Shown: positions 1-64,000 of the stretch, one piece after another | Layout: every line of letters begins with the position of its first letter | Numbering within the stretch: the first letter of the stretch is position 1 | Assembly (NCBI GenBank): GCA_034932485.1 | Contig: JAYFOQ010000014.1 | Location: 33,467-97,466 of the forward strand | Direction: 5' to 3' | Source: Gordonibacter sp. | Lineage (GTDB): Bacteria > Actinomycetota > Coriobacteriia > Coriobacteriales > Eggerthellaceae | DNA: 64,000 nucleotides | Notes under the pieces: model-generated | Databases searched by the model: none | Told to the model about the DNA's origin: nothing | What the model saw: the letters and a program-made list of their open reading frames with translations, nothing else | Made by a program: the position numbers and the translations under genes

Positions 1-5
1 TGGGT

Positions 6-710
6 GTGTTGTCCCACGGATTCCCGCGCGAGAGCATGATTGCTGTCGAGATTGGAGACGTACGTACCAACTTCCGCATGCCCGATCTGGTTTCGGTTGG
101 TTTGGGTGGCGGTTCTCTTGTGCGTAAGCACGACGACGGCCATGTAACGGTTGGTCCGGATAGCGTGGGTTATCAGGTTACGAGCAAGGCTTTCTGTTTT
201 GGGGGCGACACTCTTACTGCTACCGATATCGTAGTGGCAAAAGGCCTTGTTGAAGGTGTTGGTAATGCTGATTTGGTCGCCGGTCTTGATGCTGATTTGG
301 TAGAGGCGGCCTATGCGGAAATCGCGCGTATCATCGAAGATGCGGTTGACGCCATGAAGACTTCGGCAGGCGACGTGACCGTTATCTTGGTGGGAGGCGG
401 CTCCATTTTGGCTCCCGATCATCTGGAGGGAGCCGATCAGGTGCTACGTCCGGCTAACTTTGGTGTAGCAAACGCTATTGGATCGGCCATCGCGCAGGTG
501 TCCGGTCAGATTGCCAAAGTGTTCTCGCTTTCCGAAACTCCGCGTGACCAGGCTATTGCCGAGTCGAAGCAACGGGCCTGCTCGGAAGCTATCGAGGCCG
601 GTGCCGATCCTGACACTGTTGAGGTTATCGAAGTGGAAGATATTCCTATGGCATATTTGGGAGACGCCCTTTGTATCCGCGTAAAGGCGGTTGGCGATTT
701 AATGCTGTAG
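6..710 (+). CDS. Hydantoinase/oxoprolinase family protein, C-terminal part (5' end lies outside the window)
   Basis: SVGLGGGS, GPDSVG, GGDTLTATD, VILVGGGS and VANAIGSA motifs typical of the Hydantoinase_A family; frame is open at the window edge. Confidence 0.88.
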   Translation: MLSHGFPRESMIAVEIGDVRTNFRMPDLVSVGLGGGSLVRKHDDGHVTVGPDSVGYQVTSKAFCFGGDTLTATDIVVAKGLVEGVGNADLVAGLDADLVEAAYAEIARIIEDAVDAMKTSAGDVTVILVGGGSILAPDHLEGADQVLRPANFGVANAIGSAIAQVSGQIAKVFSLSETPRDQAIAESKQRACSEAIEAGADPDTVEVIEVEDIPMAYLGDALCIRVKAVGDLML

Positions 711-731
711 CACAATGCATCTTGAAATGTT

Positions 732-769
732 AACGCTCCGTTTGCTTTCGAGTATACGGAGCGTTTTTT
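732..769 (+). terminator. Intrinsic terminator after the hydantoinase gene
   Basis: AACGCTCCGT / ACGGAGCGTT stem followed by a T run. Confidence 0.8.
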
Positions 770-947
770 ATTATGTCCAAAAACACGGCTGAAAAAGAGG
801 AATCCCATGGAGATATCGTATTCCCTAAGACCATTACCTCGTTTTGACTTTCTGCGTGCAGTGATTCTGATAGTTTTTACTTATTGATGTTAGAGGTCCT
901 TGTGGACGCCTAAGGTATTTGGCTGAATGTTTGAAAGGCGGTTGTTT

Positions 948-1424
948 ATGGGTATGTTCTCGTTCAGTAGCAAAAAGAAGCGTCGGTATGGACAGGGCGG
1001 CAGCTCTCAATATCAACAGAAAGGATTTATGTCGGGATTTGGTTCCTTCAGCAGTTCAGATCGACGTCGTGCTCAATATGCCAACCAAGGTGGCTACGGC
1101 CAACCTATGCAACCCATGCAACAACATTCCGGACAGAAGCCAGCACAAAACCCTCTCCAACAGATTATGCAGCAATTTAGTCAACAGCCAGTGCAGCAAG
1201 CACCCGATGCTGCTCACGCGGCTCATCAAGTGCCTGCGACCATGGGTGTCGCGCAGCAGCCAGCCATAATCTGTGCATCTTGCAATGCTTCTATTCCGGC
1301 GGGATCGAAGTTCTGTCTGCAATGCGGCACCAAAGTGGAAGATAAGCCTGGATTTTGCATGTCTTGTGGCGCATCTCTCCCGCTCGAGGCTAAGTTTTGT
1401 CCTTCGTGCGGAACGCCTCGATAG
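948..1424 (+). CDS. Double zinc-ribbon (DZR) protein with a G/S/Q/Y-rich low-complexity N-terminus
   Basis: Four C-terminal CxxC pairs (CASC, CLQC, CMSC, CPSC); SD GAAAGG before ATG 948 (954 also possible). Confidence 0.85.
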   Translation: MGMFSFSSKKKRRYGQGGSSQYQQKGFMSGFGSFSSSDRRRAQYANQGGYGQPMQPMQQHSGQKPAQNPLQQIMQQFSQQPVQQAPDAAHAAHQVPATMGVAQQPAIICASCNASIPAGSKFCLQCGTKVEDKPGFCMSCGASLPLEAKFCPSCGTPR

Positions 1425-1449
1425 TGTCAAGATAAGAGGCAGTGGTCAC

Positions 1450-2193
1450 ATGGTCCGCTTTGCTCATCTGTTCGTGGCCCTGCCTTATCTTCGTTTTTGT
1501 GGCAGAACAGTGCAGGGTTATCGCATTGGATCATGCTTAGGGATCGGAGGCTCGGGCGTAACGTTTGAGGCAGTTTCCCCTCATGGACGCCTTGTTGCAC
1601 TTAAGCTGTTGCGTCCTTTGCGTGCAAGCCTTGACCTTGATAAGGTGTGGCGTGAAGTGGGTTCGTTGGGAGCTGTCTCTCATTCGGGCGTGCCGGAGTG
1701 GTTAGGTATACTACGTGAAGGACGTGCTTATTTTATCGTTTTGTCGCGCATGCCGGGGAGGCCGCTTGATAGTTGGTTGTTCGAAGACCGGCATGCTTTT
1801 CAGAGAAGTGAACTTGTTGAGGTGTGCTCCCAGCTAATTGACGTATTAGATGCCCTCCATGCTGTCGGTTTGGTCCATGGGGATATCCGCCCCGCCAATG
1901 TACTCTATGACGGTCGACGGGTTTCATTGGTTGATTTTGGTTTGAGCTTGGACGCATCGGAACGTGCTGTAGATATTGCGGGGTTCGCTGACCTGTTGCT
2001 TTACTTGCTCTACTCGACCTTTGATTCTTCTGAGGGAGTGAGCTATAAGACAGAATCGTGGCGCGATCAGCTTTTACTCGATGGTGCGCAGCAGCGTTTT
2101 TTGGACGATGCGTTTGAAAGGCCTCAGGAATTTGACGAAAGAAAGCTATACACGCGCTTTGTTGAAGCTTTTGCGCACGAGATTGAACCTTGA
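1450..2193 (+). CDS. Soluble Hanks-type Ser/Thr protein kinase resembling Bacillus PrkD/YbdM
   Basis: GIGGSG P-loop, VALK, HGDIRPAN catalytic loop, DFG; SD AAGAGG before ATG 1450; no TM segment. Confidence 0.88.
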   Translation: MVRFAHLFVALPYLRFCGRTVQGYRIGSCLGIGGSGVTFEAVSPHGRLVALKLLRPLRASLDLDKVWREVGSLGAVSHSGVPEWLGILREGRAYFIVLSRMPGRPLDSWLFEDRHAFQRSELVEVCSQLIDVLDALHAVGLVHGDIRPANVLYDGRRVSLVDFGLSLDASERAVDIAGFADLLLYLLYSTFDSSEGVSYKTESWRDQLLLDGAQQRFLDDAFERPQEFDERKLYTRFVEAFAHEIEP

Positions 2194-2315
2194 TGAGCTT
2201 TGATTGAGCCTTTATTGAACTGCCTGAAAACAACCCAGCCTGTTAATGTGTGTTGGCTACCTTCTTGTCTCATGGGATAATGCTCTTTGCTCATATTCGC
2301 GAGAAGGAGACATTT

Positions 2316-3146
2316 ATGGCAGGTGCAGAAAATCGAGTCGCGCGACTCGCCTTGATCCAATTCGAGAGCGTATTGTGTGATCCGGCTGCCAATACGAAAA
2401 AAGCATGCGGAATGATTGCCGATGCCGCTTCTCAAGGTGTCGATTTGGTGGTGCTGCCGGAGTTGTTCTCGACGGGGTACGAACTGAACATCGTTGGTCC
2501 GCGCATTCCCGAGCTTGCAGAGCCAGTGGATGGCCCCACGGTCACGGCGCTTCAGCAAGCCGCACGTGATGCGCATTGTTATATAGTGGCCGGTCTGGCA
2601 CTTACGCATGAGCTTCCGGGTGTGGCGTATAACAGCGCCGTACTCATTGATCGTGCTGGCAATTTGGCGGGGGTCTATGACAAGCAGCATCTTTGGGCAC
2701 TCGAACGCTTTTATTTCCGCTCCGGGGAAGGTAGCCCAGTGTTTGACGCCGACTTTGGTCGCTTGGGTATTCTTATATGCTACGATCTCGGTTTTCCCGA
2801 AGTGGCGCGTATGCTGGCATTACAGGGAGCTGAGATTTTGGTATGCCCCTCTGCCTGGTGCGTTGAGGATATGGATGTGTGGGATATTAACGTTCCTGCT
2901 CGCGCCTTGGAGAACACAACGTTTGTAGCCGCCGTAAATCGATTTGGCTGCGAAGACGCACTTGTTATGCCCGGTCATACAAAGGTCTGCAATCCACGTG
3001 GCCGAGTGATCTCTGAATTGGAGAACGAGGCTGAAGGTGTCCTTCATGTTGAGTTAAACCTCAACGAAGTGATCGACCACCGCGTATCGAGTCCCTATTT
3101 GCGTGATCGACGTCCCGACCTTTACGATCAGGTACTGTTGCCGTAA
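2316..3146 (+). CDS. Carbon-nitrogen hydrolase (nitrilase/amidase/N-carbamoylase superfamily)
   Basis: Catalytic triad motifs PELF, YDKQHL, ICYD; SD AAGGAG before ATG 2316. Confidence 0.93.
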   Translation: MAGAENRVARLALIQFESVLCDPAANTKKACGMIADAASQGVDLVVLPELFSTGYELNIVGPRIPELAEPVDGPTVTALQQAARDAHCYIVAGLALTHELPGVAYNSAVLIDRAGNLAGVYDKQHLWALERFYFRSGEGSPVFDADFGRLGILICYDLGFPEVARMLALQGAEILVCPSAWCVEDMDVWDINVPARALENTTFVAAVNRFGCEDALVMPGHTKVCNPRGRVISELENEAEGVLHVELNLNEVIDHRVSSPYLRDRRPDLYDQVLLP

Positions 3147-3172
3147 CGGTCTACTCCTTTGCTAATCGTATT

Positions 3173-3213
3173 AAAAAAGATTCGCTCTTTAGTTGATAAG
3201 GGGCGAATTTTTT
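3173..3213 (+). terminator. Intrinsic terminator after the C-N hydrolase
   Basis: ATTCGCTCTT / AAGGGGCGAAT stem flanked by A6 and T6. Confidence 0.7.
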
Positions 3214-3272
3214 AATGAGCAAAACGGATTCGAATGCGCGATTCGAGGTTCACAAAAAGGCTTATAGACCAC

Positions 3273-3305
3273 AAAAACCCCGCTGCAGGTGAGACAGCGG
3301 GGTTT
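3273..3305 (-). terminator. Intrinsic terminator of the NCS1 permease
   Basis: CCCCGCTG / CAGCGGGG stem with an A5 run on the left (U tract on the - strand). Confidence 0.75.
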
Positions 3306-3337
3306 GGAGTAGCCAAAAGATAAGCAACGTATAGTGC

Positions 3338-4684
3338 TTACAGAACCTGATCGGTTTCTGCAAACTGAATGTTGTCAACCTTTTTCATGCTGGCGTATAC
3401 CTTCATGATAGCCCAGTACAGTACGCCTGCCAAAATCAACGAGTTCAGACCTGGAATGCCGATGCCAAAGATACTGGTAATCTCGCCAACAGCGAAACCT
3501 GCAATCCAGCAAATGATGGCCACCGGGTTCCACTTCTCAACCTTGGAGGGTAGCTTACCTTCGGCACGTGAGGTATCCAAATCGGCGCGCTTGCGGCGCA
3601 ACACGAAGTAGTCGATAACCATAATGCCGGCTACCGGCGGAATAGCTACTCCCAGCAACACCAGGAAGTCGGTAAAGTAGTTGATGATACCAATAACTGA
3701 AAGGAACGTACCTACGATGCCCAGCGCCCATACGAGTGCGTTGCGGCTAACCTTCTTATTGAATAGGGCGTTCAGCATGGTGGCAAGGCCCAAGCTGGAA
3801 GAATACAGGTTGATATCGTTCAGCTTCACGGTGGAGGCTACGACGATAATAACGCCCACAATACCCGACGTTGCCATCATAAGGTCTACGACGTTCTCGG
3901 TGCCTGTGGCGTGTGCCAGCATTACTGCTAGTAGGTTCATGCCCAACTCGCCCACGAACGTGCCGATAAGCGTCATCCAGAATACCTGATTGCCATTCTT
4001 AAGAAAACGAGCGTAATCGGGAGTGCAGATGGCACCAGCGATGAAACCGCCTGCAACCATGGTGGTGGCGGCACCGAGGGTAAGCGGCACACCCGGCGGG
4101 GCCATGGTTACCAGCTCACCGATGGTGTGATCCTGAAGGATGACCCATGCGGCAAAAAGCACCACGAGCACAAACAGAGGAACGAACACGGCAGCGAAGT
4201 TTGCGATAGCTTTGATACCGAATACTACGAGCAGCGTAATGCCAATACCGGTAAGAATAGCCCACAGGGGGTACTCAAAATCACCTAAGAAGTCGGTAAG
4301 GGGAATAATACTGCTCATACCCTGGCCGAATACAGCATTTTGCACGCCAAACCATCCCACCATTGAGATAGCCACCACGCCGCCGAAGACAGCAGATCCG
4401 CCTTTGCCAAAGCCCGCCCAGCGGGATAGCAGGCTGGTGGAGAGTCCTTCATGGGCTGCCGCTGCACCCAGTGCCCAGCTAACTACTTGCAGCAATACTG
4501 AACCCAGCATGGTTGCAAGAAATGCATCGAAAAACGTCATGCCATAGCCCAACGCTGCGCCCAGCATTAGCTGGGATACGCAGCAAATCGCGCCGATCCT
4601 GATGAAGAGAACCCGCCAAAACGGCTGTTTCGCTTCAGCAGGAACGCGTGATAACGAATAATCGATATCTTGGTTCTCGGCCAT
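3338..4684 (-). CDS. NCS1 family cytosine/purine/hydantoin permease (CodB-like)
   Basis: About 12 hydrophobic segments; GWFGVQ, PDYARF and NDINLYS motifs; SD AGAAAGG. Confidence 0.92.
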   Translation of the reverse strand: MAENQDIDYSLSRVPAEAKQPFWRVLFIRIGAICCVSQLMLGAALGYGMTFFDAFLATMLGSVLLQVVSWALGAAAAHEGLSTSLLSRWAGFGKGGSAVFGGVVAISMVGWFGVQNAVFGQGMSSIIPLTDFLGDFEYPLWAILTGIGITLLVVFGIKAIANFAAVFVPLFVLVVLFAAWVILQDHTIGELVTMAPPGVPLTLGAATTMVAGGFIAGAICTPDYARFLKNGNQVFWMTLIGTFVGELGMNLLAVMLAHATGTENVVDLMMATSGIVGVIIVVASTVKLNDINLYSSSLGLATMLNALFNKKVSRNALVWALGIVGTFLSVIGIINYFTDFLVLLGVAIPPVAGIMVIDYFVLRRKRADLDTSRAEGKLPSKVEKWNPVAIICWIAGFAVGEITSIFGIGIPGLNSLILAGVLYWAIMKVYASMKKVDNIQFAETDQVL

Positions 4685-5005
4685 AGTTCTACCTTTCTAA
4701 CGTGAAATCCCCTGTACACCGTAACTTGTTCGGTGCATTTTTCACGCAACGTGCGCCAACGCGACTGCGTACGTGAAAAGATGGGGGAATTATACCTTGT
4801 CGGGGAGGGATTCGATATGCGACACACTAAGTTGCGCACAAGGGAATCGTGAGCGGTACTTATTGGCTAGTGGTGCGGTAGGCTCTTTCTGCTGATCGGA
4901 CAGTACGTGGTTTGGGAGCTGCCCGCTTGTGCCGGCTTGACAACGTTCTGCGTTGTTGATGAGTCGAGTATGCCAAGAGTCCTCTTTTGTACTAGAATAG
5001 CCTAC

Positions 5006-5143
5006 ATGCGCACAAAAAGGCCTCATATACGCCAATCGCTTATGACGCCCCTGATAGGGTTCGGTGTCGTGCTGCTTTCTCTATTATGTTTCCTACTTTT
5101 TATGAGTGCGTTAATCATCATTGTGAGGGTTGTGTTCGGCTGA
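5006..5143 (+). CDS. Small (45 aa) single-pass membrane protein, probably leaderless
   Basis: In frame with track ORF 4907..5143; basic N-terminus then a long hydrophobic stretch; TAGAAT at 4993-4998 lies 7 nt before ATG 5006. Confidence 0.5.
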   Translation: MRTKRPHIRQSLMTPLIGFGVVLLSLLCFLLFMSALIIIVRVVFG

Positions 5144-5196
5144 TGAATAGTAATGGTTTAACTGCGATGTTTCGCACGTTTCGACAAGGCTAGAAT

Positions 5197-6735
5197 ATGT
5201 GGCAGCAATTCACTTTGAACGACCTACGGGTTATTGGCCACTATTTGGGCGTGCTTGTTCTATTCTCATCTATCGTATTGTTTGTTCCGTTCCTTACGGC
5301 TGTAGCATGTGCAGAATGGGTACCTGCTTCACATTATCTGTTCAGTATCGGTTTGTTTTTAGTCCTAGGTTCAGCTCTGCGTTTCCTGAGAATCGATCCT
5401 GGTCGTTTAACTCGTAAGCAAGCCTTTGCCGTGACGGGTCTTGCGTGGATTGTACTTGCTCTTGTCTCTGCCATTCCATTGTTTATGTCGGGACACTATG
5501 CGACATATCTCGACGCTTTGTTTGATGCTGTTTCTGGTCTGACTACTACGGGCGCGAGTGTTGTTCTTGATGTAGACCATTTGTCTTATGCTGATAATAT
5601 GTGGCGCTTTATGCTTCATCTGCTGGGTGGCTTGGGATTGATTGTGGTCGCATTGTCGGTGGGACTGTTTGGAAAACGTGCTGGTGCGAGTTTGTATTCG
5701 TCGGAAGGTCGCAGCGAGCACGTGGTTCCTAATGTGGTTCAAACTACTCAGTTTATTGCCAAGATTGCTATGGGTATCATTATTGTTGCAGCAGCGGTGA
5801 TGGTGGTGGTTTGTCTGTTTATCGGCATGGATCCATTGAGGGCCGTGCTTCAGTCGTTTTGGCTTTCTATCTCGGCTTTCACGACTGGTGGTTTTGCGCC
5901 TATGAGCCAGAGCATAATGTACTACCATTCCTTCCCTCTTGAAGTGGTTCTCATGGTGGTTATGCTGCTAGGTTCCATCAACTTCGTGCTTCATTCCGAA
6001 ATATGGAAAGGCCGCGTCGAAGTGTTTTTTAAAGACATAGAGATTCGTACAATGGTTCTGTGGCTTTCCGTGATGACGTGCGTACTGGCAGCGTCGCTTT
6101 CCGTGAGTCTGGAATTTTCCGATCTTCCAGCCATGTTGCGACGGGGCCTGTTTATGACAATTTCAGCTTTCTCTACCACGGGGTACGTGAACGTAACTAC
6201 AAACCAGCTAACAACGATATTTACCTCAGGAGCGTTTTTAGTAGTGGCGGTTCTAATGGCCGTGGGTGGCAGCGCTGGTTCTACTTCGGGCGGTGTGAAA
6301 TTTTCACGCATTGGCATTATCGTGAAATCGCTGGTCTCTACCATTAAAGAGACGCTCGCTCCCGACTCCGCTCGCGTGGTGGTGTCATACAATCATGTAG
6401 GTCGTCGCATTGTTTCGCCCGAGATCGTTAAAGAGGCTATGACCGTGTTCGTGCTGTACGTGGTAACTTATTCCGTGGGCGCGCTGGTGGGTATTGCCCA
6501 CGGTTATGATGCGACATTGGCTATATTTGAATCGGTATCAATGGCAAGTAATGGCGGCGTGTCGAGTGGGGTGACCACGGCGGGAATGCCGTGGACGCTG
6601 GAAGCTTTTTATATATTCCAAATGTGGGCTGGCCGCCTGGAATTTATTACACTACTGGCACTTATTGTTGAGATAGTGGTGTCCTTCAAGCCGAAACGCA
6701 GAACCCCTCAACCAGAGAGGGGGAGGGTGTTGTGA
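5197..6735 (+). CDS. trkH: Trk potassium uptake membrane subunit
   Basis: Pore-loop motifs SGLTTTG, FTTGG, STTG and GGSAGSTSGG; polytopic. Confidence 0.93.
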   Translation: MWQQFTLNDLRVIGHYLGVLVLFSSIVLFVPFLTAVACAEWVPASHYLFSIGLFLVLGSALRFLRIDPGRLTRKQAFAVTGLAWIVLALVSAIPLFMSGHYATYLDALFDAVSGLTTTGASVVLDVDHLSYADNMWRFMLHLLGGLGLIVVALSVGLFGKRAGASLYSSEGRSEHVVPNVVQTTQFIAKIAMGIIIVAAAVMVVVCLFIGMDPLRAVLQSFWLSISAFTTGGFAPMSQSIMYYHSFPLEVVLMVVMLLGSINFVLHSEIWKGRVEVFFKDIEIRTMVLWLSVMTCVLAASLSVSLEFSDLPAMLRRGLFMTISAFSTTGYVNVTTNQLTTIFTSGAFLVVAVLMAVGGSAGSTSGGVKFSRIGIIVKSLVSTIKETLAPDSARVVVSYNHVGRRIVSPEIVKEAMTVFVLYVVTYSVGALVGIAHGYDATLAIFESVSMASNGGVSSGVTTAGMPWTLEAFYIFQMWAGRLEFITLLALIVEIVVSFKPKRRTPQPERGRVL

Positions 6736-7424
6736 GCAGTTTGTTTGGTAAGAAAAACAAGACAACTTTATCTGTCGTCGATTGCGCTCTTGTGGCCTCA
6801 CTCTTCGAGAAATGTGTTTATGCGCGCGTTACCTGGGTGGATGTACTCCGGCATTGTTCGAGAGTTTTCGTTGTTGCTATAATGCTCTTGATTTTACTTG
6901 TATTTATGCCGCCACATGCCTTTGCTGACGAAGACGAGAATTTAGTTAACCCTCAGCAGCGACCCGACAGTTCATTTATCTATGATACTTCCATTGCAGC
7001 GCTTGCAGAGGCCGATTCGTATTTCGATAGGCAGACCGTGCAGGTGGTGGGCGAAGTAATTGGCGACAGTATTCGTGACGGCTTGCGTGGGCAACGTCGA
7101 TGGATTACGTTAGCTGCCGTGGAGGATGAATCGACTGCTACCATTTCGGTGTCCATGACGCCTGAGGCCGCTGCAAAGATTGATACCTTCGGGAAATACG
7201 GCATGACGGGAACAAAGCTACAGGTACGTGGTACCTTCTATTTGGTGTGCCCCGAGCACGAGGGTCTGACCGACCTGCATGCCGAGGCAGTTACTGTGGT
7301 TGAAAAAGGTAAGCATCATCCTGACAAATTTGATGTTAATGCGTTTTTGCCAGGAGTCGTTGCGGTGGTGGTTGGCTTGGCATTCGTGGGTGTTTTTTAT
7401 TACTTGCGTGAACGCCAACGCTAG
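6732..7424 (+). CDS. Conserved hypothetical exported, membrane-anchored protein (possible OB-fold); start uncertain
   Basis: Overlaps the trkH stop (GTGA); signal-like segment ending in AFA-D; C-terminal TM helix plus basic tail. Confidence 0.7.
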   Translation: MSSLFGKKNKTTLSVVDCALVASLFEKCVYARVTWVDVLRHCSRVFVVAIMLLILLVFMPPHAFADEDENLVNPQQRPDSSFIYDTSIAALAEADSYFDRQTVQVVGEVIGDSIRDGLRGQRRWITLAAVEDESTATISVSMTPEAAAKIDTFGKYGMTGTKLQVRGTFYLVCPEHEGLTDLHAEAVTVVEKGKHHPDKFDVNAFLPGVVAVVVGLAFVGVFYYLRERQR

Positions 7425-7441
7425 GCGATAAGGAGTTTCTA

Positions 7442-8440
7442 CTGAAAGGTCAAGTTGTCAAGCTGGATCGCGGGTATCCGCTTGTGCGCACCCAAGAGGG
7501 GCGACTGGTGCGCTGCGAGCATGCTACCTCTCTGGTGAAGGATGAACGGCTACGCGCCGTTATTGGCGACTGGGTGGAGGTGTCGGTACCTGAAGAACAC
7601 GACAAAGGTATTATCGATTCGATTTTGCCGCGGTCACGAGAGTTCGTGCGCAAAGATCCCACTGAGCGTGCTCTAGCCCAAGTTCTTGCCGCAAACTTCG
7701 ATACGGTATTGGTAGCACAGCCTTTGTCTGATATGAATTTTAAGCGGTTAGAACGTGAGCTGGTGTTGGCTTTCGAAACGGGTGCCGAGGTGGGCGTGGT
7801 GCTGACGAAGGCCGACTTGGTGGAACGCGATGAAGATTTGTGTGCTGTGCGCGAGAAAGTACGTGCCTTGGCTGGCCCAGCAGCTCAAACGGTAGTGGTT
7901 TCGGCTGAAGACCCTGCAAGTGTTGAAGTCGTACGTGAGTTGGTGCCACCAGGAACGACGGCTGTGTTTATTGGGAAAAGTGGCGTTGGTAAATCGAGTT
8001 TGGTTAACCTTCTTGTAGGAAATGAAATACAGGAAACGGCGGCAGTGCGTGAAGGAGACGGCAAGGGCCGCCACACCACGGTAAGCCGTGAAATGATTTC
8101 TATTCCGGGAGGCGGCTGCGTTGTAGATATGCCTGGCGTGCGGGGGCTGGGTCTTTGGGACGCCGATGCGGGTATTGGGGCCGCATTTCCTGATGTCGAA
8201 GAATTTGCCGCGCAATGTCGATTCCGCGATTGTCGCCACGAGAATGAGCCCGGTTGTGCTGTGCGAGCGGCTGTGGATTCGGGCGATTTAAGTGTAGCGA
8301 GGCTTGTCTCATACCAGGGTTTGCGCCAGGAGACCGTTCAGGTGAAAGAGCGCCGCGAGGAAGCTCGTCGCATGCGCGGCGAGAAGGCATCGACCAGCGC
8401 GAGCCGTCGTCTGGGAAAGAGTGGCAAGAAAAAACGGTAA
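7442..8440 (+). CDS. rsgA: Ribosome small subunit-dependent GTPase A, probable CTG start
   Basis: GKSGVGKSS, GRHTT, DMPG and CRFRDCRHENEPGC zinc motif; in-frame KGQVVKLDRGYPLV lies upstream of the first GTG (7484); SD AAGGAG is 6 nt before CTG 7442. Confidence 0.92.
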   Translation: MKGQVVKLDRGYPLVRTQEGRLVRCEHATSLVKDERLRAVIGDWVEVSVPEEHDKGIIDSILPRSREFVRKDPTERALAQVLAANFDTVLVAQPLSDMNFKRLERELVLAFETGAEVGVVLTKADLVERDEDLCAVREKVRALAGPAAQTVVVSAEDPASVEVVRELVPPGTTAVFIGKSGVGKSSLVNLLVGNEIQETAAVREGDGKGRHTTVSREMISIPGGGCVVDMPGVRGLGLWDADAGIGAAFPDVEEFAAQCRFRDCRHENEPGCAVRAAVDSGDLSVARLVSYQGLRQETVQVKERREEARRMRGEKASTSASRRLGKSGKKKR

Positions 8441-9032
8441 TAAGTTTTCAAATACTTGCATATTTTGCGCAGAAAGTATTTTCGTGATAAAGTCTCGGCG
8501 AAGCGGGGAGGGGTGGCGCGTTGCGCCATGTTCCGCTGGGGGAGTATATGAAGAAGATCAGCTTGAGAACCATGTATCTAATGGCTTTGTCTGCTGCGTT
8601 TGCCGCGGCATAAAGCGTGAAAAACGGCGACCGCTTGCGTGTTCGAAATGAAGTTGTCAAAGTTTGGACTGACCATTCAGATGGACAGCGGTCTTCCTCA
8701 AAGTAATGACGATGCGTTCTAAAAGTTGGGGAGTTCATAAATATATCGAAGGTTGTTTTAGTAACGTATTTGTCAGTGGAGTTGATGCGTTTTGTGCTAG
8801 TCAGGCATTTTTCGATTGTGTCATTGCTGCTGAAGAGATACAGGAGGAAGCCACAATATATTATGGAAGGGCTATCGATCTGACTTGATGTGTTGGCTGC
8901 CGTGAGTGTGCTGCGTGCTGTGAAAGATTGCCGCACCGAGGAAGGCGCGACTGTTTTGCACCCTGAGGTGGCAGGTGTACCACGTCTCCTCCCCTGCGCT
9001 TACGATGGTATACTATCCGCAGGAGGTAGGGG

Positions 9033-10601
9033 ATGGGTTTTGTTAAGCAGCAGGGGGATGTCGATCGGGCTTTGCATACGACTTCGTTTGCCTCATTCAA
9101 AACGATTTTTCTGTCAGGATTTTCGCTGGCTTTTTTCGGCATAGGGCTTATGCGTCTGTGGTACCAGTTCAACTTTTATAACTTGCATTTTTCCGCTGAT
9201 TATGGCCATGTTACCGTTGGGGCTAATATTGCTCGAGTGGCGGTTATCGCGCTGTTGGTCTTTCTCTCCTACCGTACCGGATTCTCGCATGCTTCGAAAG
9301 CTTTCTTCGTCTGGTCTGGCCTGATACTCATGACGCTATCGGGACTGCTTTACTTAGTTGATCTCTTTTTTGACACCACGACGTTTGAGGCTCCTCGGTT
9401 TATCATTGGTGGAGTGGGTCTGGTTGGAGGGGAGATTATCTGGGTGTTCTTCTTGCAGCGTCTTAAACCTGCAGAGGCTTTCTTTTATGCGGCGGGAGGT
9501 TTGGCTCTTTCCTGTTTACTCTCCTTGGTCGCCGGATATTTATCTCATGAAGTATTCGGACTGCTCAACCTATTCATCCCGGCACTTTCGGTGTTTGCTT
9601 ACTGGCGTGCGATGGATCTTGTTGACAAAGGGAAGAACCCTTCGGGACGTATGGCTCGACAGGTGGCCGCACTTTCTTCTCGTGGTGTCGATCTGGCGGT
9701 TTCGCAAAGTCGTGACGAAGAAAAGATTGATGCGCTGTATAGTACTCAACTTCGCGGCTATCTTCTTTCCGTCATTGGAGCCTTTTTCCTTTACGCTCTA
9801 CTGATTGGTATGACGCAGGGCTACCCTGATGGACGCATCCGTGAGTTATCCCAAACTGTGCGTACCATTCATCAGGTTTTGGTCATTTTAGTCATTGGGG
9901 TGACGGTGTGGTGGGTCTTGGTGCGTGGTCGCGGTTTTAGCTTGCCGGGCTTCTGGTTTTTTGTGAACTTTCTCATGATTATGAGCATTACATTTCTCAT
10001 GGGTGGGTGGTCGGGTTCGGAGGAGATAGCCACTTTCTTTTCCACCAATGCCATCACGTGTTTTTATATACCGCTGGTCTTCTTCATCTACCTAATAGGT
10101 CGTCATTCTGCTAAGCAAACTGTATTAGTTTATGGTTTTGTTTACGGAGGGGCGCTGCTCTCTATGAGCATCGGTCGTATCTTGGTTCATCAGGTCGGTC
10201 CGTATCTTAACCATGGAATATGGTTGCTTATTTGTATGGCGTTCGTTGCGTTGATTGAGATGGTGATTGTGGTGTACCCTCGACCGGGCGTGCATTACCC
10301 ACTTGGATTCGAGTTGGCGGCAATGTCGTCACAGGATGTTTCGATGGGTATCCCTGCTTTAGATAAGTTGCCTGTTGAGCGCGATCATCTGGCGGTGTTT
10401 GCTGAGGTATTTCAACTTACCGTTACTGAAAAAGAAATTGCGCGTTTGATTGCTCAAGGAAGAAGCCGCACGGTTATTGCTGAAACGCTCAATTATTCCG
10501 AGAATACGGTGCGCAACTATACGCGCATTCTCTACCGCAAGGTAGACGTGCATACCAAGCAAGAACTACTCGACTGCATGGAAACAGTCGAAGCTTCTTA
10601 G
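9033..10601 (+). CDS. Multi-pass (about 12 TM) membrane LuxR-family transcriptional regulator, Coriobacteriia type
   Basis: Long hydrophobic N-terminal region; C-terminal HTH LTVTEKEIARLIAQGRS...TVRNYTRILYRKVDV; extended -10 TGGTATACT and SD AGGAGG upstream. Confidence 0.92.
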   Translation: MGFVKQQGDVDRALHTTSFASFKTIFLSGFSLAFFGIGLMRLWYQFNFYNLHFSADYGHVTVGANIARVAVIALLVFLSYRTGFSHASKAFFVWSGLILMTLSGLLYLVDLFFDTTTFEAPRFIIGGVGLVGGEIIWVFFLQRLKPAEAFFYAAGGLALSCLLSLVAGYLSHEVFGLLNLFIPALSVFAYWRAMDLVDKGKNPSGRMARQVAALSSRGVDLAVSQSRDEEKIDALYSTQLRGYLLSVIGAFFLYALLIGMTQGYPDGRIRELSQTVRTIHQVLVILVIGVTVWWVLVRGRGFSLPGFWFFVNFLMIMSITFLMGGWSGSEEIATFFSTNAITCFYIPLVFFIYLIGRHSAKQTVLVYGFVYGGALLSMSIGRILVHQVGPYLNHGIWLLICMAFVALIEMVIVVYPRPGVHYPLGFELAAMSSQDVSMGIPALDKLPVERDHLAVFAEVFQLTVTEKEIARLIAQGRSRTVIAETLNYSENTVRNYTRILYRKVDVHTKQELLDCMETVEAS

Positions 10602-10614
10602 GAGGATATTTGGT

Positions 10615-10648
10615 AAAAAAGAGCCAGCCCATTTTCGGGTTGGCTCTT
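10615..10648. terminator. Terminator between the convergent LuxR and flavocytochrome genes
   Basis: GAGCCAGCCC / GGGTTGGCTC stem with an A6 run on the left. Confidence 0.75.
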
Positions 10649-10706
10649 CCGCTTTTACAGGGAGGATGCTGCAGTGGTAGATACTACAACGTGGTTGTGC
10701 GAACTT

Positions 10707-12542
10707 CTAGGCTTTTGCGTTGACTACTGCCTGTGTGCCTGCAACACGACCGAAGGTCATGCAGTCAGCGATGGCGTTTCCGCCTAGGCGGTTGCTGCCG
10801 TGGATGCCACCCGTGCATTCGCCGCACGCGTAGAGGTTCTTAATGGGCTCACCTGATGAGTTAAGTGCCTGGCAGCTCGCATTAATACGAATGCCTCCCA
10901 TGGTGTGGTGTACGGTTGGAACCTTGCGACATGCGTACCACGGACCTTCTGTCATTTGCTTATCGGTAGTATTGCCAGCTTTAAAACCGAACTCATCCTC
11001 AGCTTCTCCTGCTACAACGGCGTTATAGGTATCGATGGCTTTCTGCAAGTTTGCGGCATCCATCTCGGTTGCTTTCGCCAATTCCTCTATGGTGTTGCCG
11101 GTTACAATGTGCTTCAGTGCTAGCATGTTTTCAATAGTGGAGCCGTTCCCGTCGGGTTCGGTGGTGGAGGGATAGCGCAGCTTGTTCACTACGATCCAGT
11201 ATGTTGAATCTGGCTGGGAGAAGATAGCCTGGCATAATTTGTCGCGCTCGGCGCCTTCGTTGACGAATCGGTTGCCCTGCTTGTTTACAAAGATGCGGTT
11301 GCGTCCCGAGGTGCGGATATCCTCCATGAGGCCCGTCCCTGGTGTACCGCAGGGGTGAAGCTGGATATCAGAGAGACCGATGAGTTCGACACCCGCCTTC
11401 TCGGCAAGGCCGAGGCCCTCGCCCTGCGCGCATGGCTTGATGTTGGTGCAGCCAATGGTGTCGTCAAGCTTAACGCTGGACCAAACTCCAGTGTTAACTT
11501 TCTGACGATACTCGACATTTGCACCGAAGCCGCCTGTGGCGATGATGATCGATTTCGCGTTTATCACTACGTCCTGTTTATCTCGATAACTGGCAGTCAC
11601 ACCCGAAATGATCTTGTTGGCATCTAGGTTGAGCGCGGTAGCTCTCATTTCGTGCAGCAGTGTGACGGAATCGACGTTGTCCTTCACGAAGTTCTGAAAC
11701 GAGCGGATGTAGGTGTTGCCTGAAGGTGTCGCTGGATAGTGGCTGCGTTGGCCCAATGAACCGGTAGCTGAGCCACACTCGTCCTTGAATTTGACACCGA
11801 GAGACTCCAACCAATGCACGGAGTCGAGGGCATTGTCGGTCAGGTAATGGACAAGGGTCGGGTCGCCGAGGTTGTGTCCACCCTCCATGGTGGAGTTGTA
11901 AAACGTTTCAATGGAGTCTTCAATGCCTTGTTTCTGCTGGCGCTCGGGGTCGACGGCGTTGAGTGCGCCCTCGGATACGTTGGTCGATCCTCCTGCGATG
12001 CCGCACTTCTCAAGGATGATCACCTTTGCGCCAGACTGTGCAGCGGAAATGGCTGCTGCGAGGCCTGAACCGCCGCCGCCAATGACGCAGACATCGGCTG
12101 TGTACTCCGCCTCGACAGTCTCTTCGGGGGCTGGTGAGGCTTTCAGATCTTTCAAGGCATCTGCCTGTTTAGCGCAATCCTCGAGGCCTTGGGTGAAGGC
12201 CATGCTCGACATGGTGGCACCCGTTACCGTATCGTATTGCAGTGTCTGGAATTCCATCGCTTTTGCTGATAGATCTTCGAGCGCAAAGGCACCCACGCCG
12301 AGCGATTCCTGCGCTGTGGCGGTATCGATGGCGGTTATGGCGTTCTCGGAGAATGTCACATTCATGGTAAACGGCGCGTTGTGCCCTACAACGTCGGCGC
12401 TGAAAGTGCCCGTTTTCCAGCTTGCTGCAGCTTGCTGCTGGGCCTGTGGTCCGCAGCCGGTCAGACTGAATCCGAGCAGTCCCCCAACACCTAAGATCGC
12501 GGCTCCCTGTACGAACGTCCTACGGCTTATCTGCTGTGCCAT
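10707..12542 (-). CDS. Tat-exported lipoprotein flavocytochrome c (fumarate-reductase-family flavin reductase with FMN-binding domain), substrate unknown
   Basis: SRRTFV twin-arginine motif and LTGC lipobox; DTVTGAT flavinylation motif; GGGGSG FAD motif; QLHP, ERD, HHTMGG and HGSNRLGGN; SD AGGAGG. Confidence 0.92.
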   Translation of the reverse strand: MAQQISRRTFVQGAAILGVGGLLGFSLTGCGPQAQQQAAASWKTGTFSADVVGHNAPFTMNVTFSENAITAIDTATAQESLGVGAFALEDLSAKAMEFQTLQYDTVTGATMSSMAFTQGLEDCAKQADALKDLKASPAPEETVEAEYTADVCVIGGGGSGLAAAISAAQSGAKVIILEKCGIAGGSTNVSEGALNAVDPERQQKQGIEDSIETFYNSTMEGGHNLGDPTLVHYLTDNALDSVHWLESLGVKFKDECGSATGSLGQRSHYPATPSGNTYIRSFQNFVKDNVDSVTLLHEMRATALNLDANKIISGVTASYRDKQDVVINAKSIIIATGGFGANVEYRQKVNTGVWSSVKLDDTIGCTNIKPCAQGEGLGLAEKAGVELIGLSDIQLHPCGTPGTGLMEDIRTSGRNRIFVNKQGNRFVNEGAERDKLCQAIFSQPDSTYWIVVNKLRYPSTTEPDGNGSTIENMLALKHIVTGNTIEELAKATEMDAANLQKAIDTYNAVVAGEAEDEFGFKAGNTTDKQMTEGPWYACRKVPTVHHTMGGIRINASCQALNSSGEPIKNLYACGECTGGIHGSNRLGGNAIADCMTFGRVAGTQAVVNAKA

Positions 12543-12755
12543 GTTCCCTCCTTCTGCCCGCTTTCCAACGGGACCTTGCGTGGCACCCGGGTCTTTCGGG
12601 TTAAGGAGAACTATAAGCAGGAAGAGGTGTCCGACCTAGGCGCAAAAAGTATCTAACTGTGTCCAAAAGGTACTTTTTATTCCTCGGCGTCGCTTGGGAG
12701 CATGATTGTCTGATATTTGTATTGAGAGACATGCAGAAGTGAATGTGCCAGATTC

Positions 12756-12843
12756 TGGCGGAGGAAGTAGGATTTGAACCCACGGACGCGTGAACGTCAA
12801 CAGTTTTCAAGACTGCCGCCTTCAACCACTCGGCCATTCCTCC
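12756..12843 (-). tRNA. tRNA-Ser(TGA)
   Basis: Reverse complement GGAGGAATGGCCGAGTGG...GCAGT-CT-TGA-AA-ACTGT...GGTTCAAATCC...TCCGCCA; long variable arm; CCA encoded. Confidence 0.97.
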
Positions 12844-13168
12844 GCGTTTTAACCGCGCTTCTTGTTGAGCTCTCGTATGGAAGAGTGTTGCGTCGCTTGC
12901 TTATGAGCGAATGCAACACTTTGCTGTCAGAAGCATCCCAACAAAGCGTGGAATCAGGATAGCATATTCGCGGTTTTGACCCAACGAAAAAGATGTATCC
13001 GTAAAGTGAAGTTGCTAAGCGGGGGGTAGAAGTGGCAAAGAAGAGACTCTTCTATCCTTTGACTTTTCCTTGGTCGTTTCTATTTCGCGCTGTTGAATAT
13101 GACTTTCTCTACACGCATATCTCGTGTTGCTTATAAACGATAGCAAGCCATCGCCTATAATGATCTTT

Positions 13169-13660
13169 ATGAACGACGAAGATTATATGCGTTTAGCATT
13201 GGCGGAGGCGCGACGAGCAGCCGAGCTGGGAGAGGTTCCCATCGGGGCTGTGGTCGTGTACGAGCCTATTGATCCTGCCACCCGACGTCCGATGGCCGAC
13301 CCCTGTGTTATTGCGCAAGCCTGTAATTTACGAGAGACGACGCGCGATCCTGCGGGTCATGCGGAGTTTCTTGCTATGCGGCAAGCTGCGGTCGAACTAG
13401 ACGCTTGGCGACTGACGGGATGTAGCGTGTATGTGACGCTGGAGCCATGCATTATGTGTGCAGGCCTTATGCATCAAGCGCGTATTGACCGCTGTGTATA
13501 TGGTGCCGCCGATCCGAAAGCTGGTGCTCTTGGTACGCTCTATCGCATCAATGAGGACAAACGCCTCAATCATTCATTCGAGGTAGCGTCGGGCGTTTTG
13601 GGTGACGAGTGTTCTATGCTGCTGCGCGATTTTTTCGCGCGTAAGCGTAAGAAAAAGTAA
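13169..13660 (+). CDS. tadA: tRNA adenosine(34) deaminase
   Basis: HAE and PCIMC zinc motifs, EVPIGA; ATG 13169 lies 7 nt after TATAAT (leaderless start). Confidence 0.93.
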   Translation: MNDEDYMRLALAEARRAAELGEVPIGAVVVYEPIDPATRRPMADPCVIAQACNLRETTRDPAGHAEFLAMRQAAVELDAWRLTGCSVYVTLEPCIMCAGLMHQARIDRCVYGAADPKAGALGTLYRINEDKRLNHSFEVASGVLGDECSMLLRDFFARKRKKK

Positions 13661-13669
13661 GGGAGATTT

Positions 13670-14671
13670 ATGGTGGCGGCGAGAGTAGAACATAAGATCG
13701 ATCTTTTTGCTGAAGCACGGTCGACACAGATGAACGATCAGTTGGCGCGAACCACTCCCGGCATGGTAAAAGTGGTTGCACCAGCCAAAGTGAACCTGTT
13801 CTTAGGCGTTGGTGCCCGTCGCAACGACGGTTATCATGCTGCGATGAATATTATGCATGCGGTAAATTTGCACGATGTGCTCTATATGCAATTGAAACCC
13901 GGAGCCGACGATGCAACAGGGCTAACCGTGCGAGTAAGTATGTCGTCGCGCGAGGGAATTGCCCCCCTAGCGTTACCCTCTCAAGATAATCTTGTTCATA
14001 GGGCTATCGTACAGTTAGCTCAACGGTTGGGCCGCACTCAGCATGAAGCAATTGAGGTGCATCTGGAAAAGCATATTCCAGCCCAGGCTGGTCTAGGGGG
14101 TGGATCATCGGATGCGGCAGCTGCGTTGGTGGGTGCCGCCTCTTTGTGGGGGATTGCCCCGGACGATCCAGTACTTGAAGAAACAGCCCGTAGCCTCGGT
14201 AGCGACGTGGCGTTCTTCCTCTATGGAGGATGCGCTCGCTTCGGTGGCGCAGGTGAGGTGTTTGAATGCTCTTTAGCGCCGATGAAGAAGCAGCTTGTGC
14301 TTATTAAGCCTGATTCGGGTGTGTCAACCGCTGCTGCTTATTGCGCATTTGATGAGTGTTCTCATTCTATTTCCACCGTTCTTGAACAGAAGGCGCTTCA
14401 GGCAAGGCAGGCACAGGAGGTGCCGCTGTTTAACAATCTGGCCCCCGCAGCCGAGCAGCTTTTGCCGGTGTTGGCTGACATACGCGTGTGGGCCGGTGCT
14501 CAACTGGGAGTTGAGAGTGTTTTGCTTTGTGGCAGTGGGTCCACTACGTTTGTGGTATGCAGCGACTTTGACGCCGCTTGTCGCTTGTCTGCCGCGGCGC
14601 GACAGCAGGGATGGTGGGCTCGTACGACTGCGTTTGGTTCTGCAAAGGCGACGGTAATTCCGCGTATGTAG
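13670..14671 (+). CDS. ispE: 4-diphosphocytidyl-2-C-methyl-D-erythritol kinase
   Basis: APAKVNLFL, KHIPAQAGLGGGSSDAAA, LGSDVAFF, GSGST. Confidence 0.93.
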   Translation: MVAARVEHKIDLFAEARSTQMNDQLARTTPGMVKVVAPAKVNLFLGVGARRNDGYHAAMNIMHAVNLHDVLYMQLKPGADDATGLTVRVSMSSREGIAPLALPSQDNLVHRAIVQLAQRLGRTQHEAIEVHLEKHIPAQAGLGGGSSDAAAALVGAASLWGIAPDDPVLEETARSLGSDVAFFLYGGCARFGGAGEVFECSLAPMKKQLVLIKPDSGVSTAAAYCAFDECSHSISTVLEQKALQARQAQEVPLFNNLAPAAEQLLPVLADIRVWAGAQLGVESVLLCGSGSTTFVVCSDFDAACRLSAAARQQGWWARTTAFGSAKATVIPRM

Positions 14672-14782
14672 AGAACTTCTTATTCCGACTGCTATTTTCG
14701 ATTATAGAAACTTGTTACCAAGGGTGTTTCCCACGTTATGCGGTGCGATGGTAGAATAGATTAAACCGAGCAAAGGAGAACT

Positions 14783-15337
14783 ATGAATATCGCTCTCATT
14801 ATTGTATTAGTCATCGTGGTCGTGCTGGTTGTGGCGGCCATTAGCCTGTACAACAACCTTGTTAAACTTCGCAACATGGTGGATAACGCTTGGGCGCAAA
14901 TTGATGTGCAGTTGCAGCGCCGCCTTGACCTTATCCCGAATCTCGTGGAAACCGTAAAAGGTTATGCCTCCCACGAAAGCGGAACGCTGGAGGCTGTGAC
15001 TCAGGCCCGCTCCGCTGTAATGAACGCCTCAACCCCTGAGGATAAGATGGCGGCCGACAATATTTTGACGGGTACGTTAAAAAGTTTGTTCGCAGTTTCA
15101 GAGGCCTATCCTGATTTGAAGGCCAACACGAATTTTCAACAGTTGCAGACCGAGCTGTCGAATACTGAGGATAAAATTAGCTATATGCGCCAGAGTTACA
15201 ACGACATGGTTATGAAGTTTAATACTGCAATTCAGACGTTCCCGGCAGTTCTGTTCGCGGGCGCAATGGGATTTAAGCAGCGCGAAAGCTTTGATGCAGC
15301 AGCGGGAGCCGAAACTGCACCCAAGGTTCAGTTCTAA
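14783..15337 (+). CDS. lemA: LemA family protein
   Basis: N-terminal TM; YNNLV, AWAQIDVQLQRRLDLIPNLVETVKGYA, EAYPDLKAN; SD AAGGAG. Confidence 0.95.
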   Translation: MNIALIIVLVIVVVLVVAAISLYNNLVKLRNMVDNAWAQIDVQLQRRLDLIPNLVETVKGYASHESGTLEAVTQARSAVMNASTPEDKMAADNILTGTLKSLFAVSEAYPDLKANTNFQQLQTELSNTEDKISYMRQSYNDMVMKFNTAIQTFPAVLFAGAMGFKQRESFDAAAGAETAPKVQF

Positions 15338-15351
15338 CGCATATCAATACA

Positions 15352-15400
15352 AACTATCGCGATTGTCCTTTTGGCAGATTTGCCGGCAATCGCGATAGTT
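15352..15400. terminator. Long hairpin after lemA (terminator or mRNA stabiliser)
   Basis: 14-bp perfect IR AACTATCGCGATTG / CAATCGCGATAGTT with an inner GGCA/TGCC stem. Confidence 0.6.
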
Positions 15401-15443
15401 CTACTGTGGGCCAATCGGACAAGGCGGCGAAAGGAGAAAGCCG

Positions 15444-15821
15444 ATGGTAGCGAGGCTCTCCCGTATCGTACCTTTACTGATCGTACTTGCGGTTATTGCT
15501 GGTATTGTGTACTTGATTGCAGCGTGGCGTTATTCGCCTAATCGCGCTAAAGGGATACTCATTAAGCTGTTTACGGTGTTGACGGGCGCAATTTCGGTAT
15601 TCTTTGCGTTGGCAAGCGTCTATGCGCTTATCGAGCGCAACATGGCGGTGCTCGAACTAACGTCAACTTTTTTGGGTGCAGCATTGATTGGTTTGATGGT
15701 AACGCGCATTTGTCGGGCTGTGTTTGTGAGGAATCATCCTCAGTACAAGCGTAAACCGATGAAAACGACGCCGGTTGATAATCGTCCAAGACGGCCCTTT
15801 ACTCCACCATGGAAACGATAG
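15444..15821 (+). CDS. Hypothetical 3-TM membrane protein
   Basis: SD AAGGAG; three hydrophobic segments and a basic Pro-rich tail. Confidence 0.8.
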   Translation: MVARLSRIVPLLIVLAVIAGIVYLIAAWRYSPNRAKGILIKLFTVLTGAISVFFALASVYALIERNMAVLELTSTFLGAALIGLMVTRICRAVFVRNHPQYKRKPMKTTPVDNRPRRPFTPPWKR

Positions 15822-15833
15822 TGAAAGTGGTTT

Positions 15834-15866
15834 AAAAAGAACCGGCCCGTAAAGGCCGGTTCTTTT
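15834..15866. terminator. Bidirectional intrinsic terminator
   Basis: AAAAGAACCGGCC / GGCCGGTTCTTTT between convergent genes. Confidence 0.85.
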
Positions 15867-15900
15867 AAGGAGGGGCAGTGCGCTAACCGTGGAGGATCGG

Positions 15901-17715
15901 TTAGGCGATAAAATCGGCAGCGTTGTTGCCTGCTACACGGCCGAAGGTATAGATATCGGCCATCGAGGTGGAGCCGAGGCGGTTCGTTCCCATCTTGTGT
16001 CCAGCCACCTCACCTGCGGCGAATAGTCCGGGAATGGGCGTGTCGGAAGTATCGAGTACCTCGGCGGCTGGGTTGATGTGTAGGCCTCCCATGGTGTAGT
16101 GTACGGCGGGTTTGTATACGACTACATAGTAGGGTGGCGTATTGATTTTGGACATCTTGCCACGGTAGTTGAATTCAGGATCTTTTCCTGTGTCAACATA
16201 GCTGTTCCACGTGTCGATGGTTGTTTTGAGGGCTGTGGCGTCGATACCGAATGGTTCGCAAACCTCTTCGATAGTATCGGCTTTCACGCAAAGGTTGCGT
16301 GATGTAAGGTTCTCAAATTCGTCGGCATGAATATCTACAACTTTTGTGTCGTCGGCGGCCTTTTGATCCCATATTTCGTATGCAACCTGGCCAGTCTGCG
16401 CGAGAATGGCCTTCGAAAGTACATCGCGGCGACCGAGTTCCTCCACGAAGCGCTTACCTTCTTTGTTGAACATGACTGTGCGTTCGTCTAGTCGCATATC
16501 GTCTAAATAAATAAGAGCTCCCGTGTCTACGTCGCAAATAGGATAGGTTTGAATAAGGTCCATATCAATAAGATTGGCACCGATCTTCGAAGCCATGTCG
16601 AGACCATCGCCTTGGGCCCCTACCGAATCGGTTGAATTGAACTGGTCGCCAAAGTTCGGGTTTGCTTTGGCGCGCATTTCGACGTTTGCGCCAAATCCTC
16701 CGCAGGCCATTACGACGGCCTTGCACGTGAACGATAGGTCATCGCCCGTTGTGGTATTAGTAGCTTTGACACCACTGATGCGACCATCCGTGCCCTTGAT
16801 TAACTCGGTTGCCTTGGTGTTGTCGATAAGAGTTATGTTGTCGATAGACTTTGCGCGGGTGGTAAGCTTGGTGGTCATGGCGTTGCCGATGTGCCCCGTA
16901 GGAATGATTGACCGTTTGACGGAATGTCCCCCAAAGAAGAGTAGGTCGTGTTCCCACGATACCCCTCCTTCAAAGGTGAGCCACTGCGCTGCATCGAATA
17001 CCCCGTTGGCTATAACGTTCACCAACTCCGGATCGCCTCGATAGTCACCACCCTTTAGCATGTCCTCGGCAAGTGTTGCCGGGGCATCTGCAATACCTGA
17101 ATTGTTCTGAACCCAGTTGTTGGGAACAGCCATTTCGCCACCAGAGAGGGCTGTTGAACCGCCGAACACCCCAAGCTTTTCCATAAGCAGAACTTTCTTA
17201 CCCTTGTTTGCGGCGCTGATGGCGGCCGTAAATCCGGCACCTCCTGTTCCGATAACAATAACATCGTACGTTGTCTCGAGGTTTTCTGGCGCAGGCTGTA
17301 CTGCCTTGTCGCGCTTCTTCCATTCTGATGACTTTTCGCCAGCAGCATCAAGCGCCTCGGATACGGCACCGAGAAAGGCCATGCTGGAGAGCGTGGCTCC
17401 TGTGACGGTATCTAGGTTGAGAGTTTGGTGGTCTACGATGAGCTTGGTAAGTTTATCCATGCTGGTGTCGCCTAGCCCAGAGGTTTCGCGTGATTCAAGT
17501 ACGTTAATGCGCTCTACCTTGCCACCATTGGAAACCACCTCCACCTGGATGCTGCCATGCTTGCCCATGCCGGTGCCCACGGTTGAGATGCTGGCATCGT
17601 TTGGCGCTTTTGATGTCGCCGCTTTGCCCGAAGGTGCGCATCCTGTAAGTGACAGGGCTCCTGCGGCTGTAGCAATGGCCGATCCCGTGAGAAACTGCCT
17701 ACGTGAAATACCCAT
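15901..17715 (-). CDS. Tat-exported lipoprotein flavocytochrome c, probable urocanate reductase (UrdA-like)
   Basis: Start MGISRRQF (SD AGGAGGA), LTGC lipobox, DTVTGAT; SGGE loop, QTYP, GRRD, HYTMGG, NRLG. Confidence 0.9.
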   Translation of the reverse strand: MGISRRQFLTGSAIATAAGALSLTGCAPSGKAATSKAPNDASISTVGTGMGKHGSIQVEVVSNGGKVERINVLESRETSGLGDTSMDKLTKLIVDHQTLNLDTVTGATLSSMAFLGAVSEALDAAGEKSSEWKKRDKAVQPAPENLETTYDVIVIGTGGAGFTAAISAANKGKKVLLMEKLGVFGGSTALSGGEMAVPNNWVQNNSGIADAPATLAEDMLKGGDYRGDPELVNVIANGVFDAAQWLTFEGGVSWEHDLLFFGGHSVKRSIIPTGHIGNAMTTKLTTRAKSIDNITLIDNTKATELIKGTDGRISGVKATNTTTGDDLSFTCKAVVMACGGFGANVEMRAKANPNFGDQFNSTDSVGAQGDGLDMASKIGANLIDMDLIQTYPICDVDTGALIYLDDMRLDERTVMFNKEGKRFVEELGRRDVLSKAILAQTGQVAYEIWDQKAADDTKVVDIHADEFENLTSRNLCVKADTIEEVCEPFGIDATALKTTIDTWNSYVDTGKDPEFNYRGKMSKINTPPYYVVVYKPAVHYTMGGLHINPAAEVLDTSDTPIPGLFAAGEVAGHKMGTNRLGSTSMADIYTFGRVAGNNAADFIA

Positions 17716-18004
17716 GACTTTCCTCCTTTTGTTGGATGTTCCCAGAGGCCTCCCTTGCCCACTGTCCGGTATTACGGTGGAGCCTCTTGTTGCGGTTCTG
17801 CCGCCGGAGGGGAACGGGCTCAACATAGCACCATCGTTTAAGAATGGAACTGTTTGGCGAGGTTAAACTTGTAACCCAGCCTTTAAAGTCCTTGGTTTGG
17901 GGTAGTGTTTGGGTCTATGATTACCATCAAGGCAAGGTGAGCCTACGGCGGCATCCGTGTCTAAGGGGAGGCTGAGAAGTAGGCAGGTTTAGGGGAGTGG
18001 GCCC

Positions 18005-19417
18005 GTGGCTGAAGGTTTTCTCGCACGCTGGAAAGGTATATTCTCGCGTATTGGAGCTATGCCTGTTGCGTTTTTGGGCGTTGGATTGTATCGCGCGTGG
18101 CTAGCGATATTTTTTCGGTTCGATGCGTTTCCTGTAATGGGCTTTTCAGACTACGCTTTATTTGAGGGCGCTATCGGTACCTCATCGTTGGTTGTCGCAC
18201 TGTTTGCCTGTCGTATAGCTCCCCTTTGGTCGAACCGCCGCATTGTTAGGGCGACTGCCGTGCTTATGACGGGCGGGTCTGCGTTGTGCGTATTCGTCTG
18301 CTTTTTCATGCAATCTGAAGTTCTGAAATGGATGGGTTTGTTAGCTTCGGGTGTAGGGCTAGGTTTTCTTATTCTCATGTGGACCGAGTTCTATGGAACG
18401 CTTAACCCGCTGCGTGTTGCGGTATACCATGCGGCAGGCATATTCTTCGGGGAGTTAATCATCTGGTTGTTTACGGGGCTCGATGCAACCTATCTTGCCG
18501 CTCTATCTATCGTGTTGCCAGTTATGTCTCTGTCTTGGCTTCGGCGATCTATGCGACACATCCCTGATGTTGATCTGCCGCGTAGGATGACGAAGGTTGA
18601 TCGTGGGGATGTACCGTGGAAACCTATTTTGCTCATGGCGGTATGTACGTTTGCGACAGGGTTTGGCTCGCTACCTGATCAGCCGATTATCGCGGGGAAC
18701 ATCGTGGGAACACTGTTGGTAACAGCTTTCGTGTTTTTTGGTGTATTGTCCGCATCGAAGTGGTTCAATTTTGACACCATCTATCAACTGGCGTTTCCAC
18801 TTATGACTATAGGATTACTCCTTATTGCACCCTCGCTCTCAATGAATTATCAAGTTGCAGCAGGATGCTATGATGCAGGCTATACGATGCTCTCCATGTT
18901 TATCATGATTATTCTTAGCAATATAACTTATCGATTTGGCATTAGTGCTGCGTGGTTGAATGGCATTGAGCGGGGCATTCGTTATTTGACGGAGATGGCA
19001 GGATGGATGCTTTTCGCTGCGGGGAGTGCTTATTTGACAACAGACCAAAACAATATGCTGCATTTTGGTATTACGGCTGTCGTTGTTGTCGCTTTTGTGA
19101 TGATATTTGCTACCGAAAAGCGATTATCGTCAAAATGGGGTATTAATCTACATGCGTCGGATAAGGCTGATGGCGACGATGTGTTTTCTCCTGGCTTGCT
19201 GGCTATGCGCGTGTCAGACCTTTCGAAGGAACATAATTTGAGTCCTCGGGAAGAAGAAGTGCTACAACTCATGGCGCGTAAAGAGCCCATCGCGGAGATA
19301 GAAGCAAACTTGTTTGTTGCTCAGGGAACGGTAAAAGCGCATATCAGCCGCATTTACCGAAAACTCGGCGTACACAGCAGGGAAGAACTATATGCAGTGT
19401 TGAAATTGGAAGAATAA
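18005..19417 (+). CDS. Multi-pass membrane LuxR-family transcriptional regulator, divergent from the reductase
   Basis: About 12 hydrophobic segments; HTH LSPREEEVLQLMA...GTVKAHISRIYRKLGVHSREEL. Confidence 0.92.
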   Translation: MAEGFLARWKGIFSRIGAMPVAFLGVGLYRAWLAIFFRFDAFPVMGFSDYALFEGAIGTSSLVVALFACRIAPLWSNRRIVRATAVLMTGGSALCVFVCFFMQSEVLKWMGLLASGVGLGFLILMWTEFYGTLNPLRVAVYHAAGIFFGELIIWLFTGLDATYLAALSIVLPVMSLSWLRRSMRHIPDVDLPRRMTKVDRGDVPWKPILLMAVCTFATGFGSLPDQPIIAGNIVGTLLVTAFVFFGVLSASKWFNFDTIYQLAFPLMTIGLLLIAPSLSMNYQVAAGCYDAGYTMLSMFIMIILSNITYRFGISAAWLNGIERGIRYLTEMAGWMLFAAGSAYLTTDQNNMLHFGITAVVVVAFVMIFATEKRLSSKWGINLHASDKADGDDVFSPGLLAMRVSDLSKEHNLSPREEEVLQLMARKEPIAEIEANLFVAQGTVKAHISRIYRKLGVHSREELYAVLKLEE

Positions 19418-19435
19418 TGCAAAATTACCCGTAGG

Positions 19436-19526
19436 TGGCGGAGAAGTAGGGATTCGAACCCTAGATGCCCTTTTGGGGCATACTCACTTAGCAGGCGAGC
19501 ACCTTCGGCCTCTCGGTCACTTCTCC
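19436..19526 (-). tRNA. tRNA-Ser(GCT)
   Basis: Reverse complement GGAGAAGTGACCGAGAGG...CTCGC-CT-GCT-AA-GTGAG...GGTTCGAATCCC...TCCGCCA. Confidence 0.97.
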
Positions 19527-19550
19527 GCGTTATAATAGGTGCGGTTCGCT

Positions 19551-19579
19551 ATGATACCGTTACCTTTCCGAACTTGCAA
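19551..19579 (-). promoter_or_regulatory. Sigma70-type promoter of tRNA-Ser(GCT)
   Basis: TTGCAA-N17-TATCAT on the - strand. Confidence 0.7.
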
Positions 19580-19590
19580 GGAGCATAAAC

Positions 19591-21615
19591 GTGCAAAACA
19601 CGAGTGATCCGTATATGAGCACAAACAAAGGTAGTTTTTTGGCTTGGCGCGGTATTGCGCTGACTCTATTTGGAGTTGGTGTGTTTGCCATTGCGCTTAT
19701 CTTTGCTCTCGGAACTCCGGGGCAGGCATTCGCAAAATCTTACGACATGCCAAAAGTTGACATTACTGCACAAGCTGAGACAGATGGTTCGTTGCACGCT
19801 GTAGAGCAGCGCACGTTTGACTTCAACGGTGATTTTACGGCGGTGTGGTGGACGTTCGACGGTCTGCCCTCAAATGCTGAGTTAAAAATCAACTCCATGC
19901 GTATGGCGCGTGTAAATGAAGATGGGGTCGTAACGGGTGAATGGCAAACGATGTCGAGTGTTCCCTTTGTACTAGCGTGGCGTGATTCAGGGGGGCCAGG
20001 TACCAACGCCTTTTCGTTTGATGCTCCCAAAAATACGGTGTACGCTTTTTTTAACGCTTCGGATGAAAAGGTGACCATCGAACTAGACTATACCGTAACG
20101 AACGGTGTTCAAGCTTATAAAGACATCGGCGAACTGTATTGGAAATATATTGGGAGTCAGTGGCAGGAAGCTTCTAGCAACGTTACCATGACGCTGGCGC
20201 TGCCCGTCCCGCAAGGTACACAGGTTGTGCCGGGTGACAATGTGCGAGCATGGGGGCATGGCCCGCTTGACGGTACGGTTACGGTAAATGCCGACGGCAC
20301 CGTTACTTACCGAGTTCCGCAGGTGAACGCGGGACAGTTTGCCGAGGCGCGTGTCGTATTTCCGGTTGCTTGGTTAACGAATCTATCGACTGATGCCTCT
20401 AAGCTTCATGCAAATGAAATGCGTCTCGATCAGGTGCTTAGCGAGGAGAAAAAATGGGCAGACCAAGCAAATCGCGACCGCATGTTTTCTCTTGTGTTTG
20501 TTATTGGATGCGGTGTTATTTGCGTATTGCTTATTGCTTGGGCGCTACGTGCGTACTTCAAATACGGCAAAGAACATAAGCCGAGCTTTACTGATGAGTA
20601 TTGGCGCGATGTTCCCGATCCTCATGTTCATCCAGCTGTAATAGGTCGCTTATGGCGCTGGGATCGTGAGAGTCAAGACGACTTTACCGCTACGCTTATG
20701 CATCTGTCACATCTTGGCGCTATTCGAATCGACAGTGGTAGTTACGATAAGCCAAAGTCGCTAGGTCGTACTGAAAAGGTGGATGACTACTATCTTACGC
20801 GTATGCCTGCCGTAGCAGATAAGATAACCGACCCCATTGATCGCGCCGCCCTCGATTTGCTGTTTGATACCGTTGCTGGTGGGCAAAATTCGTTGTGGTT
20901 TGGATCTATCGAGACGTTTGGTAAGGATAACCCAGAACGATTCGTTGACGAGCTGCGCACGTGGCAGGGTGTCGTTTCCGCTCAAACGAACCGCGAAGAT
21001 TTTTTTGAGGCTAAAAGCAAACGATATCAGGGCTATTTAATTATGCTGGCCGTTGTCGTTGGTATCGCAGGATTAGCTATCGGCTTTTTTATGGGAAACT
21101 TTATCCCGTTGATATTTATGCTTCCTACCGCTGTAGCGCTAGGTGTTATTGGAAATTATTTGCCCCGCCGCAGTGTGGAGGGCAATAACCTTGTGGCGAA
21201 GTGTAAGGCACTGCGAAACTGGTTGCGTGACTTTTCAGCCTTGGATGAGCGTCCTCCTACCGATGTGAAGGTGTGGGGCGAGTTTATGGTGTATGCGTAC
21301 CTATTCGGCATTGCCGAGCAGGTTATGAAAGAGCTGCAGACTAACGTTCCCGAACTGTTTGAAGGGGATGCGGGTACGGTGGGTGGTTATGGCTACGTGC
21401 CATGGTGGTTCTGGTATGCGCCGATGTATGGTCCTCAGGGTTCGGTTATGCCGTCCGCAGGCGATCTATTTCATACCGCAGTTGCTAACACCGTGTCTAC
21501 TGCCCAAGCTGCCATGTCGGGTGCTAGCGGGAACTTCTCCGATGGCGGCGGCTTTGGCGGCGGCTTTTCGGGCGGCGGTGGCGGAGGGTTTGGCGGAGGC
21601 GGCGGCGCACGCTAG
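19591..21615 (+). CDS. DUF2207-type membrane protein
   Basis: Exported N-terminal domain (WGHGP), three TM segments, LVYAYLFG-like motif and Gly-rich C-terminus GGGFSGGGGGGFGGGGGAR; SD AAGGAG. Confidence 0.88.
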   Translation: MQNTSDPYMSTNKGSFLAWRGIALTLFGVGVFAIALIFALGTPGQAFAKSYDMPKVDITAQAETDGSLHAVEQRTFDFNGDFTAVWWTFDGLPSNAELKINSMRMARVNEDGVVTGEWQTMSSVPFVLAWRDSGGPGTNAFSFDAPKNTVYAFFNASDEKVTIELDYTVTNGVQAYKDIGELYWKYIGSQWQEASSNVTMTLALPVPQGTQVVPGDNVRAWGHGPLDGTVTVNADGTVTYRVPQVNAGQFAEARVVFPVAWLTNLSTDASKLHANEMRLDQVLSEEKKWADQANRDRMFSLVFVIGCGVICVLLIAWALRAYFKYGKEHKPSFTDEYWRDVPDPHVHPAVIGRLWRWDRESQDDFTATLMHLSHLGAIRIDSGSYDKPKSLGRTEKVDDYYLTRMPAVADKITDPIDRAALDLLFDTVAGGQNSLWFGSIETFGKDNPERFVDELRTWQGVVSAQTNREDFFEAKSKRYQGYLIMLAVVVGIAGLAIGFFMGNFIPLIFMLPTAVALGVIGNYLPRRSVEGNNLVAKCKALRNWLRDFSALDERPPTDVKVWGEFMVYAYLFGIAEQVMKELQTNVPELFEGDAGTVGGYGYVPWWFWYAPMYGPQGSVMPSAGDLFHTAVANTVSTAQAAMSGASGNFSDGGGFGGGFSGGGGGGFGGGGGAR

Positions 21616-21631
21616 ATTGAACTAACACTTT

Positions 21632-21669
21632 ACAAGATAGCCGGACTTGTAGTGTTCGGCTATCTTTGT
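21632..21669 (+). terminator. Intrinsic terminator after the DUF2207 gene
   Basis: AAGATAGCCG / CGGCTATCTT stem. Confidence 0.65.
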
Positions 21670-21782
21670 GTATCTGGAATCGTAAGTAGGTGCCATCATG
21701 TAAACGTATCGGGTTTTGCGGGGGGCTCGTCTGATATGCTGGCGCAGAGCGTACTTGTTGCTTACCTAGTCGATGACGATGA

Positions 21783-24119
21783 TTGAGGATGTGGTACGTG
21801 CCCGCCCACGAGGACATTGAATCGAAGTATTCATACAAAAGCAATGTTAAAACCGCGCTCGTATGCGGGGCCGGCCTTTTTATTATCATTGCGGCTTTAA
21901 TTGTGTGCATCAATGTTATCTCGCGGGAGACTGAATCGTCGCTCAAGCGGTTCATGGGGGAAGTTGCCGAAGTTGAAAGCGCCAATGCTCGCGCTATTTT
22001 TGAGGGCCAGTTTAACATCCTTCATGGAGCGTCTGCCTTCATTACGCAGGAGAATATCGATGATAATGCTAATTTGCTCGAACGATTTCAGGAAGTAGTT
22101 GACTCGGGATCGTTTTTGCGTGTGGGAGTAATTGATCGTGAGGGAGATAGCACTGCCTACGATCAAAGCTTAGGGATCTTGGTTTCTCGTGATTATGTTG
22201 AACAAGACTTTATTGGGAAGTCTATGGATGGCGACGATTACGTTAGCGTTCCTTATAAGGATAAATTGACAGGAGAACAGGTTATTGCCTTCTCTGTGCC
22301 CGTTTTCGATGTAAAGCGTGAGGGTGGAGCTCCCATTGGAATATTGGTCGGTGTTACTTCGGCCGAAGCGTTTGCGGGCGTTATTGATATCAGCCTGTTT
22401 GGAGGACATGGATCTGTCTGCCTTGTCGACTCGAAGGGTGCTGTTCTTCTGCGGCCGTCCCGCACGACTACCGCCGCTGTAAATCTGTTTTCAGCAGAAT
22501 ATACGGAAGCTAGTTTGTCTACTGAGATGAGATCAAATCTTACGCAGGCTGAAGGCGGCTCCGCTACGGTCATTCAGCCAAACAACACAACGCTGTTTGT
22601 TATATCTCGGCCTGTTGGTATTAACGATTGGTTTATAAACGTAGTTGTCCCCGCCACGTATCTCAACGCCCAAAATTTCACTGCACTCGTCGCTTCCGTT
22701 GCGATGGCTTTGTTTGTGGTGGTCGTGGTGTCGCTTCTTATGTATCTTATTTTAAGAGCGCGTCACCGGACTGAGGAAATACTCGCTCGTGAAGCGCTTT
22801 CCGATCGGCTTACCGGTATTGATAATGAACTTGCATTCATGCGTAAGGGTTCGGCGAGATCTGAGTATTACGAGGGAGGCTATTCTCTCGTGCTTTTCAA
22901 CTTGGTTGGATTTTCGCTTTTTAATACTATATACGGCTTCGACGAAGGTACCGCTTGTTTGCGCGATATCGCACGTCTTTTGAAGTCAGACTTAAATCGG
23001 CGCGAGTTGGTGGCACATTTAACAGGCGATCGGTTTGCCATGCTGATAGAATCACCTACCATTAGGCGCCTCGACGTGAGGCTTGTGGGGCTTATGAACC
23101 GCGTTGAATCGGCAGCTCGAGTCGCCGATTCTCAGTATCGCATCGTATCGCAGTGCTGCGTCTACCCGCTCGAGGCAGCTGATTTCGGTCGCGATCTTAA
23201 TCTTATTTTGGAGGATATGGCTGTACCCTTGAAACGCGCGCAGAGCCAATTAGAATTGCGTATCGTTCACTACGACGAGCAGGATGCTGCTGCGGCCACG
23301 CGCTCTCGCCAAATTGAGAGTGTTATGTCGACTGCCCCACTGGAGGAAGAGTTTCTTGCGTTCTTTCAGCCTCAATACGATATTACCGGTAGTATGCCCG
23401 TACTGTGCGGCGCCGAGGCACTTGCACGATGGAACTCGCCGATTCTTGGGTTGGTTACGCCCGACGAGTTTGTTCCTATTTTAGAACGGAGTGGCTCTAT
23501 CGGCCAGGTAGATCGTTATGTACTCGAGCGTGTTTGTGTGAGTCTACGCAAATGGCTCGATGACGGTTTGCAGTGCGTTCCTATTTCCGTCAACCTCTCG
23601 CGTAGGAATTTATTTAGCGTCGATCTGGTTGACCGTCTCGAACTTATTGTGGGTAAATATGAGATTCCTCACGAACTTATTAAACTAGAATTGACGGAAA
23701 GTGTTGTTGCAGAAAATAAGCAGGAGCTTATTGCTGCGGCAAATAAGTTAAGGACGCACGGTTTTAAGATTGTTATGGATGATTTTGGGACAGGGTATTC
23801 GTCGTTCCCTGTACTCAAGGATATTCCGTTCGATGCCATCAAGCTTGATCGCTCGTTTTTTGGAGAATCAATGGTTGACGAACGAGGCGCTGCAACACTG
23901 GTAAGCATGATCGGGTTGCTTGTACAGCTGGGTTTTAAGATACTGGCTGAAGGGGTAGAGACTGCTCGTGAGGTTTTCCAGCTTAAGGAATGGGGCTGTC
24001 AGATTATCCAAGGATATGTGTTTGGTCGGTCTGTTGAGAGTGCGGTATTTGAACACGAATGTTTGCGGCCTGCGCAAGCTGATCTTCTTGGTAAGCAGAT
24101 GGGCGACGGCTTATGGTAG
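21783..24119 (+). CDS. Membrane Cache-sensor GGDEF(degenerate)-EAL protein, probable c-di-GMP phosphodiesterase
   Basis: TM-sensor-TM layout; DRLTG...N; TGDRF in place of GGDEF; EALARW, ELTE, DDFGTGYS, KLDRSF, AEGVE; exact start uncertain. Confidence 0.88.
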   Translation: MRMWYVPAHEDIESKYSYKSNVKTALVCGAGLFIIIAALIVCINVISRETESSLKRFMGEVAEVESANARAIFEGQFNILHGASAFITQENIDDNANLLERFQEVVDSGSFLRVGVIDREGDSTAYDQSLGILVSRDYVEQDFIGKSMDGDDYVSVPYKDKLTGEQVIAFSVPVFDVKREGGAPIGILVGVTSAEAFAGVIDISLFGGHGSVCLVDSKGAVLLRPSRTTTAAVNLFSAEYTEASLSTEMRSNLTQAEGGSATVIQPNNTTLFVISRPVGINDWFINVVVPATYLNAQNFTALVASVAMALFVVVVVSLLMYLILRARHRTEEILAREALSDRLTGIDNELAFMRKGSARSEYYEGGYSLVLFNLVGFSLFNTIYGFDEGTACLRDIARLLKSDLNRRELVAHLTGDRFAMLIESPTIRRLDVRLVGLMNRVESAARVADSQYRIVSQCCVYPLEAADFGRDLNLILEDMAVPLKRAQSQLELRIVHYDEQDAAAATRSRQIESVMSTAPLEEEFLAFFQPQYDITGSMPVLCGAEALARWNSPILGLVTPDEFVPILERSGSIGQVDRYVLERVCVSLRKWLDDGLQCVPISVNLSRRNLFSVDLVDRLELIVGKYEIPHELIKLELTESVVAENKQELIAAANKLRTHGFKIVMDDFGTGYSSFPVLKDIPFDAIKLDRSFFGESMVDERGAATLVSMIGLLVQLGFKILAEGVETAREVFQLKEWGCQIIQGYVFGRSVESAVFEHECLRPAQADLLGKQMGDGLW

Positions 24120-24176
24120 TTGAGTCTATTGCGTAAAGACCTGTTGATTCAATTTCCTTTGGCTTCTTCCTCTGTT

Positions 24177-24219
24177 TGTTGTAAATGCAACATACGAGTG
24201 CACAAACTCTTTCTATAGT
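24177..24219 (+). promoter_or_regulatory. hcp promoter: palindrome TGTTG-N6-CAACA plus -10 TATAGT
   Basis: Palindrome at 24177-24192, -10 at 24214-24219; geometry fits a class II Crp/Fnr-family site centred at -41.5. Confidence 0.65.
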
Positions 24220-24323
24220 GAGGACAGGTGTTGCAAACCCCTCGTACTTTGGCTTATTGCGTGTACGAAGAGTAGGGGAGGTTTGTTCCGATGGACGTGA
24301 ACCACTCAGAGAGGAAGCCAGCT

Positions 24324-25964
24324 ATGGAAAGCCCGATGTTTTGCTACCAATGCCAGGAAACCGCCGGGAATAAAGGATGCGCTATTTCGGGGGTGTGCGG
24401 AAAGAAGCCTGATACCTCGAATCTGCAAGATGTATTGGTGTACGTAACACGTGGCCTAGCGCAAGTGGCCTCGCGTTTGCGAGCTGAAGGAAAGGTCGTT
24501 CCGGTTGAAGTAAGTCAACGTGTGGCCTTGAATCTATTTGTTACGATTACCAATGCAAATTTCGACGACGAAGCCATTATTCTGCGTATCGAAGATACAG
24601 TGCAACAGACCGCGGGACTTCGAAAGCAGCTAGAAACTGTTAACGACTTGTCTGATGCTGCGTTGTGGGAGCCAGCAAATAAAGAGGAGCTCTTGGCAAA
24701 GGCTCCCGAAGTGGGCGTCATGGCCACGAGTGATGATGATATTCGTAGTTTACGCTGGTTGCTTATTTATGGACTAAAAGGTATGGCCGCTTATGCCGAT
24801 CATGCTCGAGTTTTGGGCTATGATCAAGAAGAAATTGACACCTTCATGCAGGAAGCCCTCGCAAAGACCCTCGATGATACGCTTACGGTGGACGATCTGG
24901 TGGCTTTAGTGCTGCAGGCAGGTAAGTACGGCGTAGACACTATGGCGCTTCTAGACAAGGCGAATACTGAAACTTACGGAAACCCTGAGATTACTACTGT
25001 TTCTACGGGCGTACGTGCCAATCCAGGTATCCTCGTGTCTGGGCATGATCTGCGCGATTTGGAAATGCTGCTTGAGCAGACGGCAGGAAGTGGCGTTGAT
25101 GTGTACACTCATGGAGAAATGCTTCCAGCGCATTACTATCCAGCTTTTAAGAAATACGATCACTTTATTGGAAACTATGGAAATGCGTGGTGGAATCAGA
25201 AAGAGGAATTTGAGCAGTTCAATGGTCCTATTCTTCTAACTACAAATTGTCTCGTTCCACCGAAGGAAAGCTACTTCGATCGCATTTATACTACGGGTGC
25301 TGTTGGGTTTCCCGGTTGTAACTATATTTCTGGCGACATTGGCGAGCAGAAAGATTTCTCGACGATTATCGAACACGCAAAGCACTGTGACGCTCCTGTG
25401 GAATTGGAGAATGGTGAGATTGTTGGCGGCTTCGCTCACACCCAAGTGCTTGCTTTGGCCGATAAGGTTATCGAGGCGGTGAACAGTGGGGCTATCAAGA
25501 AATTCGTTGTTATGGCGGGTTGTGATGGTCGCGCAAAAGGTCGCTCGTACTACGCCGATTTTGCTGAGCAGTTGCCGCAGGACACCATCATTCTTACAGC
25601 AGGATGTGCGAAATATCGCTACAACAAGTTAGAATTGGGTGATATCGGTGGCATTCCTCGTGTGTTGGATGCGGGGCAGTGTAACGACAGCTACTCTCTT
25701 GCCGTTATTGCGCTAGCTTTGAAGGACGCTTTCGGTTTAGATGACGTGAACGACTTGCCCATTATTTATAACATTGCCTGGTATGAGCAGAAGGCGGTTA
25801 TTGTGTTGTTGGCTTTGCTTGCCTTGGGCGTGAAGAATATCCATCTTGGCCCTACGCTTCCTGCCTTCTTGTCGCCGAATGTAGCGAAAGTGCTGGTGGA
25901 GAACTTTGGTATTGCTGGCATTGGTAGCGTTGAGGAAGACCTGGAGTTGTTCTTTGCCAATTAA
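24324..25964 (+). CDS. hcp: Hybrid-cluster protein (hydroxylamine/NO reductase)
   Basis: MFCYQCQET...GC...GVCGK, SGHDL, YTHGEM, TTNC, GCDGR, GQCNDSY, WYEQK. Confidence 0.97.
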
Positions 25965-25995
25965 GAATAAGTCACAATTTGAATGAGCTGGAATG

Positions 25996-26024
25996 AAAAA
26001 GCCAGGCGATATGCCTGGCTTTTT
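25996..26024. terminator. Bidirectional terminator between hcp and tRNA-Leu
   Basis: AAAAAGCCAGGC / GCCTGGCTTTTT. Confidence 0.88.
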
Positions 26025-26033
26025 AGAATTCGA

Positions 26034-26120
26034 TGGTGCGGGTGAAAGGACTTGAACCTTCATGGGGTTGCCCCCATACGGACCTGAACCGTACGCGTCT
26101 GCCAATTCCGCCACACCCGC
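26034..26120 (-). tRNA. tRNA-Leu(CAG)
   Basis: Reverse complement GCGGGTGTGGCGGAATTGGCAGACG...TACGG-TT-CAG-GT-CCGTA...GGTTCAAGTCC...CGCACCA; promoter TTGCCA-N17-TATCAT at 26157-26185. Confidence 0.97.
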
Positions 26121-26223
26121 ATCTCATATCTTCGGCAAAAGCCGAAGCGAGTGAACATGATACTCCAGTTGAATTACCTTGGCAAGGGATTGTTTGTGGC
26201 ATTTTGACTAAGGAACTGGCGTG

Positions 26224-26299
26224 ATTTCAATTGTTAATTGCCAAAATTAGTGCAGGTTGAACTGCTAAGGTTTGGCAATTAACGCAGCAATTTCAATTG
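26224..26299. repeat. 13-bp inverted repeat flanked by 10-bp direct repeats
   Basis: GTTAATTGCCAAA (26233-26245) / TTTGGCAATTAAC (26271-26283); ATTTCAATTG at 26224-26233 and 26290-26299. Confidence 0.85.
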
Positions 26300-26431
26300 A
26301 CTACACATGACGCCGTGTTCAAGCATGTTATGTGCAGTATCCTGTCGATGCGGTATCATGATGTTTACCGGCTGGCCGCTGGGTTTCTGCCGCTTTCTAC
26401 AATCGAGTCTCAACCGCAGCATGGAAGGCGT

Positions 26432-28384
26432 ATGGCTAAAGACACACTTATACTGGGTAGGTACCGTCCCATTGCAGAGGCTGGCGCGGGCGGTTTTGGC
26501 ACTGTTCAGGTGGCATGGGACACTCGTATTCAGCGCAAGGTTGCCATCAAGTGTATTGAGTTGGACGAAGTGGATGCTGCGCGTGCGGCTCTGCCCGGTG
26601 CAAATGCGGTAGAACTTCCGTCGTATGATCAGGTAGATTGGGATGACGTCCCTCCTTGGGAAGATGTTCCTAATATTTCCGATATTCCCGAATTCAATAA
26701 CCCCTTCCGTCCCGAAGGCGATTTACCCCTCATGCGATCGCTTGCACATCTGCCCGGCTTAGACGAGGCACGTACGGCCGCCATGCTTACCGACTCAAAC
26801 ATTGTTACCGTGTACGACTTTGAAGTGCAGGGACAAACTGCCTACTTAATCATGGAATATATCGAGGGCATTACCCTGTCGAGGCTATTGCGTGACTATG
26901 CCGATTATTTAACGCTGGATATGGTGGCAGCGGTATTTTCGTCGGTGGCGCATGCGCTTGAGGTAGCTCACGAAAACCAGGTGCTTCACTTGGACATTAA
27001 GCCCGATAATGTGCTGATCAACCGCCAGGGACAAGTGAAGGTGACCGATTTTGGTTTGGCAACACTTGCGGATGCCTCTGGTTTTGGCGCCGCAGGAGGC
27101 GGTACTATCGGCTATATGCCACTAGAACAGATGCGGGGCGAAAGCCTTGACGCACGCTGTGACGAATGGGCTTTAGCTGCGGTTACCTACGAGATGCTCG
27201 CGGGGCAGAACCCCTTTCTCGCATTGGATCTCGATCGAGCTGAAGCGGCCATTGAGAATGCGGAACTAGTGCTTCCGTCGCTCTGCTGGGATGAGCTAGA
27301 TTCGGCTGCCGATGATGTGGTGTTTTATGCTCTCGACCCCGATCGAGAGCAGCGCTATGAGAGTGTTACCGACTTTTCTGAGGAGATGGAGAAGTTTCTC
27401 GGTGAAGCAAAACGTGGACATCGTGAGCTGGCCGTTATTGTGGGGGATGCCCAGGGCGACGATGACGACGACGAGGAGGCAGCCGAGGATGTTGCAACCT
27501 TTCGTGCTCCTCGTGTTCCTTTACGAGAGCGCTTCACCCCGCGTCAGGTGGTCATTGCTTGTCGTATCTTGAGCGCGGGCGGATGCGCCCTGATTGCATT
27601 TGTCTCCTTAGCTAATTTGCCTCAAATTGGTGATTTTATTGGTTCGGGTGCGCCGCTGTTCTGGGGGCTGTTTTCGCTTATTGTGCTGGCAGGTGCACTC
27701 AAGCCCCATCTTGGCGCGCTGCTAGCCTACATCAGCCTTGCCGCAGCTTTCCTTGCTCAAGGCGCACCCGCGGCAGGCGTTGTGCTGTTGGTTATAACGG
27801 CAATATGGTGGTATTTTGTTGGTCGTACAGGCAATGCGGAGGCAATAGCCTCGCTGGTTGTACCCCTTGCGGGCTCAGTGGGCGGTAATCAGCTTATGCC
27901 TCTTTCATCGGGCTTTTTTCTTACTCCTGCGAAAGCGTTGGGTACGACAGCATTTTCGTTGGCAGTGGCTGTGCTTTTATCCGCGTTGGGATCGGGGAAC
28001 CTTCTTGGCTGGGACGTTCTGGCGCATTGGAATTTTATGAATACTGATGTGCAGTTGAATATTGGGCTTTTACTGACGCAACCCGCCACCTGGTGTATGG
28101 CTGCAAGTTGGTTGCTATCTGCGGGATTGTTAGCGGTTTGTCGGTTGCGTGCAACGCGCCTCTTTGATTGGTTGGGTGTTGCTCTCTCGTCTGCTATTCT
28201 TGCGTTGGGGGTGTGTGCCACAGCCTGGTTCGCTTCCGATCAGACTACGTGGATGCCCTCGCTCGCAGCCATTATTTCTACGATTCTAGCTATCGCTTGT
28301 CTTTTTGTTGCTACGTGGTTGTGCCTTCCTATGTTAGATAGCGACAAGTGGCTTGGAGAAGAAGCTTGTGAAGATGGCTTGTAG
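26432..28384 (+). CDS. Hanks-type Ser/Thr kinase with a polytopic membrane C-terminus
   Basis: GAGGFG, VAIK, HLDIKPDN, DFG, GTIGYMPLEQ; many hydrophobic segments after the kinase; SD GGAAGG before ATG 26432. Confidence 0.92.
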   Translation: MAKDTLILGRYRPIAEAGAGGFGTVQVAWDTRIQRKVAIKCIELDEVDAARAALPGANAVELPSYDQVDWDDVPPWEDVPNISDIPEFNNPFRPEGDLPLMRSLAHLPGLDEARTAAMLTDSNIVTVYDFEVQGQTAYLIMEYIEGITLSRLLRDYADYLTLDMVAAVFSSVAHALEVAHENQVLHLDIKPDNVLINRQGQVKVTDFGLATLADASGFGAAGGGTIGYMPLEQMRGESLDARCDEWALAAVTYEMLAGQNPFLALDLDRAEAAIENAELVLPSLCWDELDSAADDVVFYALDPDREQRYESVTDFSEEMEKFLGEAKRGHRELAVIVGDAQGDDDDDEEAAEDVATFRAPRVPLRERFTPRQVVIACRILSAGGCALIAFVSLANLPQIGDFIGSGAPLFWGLFSLIVLAGALKPHLGALLAYISLAAAFLAQGAPAAGVVLLVITAIWWYFVGRTGNAEAIASLVVPLAGSVGGNQLMPLSSGFFLTPAKALGTTAFSLAVAVLLSALGSGNLLGWDVLAHWNFMNTDVQLNIGLLLTQPATWCMAASWLLSAGLLAVCRLRATRLFDWLGVALSSAILALGVCATAWFASDQTTWMPSLAAIISTILAIACLFVATWLCLPMLDSDKWLGEEACEDGL

Positions 28385-28415
28385 GGCATTGAGAGATAAT
28401 CGCTGCCAGATAATG

Positions 28416-28465
28416 ACACTTACAACGAGAAGGGCAGCTTTTGCTGCCCTTCTCGTTGTAAGTGT
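28416..28465. repeat. 23-bp perfect inverted repeat with a 4-nt loop (bidirectional terminator candidate)
   Basis: ACACTTACAACGAGAAGGGCAGC-TTTT-GCTGCCCTTCTCGTTGTAAGTGT between convergent genes. Confidence 0.9.
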
Positions 28466-28537
28466 TTAAGCGAAGGCTTAAAACGAACCACTCATTTACC
28501 GTAGCATTCTTTGATCACGCAAAAAAATGCTACTAGG

Positions 28538-29410
28538 CTATGCGAGTAAGTTGCACACCTTACCCAGTAGCGGCTCGAAGCTCACGCCGCGATCACGGAA
28601 CTCGGGCTGCTTGGCGGATACTATCATTGCGTCGTGTACAAAATCGCCAGCGAATGCTGCAGCCTCTTGCAGTGAGCGTTCCGCCATAACGGCCGCCAGC
28701 AAACAGGAGCAGTACACATCGCCGGTACCATGCAGCATATAAGGTAAGTACTCATTGCTCACTTCAACCGTATCGCAGTTTGCGCCGCCTACAAAGTTAC
28801 GGATGCATGTTTCACCCTCGCGCTGAATACCCTTTAGTACCACGTTCTTTGCGCCCTTTGCCACGAGGGCATTGATAATACGATCCGCTTCTTCGTCGGA
28901 AAGGTCAGTTCCCTGCCATTCTTCACCCAGAATAATTGCTGCCTCGGTCAGGTTTGGTGTGAGAATATCGGCACCGCATGCCAATTCCGCCATGGCCTCG
29001 CAGAGCTCCGGTGTGTAAGTGGGGTATATTTTGCCATGATCGGCCATGACGGGGTCTACCACGCGCAACGCATTTGGGTACATGGCGTATAGGTCACGAA
29101 TGCGGTCTACCTGTTCAGGCGCGCCGAGAAACCCAGAATACACGGCATCAATCTCAACGCCAATCTTTTTCCAAGCGGCCAAATAGTCGCTCAGCATCTC
29201 GGTTGTGTCATGCATGTACCAGCCAGGAAACGCAGTATGCGACGAGAAGAGCCCCGTCGGTAAGGGGCAAACATCACAGCCCGCTGCCGACAGCACAGGA
29301 ATAGCAACACCGAGTGAGCATTTTCCATAACCACATAAGTCATGTACGGCCGCCACGCGAGGAATGTAGGCGCCATCACGCCGGTAAAGATAGAGAGAAG
29401 ATTCGCTCAT
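28538..29410 (-). CDS. pdxK: Pyridoxal/pyridoxamine kinase (PfkB superfamily)
   Basis: HDLCGYGKCSL, SSHT, YSGFLG, VDPVMADHG, TPNLTEA, GTGDVY. Confidence 0.9.
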   Translation of the reverse strand: MSESSLYLYRRDGAYIPRVAAVHDLCGYGKCSLGVAIPVLSAAGCDVCPLPTGLFSSHTAFPGWYMHDTTEMLSDYLAAWKKIGVEIDAVYSGFLGAPEQVDRIRDLYAMYPNALRVVDPVMADHGKIYPTYTPELCEAMAELACGADILTPNLTEAAIILGEEWQGTDLSDEEADRIINALVAKGAKNVVLKGIQREGETCIRNFVGGANCDTVEVSNEYLPYMLHGTGDVYCSCLLAAVMAERSLQEAAAFAGDFVHDAMIVSAKQPEFRDRGVSFEPLLGKVCNLLA

Positions 29411-29542
29411 CAAGTGCCCTTTCTTTGAAAGAAGATAAACCGCCGATTAAACGGATATGGTACGTCGAAGATGGGCGGCAATACGTAGTGTTGCCGAATC
29501 GCAACCAACGAAAGGGGTCGCGACTATCTAAAAAAGACCTGT

Positions 29543-29737
29543 TTACTTATTGTCATCTTCTTCATCATCAAAGAAGGACCAGTCATCTTCGGTCTTCTCA
29601 TGATTAGAGAATTGTTTGCGAGTTCGACGCTCCATGATAATGCAGGCAATAAGGCTTATCACCAGGCATATCCCGACTAAAACGCCAATGCCGGCGAAGG
29701 TTTCGAACAGGAAATGATATATGCTTCCGAAGTCCAT
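29543..29737 (-). CDS. Small single-pass membrane protein with an acidic tail
   Basis: 64 aa; one TM segment followed by ERRTRKQF and DDWSFFDDEEDD. Confidence 0.75.
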   Translation of the reverse strand: MDFGSIYHFLFETFAGIGVLVGICLVISLIACIIMERRTRKQFSNHEKTEDDWSFFDDEEDDNK

Positions 29738-29883
29738 AGCAGTCTTCTTATCCTATCTGCGCGCAGGCCTACAAACACCCGACGCATCCAATTTTCATTT
29801 CTCGGTAGAGTATACTATGCCCATGCATACTCGAGGTACTATTGAATGGAGATTCCTTCATATACGTTGAATGAAAGGATCGG

Positions 29884-32724
29884 GTGGGCATGCGCCCTGA
29901 AAAACGGTTCAAAGATGGTAGACACCTTACCTTCTATGTCGTTGCCGTTCTCATCGTGTTAGCGGTAGTGGGGGTGTCTTTTGCCCTCATGGGCTATATC
30001 GATCATAAGCTGCGGCAGGGTGCCGAGCAGCAGGTGATCACGTTTACGCAGCAGGCTGCAAGTAGTGTGTCTGATAAGATTTCCAATGCGCAGAATGCTG
30101 TCTGGGCCTTTGAGGTGCAAACAGCCGATCCTGCTACCCTCGTTTCTTCTCTAAAAGGCTTACGCGATCGCTTTGGTCTTGCAGCTGCAGCTTTTGTAGG
30201 CATGGATGGGGTTGGACTGGATGCCGATGGTAATCCTTTCTCTGTTGCCAGCCTTGGTCATGAGGAAACGGCGCTCTCTCAGGGGATCGCATCTTTCTCC
30301 CAAACTCTAGTTTTTGAAGACGGTCGAAGTGGCCGGTTTGCTCAGCGGCCACTATTTATTGGAGATCAGCAAGTAGGCGCGCTGTACGTGCAGGTTCCTT
30401 TTGATTTATTTGCTATGGAGCAACAGCTCGACATGTTTGATGGGCGCGGCTACTTCCTACTGTTTGAGGGTTCGTCAGGAGAGATATTGGTTCCGCCTTC
30501 TGAGGAAACAACAACTCCCCTTAGTGGAAATGAAACTCTTTATAGCTTTTTGCAAGATGCGTCAGATGTAGAGGTGCCACCGGGCCAAAATGTTATCGAT
30601 AGCCCGCTTGCGCTTGTAAGCGACACGAACGGAAATGGCATAGATTCTTTAGAGGAGGCTGTTGCCTCTGGTCAGACGGGATTTATTATTAGTCCCGTAG
30701 ACGGAAAAGCATGCTATGTATGCGTGGTTCCTGTTGATCAGGGTGGTTGGTATGTGTGCAATGTTATACCCGTAGAAAACGTACGTGCCGAGTCGGCGGT
30801 GGTGTTGACTGCATTTCGGGTGGTGTTTGGCATTGTAATTATCTGCTTTGTTTCGGTCGTTGTCCTCATGTTCTCGACCTATCGCAAACGTATACGCGAG
30901 AACAACTTAACGTCAAAAACGCGCTTATATAAAGCGTTCTCAGAAAGCCTTGATTTGGCAGTAAGCCTATATTGTCCCTCTGATGCTACGATTGTGCCCA
31001 TTGTTGCAAAGGTTGCGAATATCATGGGTTACACGTTTCCGGAAATAATGTCTGATTATACGCTCGTTGAAAAACTGCGTCTTTCGAAAGAAGGCACGGT
31101 GTTGTTTGATCGGCTTCGTGCCGGCGAAGTATCTGAGCTTATCCAAGGAGAATTTTCTGTTACTCATGCAAAAGCAGGCGAACAACGTTGGGTTTCATAT
31201 TCTGCAAGTCCGTTATTCTACGAGGGAAAACAGCGTATTTTAGTAGTTTTTCGCGACGTAACTCAAGAAAAGAAGTTGCAGTTATCCATGAAAGACGCAA
31301 TGATTGCTGCTGAAGTTGCAAACAAGGCGAAATCAGAGTTTCTCTCGCGTATGAGCCACGAGATTCGCACGCCCATGAATGCTATTATCGGTATGTTGCA
31401 AATTGCGTTATTGCACATTGGTGACCTGCAAAAGACCCGAGAAAGCCTGAAAAAAATTGGGGCGTCTTCGAATCATTTACTGAATCTTATAAACGATGTG
31501 CTGGATATATCGAAGATCGAAAGTGGAAAAACCGTGCTCAACAGCGAGCCGTTCCGCTTGAATGACCTTGTGGAACACGCGGTCGATTTCATAATGCCTC
31601 AGTGCGAGCAGAAGCGTCAGATTTTGGAAGTGAAACTGCCCGAGAAGGATGAGGTATTTGTGGCTGATGCAGTGCGCTTACGTCAGCTTCTTGTCAATCT
31701 ACTTTCTAATGCCGTGAAATACACACCCGAAGGTGGGCATATACGTCTGGCGGTTGCATTGTGCGCTGATACGGTGGCTGCTTACCGCTGCATTACCTTC
31801 ACGGTGTCTGACGACGGTATCGGTATGGCAGAAGAATTTAAGGACAGGTTGTTCGAACCGTTTGTTATGGAAGGACGCTCGAATGCCCAAGGTACGGGCC
31901 TTGGCATGCCTATTGTAAAGAATATCATTACCATGATGGGTGGAGACATCCATGTGGATACTGCCTTGAATAAAGGCACGACTTTCATTGTGGTACTCAA
32001 TTTACGCGTTGCTTTCGATCCTGAGCGTCGCGCGTTGGAGGAGTCGGAGATTGTTGGAACCGCCTGGGACCGCTCGCTTGATGTGTCGGGTCGGTCTGCC
32101 GATAAGCCATCTTCCCGCATTGATGAGGTGCATATCGACGACCAGCGAAGCGCAGAGAAACCCGTGCCTGAGCCTGAGGAAGTTGTTGCGAGTTCGAAGC
32201 CAGCCCTCCAGGAAGAATCTGCGGTAGTGCCGGCGCTTGAAGGCTTACGTGTGCTACTGGCAGAAGATAACGATCTGAATGCTGAGATAGCCTGCGAGCT
32301 TCTTCAAGAGGCAGGATTGGTGGTCGATTGGGCGGAAAACGGCCAGGTTGTTCTGCAGAAGTTCGACGATTCGCCAAATGGCTTCTACGATGTGGTGTTA
32401 ATGGACGTACAGATGCCGCTTATGGATGGCTACGAAGCTACGCGTCGTATTCGTACGCTTGATCGTTGCGACGCGCAAACTGTTCCCATTATTGCTATGT
32501 CGGCTAATGCGTTTTCCGAAGACATACATGCATCGCTTGAGAGCGGAATGAACGCACACCTCTCCAAGCCTATCGACATGCGTAGAGTTCTCGAAGCAAT
32601 TGCAACCCACACTCGTCGAAGCCGTGAGGGTGCAGCCTGTAAGAGTGGATGTTGCGCTGCAGGTATCACTTGTGATGCTGGCAAGACCACAACAATCAAG
32701 TCTCACACCCCTAGTGAGGATTAG
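29884..32724 (+). CDS. Hybrid sensor histidine kinase/response regulator (TM-sensor-TM, PAS-like, HisKA, HATPase, REC)
   Basis: FLSRMSHEIRTPMN H-box, NLLSNAVKYT, DDGIG, GTGLG, LLAEDN, LMDVQMP, AMSANAF, KP. Confidence 0.93.
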   Translation: MGMRPEKRFKDGRHLTFYVVAVLIVLAVVGVSFALMGYIDHKLRQGAEQQVITFTQQAASSVSDKISNAQNAVWAFEVQTADPATLVSSLKGLRDRFGLAAAAFVGMDGVGLDADGNPFSVASLGHEETALSQGIASFSQTLVFEDGRSGRFAQRPLFIGDQQVGALYVQVPFDLFAMEQQLDMFDGRGYFLLFEGSSGEILVPPSEETTTPLSGNETLYSFLQDASDVEVPPGQNVIDSPLALVSDTNGNGIDSLEEAVASGQTGFIISPVDGKACYVCVVPVDQGGWYVCNVIPVENVRAESAVVLTAFRVVFGIVIICFVSVVVLMFSTYRKRIRENNLTSKTRLYKAFSESLDLAVSLYCPSDATIVPIVAKVANIMGYTFPEIMSDYTLVEKLRLSKEGTVLFDRLRAGEVSELIQGEFSVTHAKAGEQRWVSYSASPLFYEGKQRILVVFRDVTQEKKLQLSMKDAMIAAEVANKAKSEFLSRMSHEIRTPMNAIIGMLQIALLHIGDLQKTRESLKKIGASSNHLLNLINDVLDISKIESGKTVLNSEPFRLNDLVEHAVDFIMPQCEQKRQILEVKLPEKDEVFVADAVRLRQLLVNLLSNAVKYTPEGGHIRLAVALCADTVAAYRCITFTVSDDGIGMAEEFKDRLFEPFVMEGRSNAQGTGLGMPIVKNIITMMGGDIHVDTALNKGTTFIVVLNLRVAFDPERRALEESEIVGTAWDRSLDVSGRSADKPSSRIDEVHIDDQRSAEKPVPEPEEVVASSKPALQEESAVVPALEGLRVLLAEDNDLNAEIACELLQEAGLVVDWAENGQVVLQKFDDSPNGFYDVVLMDVQMPLMDGYEATRRIRTLDRCDAQTVPIIAMSANAFSEDIHASLESGMNAHLSKPIDMRRVLEAIATHTRRSREGAACKSGCCAAGITCDAGKTTTIKSHTPSED

Positions 32725-32841
32725 TTCGTTCGGTGAGCCCTTTGGTCGAACCCATGCCGTCGCCGTGAAGGAACAGCGAGGTCTGGCATGCGTGCGCTAT
32801 ACTGACATCAACACGAACTACGAGCAAAAAGGAGCGCCACC

Positions 32842-34131
32842 ATGCTAGACCTTCGCTTCGTCCGCGAAAACCAGGAAGCAGTCGCCGAGGCCATGCAGAA
32901 CCGTCATGCCTCATGGGATGCTGAGCGCTTTTCTCGGCTAGACGAGACGCGTCGTGCGGCTATAGCGCAGGAGGAGGCGCTGCAGGCAGAGCGCAACGCG
33001 GCATCGAAGTCTATTGGCGCCATGATGGCTGCCGGAGAAAAGGACGATGCTGAAGCAGCTAAGGAACGCGTACGCACCATCAATGATGATATTGCCGCTA
33101 TTGCTGCAGAACGCGAAGCGGCTGATAGTGCTTTGCGCGAAATTCTTCTGAGTACGCCCAATATGCCTGCCGATAGCACGCCGATTGGCGCCAGTGAAGA
33201 CGATAATCCTGAGGTGCGTCGTTGGGGTGCTCCGCGCGACTTTGTTGCGGAAGGCGTGGAAATGAAGCCGCATTGGGATTTGGGCTCCGATTTAGGCATT
33301 ATCGATTTTGAGCGTGCGGTGAAGCTGGCTGCCAGCCGCTTCATTTTGTTGGGAGGCCTAGGAGCGCGTTTGGAGCGTGCGCTTATCAACTTCATGGCAG
33401 ATACACATGCATCGCGCGGTTACAAAGAGTGGTGGTGTCCGGCTATGGCTAATGCCGAGACCCTCACGGGCACAGGTCAGCTGCCGAAGTTTGAGGAAGA
33501 TCTATTTCATACTACGGAGGGTCTGTACCTTATTCCTACCGCGGAGGTGCAGCTTACTAATATCCATGCAGGCGAAGTGCTTGAAGCCGATCGACTGCCG
33601 TTGAAATACTGCGCATTCACTCCTTGCTTTCGCGAAGAAGCGGGTAGCGCGGGTCGTGACACGCGTGGCCTTATTCGCGTGCACCAATTTGACAAGGTTG
33701 AGATGGTGAAATTTGCCAAACCTGAAGAGAGCTTTGACGACCTTGAAGCTATGGTGGTCGATGCTGAGAATATTTTGCAACTATTGGGTCTTCCCTACCG
33801 CGTGATAAGCCTGTGCACGGGCGACATTGGATTCTCTGCTGCCAAGACGTATGATCTCGAGGTCTGGCTTCCATCTTACAATGGCTACAAGGAAATCTCG
33901 TCGTGTTCGAATTGCGTTGATTTCCAAGCGCGTCGCGCGAACATTAAATACCGCGATCCGGCCAACTTTAAGGGTTCACGCTATGTGCATACGTTAAATG
34001 GCTCTGGTTTGGCAGTGGGTCGTACTATGGCTGCCGTTATCGAAAACTACCAACAGGCCGATGGCACCATCAAGGTGCCCGATGTGCTGGTTCCCTATAT
34101 GGGCGGCATCGAAATTATTGCGCCGGAATAA
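32842..34131 (+). CDS. serS: Serine--tRNA ligase
   Basis: [57 protein letters not shown]. Confidence 0.98.
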
Positions 34132-35139
34132 GTGCGCGACAAACAGAAACGCAGGGCGTACGTGGCAACGAAGCGTAATCCGAAACAAGAAGCCAAGGCT
34201 GCCGCCGAAAAGGCATTAGCAACCGCTGCTAAAAAGAAGGCTGCCGCCGATAAAAAGGCTGTAGCTGCGGAAAAAAAGGCTGTAGCTGCGAAGCGGAAAA
34301 CCGCCAACGCAAAAGAAAAAGCGGTTTCAAGGGTAAAGCCTCCTGCTTCCGTGCGCATGCCGGAAAAAAAAGATGTTGAAGTAACGACTTCAGCAGACAA
34401 TAAGGTTTCTCGGCAGAAAGCCTCCAAGCCAGCGAAGCGCGGCCGCTGGCTTCTTTGGGTGATCTTGTCGCTTGTTGCGATGCTGGTTATTGCGGCTGCT
34501 GGGTTTTCGTGGGATCGGTGGTTGCGCTACGACGATGCGGCAGACTTTCAAGGAGAATGGTTTATCGCCGACTCTACGAAGGCAGTCCTTATCGATAAAT
34601 CGGCTATCAATCTGACTGATGACGTGGCGTTTTTGTATCAGATTGATCCTGTTGCCAAAACTATCTCGTTTTCGTTCGGCAATAAAGAGAATGTCGGTCG
34701 CTATCACTTTTCTTCCGATCGAAAGCAGCTGATTATTGTCGAGGGTAGTTCGTACACCACCTTATCCACTCTTTTTGAGGATATAGCTTTGGTGTGGGAA
34801 AACCTCGTGCGTGGGGTGCGCGGCGAGCAGCCCGTTCAACCCGAGGCTGGCAATGGTGTGACGGTGTTTCAGCGAGAGAAGGCCATCGTACCTGCGTCCA
34901 CCGCTGACGTTTCCCCTAACAAGACTCCCGCATCCGATGCTTCTGCGGCAGGTGAGTCTTCTGCGGCATTATCGAGTGGCGAGAGTGCTGCGGGGGGTGC
35001 CTCGTCCGACACTGCTGCCGAAGAAAAAGAAAAGGTTGCCGAGCCAAATAAGACGACCGATCAAAACACGGCTGCTGAACAAAAGCCTGATTCGTCTTCT
35101 CTTCCCGATACCCTGTTTGACAATGTTGTGGATCAATAA
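34132..35139 (+). CDS. Hypothetical bitopic protein: Lys/Ala-rich basic N-terminus, one TM, external beta-rich domain, Ser/Ala/Glu-rich tail
   Basis: Starts immediately after the serS stop; KKAxAA[ED] repeats; TM LLWVILSLVAMLVIAAAGF. Confidence 0.8.
   Translation: MRDKQKRRAYVATKRNPKQEAKAAAEKALATAAKKKAAADKKAVAAEKKAVAAKRKTANAKEKAVSRVKPPASVRMPEKKDVEVTTSADNKVSRQKASKPAKRGRWLLWVILSLVAMLVIAAAGFSWDRWLRYDDAADFQGEWFIADSTKAVLIDKSAINLTDDVAFLYQIDPVAKTISFSFGNKENVGRYHFSSDRKQLIIVEGSSYTTLSTLFEDIALVWENLVRGVRGEQPVQPEAGNGVTVFQREKAIVPASTADVSPNKTPASDASAAGESSAALSSGESAAGGASSDTAAEEKEKVAEPNKTTDQNTAAEQKPDSSSLPDTLFDNVVDQ
34252..34290 (+). repeat. 21-nt-period tandem repeat encoding KKAVAA(E)
   Basis: AAAAAGGCTGTAGCTGCG at 34252 and 34273. 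Confidence 0.85.
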
Positions 35140-35585
35140 TGGCTCTGGTAAACGAGCGCATTACCGTAATGGACGATCGCATATCGTGCGTAGTGGTTCT
35201 TGCGCCGGACACGCCGCACTACACTACCCCTAGCCTGATCGCGCACATCATGGCACTATTTCCTCAACTGCCGCGGCATGCGTGCGTGAATGAGGCGGGA
35301 GATACGTTCGGCGTCGTTATGAATCATACGGCGCTACCGCATTTGTTAGAGCATATGGTAATCGACTTACAAACGCGTGCTGAACCCTTTGATTCTGACA
35401 GTACGTTTGTGGGTACAACGGTCTGGATAGACGAGGCAGCCGGTCGCGCACGTATCGAAGTGAGTTTCACCGACGATTTGGTCGCTTTGCGGGCTTTTCG
35501 CGATGCCACCCACTTTCTGAATGAGGCGGTGGTACTCTATGGTAATGACTTCAGCTCACCTCACATTCGACCAGACGAGCGATAA
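35139..35585 (+). CDS. Stand-alone cyanophycin synthetase N-domain-like protein (putative metallohydrolase)
   Basis: FPQLPRHAC (HxC) and HLLEHMVIDLQ (HxxEH...LQ) match the CphA1 N-domain pattern; coupled to the upstream gene by TAATG. Confidence 0.72.
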   Translation: MALVNERITVMDDRISCVVVLAPDTPHYTTPSLIAHIMALFPQLPRHACVNEAGDTFGVVMNHTALPHLLEHMVIDLQTRAEPFDSDSTFVGTTVWIDEAAGRARIEVSFTDDLVALRAFRDATHFLNEAVVLYGNDFSSPHIRPDER

Positions 35586-36810
35586 AATCGCCGAACGCGT
35601 TGTCAAGATGCGTTCGTCAGCCGTGCGCGATTTGTTTGCAGCAGCTTCTCGTCCGGACATTATTTCGCTTTCAGGCGGTATGCCTGACGTATCACTGCTT
35701 CCTCATTCTGCTATTCGCACTGCTTCGCGCGCTGCGTGTGATGACGAGCGGGCTGCGGCTTTGCAGTATGGATCAACCGATGGTCGCGTGCAGACGAAAA
35801 AGGTATTTTGCGACCTCATGCGCGATATAGGTGTGCGTGCTAAGCCCGAGAATGTGATGATTACCACTGGCGCTCAAGAGGCGCTTGACCTTATAGCGAA
35901 AACTTTCATCAATCCTGGTGATATTATTTTGGCAGAGGGTCCTACCTACTTGGGGGCGTTGCAAGCATTTTCCGCCTACGAGCCCGATGTGCGCTGCATA
36001 TCCTTCGATAACGAAGGTATGCGTATGGATTTGCTGGAAGAAGAACTACGGCGCATTGGTAAGGGAAATCCGCGCTTAAAATTCCTTTACACTATTCCAA
36101 ATTTTCAAAACCCTGGGGGCGTGACCATGGTGCCCGCAAGGCGCAAGCGGCTTTTAGAGTTAGCTCGCGAATATGACTTCATGGTGGTGGAGGACGATCC
36201 GTACGGTCGACTTCGCTATGACGGTGGTCACGTATTGCCATTGAAGGCGCTTTCTGACGATGTTATTTATTTAGGTACGGTTTCGAAAGTGTTCGCACCA
36301 GGTTTGCGCACCGGCTGGATTGTGGCGCCGAAGAGTGTGTTGGCTAAGGTTAATTTGGTAAAGCAGGGTACCGACTTGTGCGGTAGTGCGTTTAATCAAG
36401 TGGTTGTTGAGCACTACTTTAAGGATACTCCGTGGCAGAAAACACTACAGAAATTTATTGAAACGTATCACATTCGTCGCGACGCCATGTTGGCTGCGTT
36501 GGATGAATATTTTCCACCCGAGGCAACATGGACTCATCCCGAGGGTGGGTTCTTCGTTTGGGTAACGCTGCCCTCATATGTTGACACGGGTTCAATGCTC
36601 GCTGAGGCTTTAGAGCGCGGAGTAACGTACACTCCGGGTGATGGCTTTTATCCAGGTGCTTGTGCGGGACAGAATTGCATGCGCATTGCTTTTTGTTTCG
36701 AGAGCCCCGAAAATATTACTGAAGCTGTGAAACGTCTGGCGGCTGTTATAGAGGATCGTCTGGAGCTCTATCGAGCATTTCTTGAAGCGGGAGCCATCAA
36801 GCCCGAGTAA
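35545..36810 (+). CDS. PLP-dependent aminotransferase class I/II (LysN/MocR-like subfamily)
   Basis: SLSGGMP, LQYG, EGPTYLGA, YTIPNFQNPGG, EDDPY, GTVSKVFAPGLRTGW; ATG 35545 lies 6 nt after extended -10 TGGTACTCT. Confidence 0.93.
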   Translation: MTSAHLTFDQTSDKIAERVVKMRSSAVRDLFAAASRPDIISLSGGMPDVSLLPHSAIRTASRAACDDERAAALQYGSTDGRVQTKKVFCDLMRDIGVRAKPENVMITTGAQEALDLIAKTFINPGDIILAEGPTYLGALQAFSAYEPDVRCISFDNEGMRMDLLEEELRRIGKGNPRLKFLYTIPNFQNPGGVTMVPARRKRLLELAREYDFMVVEDDPYGRLRYDGGHVLPLKALSDDVIYLGTVSKVFAPGLRTGWIVAPKSVLAKVNLVKQGTDLCGSAFNQVVVEHYFKDTPWQKTLQKFIETYHIRRDAMLAALDEYFPPEATWTHPEGGFFVWVTLPSYVDTGSMLAEALERGVTYTPGDGFYPGACAGQNCMRIAFCFESPENITEAVKRLAAVIEDRLELYRAFLEAGAIKPE

Positions 36811-36831
36811 CACCCAAGAAGGAGCAGGATT

Positions 36832-37815
36832 ATGAAGGTTGCAGTATTGATGGGCGGCGCTTCGTTTGAGCGTGAGTTCTCCTTGGCAAGCGGTAGAAAT
36901 GTATGTACCGCGCTTGAAGAGGCTGGCCATAAGGTTATACCCCTGGATACTACGTCAGATCTCGTTCCTACGCTGCGCAGCGAGCGTCCCGATGTATGCT
37001 ACAGCGCCTTGCACGGCAAACATGGCGAGGATGGTACTATTCAAAGTCTGCTGGAGTTTGTGGGCATTCCCTTTGTTGGTTCACCTGCAAGTGTGTGCCA
37101 ACGTACCTGGAACAAAGATTCACTCCATTCCGAAATGGCAACTTATCGAGCTATGACCGGCGATGCCCCTATTGCATCGTGGCCGCAGGGTCTCTACATC
37201 GCGCGCGATGCTTTTAAAAATATGGGAGCTGCTACGGCACTCGATTTGGTTGAAGAACGCGTCATTGGAGGCTACCCTGTAGCAGTGAAGCCTGCGCATG
37301 GTGGTTCGGCCATGGGTGTTCATCGGGTCGACTCTATCGATCAGCTGGGTGAGGCTATTTTGGACGCGTTGTCGTTTGACGAGGCGGTTGTTATTGAGCA
37401 GTGGGTCGAGGGTGTCGAAATGGCGGTATCCATTTTGGGTACTGGGTGGGACGCCCACGCTTTGCCTCCGGTGGAGATTGTTCCTAAAAATGGATTCTTC
37501 GGGACTGAAGCTCGTATGGAGCCGGGCGCGGTTGAGTATATCGCGCCTGTTCGGCCAATGTCACTTTCGGAAAACGAAGCTGAAGCTCAGGCTATTCGTG
37601 CCGAGATCGAGCGGGCTGCTCTTGAGGTCTATCGTGCTTACAACGTGCGTGACTTGGCTCGTGTCGACCTTATTTGGGATGGTGCTCAAGCCCGTGTATT
37701 TGAGGTAAATGTATCTCCTGGTATGTCAGAACACTCTCTGTTTGCTGCTGCCTGTGAGGCTTCCGGTCTGTCACTTTCTGGCGTTTTAGATGAATTGGTT
37801 AGGCAGTACGCATAA
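36832..37815 (+). CDS. D-alanine--D-alanine ligase family ATP-grasp enzyme with an atypical omega loop
   Basis: GGASFERE.SL.SG, LHGKHGEDG, KPAHGGS, RVD, EVNVSPG; FFGTEARM where canonical Ddl has YDYxAKY; SD AAGGAG. Confidence 0.9.
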   Translation: MKVAVLMGGASFEREFSLASGRNVCTALEEAGHKVIPLDTTSDLVPTLRSERPDVCYSALHGKHGEDGTIQSLLEFVGIPFVGSPASVCQRTWNKDSLHSEMATYRAMTGDAPIASWPQGLYIARDAFKNMGAATALDLVEERVIGGYPVAVKPAHGGSAMGVHRVDSIDQLGEAILDALSFDEAVVIEQWVEGVEMAVSILGTGWDAHALPPVEIVPKNGFFGTEARMEPGAVEYIAPVRPMSLSENEAEAQAIRAEIERAALEVYRAYNVRDLARVDLIWDGAQARVFEVNVSPGMSEHSLFAAACEASGLSLSGVLDELVRQYA

Positions 37816-38015
37816 GTTCTTTTCTGTGTATCAGTCCTAAGATGCTCTTGCGGTGCCTAGGAAAGGTACGGTAATTTAACGGCTTGGATCAGGGCGAAAG
37901 AAAATCTCTCTAACGGTTCGGTAACCTAATAATAGAGCGCTCGTGTTTTCCTTATTCGTAGCGGGCAGCTGCACCTATAATGGTCGGATAGATAAACGTC
38001 CCTAAGGAGGCAGTT

Positions 38016-38537
38016 ATGGGCAACAAATTCGGAGCTTTTCTCACCGGCGGTTTAGTCGGCGCTGTTATCGCTCTATTGTATGCGCCCCGTTCGGGCCAGG
38101 AGACGCGTGCCCTGGTTACAGATAAGGTGAACACCGCATGGGGCGAGGCGCAGAACCTCGGCGCTCAGGCATCCACCAACGCACAGCAGATGTATCAAGA
38201 TGCTGCCGCCAAAGGCCAGGAGGTTGTGAGCGATCTCTCTGCTAAGGGTCACCAAATGTACGATACCGCCAGCGCACGCGTGCAGGAGGCTGCCGATAAT
38301 ATTAAGCCGGTGTTCTCCGAGAAAAATGATGACTTACGCGAGAAGATTGAAGCCGCGCGTCAGCGTATTGCTTCGCAGGTTGCTAAAAATGCAGAGCAGG
38401 CTCACGAGGCAGTAAGCGATAAGATCCCCGTGGCGGCCGAGGCCACTCAGGATGCGGCCGATACGGCAAAGGATGTTGTCCAGGATGCTACTGAGGTTTT
38501 ACATGCTGCAAACACTTCGAGTGAGAAGTCGGAATAA
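38016..38537 (+). CDS. YtxH-domain protein
   Basis: FLTGGLVGAVIALLYAPRSGQETR signature followed by an amphipathic helical region; SD AAGGAGG. Confidence 0.9.
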   Translation: MGNKFGAFLTGGLVGAVIALLYAPRSGQETRALVTDKVNTAWGEAQNLGAQASTNAQQMYQDAAAKGQEVVSDLSAKGHQMYDTASARVQEAADNIKPVFSEKNDDLREKIEAARQRIASQVAKNAEQAHEAVSDKIPVAAEATQDAADTAKDVVQDATEVLHAANTSSEKSE

Positions 38538-38753
38538 GTCTTATCTGCGTTTTTAGGGGGGAGCTTTAACAGCTTCCTTGAGATAGAGAGTAGTATCACT
38601 TTGTAGTGTATGAAGGTGACGGGCGCGCGATCGGACGGAATGGACCGCCTGGTCGGCGTCTGCCACCTCTTTTAGTCTTTGGTGCGAGGTATTTCGGGTG
38701 GATATAGCGAAGAGAGCGCAATACGCCTGGTACCACGCTCATGTGGGGGAAAC

Positions 38754-39755
38754 ATGACCAAGCATTTAATCACAACTAATGAACTGTCTGGCGTGCGTGT
38801 TGTCGGGGGTAAGAAGGGTACTCGCCGTATTGGTAAGGTACGTCGTTTCGTCTTTCATCCGAAGGAAAAGCGTATCATAGGCTTCATGGTAAAACGCCCT
38901 GACCTGTTATGGATGTTCCGCCGTAAAGATATGTTCGTAGCAATAGATGGCTACGATGTGGTAGATGGGCGTCTGGTGGTGAAGTTGGACTCAGTTGCCA
39001 CGGACTACCGGGCTACCTGCAAGGCCTTGGGCGTAAGTTGGGATGATTGCGTACTCTGGGTTGGACTTCCTGTTATAACCGAAGATGGCGACAATTTGGG
39101 TATTGTGGGTACGGTTGCGTTTGATAATCGTACGGGTACTGTCGAGCATCTTATTACCGATAGCGGTGCGGCTGCCAATGCTCTTTTGGGGAGACGTGAA
39201 ATTCCCGCTGGATTAGTTAAGGGATTTCGCCGAGGTATGGGTGCGGCCCTTGCTCAGGCGGGCTCGGAAGTCCTTGATGGCGACGAAGCCGTGCTGGGTG
39301 CCATTATGGTAGATAACGAGGCCAAGAATCTTACTACCGAGGGTGGTCTGGCGGAAAAGGCAGGAGAGGCTACTGCAGTGGTGGCCGACAAAGCCCAGAC
39401 AGCCATTGATAAAGCGAAGCCTGTTGTAAGTAATGCTGCCAAAGTAACAGGCGAGGCGGTTAATAAAGGAGCCTACGCCACAGGCAAACAAATTGCTGCA
39501 ACTAAGGGCATGTTCTCTGGGTTCAAAGATGAATACAGTAAGGCAAGTGGCAAAAAGCAGTCTGACTCCATGGCTGTCGAGAGGTCGGGGAAGGCCCCCG
39601 CTTCGACCTCGGTAAAGAAGACGTCTACGAAAAAATCTGTTCCCACTCAGAAGACCGCCGCAGTTAAGAAACAGCCTTCTAAGAAGTCTGTTTCTCAGAA
39701 AAACATGTTTTCGGCCTTCAAGGAAGAGTATGACAAAGCCCGTAACGATGATTAG
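38754..39755 (+). CDS. Tandem PRC-barrel protein with a Lys/Ser/Thr-rich C-terminal extension
   Basis: Two PRC-like units (ELSGVRV...IGKV..F; GLPVITEDGDNLGIVGTV.FD); SD GGGGGA before ATG 38754. Confidence 0.82.
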   Translation: MTKHLITTNELSGVRVVGGKKGTRRIGKVRRFVFHPKEKRIIGFMVKRPDLLWMFRRKDMFVAIDGYDVVDGRLVVKLDSVATDYRATCKALGVSWDDCVLWVGLPVITEDGDNLGIVGTVAFDNRTGTVEHLITDSGAAANALLGRREIPAGLVKGFRRGMGAALAQAGSEVLDGDEAVLGAIMVDNEAKNLTTEGGLAEKAGEATAVVADKAQTAIDKAKPVVSNAAKVTGEAVNKGAYATGKQIAATKGMFSGFKDEYSKASGKKQSDSMAVERSGKAPASTSVKKTSTKKSVPTQKTAAVKKQPSKKSVSQKNMFSAFKEEYDKARNDD

Positions 39756-39767
39756 CCCGAGGTGCCT

Positions 39768-40579
39768 ATGACACAAAAGCGCGAGTCCCACCACAGACAC
39801 GAATCTGTCAAAGAAGAACTGCATGAGATACGTGAAGAGTTGCAAGAGAAAGCCCATCAAGAGACCACCATACGAGGTCGCAAGATGGAGAAGGCAGACA
39901 TATTCAAGTTCGTGGGGCTTCTAACTTTTTTCGCGCTCATGATACTCACGTGCGTACTTATATGGCCGCTTCTATCGGATTTATTTCAACCAGGCGGGAT
40001 ACAGCGCATTATTGAGCAGGTTCGCGGCGCAGGCATGATAGGGTTTCTTATCCTCCTGGGTATGCAGTTCTTGCAAATTGTTGTGGCGTTTATTCCTGGC
40101 GAAGTAGTACAGGTGGCTGCAGGCGTGCTGTATGGGCCTTGGATTGGGGCCTTGCTTATTCTTATTGGCTGTATCATTTCTAGTGCATTTATTTTGCGCT
40201 GGTTCATAAGCTGGGGGCACCTTTTGTGCAGGGTATCGTACCCACTAAGTACTTGGAAAAATTTCGTGCATTTGAGAAGTCGGGCAGACTGAATATTGTT
40301 GTATTCATCTTGTTTCTTATCCCCGGGCTGCCAAAAGACGTTTTTACTTATTTGGTTCCGCTTACGGACATAAAGATGAGCACGTTTTTGCTACTGTCCA
40401 ACATCGGACGAATTCCTGGCATCATTATGTCTACATACGCTGCCGATAAGTTCATTGAGGGAAATTATGCGGAGAGCATTATAGTGTTCCTCGTGGTGGG
40501 CGGCATAGGACTTCTTGGCATTATCTTTCAGAAACGTATCATGGCATTTTTAGAGAAGCATAGCTATCACCATAAGTAG
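39768..40579 (+). pseudogene. VTT/TVP38 (DedA superfamily) membrane protein split by a 1-nt frameshift
   Basis: LQIVVAFIPGE.V...AG.LYG in the first frame and FLIPGLPKDVFTYLVPLT in the second; adding one T to the T4 run at 40192-40195 restores a 270-aa ORF. Confidence 0.85.
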
Positions 40580-40722
40580 GATGCCTTTTGGAGTTTTCGG
40601 TAACGAAAAAATGAGGGCTCCCTTAAGGAGATAAACGACACGATGACGGTTCGAACGCGCCCTTGCGCGGCCGGATTAGTATGTGGTTAGTAATAAGAAA
40701 TGCACACAAAGAAAGGCACGTC

Positions 40723-41640
40723 ATGAATGCCAACGAATCGAATAATAAGGTCTCTGACGAGGTCATTAGTGCTGAAGCCGAATTCCTTGCGGCGCAAGAG
40801 GCGCTCGAAGCGGCGCGTATTCGCCTTGCTGAGTTAAAATCTATGGCACCTGTTGATTCTCAGGCGCCTGCATCAGAGTTGGCGGAAGCACCTTGCGACG
40901 AAGATGAGACCGCAGAGGTAACGGCGGTGGTCGTCGAGGAAACAACGTCTGAAGATGAGCCGGTTGTTTTTGAGGCCGTAACTGCTTGTACGGTTGGTAA
41001 TCAGGCGGGTGTTCAAGCTGATCTTAAAACGGACAATTCGATGCCGGAAGGGACTTCGTCTCAACCCGCCGCTTCGGTGCCGGAACCCCCAACAGGTGAC
41101 CCTATTCCCGAGTGGGTGCCCTACTCTACGGCACCGAAAGCTGCTCCAGTCTCTGCCGAACCGGCGCCTGTGTCGCAACCGAATCCGGCCCCGACTAACG
41201 GGGAGTACCCATCCTATCAGCAGCAGCCGCAGCCTCAGGCATCGCAGCAGGTCTATGGTGGCTATGTAGCGCCGGGCTACAGTCAGGCACCGCACGCAGG
41301 TCCGGGAGCAGTACCTCCGCAGCAGCCCTACTACGGATACCAGTATCAGCAGCCTTACTACCAACAACCTTATCCTACGGTGGTGGCATCGAAAGATCAT
41401 GTGGCCGCAGGTTTGCTTGCTATTTTCCTTGGTCAATTAGGTATTCATAAATTCTATTTGGGATACAATACGGCTGGATTTATTATGCTTGCGGTTACCA
41501 TTATAGGAAGTATCTTTACCTTTGGTCTTGCGGCGGGTGTCATGTGGATTATTGCCATCATTGAAGGTATTCTCTACCTAACCAAGTCTCAGTCGGAGTT
41601 TGAGCAAACCTATGTAATTAACAAGCGTGAGTGGTTCTAA
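40723..41640 (+). CDS. TM2-domain protein with a long acidic, Pro/Gln-rich N-terminal region
   Basis: KDHVAAGLLAIFLGQLGIHKFYLG TM2 signature; SD GAAAGG before ATG 40723. Confidence 0.88.
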   Translation: MNANESNNKVSDEVISAEAEFLAAQEALEAARIRLAELKSMAPVDSQAPASELAEAPCDEDETAEVTAVVVEETTSEDEPVVFEAVTACTVGNQAGVQADLKTDNSMPEGTSSQPAASVPEPPTGDPIPEWVPYSTAPKAAPVSAEPAPVSQPNPAPTNGEYPSYQQQPQPQASQQVYGGYVAPGYSQAPHAGPGAVPPQQPYYGYQYQQPYYQQPYPTVVASKDHVAAGLLAIFLGQLGIHKFYLGYNTAGFIMLAVTIIGSIFTFGLAAGVMWIIAIIEGILYLTKSQSEFEQTYVINKREWF

Positions 41641-41705
41641 TAAATTCGATTATTTCGGGCCGTCGTGACAGTTTACGTTGTGATGGGTAAGGTGTCCCTC
41701 ATTCG

Positions 41706-41742
41706 CGCAGTGGTACGCAATAGCGTGCTACTGCGTTTTTTT
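41706..41742 (+). terminator. Intrinsic terminator after the TM2 gene
   Basis: 13-bp stem CGCAGTGGTACGC / GCGTGCTACTGCG (G-U wobbles) followed by T7. Confidence 0.85.
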
Positions 41743-41913
41743 GAAACTTGCCGGTTAAGAAGGGTGGGTGCTCTGTGCGAACGGGCTATTTGGTTACCAT
41801 TCGCAGGGTTTTCCTGTGAAAGGTGCAGGAAAGTGGCGCTTTTTCGCTAGAATGACGATATCGACAAGGCGGGTTTGCCTTGCCTGCTGAAAGATCCAAT
41901 AAGGAGGAATACC

Positions 41914-42852
41914 ATGCCCCAAATCACTCGTGACCAGGTACGGGTGCCGGCCGATGTTATGCCGGAGTCTCGTGACGAGTACATTGAGAACTACCTGAAG
42001 GCCACGCGCGGCACGGGCCGTCTCATGCTGTTTGCGTGTGACCAGAAGATTGAACATCTCAATAAAGACTTCTACGGCGAGGGTATTGATATTGCGGATG
42101 CGGAGCCTGAGCACCTATTCAAGATTGGCGACCAGGGTGTGTGCGGTGTGTTGGCTGGGCAACGCGGTTTAATCGCACAATACGCAGCCGACTATCCCGA
42201 GATCAACTATCTTGTGAAAATGAACTCGAAGACGAATATTGTGGGCACCAATCAGGAAGATCCTTATTCTCCCCAGCTCTATGACTTGGATGCTGTTCTG
42301 GCTATGCGTGAGGCTGGTGTGAACATCGTAGGGTTGGGCTACACTCTGTATTTGGGTAGTGAGTATGAATCTACCATGTTGGCCGAAGCGGGCGAGCTTA
42401 TTGCCCAGGCTCATGCAAACGGTCTACTCGTCGTGTTGTGGATTTATCCGCGCGGTAAAGCGGTTACGGCCGAGAAAGACCCGGCGCTTATCGCGGGTGC
42501 CGCAGGTGTGGCGCTTTGTCTCGGCGCAGACTTTGTGAAGGTGAACCCGCCCAGTGCGAGCGAAGATGCAACGTCCGCCGAGAACCTGAAGATTGCCTCC
42601 ATGGCAGCTGGTCGCACCGGCCTGGTATGCGCTGGCGGCTCTACCGTTGATGCTGAAACGTTCCTTAGCCAGCTATATGACCAAATTCACGTCGGTGGTG
42701 CCACCGGTAATGCTACAGGTCGTAATATTCATCAGCGTTCGCTGGATGAAGCAGTTCGTCTGACAAAGGCTATCAGCGCTATTACGCTGGCCGATTATTC
42801 TGTTGCTGATGCACTTGCCGTCTTTAAGGGTGAAAAGGAATTCTCGCTGTAA
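41914..42852 (+). CDS. Class I fructose-bisphosphate aldolase (DhnA/archaeal type)
   Basis: ACDQKIEH, WIYPRG, GADFVKV Schiff-base Lys, AGG, GRNIHQ; SD AAGGAGG. Confidence 0.88.
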   Translation: MPQITRDQVRVPADVMPESRDEYIENYLKATRGTGRLMLFACDQKIEHLNKDFYGEGIDIADAEPEHLFKIGDQGVCGVLAGQRGLIAQYAADYPEINYLVKMNSKTNIVGTNQEDPYSPQLYDLDAVLAMREAGVNIVGLGYTLYLGSEYESTMLAEAGELIAQAHANGLLVVLWIYPRGKAVTAEKDPALIAGAAGVALCLGADFVKVNPPSASEDATSAENLKIASMAAGRTGLVCAGGSTVDAETFLSQLYDQIHVGGATGNATGRNIHQRSLDEAVRLTKAISAITLADYSVADALAVFKGEKEFSL

Positions 42853-42883
42853 GGTTATTTCCTTCTTACGGGTGGTATTTCTT

Positions 42884-42909
42884 CAAACGGGTCCTTCGGG
42901 GCCCGTTTG
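42884..42909 (+). terminator. Terminator hairpin with a cUUCGg tetraloop
   Basis: CAAACGGGTCC-TTCG-GGGCCCGTTTG. Confidence 0.7.
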
Positions 42910-43159
42910 TTGTGTGCTGTATTCTTTTGCACGTTTTACCGGTTTTTGGTTGTCCCACTTCCGTTTAGCGGTCTCCATCCCAAGTGGCATTGCATCTCCA
43001 TTGATTAACAGTAAACCAACAGGAGATATTAGCTTATTAAGAATTAGTATCAATAAGTATTTACTTTCTAATAAAATCTCGCTATAGTGCAATTCATGAT
43101 CACGAATAGGCGATCTTCATTAAGGAATTTATTTCTGCACTATGAGAGAGGATAGGCTT

Positions 43160-44707
43160 ATGGCACCTGATACTACGAAACTTACCAATGAGGTCGGCAA
43201 CCCTGTTGCTGATAATAATCACACGCTCACGGCAGGCGAGCGTGGCCCTATGATGCTCCAAGATAATTGGATGATCGAGAAGTTGGCTCATTTCGATCGC
43301 GAGGTTATTCCCGAGCGACGCATGCATGCGAAAGGGTCGGGTGCGTTCGGCACGTTTAAAGTTACCGGCGATATTAGCGAGTACACAAAGGCTAAGGTAC
43401 TTCAGCCTCATGCTGAGTCCGAAGTATTTGTACGTTTCTCCACCGTTGCCGGTGAGCGCGGTGCCGCCGATGCCGAGCGCGACATTCGTGGCTTTGCCAT
43501 GAAATTTTACACGCCTGATGGCAATTGGGATTTGGTGGGTAATAACACGCCGGTGTTCTTCTTGCGCGACCCCAAAAAATTCATCGACCTTAACCATGTG
43601 GTGAAGCGCGATCCCCATACCAATATGCATTCACCACAATCGAACTGGGATTTTTGGTCGAGTTTACCTGAGGCGTTGCACCAGGTAACCATTGTCATGT
43701 CTGATCGAGGCATTCCCGCCAGCTATCGTCACATGCATGGCTTCGGCAGCCATACCTATAGCTTGATTGATGAAAACAATAAGCGTACTTGGGTAAAGTT
43801 TCATTTGAAAACAGAGCAGGGTATTAAAAATCTTACGAATGAAGAAGCCGCACAAATTGTTGCGGGAGACCGTGAAAGCCACCAGCGCGATCTCTTTAAC
43901 GCTATCGAACGTGGAGATTTCCCTCGTTGGCGTTTCTGCATTCAGATTATGGATGAAGCTACAGCGAAAAATTACAAGGAGAACCCCTTCGACATTACGA
44001 AGACTTGGAGTCAAAAGGAATTCCCGCTTATCGAGGTAGGTGTTTTAGAGCTTAACCGCAATCCGGAAAACTATTTTGCCGATGTAGAGCAGGCGGCGTT
44101 TGCCCCAACACATTTGGTGCCAGGTATTGGGTTGTCTCCCGACAAGCTTCTGCAGGGCCGCTTGTTTGCTTATGGTGATGCACAGCGCTATCGCCTGGGC
44201 GTAAATCATAATCATATTCCGGTTAACAAGCCTCGTTGTCCTTATGCAGAATTCCATCGTGATGGTCAGATGCGCACCGATGGTAACTTTGGTGGCACCA
44301 TTGGATATGAGCCCAACAGCTACGGTCAGTGGCAACAGCAAGCCGATGCGGCAGAACCGCCTATGGATCTGTTTGGCCCCATGGATGCGTGGGATCCTGC
44401 CGACGATCCTACTGACGACACCTTCTATCAACCGGGCAATTTGTATCGCCTTATGGAGGAGGACAAGAGAGCTGCGCTTATTGCCAACACCGCAGCTGAT
44501 ATTGCTCCGGTGACGGATAATATAAAGTATCGTCATGCCGCGCATTGCTACAAGGCCGACGTGGAATATGGTGCGCGTTTGGCGGAAGCCCTTACGCTTG
44601 ACATAGATCGCGTGGCAGAACTTGCTGCGATGACGCATGAAGAGCGTATGGCTGCTACAGGACAAGCGGTTCCTGCTCGCAAGAAGGGTGGAGTTGCTAG
44701 GATGTAA
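43160..44707 (+). CDS. katA: Monofunctional heme catalase (small subunit)
   Basis: [45 protein letters not shown]. Confidence 0.96.
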
Positions 44708-44905
44708 ATCTTTGTGTGACATACTGAGTTACGACGCGCCCGTTCCATTGAGTTACTACTGCTTACTTAAACCAAGCATATAGTTTTGCAGTGCATACTC
44801 GCTTCACCTTCTTGGATGGAGCGAGCATTTTCCTAACAAGACATTTTCTTTGTGAGGGAAAGTACCTTTGTTTTTATTTGACCTGAAGATTGGGGTTTAA
44901 TGATA

Positions 44906-44942
44906 AAAACAGCCGAAACCTACGAAAGGTTTCGGCTGTTTT
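44906..44942. terminator. Bidirectional terminator between katA and tRNA-Leu
   Basis: 16-bp perfect IR AAAACAGCCGAAACCT / AGGTTTCGGCTGTTTT. Confidence 0.88.
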
Positions 44943-44983
44943 AATTGAGGCAACTTTTGATAAGGTCGCCTCCTAATTGCGGA

Positions 44984-45067
44984 TGGTGCCCGAGGCGAGA
45001 GTCGAACTCGCACGTCGTTAGACAACGGTTTTTGAGACCGCCGCGTCTGCCATTCCGCCACTCGGGC
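44984..45067 (-). tRNA. tRNA-Leu(CAA)
   Basis: Reverse complement GCCCGAGTGGCGGAATGGCAGACG...GCGGT-CT-CAA-AA-ACCGT...AGTTCGACTCT...GGGCACCA; promoter TCGACG-N17-TATACT at 45078-45106. Confidence 0.97.
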
Positions 45068-45266
45068 GCAACACGAAAGTATACCGGATGCTTTGCCCCC
45101 CGTCGAGTAAAAAATACTATTGATATGAGGCCACAGCCAGTCAACATATATATGATGATCTGGCGCGCTCGTTCTGTATGTCGCATAATAGAAAAATCGT
45201 CGGCTTACGGCAGTATCTCTGCTGTACGGCCCCGCAATATGCTGGACATAAGAGAGGGAAATTATT

Positions 45267-46679
45267 ATGGAACATGCTGAGCTGACAAAAAAGATAGATG
45301 CGTATCTCGAGGAAAACTGGGATGCGATGGTGGATGACATAGCTATGCTGGTGCGTATTCCTAGTTTTGAAGAGCTTGACAAGAAAACAGAGGGCGCTCC
45401 GTTTGGCCCTGGTCCTAAAAAGGCGCTTACCGCCGCACTTGACTTGGCTTCTCGCATGGGGTTTGCCACCCATGATGCCGAGGGCTATATCGGTTTCGCC
45501 GACTTCCCTGGCAAAACCGACACGCAGCTTGGCATTATTGGTCATATGGATGTAGTTCCGGCTGGTCCTGGTTGGACGTTTGAACCCTATGAGGTTACTC
45601 GCAAGGATGGCTACCTTATGGGTCGCGGTACCCTTGACGATAAGGGCCCCAGTATTATGGCCTTGCACGCTATGAAATTCTGGAAAGATCAGGGTGTCGA
45701 ATTCCCTTACACCATCCGTTTCTTGTTTGGCGCAAATGAAGAATCTGGTATGGCTGATGTGGCGTATTATCACGAGCATTATGAGGATCCAGCCTTCTTA
45801 TTTACGCCCGATGCCGAGTTCCCCGTGTGCTACGGCGAGAAGGGTGGCTTCGATGGAGTTATTACGAGTAAGCCTATCGAGGAGTGCGCGCGCGTTATCG
45901 TCGAGTTTGAGGGTGGTGCTGCTACGAATGCGGTGCCGGGTATTGCTCATGCTATCGTAAAGGCAGAGGCGAAGGAGCTGCCAAATGCCGAGCGTATAAC
46001 GGTGACCGAAGCAGGTCCCGGCTTGGCGCGCCTTGAGGCTGCTGGCAAGGGCGCGCATGCCTCCACCCCCGATGAGGGGGTTAACGCGATTGGCCTTCTG
46101 GTGGATTATCTGTTGGAGAACGGTTTGTGCGGCACCGACGAGCGAGCTTTCTTAGAGCTGGATCAAAAGTTATTGAATCATACCGATGGTAGTGGTGTGG
46201 GAATTAAAACCGAAGACGAATACTTTGGTCCCCTCACGGTTATTGGGGGTACGATTACCATCGATAATAACTGCTTTGTTCAAACGATGGACAGTCGCTT
46301 CCCCACGTCTATTACGGGTGATGATATCGCCGAGCATATGGGTAGTTTGGCTGAAGAAATTGGTGGTACGTTTGAGAACACCTTGCTTATGGTTCCCTTT
46401 TTGGTAAAACCGGAATCTCCCGTAATTCAAGCATTACTGAACGCATACAATGAAGCAACTGGTGAAGATGCTAAACCCTTTACTATGGGTGGCGGCACGT
46501 ATGCCCGTGAGTTCAAGAGCGGCGCCAGCTTTGGCCCTGAGAAACCTTGGCTGAAAAATCCTGAGTGGGTGGGCATGATGCATGGTCCTGATGAGGGCGT
46601 GAGCGAAGACCTTCTGAAGCAGTCGTTTAAGATATATGCGCTTACCCTCGACAAGCTGATGCAGCTTGATTTGAAGTAG
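45267..46679 (+). CDS. pepV: M20 family dipeptidase (PepV/Sapep type)
   Basis: GHMDVVP, GRGTLDDKGP, NEESG, TPDAEFP, GGGTYAR, HGPDE. Confidence 0.9.
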   Translation: MEHAELTKKIDAYLEENWDAMVDDIAMLVRIPSFEELDKKTEGAPFGPGPKKALTAALDLASRMGFATHDAEGYIGFADFPGKTDTQLGIIGHMDVVPAGPGWTFEPYEVTRKDGYLMGRGTLDDKGPSIMALHAMKFWKDQGVEFPYTIRFLFGANEESGMADVAYYHEHYEDPAFLFTPDAEFPVCYGEKGGFDGVITSKPIEECARVIVEFEGGAATNAVPGIAHAIVKAEAKELPNAERITVTEAGPGLARLEAAGKGAHASTPDEGVNAIGLLVDYLLENGLCGTDERAFLELDQKLLNHTDGSGVGIKTEDEYFGPLTVIGGTITIDNNCFVQTMDSRFPTSITGDDIAEHMGSLAEEIGGTFENTLLMVPFLVKPESPVIQALLNAYNEATGEDAKPFTMGGGTYAREFKSGASFGPEKPWLKNPEWVGMMHGPDEGVSEDLLKQSFKIYALTLDKLMQLDLK

Positions 46680-46699
46680 AGTTAGAACGTTGATGCATT

Positions 46700-46736
46700 C
46701 CCCCGATTCTTATTTAAGGGTCGGGGGCTCTTTTTT
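46700..46736 (+). terminator. Terminator-like hairpin after pepV
   Basis: CCCCCGA...TCGGGGG stem followed by a T run. Confidence 0.55.
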
Positions 46737-46751
46737 GAAAGGATTCTCGCA

Positions 46752-47627
46752 ATGGTCGATACCGTGCCCGATATGCCTACCTTTGGCATTGCAGATGCTG
46801 AAGGTCTCGAGCAAGTGTCCGATGGGCACATCATATTGGAGGGTCTTCCGAATACGCGCGATATCGGAGGCATCAAAGGTGCCGATGGACTTTTTGTAAG
46901 ACATGCACGGTTATTGCGTTCGGGCGCTCTTGCTGCTGCAACTGAGCGCGATCTAGAAGTGCTTGCCAATGACTATGATCTACGTTTGGTTATCGATTTG
47001 CGTACGGAAGAGGAGCGTCATGAAAAGCCCGATCCTGAAGACGCGCTTATGGATGTGCGATTTAATCACGCCCCCGTATTAAACACCGAGACCCTAGGTA
47101 TTACGCGCGGCGGCGGGTTGCGTGATGCTATGAAGATGTTACGTCAGGTGCAGAGCGATCCGGCAAAAATTATGATGGATATTTATCCGCGTATGTTGTT
47201 GGACGAGGCAAGTCAGCGTGGCTTTACCCTCTTCTTTGACCACGTGTTGGCTGCAGAAGAAGGTTCGGTATTGTGGCACTGCACCATTGGTAAAGACCGT
47301 GCAGGGTTGGCTACCATGTTGTTGCTGCACGTGCTGGGAGCTTCACCTGAAGCAATTATGGAAGACTATAAGGTTACCAACCGCTACATTGCTTCGCGTA
47401 CCCAGGAGATTATGGATGCATTGGCAGCCTATCATTTGGTTGGCAAGCTGGACGACAGCATCCATGTGATCAACTCTGCCGACCCACGTTTTTTAGATGC
47501 GGCAATTAACGCGGTTCATCATGAATTCGGTAGTTTGGATGCTTACGTTGAGAAGGCTTTGGACATTACTAGTGACAAGCGCGCGGAGCTGAGAAGCCGC
47601 TATCTCACTGATAATCCGGGTCTTTAA
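46752..47627 (+). CDS. Protein-tyrosine phosphatase, IphP/PtpB family
   Basis: NTRDIGG, RSG, DLRT, HCTIGKDRAG P-loop, EDY..TN. Confidence 0.92.
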   Translation: MVDTVPDMPTFGIADAEGLEQVSDGHIILEGLPNTRDIGGIKGADGLFVRHARLLRSGALAAATERDLEVLANDYDLRLVIDLRTEEERHEKPDPEDALMDVRFNHAPVLNTETLGITRGGGLRDAMKMLRQVQSDPAKIMMDIYPRMLLDEASQRGFTLFFDHVLAAEEGSVLWHCTIGKDRAGLATMLLLHVLGASPEAIMEDYKVTNRYIASRTQEIMDALAAYHLVGKLDDSIHVINSADPRFLDAAINAVHHEFGSLDAYVEKALDITSDKRAELRSRYLTDNPGL

Positions 47628-47830
47628 AGCATTCTTTGGAAATTTTTGTTTTCCGTTAGCGGTACCTTTAGGCACCTGGGCGTGTTGATGTGTTGATATA
47701 GCCCCTGTTTGAGTGTGTAAAAAATTGTGGAATTCGTTTATTCACGCTTTTTTGTTCTTTCCGCTTCCCATGATCTATAATAACTAGGAATAAGGCTTGC
47801 ATTATGGGGTTTGGAAGCGAGGAGGTTCAC

Positions 47831-48544
47831 GTGTTAAAAGCCATGATCGTCGACGACGAGGCTCCTGCGCGTTCTGAACTAAAGTTTCTCTTAGACGAGT
47901 TGGGACAGACCGAGGTTGCCGCCGAAGCAGCGAGTGTGCGTGAGGCTATTGAGAAGCTGAAGGATTATCCGTGTGATGTCATGTTCTTGGATGTGAACAT
48001 GCCTGAAGCTACGGGATTGCAATTGGCCGAGGCGTTGCAGCATCTGAAGTTTCCCCCTTCGGTGGTATTTGTGACAGCCTACAGCGAGTTTGCGCTTGAA
48101 GCATTCAAGGTAAGCGCTATCGACTACTTGGTGAAGCCGGTTGAAACTGAGCGGCTTTCGCAGGCTATTTCGCGCGTTCGCGAGCATGTGTCGCTGCATG
48201 TTGCAGCCCAGAAATCTGAACGTATTCCCGTCGAAAAAGGGGGGAAGAAAATTCTTATCGGCATTGATAAGATTCGCTTTGTTATGGCTCGCGACGATTA
48301 TGCTTATCTGCAAACCGATACGGATCGCTATTTTTCTACGGTTAGTTTAGCGCAGCTAGAGAAGCGCCTAGATGGCCACGGATTCTTCCGTGTGCATCGC
48401 GGCTATCTTGTGAACCTGTCTATGGTAGAAGAGATTGAGTCGGTATCGGGCGGTACGCTCCTCCTTACCCTAAATTGTAGCGACGAAAAAATACCGGTAT
48501 CTCGCCGTCGCGTCTCTGCTTTGAAAAAAGCACTAGGCTTGTAG
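47831..48544 (+). CDS. LytTR-family response regulator
   Basis: IVDDE, FLDVNMP, FVTAY, KP; FFRVHRGYLVNL and IPVSRRR; SD AGGAGG before GTG 47831. Confidence 0.93.
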   Translation: MLKAMIVDDEAPARSELKFLLDELGQTEVAAEAASVREAIEKLKDYPCDVMFLDVNMPEATGLQLAEALQHLKFPPSVVFVTAYSEFALEAFKVSAIDYLVKPVETERLSQAISRVREHVSLHVAAQKSERIPVEKGGKKILIGIDKIRFVMARDDYAYLQTDTDRYFSTVSLAQLEKRLDGHGFFRVHRGYLVNLSMVEEIESVSGGTLLLTLNCSDEKIPVSRRRVSALKKALGL

Positions 48545-48599
48545 TTCGGAATAGGGCTGGGCCGGAGGTTAGAAAAACCAAATCGGTTCTTATAATATG

Positions 48600-48631
48600 A
48601 AAGGCCGACAACCTTAGGGTGGACGGCCTTT
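48600..48631. terminator. Terminator between the convergent LytTR and rubrerythrin genes
   Basis: AAAGGCCG / CGGCCTTT stem. Confidence 0.7.
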
Positions 48632-48761
48632 GCTTTAGCGTGTCGGTGTTTAGCTAATCGATCATGCGGAATATACGGTAAGTGAGCGGCAAATTTTTGA
48701 TAATAGTCTGCGAGGGAATGTCGTCTTGGTGCTGACTTACTTGAACCTAAAGCAACGAAGC

Positions 48762-49532
48762 TTAGTATTCGCTAAAGGAGGCTTTGGGAGCTAGGCAGAT
48801 GGGACAAGCGACAAAATTTTCACCCTTATGAATATAACCGCAGATAGGGCACAGGTAATACTTGTCATCGGTGGGAGTGTCGATGGTATTGTAGGCGTCG
48901 AGGTAGCGTTCGGCGTGGTAGGCCTCAGCTAATTTCGCTCGGGTGAACACCTGCACCGCTTCGTTGTTTCCCTCTTGCTGGGCTATCTTGATGAATGCAG
49001 GATACATATCTGATGTCTCGTAAATCTCGCCGTTCGCTCCAGCGATGAGGCTTAAGTCGACGGTATGCGCGGGAACTTGAGGGGGTGTGGGAGCTTGGTA
49101 ACCGGGTTCTAGCTTCTGTACTAGCTTGGTCTCTAAGTCGATATGAATTTTTTCGGCAGCCGAGGTGCAGTGAAATAGACGGGCAATGGAGAGGAACCCT
49201 TCCTTTTCGGCAGCTTCGGCCCAGGCTGCATATTTCGTTGTGGCACCCGTTTCGCCAATGATAGCTGCCTTCAGGTTTTCCAATGTGGTGCCAACAGTGG
49301 TCTTGATGTCCTCAATAACCTGGAAATTACTTGCCGTAGCTGCATCGGGCATCGTCTTCGGATCAAGCATGTTGGCGGTGACAGCTTGATCGCTACCTGC
49401 GGCAGTCTTACTTTCTGCCTGAGCGGCTGGTTTTTCCTGTGTCGAACAACCAGCAAGTAAGCCAAGCGTTGAGATGCTTGCAGCACCGACAACGGCATTT
49501 CTCATGAATTTGCGCCTTGATAGGTTAGACAT
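48762..49532 (-). CDS. rbr: Rubrerythrin with a Tat signal and lipobox
   Basis: MSNLSRRKFM...LAGC; ENLKAAIIGE, AEKIH, GEIYE, AEAYH diiron motifs; CPICG...CPIC; SD AGGAGG before ATG 49532. Confidence 0.9.
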   Translation of the reverse strand: MSNLSRRKFMRNAVVGAASISTLGLLAGCSTQEKPAAQAESKTAAGSDQAVTANMLDPKTMPDAATASNFQVIEDIKTTVGTTLENLKAAIIGETGATTKYAAWAEAAEKEGFLSIARLFHCTSAAEKIHIDLETKLVQKLEPGYQAPTPPQVPAHTVDLSLIAGANGEIYETSDMYPAFIKIAQQEGNNEAVQVFTRAKLAEAYHAERYLDAYNTIDTPTDDKYYLCPICGYIHKGENFVACPICLAPKASFSEY

Positions 49533-49791
49533 GGGAGCCCTCCTGTTCTGGCAATATGCTTGCGCATGATCGCCTCGTGTGCGAGCGCTAGCCTCGATGA
49601 TGGCTCGCATGATAATAGTACAATATACTAATAAATAATAAAAATCAATAAACAATATTTCTGTAATTGCGTGATTGCGGGGTGCCGTTCAGCGAGAACG
49701 CATTCACATCTCCATCACAAGCCCAAACAAGGGCAAGCTTTCTCATAAAGCGTTTGCTAGAATAGAAGGAATTCCGCTGAAAGAAGGTTAC

Positions 49792-51510
49792 ATGATCTCT
49801 GGGGATATGGAAAAGCTGCATCCCTCCGCGAAAACACTCGTGAAGGAATGCGTTGCAAGTCGTGTGCGCGCAAAAGATGTAAGCCTATATGATTTTTCCG
49901 AAGATGCGCAGGCCTACGCTTGCCGCTACATGGGGTGGACCGATCTGGGCAGTAACCCGCCTTATTCGCTTAGCGATATTCAAGCTTTTGCAGACTCTAT
50001 TATAGAGCGAGGCTTGAAAACAGTGGTGCTTATCGGCCAAGGGGGATCGACGCAAGCGCCTATGACGTTAACGAAGTACAACAAACTTGATTCGTCATTG
50101 GTGGCGTTTAGAACGTTGGACTCCGATTCTCCTGTTCGTGTGCGGGCTATTCTGGCAGAAGCCGATCCGGAGTCTACGCTATTCATTATCTCATCAAAGA
50201 GTGGCGGCACCATAGAACCACGCCTCGCCCTGCAGGCAGTGCGCGATGCTCTTTCCGAGAAAATGCCTCCTGAAAAGCTTGTGAAGCATTTGGTTGCCAT
50301 TACCGATCCGGGCTCCGATCTTGAGCGTCAAGCTCAGGAAGAAGGATGGGCGGCCGTGTTCCCTGGTGAGCCCTCGGTAGGCGGGCGCTTCTCGGCACTT
50401 ACTGTTTTTGGTTTGTTGCCGGCAGCTCTTGTGGGTATAGACTTAGAAGAACTTATGGCACACGCCGTTGAGGCTGAGCGTCGTTGCAGCGAGGATGCTA
50501 TCGATAATCCAGCCATTGGTTTGGCAGCGTTTCTCTATGACAATTACCTAGCAGGACGTAATAAATTTTCCTTTCTTACACCGAAGCGTGGACGCGTGCT
50601 GGGTTTATGGATTGAGCAACTTGTTGCTGAGAGCTTGGGTAAAGATGGCCAAGGTATCTTGCCAAATATTGAAATAGACTCTCTGTTGTTAACAAAAGAT
50701 CCGGGCGATCGTACCGTTATTATGTACCAAACCAAGACGGACCTTTGGGATGAACGCCGTAACTTTGAGATGAGTTTGTCTTATATCGACCCCACCATTC
50801 CGCGTATAAATTTCAAAATTGATTCCGCAGCGGAACTTGCCGAGCATTTTGTGATGTGGGAGTACGCTATTGCCATGTGCGGCTATTTGATGAAGGTGTG
50901 CCCGTTTGACCAGCCCGATGTAGCATCAGCCAAAGCAGTCGTGCTGGATATTTTGCGCGATGGTCAACCCGAACCCGACTTTGTGCAGGATTTCACCGAC
51001 GAGGTGCAGATGGGTGAAGTGGAGGTGCGCTTGTCGCCTTGCTTCAAGGACTGTACCGATGTGAGCGGGGCTTTGCGGGCACTATTTGCTTGTATTCAAC
51101 CAGGCGATTACTTTGCTATTAATGCATTTCTGCCGTTTACGGGCGAGGGTCGTCGCGAGGCGCTTGAAATTATCCGTCATGCGGTTGCTGAAAGACGCAA
51201 AACGGTATCGTGCCTCGAAGTGGGACCGCGCTATTTGCATTCTACTGGCCAGCTTCAAAAAGGAGGACCAAACAATGGTGTCTTCCTTATTTTGTCAGCT
51301 GACGAATTGAAGGATATACCGCTGACGAACGAAGCAGCCGAGAGTTTAGGTATGCTTGCTAAAGCTCAAGCATCGGGTGATCTTTTGACATTGGCCGACC
51401 GCGGGCGTCGTTGTGTGCATTTGCACCTACCGGACAATTCCGGTGCTACGCTGCGCGGTCTATCAAGCTTGATTACTTCTATCTTGGAGAATCTTGAGGT
51501 ATCGAGCTGA
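49792..51510 (+). CDS. pgi: Glucose-6-phosphate isomerase family protein (SIS domains; resembles the PGI half of Tal-Pgi fusions)
   Basis: LIGQGGS, ISSKSGGTIEP, VAITDPGS, GGRFSALT, EQLVAESLGK, PFDQPDV, GPRYLHSTGQ. Confidence 0.82.
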   Translation: MISGDMEKLHPSAKTLVKECVASRVRAKDVSLYDFSEDAQAYACRYMGWTDLGSNPPYSLSDIQAFADSIIERGLKTVVLIGQGGSTQAPMTLTKYNKLDSSLVAFRTLDSDSPVRVRAILAEADPESTLFIISSKSGGTIEPRLALQAVRDALSEKMPPEKLVKHLVAITDPGSDLERQAQEEGWAAVFPGEPSVGGRFSALTVFGLLPAALVGIDLEELMAHAVEAERRCSEDAIDNPAIGLAAFLYDNYLAGRNKFSFLTPKRGRVLGLWIEQLVAESLGKDGQGILPNIEIDSLLLTKDPGDRTVIMYQTKTDLWDERRNFEMSLSYIDPTIPRINFKIDSAAELAEHFVMWEYAIAMCGYLMKVCPFDQPDVASAKAVVLDILRDGQPEPDFVQDFTDEVQMGEVEVRLSPCFKDCTDVSGALRALFACIQPGDYFAINAFLPFTGEGRREALEIIRHAVAERRKTVSCLEVGPRYLHSTGQLQKGGPNNGVFLILSADELKDIPLTNEAAESLGMLAKAQASGDLLTLADRGRRCVHLHLPDNSGATLRGLSSLITSILENLEVSS

Positions 51511-51539
51511 TTGCTTAAAGAAAGACACGAGGAGAGTTC

Positions 51540-53981
51540 ATGATCGAAGCGCTCGATATTCACGTAAAAGGTATTGTACAAGGGGTGGGTTTCCGCCCCT
51601 TTGTCTATCGTATGGCAAAAAAATATCTCATCAATGGTTGGGTTTTGAACGCTACTGATGGCGTATTCGTTCATGCGGAAGGTGAAGGCAAGTTGCTGGA
51701 TGAGTTCGTGCTTGAGTTATCAGACAACCCACCTGCTGCTGCGCGCGTGGAGGAAATTACACTGAAAGAAGTTCCTCTGGAGGAGTTTGACTCCTTCGAG
51801 ATTCGTTTTTCTGATGCTGCTGCGGTAGAGAAAACCACTCTTGTTTCGCCTGATCTTGCTACTTGTAACGATTGCGTGGGCGAACTATTCGATCTCCATG
51901 ATGTGCGCTATCGCTATCCTTTCATTAATTGCACGAATTGTGGGCCTCGTTTTACCATCATTGAAAAGCTCCCTTATGATCGTAAAAGTACCTCGATGAA
52001 AAATTTTCTCTTGTGCGAGCGTTGTGCGGCTGAGTATAGCGACCCTCTGGATCGTCGTTTTCACGCGCAGCCCGATGCTTGCTTTGAGTGTGGGCCTCAT
52101 CTGAGTTGGTGCGAACACGAGGGCGGTTTCATTGACGCTCCATTGAGTTCGTTGACGTGGGGAAATGCGCGCGATGAAAGCGATAAAATTCTAGCGCATG
52201 CGGTAGAATTACTGTTGGCGGGGAAGATCTTGGCTGTAAAAGGCTTAGGGGGATTTCACCTGGTATGCGATGCCGATAATCCCGATGCAGTCGCGTTGTT
52301 GCGCGCTCGCAAGCGGCGAAAGGGTAAGGCGCTTGCCGTTATGATGGCTAATGTCGCGGCTGTTCGTGGCGTATGTATGTTGAACCAGGTTGAAGAGGAG
52401 GTTCTTTCCTCTGCTCAGCGTCCCATTGTATTGTTGCGCAAGTTGATGCAGGCATCGTTTGCTCCTGGTCTGGCTGATCGGTTGCCAGAGTTGGGTGTTA
52501 TGCTGCCCTACACCCCACTGCAACACCTCTTGCTGCACGATTTTGCAGAAGTCGGGGGCCGTATGCTTGTTATGACCTCAGGCAACCAGCACGCAGAGCC
52601 CATAGTTGTTGATGACGAAGATGCCTATACGAAACTGTTCAGCATTGCCGATGGCTTTATAGGTAACGATCGTGCTATTCGAGCGCGTTATGACGATTCG
52701 GTCGTGCGTGTTATCCGTGCGGGTAAAGCCGGTGAAGCTGTGCAGTTCCTTCGGCGTGCTCGTGGTTTTGCGCCGCTGCCTCTTTCATTGAATTGGTGGC
52801 TGGAAAAAGAAGTGGGGGGTTCGGAAAAGAGCGACTCTGCGTTTTCTGTTTTTGCTACTGGTCCAGAACAGAAGAATACGTTCACGTTGACGCGTGATGG
52901 AGAGGCGTTCGTGTCTCAGCACATTGGAGATTTGGAGAACGCTGAAACCTATGATGCATGGCTTGCTGCTAAGCGTCGCTACGAAACGCTGTTTCAGATG
53001 CGCCCTACGCAGGTAGCATGTGACTTACATCCTGAGTATCTCACTTCAAAGTGGGCGCATGAACAAGGACTTCCCGTTGTTGAAGTGCAGCATCACTTTG
53101 CGCATATTGCTTCAACTATGGCCGAACATGAGCTGCTTGGACCAGTATGTGGCATTGCTTTTGATGGTACGGGTTACGGGGTGGATGGCGCTATGTGGGG
53201 CGGTGAGGTGTTACTTAGCAACTTGTCTGCGTTTGAGCGATTTGCTAATTTCGCCTATGTGCCTATGCCTGGTGGTGCGGCAGCGGTGAAGCATCCGCTC
53301 CGCATGGCCTATGGCGTTCTGTGGGCATTTGATCTACTGGAGCATCCGGGTGCTGCCGATGCGCTTGCTGCACTGGGTGAGCAGGCGAGTATTTGTGAGA
53401 AAATGATTGATCGTGGACTTAATACCCCTATGACCTCTTCGGTTGGTCGCCTGTTCGATGCGGCCAGCGCCCTGCTTGGTATCTGTGCTGAACCTACCTA
53501 TGAAGGTGAGCCAGCTATTTTGCTGGAGGCGGCCATAGGGGGGGCTTACGAACTCGACGATTACGATGGCGCTGTCGAGCGCTATGCGATTGCTGTTGAA
53601 AAGAATGCAGCTACAGAAACCAGTACCGCACAAGATACGTCTGTCATACTGCTTGATGCGGCGCATGCTTTTTGTGCGTTGCTTGACGATCGTGCTGCCG
53701 GAGTGTCTGTCTCGGTTATAGCGCGACGCTTTCACGATGCGTTTGTGCAGGCGGTGATAGATAGCGCACTTTTGGTACGCGGTGTGTACGACATAGAGAC
53801 GGTGGTACTTACGGGTGGCGTCTTTATGAACCGTTATTTGGTCGAGCATTCTCTTGCAGGGCTTGAGGCTGCCGGTTTCAGGGTGGCCGTCAACCGTGAT
53901 CTGCCGCCTAACGACGGCTGTATTTCGTTTGGACAAGCTGTGGTAGCATGGGTCACGAACAACGAGAGAAAGAAGGCATGA
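51540..53981 (+). CDS. hypF: [NiFe]-hydrogenase carbamoyltransferase
   Basis: GIVQGVGFRPFVY acylphosphatase domain, CNDC / CTNCGPR / CERC / CFECGP zinc fingers, KGLGGFH, QHHFAHI, PNDGCISFGQ. Confidence 0.96.
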   Translation: MIEALDIHVKGIVQGVGFRPFVYRMAKKYLINGWVLNATDGVFVHAEGEGKLLDEFVLELSDNPPAAARVEEITLKEVPLEEFDSFEIRFSDAAAVEKTTLVSPDLATCNDCVGELFDLHDVRYRYPFINCTNCGPRFTIIEKLPYDRKSTSMKNFLLCERCAAEYSDPLDRRFHAQPDACFECGPHLSWCEHEGGFIDAPLSSLTWGNARDESDKILAHAVELLLAGKILAVKGLGGFHLVCDADNPDAVALLRARKRRKGKALAVMMANVAAVRGVCMLNQVEEEVLSSAQRPIVLLRKLMQASFAPGLADRLPELGVMLPYTPLQHLLLHDFAEVGGRMLVMTSGNQHAEPIVVDDEDAYTKLFSIADGFIGNDRAIRARYDDSVVRVIRAGKAGEAVQFLRRARGFAPLPLSLNWWLEKEVGGSEKSDSAFSVFATGPEQKNTFTLTRDGEAFVSQHIGDLENAETYDAWLAAKRRYETLFQMRPTQVACDLHPEYLTSKWAHEQGLPVVEVQHHFAHIASTMAEHELLGPVCGIAFDGTGYGVDGAMWGGEVLLSNLSAFERFANFAYVPMPGGAAAVKHPLRMAYGVLWAFDLLEHPGAADALAALGEQASICEKMIDRGLNTPMTSSVGRLFDAASALLGICAEPTYEGEPAILLEAAIGGAYELDDYDGAVERYAIAVEKNAATETSTAQDTSVILLDAAHAFCALLDDRAAGVSVSVIARRFHDAFVQAVIDSALLVRGVYDIETVVLTGGVFMNRYLVEHSLAGLEAAGFRVAVNRDLPPNDGCISFGQAVVAWVTNNERKKA

Positions 53982-53984
53982 GAC

Positions 53985-54218
53985 ATGTGCTTGGCTATAC
54001 CTGCAAAAGTGATTGAACTAAAAGAGAATCGTCTTGCCACGGTTGATATTCTTGGAGTAACGCGTGATATCGCTGTCGATCTTACTCCGGACGTAGAGCC
54101 TGGTAGCTTTGTGCTGGTTCATGCTGGTTTTGCTATTGAGGTGGTTGATGCCGACTATGCTCAGGAGACCATTGATCTTATCAAACAGTTCCCCGAGCTT
54201 GTTGGGGAAGAAGTTTAG
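53985..54218 (+). CDS. hypC: Hydrogenase maturation chaperone
   Basis: MCLAIPAKV, VLVHAGFAI. Confidence 0.96.
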   Translation: MCLAIPAKVIELKENRLATVDILGVTRDIAVDLTPDVEPGSFVLVHAGFAIEVVDADYAQETIDLIKQFPELVGEEV

Positions 54219-54219
54219 T

Positions 54220-55320
54220 ATGACTGAGTGTAATAGTTTAGAAGCCGAGCTGGCTGCATTTAAAGACCCCCAGTTGGCACGGGGGCTTATCGATTCCATT
54301 GCTAAACTCACTTCCCAAGATGCCACTATTATGGAAGTGTGTGGCACCCATACGGTAGCCATTGCCCGTAATGGTATTCGTAACCTCATGCCTCAGGGGC
54401 TCCACTTGGCTTCTGGGCCGGGATGTCCCGTATGCGTCACAGCCAATAAAGATATTGATACCGTTATAGCGCTTACGCGTGAGCCGAACGTGACTATTGC
54501 TACCTTTGGTGATATGACGCGTGTTCCAGGAAGTACGTCAAGCTTGCTTAAAGAACAAGCGGCTGGTCGCTCGGTAAACATTGTGTATTCTCCGCTCGAT
54601 GCGTTACGCTTGGCTGAAGAACAACCTGACCGAGAGGTTGTGTTTGTAGGCGTGGGTTTTGAAACGACAACGCCGCTGGTAGCTATGGCAATCAAACGTG
54701 CAGAAGCTGCTGGATTAAAGAATTTCAGCGTATACGTAGCTCACAAAAATATGCCAGGTGCCCTAGAGGCTATTATCAATGATCCGCAACTGAAGCTGGA
54801 TGCCTTAATTCTTCCTGGGCACGTAAGCACTATTATCGGTGTGGAGCCCTATCAATTTCTGGCTGACCGCTATGGCATCCCTGGTGTAATTACGGGCTTC
54901 GAGCCGGTGGATGTGTTGCAGGGTATTGCTATGATTATGCGGCAATTGCACGAAGGCCGTTCTCAGATAGAGATCGCCTATGCGCGAGGAGTCATGCCTG
55001 AGGGAAACCCTGTAGCGCGTGCTGCTATTGATGAGGTGTTTGAAACTTGTCCTGCCATCTGGCGTGGTTTGGGTGAGATTCCCGACTCGGGTTATCGTAT
55101 TCGCGACCAATACGCCACCTTCGATGCAGTACGTCGCTTCGTACCAAAAGTTGAGCCTACGCAAGATCCGAAAGGTTGTCGCTGCGGTGATATCCTGCGA
55201 GGTATTATGGCACCGAATGACTGTCCTCTTTTTCGCACGGTATGCACTCCCGAAAATCCTGTGGGCCCCTGTATGGTATCCAGCGAAGGTAGCTGCGCTG
55301 CATACTACCGGTATTACTAA
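54220..55320 (+). CDS. hypD: Hydrogenase maturation protein
   Basis: MEVCGTHT, GPGCPVCVT, GFETT, PGHVS, CRCG...C..F...C.P..PVGPCMVSSEGSC. Confidence 0.96.
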   Translation: MTECNSLEAELAAFKDPQLARGLIDSIAKLTSQDATIMEVCGTHTVAIARNGIRNLMPQGLHLASGPGCPVCVTANKDIDTVIALTREPNVTIATFGDMTRVPGSTSSLLKEQAAGRSVNIVYSPLDALRLAEEQPDREVVFVGVGFETTTPLVAMAIKRAEAAGLKNFSVYVAHKNMPGALEAIINDPQLKLDALILPGHVSTIIGVEPYQFLADRYGIPGVITGFEPVDVLQGIAMIMRQLHEGRSQIEIAYARGVMPEGNPVARAAIDEVFETCPAIWRGLGEIPDSGYRIRDQYATFDAVRRFVPKVEPTQDPKGCRCGDILRGIMAPNDCPLFRTVCTPENPVGPCMVSSEGSCAAYYRYY

Positions 55321-55463
55321 ACTAAGTTTGGGGGTAAGGTTTCAGCGACTAATTCGTTGTTTTTTTGGCTCTATGGAAGCGAATCGGTAACGTCGTTTGA
55401 AGCTACTTGAAAAAAGTGATACTTTTATGCTGACATTAAAGAGGCTATGCAACGGGGGCATAC

Positions 55464-56825
55464 TTGGAGAAGACGCGAGGTGAGGGGCGTCGCAGGCGAT
55501 TCTTGCTGTCGCCTTTTATTACGTTGATAGCCGGAGTGGTCATTACCGTGTTAATCGCGGGCAATATTGCGTTCCTCGATGCTGAGAACAATAAAATGGT
55601 AGCGTACCGGACGGCGCAAGTATACGGTACCCGTATCGAATCACTGCTTGACAGCCTCTTTCATAAAGCTGATGTGCTTGCATCCGTTATTATTTCCGAT
55701 GAAGGGGTTCTTTCCGAGAAAACTTTCATTGATGTGGCGAAATCTCTTATGGTTGGAGAAGGTATTCGTGCGATTCAGTATCAACCAGGTGGGACGGTTC
55801 AATATGTTTACCCTTTAAAAGGTAACGAGAACACGTTGAATACCAATATATTCGATAGTCCAACACGCCGTGACGACGCTCTGATGGCAGTCGAGACGAA
55901 GCAGATTGAGCTTTCGGGCCCTTATGAACTCAAGCAAGGTGGCCTAGGAATGGTTGCTCGCGATCCCGTTTATATGACACGCGATAATGGGCAAGAGGAA
56001 TTTTGGGGTTTTGCTACTATTGTTCTCGATCTTCCTCAGGCGCTTAACCCTGTCATGCTGCACGATTTGGAGAAGGATGGCTATCGCTACGAACTATTGT
56101 CAACGTCTGAATCGGGCGAATTACTGAGGGTTGCCTCTTCCGAACAGCTGCCTAGTGACGATGCTGTATCATGCCAAATTTCTGTTTCCGGCGATGAATG
56201 GATTCTGAAGCTTGTCCCCAGTTATGGCTGGGTACAAACGATTCCCTTAGTTGTTATAGCGGCGGTGGGAATAGTTATAAGTTTGCTACTTGCTGTTGTT
56301 GTTCGTTTGGTTCTGACGCGTCGACTCATATTGCACAAGCTTGCTACTACCGATGAGCTAACTGGTTTACATAATCGTCGCTGGTTTTCCCAAAAAATAG
56401 AAAGCTGGTGTGTTGCTGCAGGCAAGACATCTTTCTCAGTGTTCTTCCTAGATCTCGACGGATTTAAGACTGTAAATGATACTATGGGTCATCAATGTGG
56501 AGACGAGCTACTGAGGAAGATTGCAGCGCGACTTGTTGATGTTTGTGGCAAAAACGATGTTTTGGCACGCCTGGGTGGCGATGAGTTTGTGGTTGCCCGG
56601 TACGGCATCGATCGCGAAGAGACTCGGGCTTTTGCTGAAGAGTTGTATCAAGCAGTCGCTCGACCAGTTATTGCGTGCGATCATGAATGGACGGTAGTTG
56701 TTAGCATAGGCAGTGCCCTGTTTCCTGAAGACGGAACTAGCTATGAGGCTTTGATGCACGTGGCTGATAAGGGTATGTATCGCCAAAAACAATCTGAAGA
56801 AGTTGCTTGTCATGCTGAGTGTTAG
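55464..56825 (+). CDS. CHASE-sensor diguanylate cyclase
   Basis: TM-sensor-TM (SGPYELKQGG); DELTGLHNRR, DLDGFKTVNDTMGH, intact GGDEF; no RxxD I-site. Confidence 0.9.
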   Translation: MEKTRGEGRRRRFLLSPFITLIAGVVITVLIAGNIAFLDAENNKMVAYRTAQVYGTRIESLLDSLFHKADVLASVIISDEGVLSEKTFIDVAKSLMVGEGIRAIQYQPGGTVQYVYPLKGNENTLNTNIFDSPTRRDDALMAVETKQIELSGPYELKQGGLGMVARDPVYMTRDNGQEEFWGFATIVLDLPQALNPVMLHDLEKDGYRYELLSTSESGELLRVASSEQLPSDDAVSCQISVSGDEWILKLVPSYGWVQTIPLVVIAAVGIVISLLLAVVVRLVLTRRLILHKLATTDELTGLHNRRWFSQKIESWCVAAGKTSFSVFFLDLDGFKTVNDTMGHQCGDELLRKIAARLVDVCGKNDVLARLGGDEFVVARYGIDREETRAFAEELYQAVARPVIACDHEWTVVVSIGSALFPEDGTSYEALMHVADKGMYRQKQSEEVACHAEC

Positions 56826-57153
56826 CTTATAGTGACCATATTCTTAGTGGGACAGTTAACTTGCCTATTTTGCGGATGTATCAGTGCATACGTTTTTGGC
56901 AGTATAGCGGGGTGTATTTGATTCTTCGGTATCACCCTCTATAACGAAACGACAACATACTTCCGTCGTCTACCCAACAAGATGCTTTGCTGTTGTCTGC
57001 CCGAGGGAAAATATCATCGACTTGCTTCGGCATTCTGCTTTGAGTTATGGCGCTTGTCTATAAATGGTGCTAAACTTGTATCAAATAAGCTGGAAGCTTA
57101 GGGAAATGGAGCATCCGGCGGTAAAAGCCAAGTCGAGAAAAAGGGGGTGTGCG

Positions 57154-58644
57154 ATGGATATCTTTTCCGATGCAGTGCTATTGTCCCGATTGCAATTTGC
57201 ATTGACCGTGGCCTATCACTTTATTTTTGTGCCGCTTTCTATCGGGTTAGCGCTTATCCTGGCCATCAACGAAACAAAGTATTTCCGCTCGCGTACTGAC
57301 GAAAATGCGGCGGCATCGAAGTTCTGGGTGAAGATCTTCACCGCGACGTTCGTGGTCGGTGTGGCCACGGGCATCACGATGGAGTTCTCCTTTGGAACAA
57401 ACTGGGCAGACTATGCACGCTTTGTTGGAGATATCTTTGGAGCACCACTAGCTGCTGAGGCGCTGTTGGCGTTCTTCCTCGAATCGGTGTTTTTGGGCGT
57501 GTTGCTATTTGGCCGCAAGCGCGTATCGCCGAAGTTCTACTTAGTGTCTGCTTGGCTCGTGTTCTTGGGGTCATGCTTGAGCGCGCTTTGGATTCTTATC
57601 GCAAATTCATGGATGCAGACTCCTGCGGGTGCCGAGTTGGCAGCCGATGGCACAAAAGCGGTTCTTACCGATTTCTTTGCTGCAGCGTTCAATCCGTCGC
57701 TCTATCCGCGTTACACGCATTCTGTCGATGCGGTGCTTATTATGGGTTCATTTGCGGCCATGGCGGTGGCGGCATGGTACCTGCTCAAGGGTAAGCACGT
57801 TGATTTCGCAATGAAGACTATGAAGATTGGCGCAGTAGCAGGTATTATTACCAGCTGCTTGATGATTGTATTTGCACATGCGTCGGCTGTGGTCGTTTCC
57901 GTGGAGCAGCCTACAAAACTAGCCATGATGGAAGGCATGTATGAGACTGAGGTCCCACCGTTATACGCCTTCGGCTGGGTTGATGAGGAAAGCCAAGAGG
58001 TTATTACGCCCTTTGCTATTCCGGGTGGTACCAGCTTCTTGGCTACCGGTACATGGGACACTGAGTATCTTGGCCTGAACCAGCTGGCTGAAACAGAGAA
58101 GTACGGCGACCTTGATCCTGAGACAGCGCCAGTAAACGCTGTATTCCAGAACTATCACATCATGGTAATGATGTACGGTTTAATAATGGTCACGATTATT
58201 CTTGCTCTGGTGTTTACCCTGCGAGGCGGGAAGATTAAGAACATGAAGTGGCTGCAACGATTAGTGCTTATCTCGCCACTCTTTCCGTTTATCGCCATCC
58301 AAACAGGTTGGTTTACCGCTGAACTTGGCCGACAGCCATGGGTTGTATATCCATCCACGTCGGGACCAGAAGGCGTTAGTCTTTTAACCAATGCTGCCAC
58401 CTCACAATCGGTAACGGTACCTGAGCTGGCTATAACTATCGTGCTGTTTGTGGTTGTGTACGTATTCCTATTCGCAGCGTGGGTACGTATCATTGGGCGT
58501 TTTATCAAACAAGGTCCTATAACGGAATCAAAGGAAGCTACCCAATCGGGCGGTGCCGTTACAGCTGCTCCCGTTGCCGATGATGTCGCGTCTTCGGTGT
58601 CTAGGGAAGCACAGTCCTCCGCAAGTCTGAAGGATGGTGAGTAA
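57154..58644 (+). CDS. cydA: Cytochrome bd ubiquinol/menaquinol oxidase subunit I
   Basis: SRLQFALTVAYHF, GITMEFSFGTNW, NSWMQTP, QPTKLA, ELGRQPW; SD AGGGGG. Confidence 0.96.
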   Translation: MDIFSDAVLLSRLQFALTVAYHFIFVPLSIGLALILAINETKYFRSRTDENAAASKFWVKIFTATFVVGVATGITMEFSFGTNWADYARFVGDIFGAPLAAEALLAFFLESVFLGVLLFGRKRVSPKFYLVSAWLVFLGSCLSALWILIANSWMQTPAGAELAADGTKAVLTDFFAAAFNPSLYPRYTHSVDAVLIMGSFAAMAVAAWYLLKGKHVDFAMKTMKIGAVAGIITSCLMIVFAHASAVVVSVEQPTKLAMMEGMYETEVPPLYAFGWVDEESQEVITPFAIPGGTSFLATGTWDTEYLGLNQLAETEKYGDLDPETAPVNAVFQNYHIMVMMYGLIMVTIILALVFTLRGGKIKNMKWLQRLVLISPLFPFIAIQTGWFTAELGRQPWVVYPSTSGPEGVSLLTNAATSQSVTVPELAITIVLFVVVYVFLFAAWVRIIGRFIKQGPITESKEATQSGGAVTAAPVADDVASSVSREAQSSASLKDGE

Positions 58645-58646
58645 TC

Positions 58647-59684
58647 ATGGAAATGACCTTTCTTTCAGTGCTGTGGTTCTTCCTGATTTTCGTGCTTATT
58701 GCTGGCTATTTCGTGTTGGATGGGTTTGATTTGGGTGCAGGTGTTCTGTATCCCTTTATTGCCAAGAACGACCACGACAAGTCTGTGGTTCGTCGCAGCA
58801 TTGGCCCTGTGTGGGATGGCAATGAAGTGTGGTTGCTTACGGCGGGTGGTGCGTTATTTGCGGCCTTTGCTCCGGCGTATGCCACGACATTTTCTGGGTT
58901 CTATCTGGCTATTATGTTGGTGCTGTTCGGTTTGATCGTGCGTGCTGTGTCGATAGAATTTCGAGGCCATGACCCCAAGTGGGGAAAAGTATGGGACGGT
59001 TGTTTCTTCGTGGGTTCGCTGTTGCCAGCTTTGCTTACGGGCGTTGCTGTAGGAAATATCTATGCAGGTATTCCCATGGATGCGGCAGGTAACTACATTG
59101 GTTTACCCTTGATCGGTCTCATCACGCCTTTCACGCTGTTATGTGGTCTTTTGGGTTTGGCTATGTTCATGGCAGCCGGTGCTGCATGGGTTTCACTCAA
59201 AGCCCCAAAGCCTTCTGATATGCAGGCGAAGGCCATGCGTTTGCGCCTGCCGCTACAGGTTATTGCACTGGTTTTGTTTGTTGCGGTTTCGATATATGGT
59301 CATTTCATTATTCAGCCCGATATGGCACCTGTACTAGAAATTGCTCGCTGGCTTTTTGCGCTTCTATTTGTTGCTGGCATCGTTGTTTCTCTGGTAATGG
59401 GCAAGAAGAAGGACTGCGATCTGGGTGCGTTTCTTGGTCAGTCGGTGTCGGCAGGATGTTTAGTGCTGCTATTGGCGGCATCAATGTTCCCGAATTTAGT
59501 GGTAGCGTCTGCTGATAGCATTGGTCCCAATATCACGCTGATGAGCGCTGCTTCGTCTGAATTGGCGCTTGGATGGATGCTTGGCATTACCTGTGTCGGT
59601 CTGCCCCTTGTGCTTGTTTATCATGTGATTATCTACCGCACATTCCGTGGTCGGGTAACCGATGAAGATTTAGGGCATTACTAA
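58647..59684 (+). CDS. cydB: Cytochrome bd oxidase subunit II
   Basis: LDGFDLGAG, IGPVWDGNEVWL, RAVSIEFR. Confidence 0.96.
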   Translation: MEMTFLSVLWFFLIFVLIAGYFVLDGFDLGAGVLYPFIAKNDHDKSVVRRSIGPVWDGNEVWLLTAGGALFAAFAPAYATTFSGFYLAIMLVLFGLIVRAVSIEFRGHDPKWGKVWDGCFFVGSLLPALLTGVAVGNIYAGIPMDAAGNYIGLPLIGLITPFTLLCGLLGLAMFMAAGAAWVSLKAPKPSDMQAKAMRLRLPLQVIALVLFVAVSIYGHFIIQPDMAPVLEIARWLFALLFVAGIVVSLVMGKKKDCDLGAFLGQSVSAGCLVLLLAASMFPNLVVASADSIGPNITLMSAASSELALGWMLGITCVGLPLVLVYHVIIYRTFRGRVTDEDLGHY

Positions 59685-59696
59685 GATTCCAAAAAA

Positions 59697-59739
59697 GATG
59701 AAACAAAGCCGGCCCGATTCGGGCCGGCTTTGTTTCATC
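59697..59739. terminator. Bidirectional terminator, 20-bp perfect IR
   Basis: GATGAAACAAAGCCGGCCCG-ATT-CGGGCCGGCTTTGTTTCATC. Confidence 0.88.
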
Positions 59740-59753
59740 CACTTCAAAAACTG

Positions 59754-60197
59754 CTACGCCAAGCGCTGACCTAACTCTTTTGCTGCGGCTGCTTTGTCAA
59801 AGTTGCCAGCGGTCTTTTGAGTGAGAGAGCCCATAACTCGTCCCATATCTTTTTTAGTGGTAGCGCCGGTTTCGGTCAGTACCTCGATAATAAGCGAAAC
59901 CAATTCATCACCGGAGACTTGTTGGGGCAGATACTCTTCTAGGATAGCTACTTGCTCGGTGAGGATATCGGTGCGAGCCTGATCGTTGTTTGCTTTGATA
60001 GAGCCGTCCAGTGTCTCCCGCGTCTGCTTGATCAGACGCTTTAACATGGCGTCGACATCGGCCTCCGTAATGTCGCGACGTTCATTTACCTCGATATTTT
60101 TGATCTCGCCATGTACCTGTCGCAAGATGGAGAGCCGAGACTTATCTTGGGCCTTCATTGCAGCCTTAATGGCATCTTTCAGTTCGTCGTAGGTCAT
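59754..60197 (-). CDS. GatB/YqeY domain protein
   Basis: ELKDAIKAAMKAQD, IKNIEV, YLPQQ, KKDMGRVMG; SD GAAAGG before ATG 60197. Confidence 0.9.
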   Translation of the reverse strand: MTYDELKDAIKAAMKAQDKSRLSILRQVHGEIKNIEVNERRDITEADVDAMLKRLIKQTRETLDGSIKANNDQARTDILTEQVAILEEYLPQQVSGDELVSLIIEVLTETGATTKKDMGRVMGSLTQKTAGNFDKAAAAKELGQRLA

Positions 60198-60398
60198 AGA
60201 AAAGCCTTTCGTTGCGAGGGTTCTTTGTGACTGAGTATAGCGCACTGAACGCAAGATGCGAAAAGTATGCCTGAACGTTTCGTGCGAAGTGTTCAGACGC
60301 GCAGCAATAGCACGCAGTAACAGTTTGCGGCAATTCGTTTGGAATTGAACAAGTAATCGATTTAATTTTTTCGTTAATGATTTTTTGGCTTTACTGCA

Positions 60399-61094
60399 CT
60401 ATGAAAGACTATGGCTTGTTGTGGGAGGTTGTGATTTTGCGGGTAATAGATTGGGTAGCTGTGACACAACGATGCCGGTCAAGATGACAGCTACGCCCAC
60501 AAACTGCATGATGTCTATGTACTCTCCGAGAATGGCTATCGATAGGGCGATGCCGCAAGGAAGCTCTGAAGCGGCCATAATGGTGGCAATTCCGGTTGGA
60601 AGGTGGGGTGTGGCGATGCCGAAAAAAATTACAGGTAAAAATAGAGCGCAAAGCCCCAGCGTTAGACCATAGGTACCTATTCCAGCTTGGAGTACGCCGC
60701 TGGAAAAGTAGGTGGGACATGGGGACGGCGGCGCGTAGCTATTACTTGAACTACCATGCCCATCCAGGTGAACTGGAATAAAAGTGTGACAGCTACAGGA
60801 ATCGACAGTAGGGCGAGAGCGTAGTTGTGCGGTATCGTGCCGATACCTGTGTTGAGTCCTAAGCCCTCAGGGCAAGCACTTGGCGCGGCGCAAGTCGAGT
60901 CGCCTTTTTTCCGTACATGCGGGACAAGGCTATGCCCCGGCGAATAGAAAGAGGGCGAACAGCGCCTAGCTGGCTACGACTTGCGTCCAGGTGAAGCCAG
61001 CTCCGTAGGTTACCTTTACGGTAGTTGCTTGCGCACCGTAGCTCGCACCAGCTAAGAATACTAAAGCAGAGTATTTTAAAGAGTTCTTCTGCAT
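60399..61094 (-). pseudogene. Decayed EamA/DMT family transporter
   Basis: MQKNSLKYSALVFLAGASYG...VVAS*; after frameshifts PVAVTLLFQFTWMG...RRRPH; then ATIMAASELPCGIALS...LGE; in-frame stops, frameshifts and a missing middle section. Confidence 0.85.
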
Positions 61095-61579
61095 GTATCT
61101 ATTCTAGCCTATGCAGGCGTGCTTGGTTGTCCGCTCGCCGTTGTAAGGTTTTGCAAGATGGCATTACGCTGTCCTACCTCGATGGAGGTCAGGTAAGCAT
61201 GTTCTGTCGATCGTTAAGAGGAGGGATTCTATCTCACAAGCTACGCGGTAGCGATGATCCGTTGGGGTCTCAATGGCTACGAGTGAAATGTCTTGAGACC
61301 AGTTTTACGAAAACTGAGAATGAATGCAAAAAAGAAGGAGTCTAATGCGAGTTAAGTTTTCCGGGAAAGAGAAGACAGACCTATGCTGGCATAGTAGTCT
61401 TTTGGGCTGCTCATATACTCAGTGAAGAAATTCCACTTACAGACGTTTTTCTGAGCTTTTTATAAGCAAAGGATTTCTATCGCTTCTGTTTTTTAGTACA
61501 AAGTAAATGATAAAACGTTTTGAGCGGATCAGGATTAGTTGCCTGTACAGGGAAGTGCTTATAGGGAAGGCACATGTAG

Positions 61580-63853
61580 ATGAACAAGAAGAGGTCGGCC
61601 TTAATAACTGCGCTGGGAGTAGTGGTGTTTAGCGTAGTTGTTATTACAGGGTCGATCAATTTTCTTCTTAGCAATGAGCGCGACCTAAATGCCCAGAATA
61701 CGCAGTATCTGAAAGAAATATCTCAACAGAATGCGAAGTCGGTGCAAACGCTCGTGGGTAAGGATTTAGATAACTTGCGCCAAATTGCATGCCTCATTGG
61801 AGGAGATGAGGATTTTAGTACAGAACAAGTCATGTCTGAGCTTATGCGTATACAAGAAAACACCTATTACAAAAGAATGGGTTACATACTTCCAGATGGA
61901 GAAGCGTTAACCACCGATAAAAATACAACTGCATTCGATGCTTCCGATCGGGAGTATTATCAGCTTGCCATGATGGGTGTATCTAATGCATCGAACAAAC
62001 TTGCCGATAGGGTTGATAACTCCAGCGACCCTATCAATGTGTATGCAGTTCCTCTTTATCACGATGATGTACTGCAAGGGGTTCTGTTTGCTACGAACAA
62101 CACGAAACGATATGCGGATTCACTTGCGATTGAAATTTTCGGTGGTGAAGGATTCTCCTATATTGTTGAGGCTAATGGAAATCCGGTTGTTTTTTCTGAG
62201 GAGGCGAGCGCCCGAGGTGAATTCGATAATCTTTACGAAGAGATTGCAAGCAGTGGTATTAGCGATCAATCACTGAGCGACATGAAAGATACTATTGATC
62301 GTGGCGAAACGGGCATCATTGAGTACACGAGAAACGATGTGCCTCGCATTGCAGCGTACAGTAAGGTAGACGTTAATGACTGGTATGTGATCTCGGTAGT
62401 TCCAGAGTCGGTAATCTACGCCATGACAAACGAGTTAATCTTCCGCAATATTGTCGCGGTTGTCGTGACCATTCTGATGTCTGGTGCTTTCATTTTACTT
62501 ATTGCCTACCAAGGAAAAAGTAACCGAAAAAGACTAGAAACCATGGCGTATGTGGATAAGCTAACCGGCGGTAATAATTACAACCGATTTTTGATGATGT
62601 CAAACGAATTGCTAAGCAAGCATCGAAGCGATTCTTTGTATGTGGTCACGGTTGATATTGATAATCTGCGACTGATCAACGACATGTATGGTTTCAAAGA
62701 GGGCGATGCTGTGTTGTGCGCTATGGATGAAGCCTTGCGGGCAGTGATTGTAAAGAATGATATTTGCGGCAGAATTTCCAACGATTCTTTCGTCTTGTTA
62801 GTGCATGGAGAAAATGACGAGAGCATTCTTGAGCTTGATGAGCGTTTCAAAGCCACCTTCCAAGAACTTATGGATAAAGAAAAAAGAATCTGCTCTGTTA
62901 CTTTTACCGCGGGTGTGTATAGGGTGACACCTGAAGACAAAGACATTTCCAAGATGGTAGACAAAGCGGTTATGGCGCATCATCATGCAAAGAAGTATCA
63001 GACGCATAAAAATATAGCATTTTACACCGATAAAATTCGCGACGATGCCGTGAAGATAAAGGCTATTGAGGACTCGATGTATAAGGCATTATCATCGAAT
63101 GAGTTTCTCGTGTATCTTCAACCCAAATTTGTATTACAAGATGAATCCATCGGAGGTATGGAGGCCCTTGTGCGCTGGAGGACAAGCACAGGGGAGTTCA
63201 TGTATCCGAACGACTTCATACCTGTTTTCGAACAGAATGGCTTTATCGTCAAATTAGATTGGTATATGCTCGAAAATGCCTGTCGTATTGTGTCCGAATG
63301 GATAACGGCGGGAATTACGCCAGTCTCTGTATCGGTAAATTTTTCAAGAGCACACCTGCACAATAATGCGTTTGTGTCTGAATTGTGTGAGGTTGTAGAT
63401 AGTTTTGGTATCGATCATAGTTGGATTGAAATTGAGCTTACCGAGACCGCTATTTATGATAACTGCGAGACATTGCGGGGAATTCTCTCGGAATTACATC
63501 AAGCTGGCTTCACTATGTCAATGGATGATTTTGGCAGTGGTTATTCGTCGCTAGGTCTTCTTAAAGACTTGCCGATAGATGTAATTAAGATAGACCGAAG
63601 CTTTTTCGCTGTACAAAAAGGTGAACAGCGTTCGAAGGTTGTGGTTGGCAGCATGATTGAGATGGCGAAAAAACTCGGTATTCATACGGTCGCGGAAGGT
63701 GTTGAAGAACGTTCGAGTATCGACCTTTTGCTTGAATTGAACTGTGATATGGTTCAAGGGTATTACTACGCAAAACCTCTGCCGGAAAAAGAGGGCACTG
63801 CTTTATTAGTGCATACCAACAAGGCCTCCTTAAGCAACGAGCCGCACTCCTGA
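61580..63853 (+). CDS. Membrane Cache-sensor GGDEF(degenerate)-EAL protein, probable c-di-GMP phosphodiesterase
   Basis: TM-sensor-TM; DKLTGGNN; SNDSF in place of GGDEF; EALVRW, ELTE, DDFGSGYSS, KIDRSF, AEGVE, QGYYY. Confidence 0.9.
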   Translation: MNKKRSALITALGVVVFSVVVITGSINFLLSNERDLNAQNTQYLKEISQQNAKSVQTLVGKDLDNLRQIACLIGGDEDFSTEQVMSELMRIQENTYYKRMGYILPDGEALTTDKNTTAFDASDREYYQLAMMGVSNASNKLADRVDNSSDPINVYAVPLYHDDVLQGVLFATNNTKRYADSLAIEIFGGEGFSYIVEANGNPVVFSEEASARGEFDNLYEEIASSGISDQSLSDMKDTIDRGETGIIEYTRNDVPRIAAYSKVDVNDWYVISVVPESVIYAMTNELIFRNIVAVVVTILMSGAFILLIAYQGKSNRKRLETMAYVDKLTGGNNYNRFLMMSNELLSKHRSDSLYVVTVDIDNLRLINDMYGFKEGDAVLCAMDEALRAVIVKNDICGRISNDSFVLLVHGENDESILELDERFKATFQELMDKEKRICSVTFTAGVYRVTPEDKDISKMVDKAVMAHHHAKKYQTHKNIAFYTDKIRDDAVKIKAIEDSMYKALSSNEFLVYLQPKFVLQDESIGGMEALVRWRTSTGEFMYPNDFIPVFEQNGFIVKLDWYMLENACRIVSEWITAGITPVSVSVNFSRAHLHNNAFVSELCEVVDSFGIDHSWIEIELTETAIYDNCETLRGILSELHQAGFTMSMDDFGSGYSSLGLLKDLPIDVIKIDRSFFAVQKGEQRSKVVVGSMIEMAKKLGIHTVAEGVEERSSIDLLLELNCDMVQGYYYAKPLPEKEGTALLVHTNKASLSNEPHS

Positions 63854-64000
63854 GTGCATAGCTTTTCGTGGCGGCGTGGGGGTAGGATCTGCTTGTCTTA
63901 AGACGGTGTCTCGGAAAACGGAAACACCCTTGGTTGAGGAAGCTCCCTGTAATTATGAGTTCATTGGTCTTCATTATTGCTGCGAGGACTATTTTCGGTA

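What the first reader, a model, noticed from the sequence alone, without database searches (positions are those of the whole stretch)
35139..37815. Candidate undescribed peptide/amide pathway: stand-alone CphA N-domain metallohydrolase, PLP aminotransferase and non-canonical Ddl-like ligase
Seen in sequence: the 148-aa ORF carries H47-x-C49 and H68-x-x-E71-H72...LQ (C-to-H spacing 19). Established knowledge: the N-domain of cyanophycin synthetase CphA1 has this HxC...HxxEH zinc-hydrolase site and uses it to cleave cyanophycin into primers. Here it is a free protein with no synthetase domains. It also appears to lack the Arg residues that, as I recall, bind polymer carboxylates in CphA1 (FVGTTVW where CphA1 has a GRTR-like stretch). 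The next two genes are a PLP aminotransferase and an ATP-grasp ligase, and ATP-grasp is one of the two CphA1 ligase folds. Inference: the trio may make and trim a non-standard dipeptide or short amide, possibly for the cell wall. Caveat: the hydrolase is translationally coupled to the serS operon and an internal promoter precedes the aminotransferase, so the linkage could be positional only.
Basis: partly seen in the sequence, partly recalled or inferred. Interest (0 to 1): 0.75.

Follow-up and report, generated by a model that had tools for sequence, protein, structure and literature searches.

The report
Free-standing cyanophycin-synthetase N-domain hydrolase in Coriobacteriia
This small gene encodes a free-standing copy of the metal-dependent cutting domain otherwise known only inside cyanophycin synthetase; nearly every member of the class Coriobacteriia keeps one although they make no cyanophycin, so its target is unknown, and the two neighbouring genes look like an alanine-controlled cell-wall supply unit, not a new peptide pathway.

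Summary
The 148-aa ORF (35139-35585) passes Pfam PF18921. A 37-sequence family profile hits solved CphA1 structures at E 1e-15 to 1e-17, and the AlphaFold model (pLDDT 92) has SuCphA1 as its top PDB match. H47, C49, H68, E71 and H72 are invariant down to 25% identity. The cyanophycin-binding residues R70, R100 and E90 are not kept, and the genome has no CphA1 or cyanophycinase.

The protein is single-copy in 278 of 301 Coriobacteriia genomes. Elsewhere in the phylum the domain was found almost only in long CphA-type frames.

The trio belongs to an old five-gene block: Ndom, aminotransferase (AT), Ddl2, YtxH, PRC-barrel. It breaks into three modules. AT-Ddl2 nearly always stay adjacent. Ddl2 is a second Ddl paralogue that never has Lys215 (Met or Arg instead).

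Outside Eggerthellaceae, a promoter-like site and a covariation-supported T-box leader (probable specifier GCC, Ala) lie between Ndom and AT. AT-Ddl2 is therefore most likely an alanine-starvation-controlled unit for alanine and D-Ala-D-Ala supply. A "make-and-trim" pathway is not supported, though not excluded.

Ndom is best read as an orphan cytoplasmic metallohydrolase acting on a non-cyanophycin substrate.

The parts
35139..35585 (+). Ndom: free-standing homologue of the CphA1 N-domain (148 aa). Predicted His2-Cys metal site H68/H72/C49, general base E71, second-shell H47, F57 and D76.
   Evidence: PF18921 at 33.7 bits against GA 27. Family profile against PDB CphA1: E 8.8e-18 and 7.6e-15. 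AF2 pLDDT 91.9. Foldseek top hits 7lgq/7lgj/7lg5, TMq 0.66. Motif invariant in 121 close and 30 distant sequences.
35539..36810 (+). Class I/II PLP aminotransferase (AT) of the KAT / 2-aminoadipate-AT / multiple-substrate-AT subgroup. Revised start; overlaps the Ndom 3' end.
   Evidence: PF00155 E 1e-32. Best PDB relatives 1x0m/3aov (P. horikoshii PH0207) at E 1e-108, 1wst, 2zc0 (alanine:glyoxylate AT) and LysN 2egy. 57-67% identical across the class outside Eggerthellaceae; 50-55% in two Atopobiaceae-like loci.
36832..37815 (+). Ddl2: second D-Ala-D-Ala-ligase paralogue. Catalytic core intact, but omega loop reads EARM instead of EAKY, and Glu148 is Gly.
   Evidence: PF07478 and PF01820. Below the NCBIfam Ddl cut-offs (217.5 against 243). 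Residue mapping: 44 orthologues have Met (24) or Arg (20) at position 215, never Lys. A canonical Ddl1 sits on another contig.
38016..38537 (+). YtxH-like protein, fourth gene of the conserved block.
   Evidence: PF12732 E 7e-18. Follows Ddl2, or Ndom directly, in most loci.
38679..39755 (+). PRC-barrel protein, fifth gene of the conserved block.
   Evidence: PF05239 E 9e-10. Synteny.
34132..35139 (+). Single-pass membrane protein with Lys/Ala-rich and Ser/Ala-rich tails. Its stop overlaps the Ndom start (TAATG). Found only in Eggerthellaceae.
   Evidence: Sequence at the junction. Conserved between serS and Ndom in 8 Eggerthellaceae loci. No homologue in 63 other loci, by phmmer or by a family profile. 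No Pfam match.
32842..34131 (+). serS, head of the gene string in this family only.
   Evidence: 72-89% identical and immediately upstream in 8 Eggerthellaceae loci. Absent from the neighbourhood in all other families.

Best explanation
The 148-aa protein is a catalytically competent, cytoplasmic metallohydrolase. It shares an ancestor with the primer-generating N-domain of cyanophycin synthetase 1 but has never been part of a synthetase in this lineage.

Inferred by homology to SuCphA1:
- H68 and H72 on the active-site helix, with C49 from a loop, hold one metal ion. It is Zn2+ in CphA1; Fe2+ is conceivable in these anaerobes.
- E71 acts as the general base.
- H47, F57 and D76 form the second shell.

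Because the residues that grip cyanophycin (R70, R100/R102, E90, S60 and the M-domain contacts) are replaced, and the genome has neither CphA1 nor cyanophycinase, its substrate is some other peptide or isopeptide. What that substrate is, is not known.

The gene heads an ancestral Coriobacteriia block Ndom | AT-Ddl2 | YtxH-PRC made of three separable modules.

The AT-Ddl2 module is most likely an alanine-starvation-induced unit. In most of the class it carries its own T-box leader with specifier GCC (Ala), preceded in most loci by a promoter-like site. The AT would make L-alanine from pyruvate, and the Lys215-less Ddl paralogue would secure D-Ala-D-Ala (or D-Ala-X) synthesis. A functional tie of Ndom to that module is possible but not required.

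In Eggerthellaceae, including this window, the leader was lost. AT-Ddl2 became fused, with overlapping reading frames, to Ndom behind serS.
For: Homology and fold.

Active site: P42, H47, C49, T64, H68, E71, H72, T94 and W96 are invariant in a 37-sequence alignment at 19-34% identity for the distant members. The same residues hold in 121 close sequences.

Changed substrate residues: alignment to 7lg5, read against PMC9262961.

No cyanophycin genes.

Distribution:
- One short frame per genome in 278/301 class genomes, 107/115 genera.
- In the rest of the phylum all matches but one lie in long frames (mostly 900-1400 aa) scoring 80-148 bits; the exception is a 179-aa frame in G571.
- All of L115-L148 from other phyla are long CphA1 frames.
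- The stand-alone proteins and the CphA1 N-domains sit on opposite sides of a single branch, SH-aLRT 86.
- 1922 clusters at 50% identity; all 150 top-scoring ones are short.

Modules:
- Full block in 33 distinct loci.
- Ndom-YtxH-PRC without AT-Ddl2 in same-order families.
- T-box-AT-Ddl2-YtxH-PRC intact 18-108 kb from Ndom in four genomes.

T-box:
- Found in 41 distinct loci. 98.3% of cells paired, 16 pairs with compensatory change, 0/500 shuffles as good, slid controls 40-53% paired.
- Antiterminator A1 / 7-nt bulge UGGUACC / A2, followed by a terminator hairpin and a U-run.
- GCC plus A is invariant in the Stem I internal loop.
- UGGU matches the A73 of tRNA-Ala.

Ddl2. Ddl1 is the only type found in genomes with a single Ddl, checked by sequence for G001/L066.
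Against: - No biochemical datum exists for any stand-alone member. Metal binding and hydrolysis are inferred from residue conservation alone.
- In CphA1 the M domain contributes to the substrate groove, and the excised N-domain was insoluble until mutated (PMC9262961). A lone domain may therefore need a partner.
- The adjacency of Ndom to AT-Ddl2 has survived very deep divergence (Ndom about 30% identical). In this window the frames overlap, which argues for more than chance linkage.
- All 11 near-complete Ndom-less genomes tested also lack AT and Ddl2. This fits dependence of AT-Ddl2 on Ndom.
- The Ala assignment rests on reading GCC as the specifier in an atypical short Stem I. CCA (Pro, also A73) cannot be excluded from sequence alone.
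- Rfam's T-box model does not score the leader even at E 10.
- The AT subgroup is broad in specificity, so its role in making alanine is an inference.
Confidence: 0.6

Rival explanations
1. Ndom, AT and Ddl2 act together: the AT supplies an unusual amino acid, Ddl2 ligates it to D-Ala (or forms another amide), and Ndom trims or edits the product or the competing normal dipeptide. The logic resembles VanH-VanA-VanX.
For: - Co-directional order Ndom-AT-Ddl2 in 33 distinct loci outside the family and 7 of 9 inside it.
- Overlapping frames in the window.
- Ddl2 lacks Lys215 and varies at Tyr216, the second-substrate wall.
- No near-complete genome was found with AT-Ddl2 but without Ndom.
Against: - Ndom is kept where AT-Ddl2 is absent: G090, G052, G001, L161 and the Ndom-YtxH-PRC loci.
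- AT-Ddl2 relocates without Ndom and takes its own leader along.
- An Ala-type T-box, preceded in most loci by a promoter-like site, separates the genes in most of the class.
- The AT belongs to a broad housekeeping subgroup and is fold type I, so it cannot itself make a D-amino acid.
Confidence: 0.17
2. Ndom works with the other constant neighbours, YtxH and the PRC-barrel protein, in an envelope or stress function. For example, it might process a peptide or protein tail. AT-Ddl2 would then be an unrelated insertion in the block.
For: Ndom-YtxH-PRC adjacency survives loss of AT-Ddl2 in three same-order families, in L066, L113 and in L161. In one such locus (L060) Ndom is followed about 60 nt later by YtxH.
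Against: YtxH-PRC stays with AT-Ddl2, not with Ndom, in four genomes where the block is split. Three Eggerthellaceae loci lack YtxH-PRC after Ddl2. Neither family has a known function that would suggest a peptide substrate.
Confidence: 0.15
3. Ndom is a non-catalytic metal-binding or scaffold protein, a relic domain kept for binding, not cutting.
For: About 17-20% of CphA1 N-domains lack the active site and still function as anchors (PMC9262961). The domain is small and in CphA1 depends on the M domain for part of its groove.
Against: The general base E71 and all three ligands are invariant across about 150 sequences down to 19% identity, while the surrounding positions vary freely. Conservation of the catalytic glutamate is not needed for binding alone.
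Confidence: 0.08

Closest known systems
N-domain of cyanophycin synthetase 1 (SuCphA1; PDB 7LG5, 7LGJ, 7LGQ, 7TXV; Sharon et al. 2022, PMC9262961)
   Same: - Same Pfam family and same fold (TMq 0.66, rmsd 2.7-3.0 A).
- Same H-x-C...HxxEH metal and catalytic site.
- Equivalents of the second-shell residues H57, F67 and E87.
   Different: - Free-standing protein of 130-290 aa, not the first domain of an ~870-aa synthetase.
- Spacing is Cx18H, not Cx19H.
- R70 becomes Val/Glu, R100 becomes Thr/Glu, E90 becomes Thr/Met, S60 becomes Val. There is a new invariant Trp96.
- The host genomes lack cyanophycin genes.
- It forms a separate clade.
D-alanine--D-alanine ligase DdlB/DdlA and the Van ligases (PDB 2DLN, 4ZQI, 1E4E)
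   Same: Ddl2 has both Ddl Pfam domains. It has the equivalents of E15, K97, K144, S150, E180, R255, D257, E270, N272, S281 and L282.
   Different: Lys215 is Met or Arg in all 44 orthologues. Tyr216 is Tyr, Met, Thr, Val or Leu. Glu148 is Gln or Gly. It scores below the NCBIfam Ddl cut-offs. To my knowledge every characterised Ddl and Van ligase keeps the Lys; that is recalled, not tested here.
VanH-VanA-VanX operon logic
   Same: A substrate-supplying enzyme, a Ddl-family ligase with an altered omega loop and a metal-dependent hydrolase are encoded side by side.
   Different: There is no sequence relation of Ndom to VanX or of the AT to VanH. The genes are chromosomal, class-wide and ancient. 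The hydrolase is separable from the pair. Regulation is by a T-box, not by VanRS.
Kynurenine / 2-aminoadipate / multiple-substrate aminotransferases (P. horikoshii PH0207 1X0M/3AOV, T. profundus MsAT 1WST, T. litoralis AGT 2ZC0, Thermus LysN 2EGY)
   Same: The AT aligns end to end at E 1e-72 to 1e-108. It keeps the SK(V)F.PG.R PLP-lysine motif.
   Different: No member of this subgroup is known to be paired with a Ddl gene or controlled by an Ala T-box. The substrate was not determined.
T-box riboswitches with truncated Stem I (actinobacterial ileS type; review PMC7583486)
   Same: The leader in relatives has a short Stem I without the elbow-binding platform, Stem II, a IIA/B-like element and Stem III. 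It also has the T-box sequence with UGGN at the 5' edge of a 7-nt bulge.
   Different: - It is followed by a terminator hairpin and a U-run, so control looks transcriptional. Truncated Stem I T-boxes are mostly translational.
- It controls an aminotransferase-ddl pair.
- Rfam RF00230 does not detect it.
- It is absent from this window.

Membership tests
CphA1 N-domain family (Pfam PF18921 Cyanophycin_syn) | Sequence match above the curated Pfam threshold | tested here: met
   33.7 bits against GA 27. The family profile hits PDB CphA1 at E 8.8e-18.
CphA1 N-domain family (Pfam PF18921 Cyanophycin_syn) | Same three-dimensional fold | tested here: met
   AF2 pLDDT 91.9. Foldseek top three hits are SuCphA1 chains, prob 1.00, TMq 0.65-0.66.
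CphA1 N-domain family (Pfam PF18921 Cyanophycin_syn) | Cx19HxxEH metal and catalytic motif with the H57 equivalent | tested here: met
   H47, C49, H68, E71 and H72 are invariant. The spacing is x18, one shorter, in all stand-alone members.
Cyanophycin synthetase 1 (TIGR02068) | N-domain fused to ATP-grasp (G) and Mur-ligase (M) domains | tested here: not met
   148-aa ORF. NCBIfam score 27.7 against a cut-off of 850. The genome has only this one PF18921 match.
Cyanophycin-cleaving N-domain (functional class) | Residues that bind the beta-Asp-Arg polymer (R70, S60, E90, R100; M-domain S603/E607) | tested here: not met
   Alignment to 7lg5 gives V60, V50, T79 and T93, with no M domain. The residue list comes from PMC9262961.
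Cyanophycin-cleaving N-domain (functional class) | Hydrolysis of cyanophycin segments; bound Zn | not testable with these tools
   Needs purified protein, ICP-MS and peptide assays.
D-Ala-D-Ala ligase (Ddl) | Ddl N- and C-terminal domains with the ATP/Mg and D-Ala1 residues | tested here: met
   PF01820 and PF07478. E15, K144, S150, R255, D257, E270, N272, S281 and L282 equivalents are present.
D-Ala-D-Ala ligase (Ddl) | Omega-loop Lys215-Tyr216 and a score above the NCBIfam Ddl cut-off | tested here: not met
   Arg-Met in the window. Met or Arg at 215 in 44 orthologues. 217.5 bits against 243 for NF002378.
T-box riboswitch (leader of AT-Ddl2 in relatives) | T-box sequence, antiterminator A1/7-nt bulge/A2 with UGGN at the 5' edge, a competing terminator, and Stem I with a specifier followed by a purine | tested here: met
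   Features compared with PMC7583486. The specifier reading GCC-A is probable, not proven.
T-box riboswitch (leader of AT-Ddl2 in relatives) | Match to Rfam RF00230 | tested here: not met
   No hit at the gathering score in 9 loci, and none at E 10 in two leaders searched alone.
T-box riboswitch (in this window) | Any such leader upstream of AT in the window or other Eggerthellaceae | tested here: not met
   The frames overlap. No T-box motif. No Rfam hit.

The most novel reading that the evidence does not exclude
Coriobacteriia carry a class-wide, chromosomal system that rewires the end of the peptidoglycan precursor when alanine is scarce. Uncharged tRNA-Ala would switch on an aminotransferase and a Lys215-less ligase that makes D-Ala-X, or D-Ala-D-Ala with altered kinetics. 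The free-standing CphA-type metallohydrolase would edit the dipeptide or precursor pool. This would be a housekeeping counterpart of the VanH-VanA-VanX principle, and the first known job for the 'third enzyme' of cyanophycin synthetase outside that synthetase.
Probability: 0.12. Interest if true: 0.85.

Novelty: new variant of a known kind. Interest (0 to 1): 0.55.

Why it matters
The 2022 work on CphA1 concluded that evolution fused three enzymes into one machine, but no free form of the third (N-domain) enzyme has been described. This family supplies that free form. It has hundreds of sequence clusters, one copy in almost every Coriobacteriia genome (including the human-gut genera Gordonibacter and Arabiibacter named), an intact active site and a different predicted substrate.

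Finding its substrate would define a new small metallopeptidase family. It would also show what the CphA1 N-domain was before it was recruited.

Separately, two further testable leads in cell-wall precursor control come out of this work:
- the obligate pairing of an aminotransferase with a Lys215-less Ddl paralogue;
- its control by an Ala-type T-box that Rfam's T-box model does not score.

Tried and rejected
- **Single-sequence PDB search.** phmmer of the ORF against PDB gave only noise such as SnoaB. The family profile was needed.
- **Locus search.** The search for related loci with the mixed alignment A1 failed for lack of a conserved stretch. The narrower A2 worked.
- **LuxS-like lyase.** LuxS uses HxxEH plus Cys. 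Foldseek lists LuxS only at prob 0.28, TM 0.25, so this was rejected.
- **Cyanophycin metabolism in this genome.** No CphA1 and no cyanophycinase.
- **serS linkage as functional.** It is seen only inside Eggerthellaceae.
- **Upstream membrane protein as part of the ancient block.** No homologue outside the family, by phmmer or by a family profile.
- **Internal promoter in the window.** The one consensus match lies inside the revised AT frame, and such matches are not enriched.
- **Known RNA families in the window region and in nine relatives' loci.** None found.
- **Literature.** No paper was found on PF18921, on stand-alone N-domains, or on cyanophycin in Eggerthella.
- **Reference sequence.** The key positions were re-checked against a PDB Ddl alignment and against the genome's own Ddl1.

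Full report
**What is in the window.** Seven co-directional ORFs run from 32842 to 39755:
- serS;
- a 335-aa single-pass membrane protein whose stop overlaps the next start (TAATG);
- the 148-aa ORF of the finding (35139-35585);
- a class I/II aminotransferase (AT);
- a Ddl-family ligase (36832-37815);
- a YtxH-like protein;
- a PRC-barrel protein (Pfam assignments).

Protein conservation with distant AT orthologues begins at residue 9 of the listed AT ORF. The AT therefore starts at 35539 or 35545 and overlaps the end of the small ORF by about 40-47 nt. The one promoter-like match (35560-35588) then lies inside the coding sequence. Such matches are no more frequent here than in shuffled sequence.

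**The small protein is a true homologue of the CphA1 N-domain.**
- It passes the Pfam gathering threshold for PF18921 (33.7 against 27 bits).
- A 37-sequence family profile finds solved cyanophycin synthetases at E 8.8e-18 (7wac) and 7.6e-15 (7lg5).
- An AlphaFold2 model with mean pLDDT 91.9 has three SuCphA1 entries as its best PDB matches: prob 1.00, TMq 0.65-0.66, rmsd 2.7-3.0 A over about 125 columns. CphA2 and TmCphA1 follow.

Sharon et al. (PMC9262961) showed that this domain is a cryptic hydrolase. H79, H83 and C59 hold a metal, E82 is the base, and H57, F67 and E87 support the site. The window protein has the equivalents H68, H72, C49, E71, H47, F57 and D76. The only structural difference is one residue fewer between Cys and the first His (Cx18H).

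These positions are invariant in 121 close sequences. They are also invariant in 30 members of other families that are only 19-34% identical to the window protein.

**It is probably not a cyanophycinase.** The alignment to SuCphA1 shows the polymer-contacting side chains replaced:
- R70 is Val here, and Glu in most of the class;
- S60 is Val;
- E90 is Thr;
- the GFGRTRE stretch reads FVGTTVW, with an invariant Trp that CphA1 lacks.

The M-domain residues that complete the groove in CphA1 are of course absent. The genome (100% complete by the tool's estimate) contains no other PF18921 match and no cyanophycinase.

**Distribution.**
- The short form occurs as exactly one copy in 278 of 301 sampled genomes of the class (236 of 248 high-quality genomes, 107 of 115 genera). 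Named loci identify the class as Coriobacteriia.
- In 400 other genomes of the phylum the domain appears in long frames, mostly 900-1400 aa, scoring 80-148 bits. That is CphA1 and its multidomain relatives. The single exception is a 179-aa frame in one small genome.
- Hits in other phyla are all long CphA1 frames.
- In a maximum-likelihood tree of 150 domain sequences, the 104 stand-alone proteins and the 46 CphA1 domains are separated by a single branch (SH-aLRT 86). The free form is therefore one old lineage, not repeated debris of synthetase genes.
- A library-wide profile search finds 1922 clusters at 50% identity. The 150 best are all short.
- NCBI calls some members 'cyanophycin synthetase family protein'.
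- I found no paper on them.

**Gene neighbourhood.** tblastn of the window's proteins against 65 loci from other families shows the order Ndom-AT-Ddl2-YtxH-PRC in 33 distinct loci. The block behaves as three modules:
- In three families of the window's own order, and in a few other loci, AT-Ddl2 is missing and Ndom is followed directly by YtxH-PRC.
- In four genomes where Ndom stands alone, AT-Ddl2-YtxH-PRC is intact 18-108 kb away.
- In two Atopobiaceae-like genomes AT-Ddl2 sits alone elsewhere.
- AT and Ddl2 are adjacent wherever both exist. One small Eggerthellaceae genome keeps Ddl2 without AT.

Within Eggerthellaceae, serS-membrane protein-Ndom is constant in the window and all eight other loci. 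AT-Ddl2 follows in seven of the nine. The membrane protein has no detectable homologue outside the family.

Of 13 genomes without Ndom, the 11 near-complete ones also lack AT and Ddl2. The two that have AT and Ddl2 are highly fragmented MAGs. This nested pattern fits either a dependence of AT-Ddl2 on Ndom or stepwise loss. With only about three independent lineages it is weak evidence.

**The ligase.**
- The genome has two Ddl genes: a canonical one on another contig (omega loop YESKY) and the window's. Two Ddl genes are the rule in the class, in 22 of 25 genomes.
- Where a single-Ddl genome was checked by sequence (G001/L066), it keeps the canonical type.
- The syntenic paralogue retains the ATP, Mg and first-D-Ala residues.
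- In all 44 orthologues examined it has Met (24) or Arg (20) in place of Lys215 and Gln or Gly in place of Glu148. The Tyr216 position is variable. The mapping was confirmed on a PDB Ddl alignment.
- It falls below the NCBIfam Ddl cut-offs.

This agrees with the separate first-reader note on the same stretch.

**The aminotransferase.** It is an intact enzyme of the kynurenine / 2-aminoadipate / multiple-substrate subgroup. Its best solved relative is P. horikoshii PH0207 at E 1e-108, and the subgroup includes an alanine:glyoxylate transaminase. At 57-67% identity across most of the class it is the most conserved gene of the block.

**A T-box leader in the relatives changes the reading of AT-Ddl2.** Outside Eggerthellaceae, Ndom and AT are separated by 300-400 nt. 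That spacer is strongly conserved. It contains:
- a promoter-like TTGACC...TA...T;
- a short Stem I;
- Stem II and a IIA/B-like element;
- a variable Stem III;
- the sequence AGGUGGUACCGCGA;
- a G+C-rich hairpin followed by a U-run.

On 41 distinct sequences, RNAalifold recovers the classical antiterminator: helix A1 GAUAGG/CCUAUC, the 7-nt bulge UGGUACC, and helix A2 GCGA/UCGC. Overall 98.3% of cells are paired and 16 pairs show compensatory changes. No shuffle of 500 reaches the observed values, and slid controls pair only 40-53%.

These are the defining features of T-box riboswitches as reviewed in PMC7583486. [quoted passage not shown]

The internal loop of Stem I carries an invariant GCC followed by A. 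UGGU predicts a tRNA with A73. Both fit tRNA-Ala; CCA/Pro is the only alternative I cannot exclude.

The leader travels with AT-Ddl2 when that pair is separated from Ndom: L150-L153 are in the alignment. Rfam's T-box model does not score it. The window and the other Eggerthellaceae have no such leader.

**Synthesis.**
- Shown: homology, fold, an invariant active site, altered substrate residues, absence of cyanophycin genes, class-wide single-copy distribution, the modular synteny, the Lys215-less Ddl clade, and the T-box structure.
- Inferred: that Ndom is an active metallohydrolase on a non-cyanophycin peptide or isopeptide; that the T-box senses tRNA-Ala; that the AT therefore makes alanine; and that Ddl2 secures dipeptide synthesis under alanine shortage.

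It is weakened, though, by the separability of Ndom and by the independent control of AT-Ddl2. I rate it at about 0.17. The main reading stands at 0.6.

**Limits.** No coordinates of the model were available for measuring ligand geometry. The phyletic argument rests on few independent events.

Noticed in passing
L070:8552-8801 (also L051, L057, L084 and 37 other loci in alignment A3); not in the window: An Ala-type (specifier GCC) T-box leader lies upstream of the aminotransferase-Ddl2 pair in non-Eggerthellaceae Coriobacteriia. It has a truncated Stem I and a terminator plus U-run. The review read here says truncated Stem I T-boxes are mostly translational. Rfam RF00230 does not detect it even at E 10.
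   Followed up: yes
window 39762-40579 (+): Two overlapping ORFs (176 aa and 117 aa) read like the two halves of one multi-pass membrane protein. By eye it looks like a TVP38/DedA-like protein. This could be a frameshift or a sequencing error.
   Followed up: no
L002 (G000 contig C34) 1480-2424 (-): The genome's canonical Ddl1 (314 aa, omega loop YESKY) lies beside rlmN, about 1 kb from a truncated transposase-like ORF at the end of the locus.
   Followed up: partly
L069 7890-8429 (-) (genome G571, outside the class): This is the only short-frame PF18921 match found elsewhere in the phylum. It is 179 aa, has QKC...HVLEH (Cx20HxxEH, without the HxC histidine), and sits next to a 350-aa protein with an HELAH motif. 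It makes a very long branch in the tree.
   Followed up: partly
L060 7964-8818 (+) and about ten other same-order genomes: In one family of the window's order the Ndom frame is 284-299 aa. It carries a roughly 130-aa C-terminal extension of unknown nature. Most other families instead have a short basic tail (PDV..RLR.LR) that Eggerthellaceae lack.
   Followed up: no
L059, L064/L106, L099, L103: The aminotransferase gene is hit in two frames in several MAG contigs. These could be frameshifts or assembly errors. L059 and L091 also lack Ddl2 after AT.
   Followed up: no
window 38679-39755 (+): The PRC-barrel protein ends in a long Lys/Ala/Ser-rich region. That region contains two copies of an MFSGFKDEYSKA / MFSAFKEEYDKA motif.
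   Followed up: no
L156 7105-8203 (+) (G188): A third kind of Ddl-family gene appears in one same-order genome. Its omega loop is quite different (HQDQ with an insertion) and it is only 28% identical to both window-genome paralogues. It lies next to sensor-kinase-like sequence.
   Followed up: no
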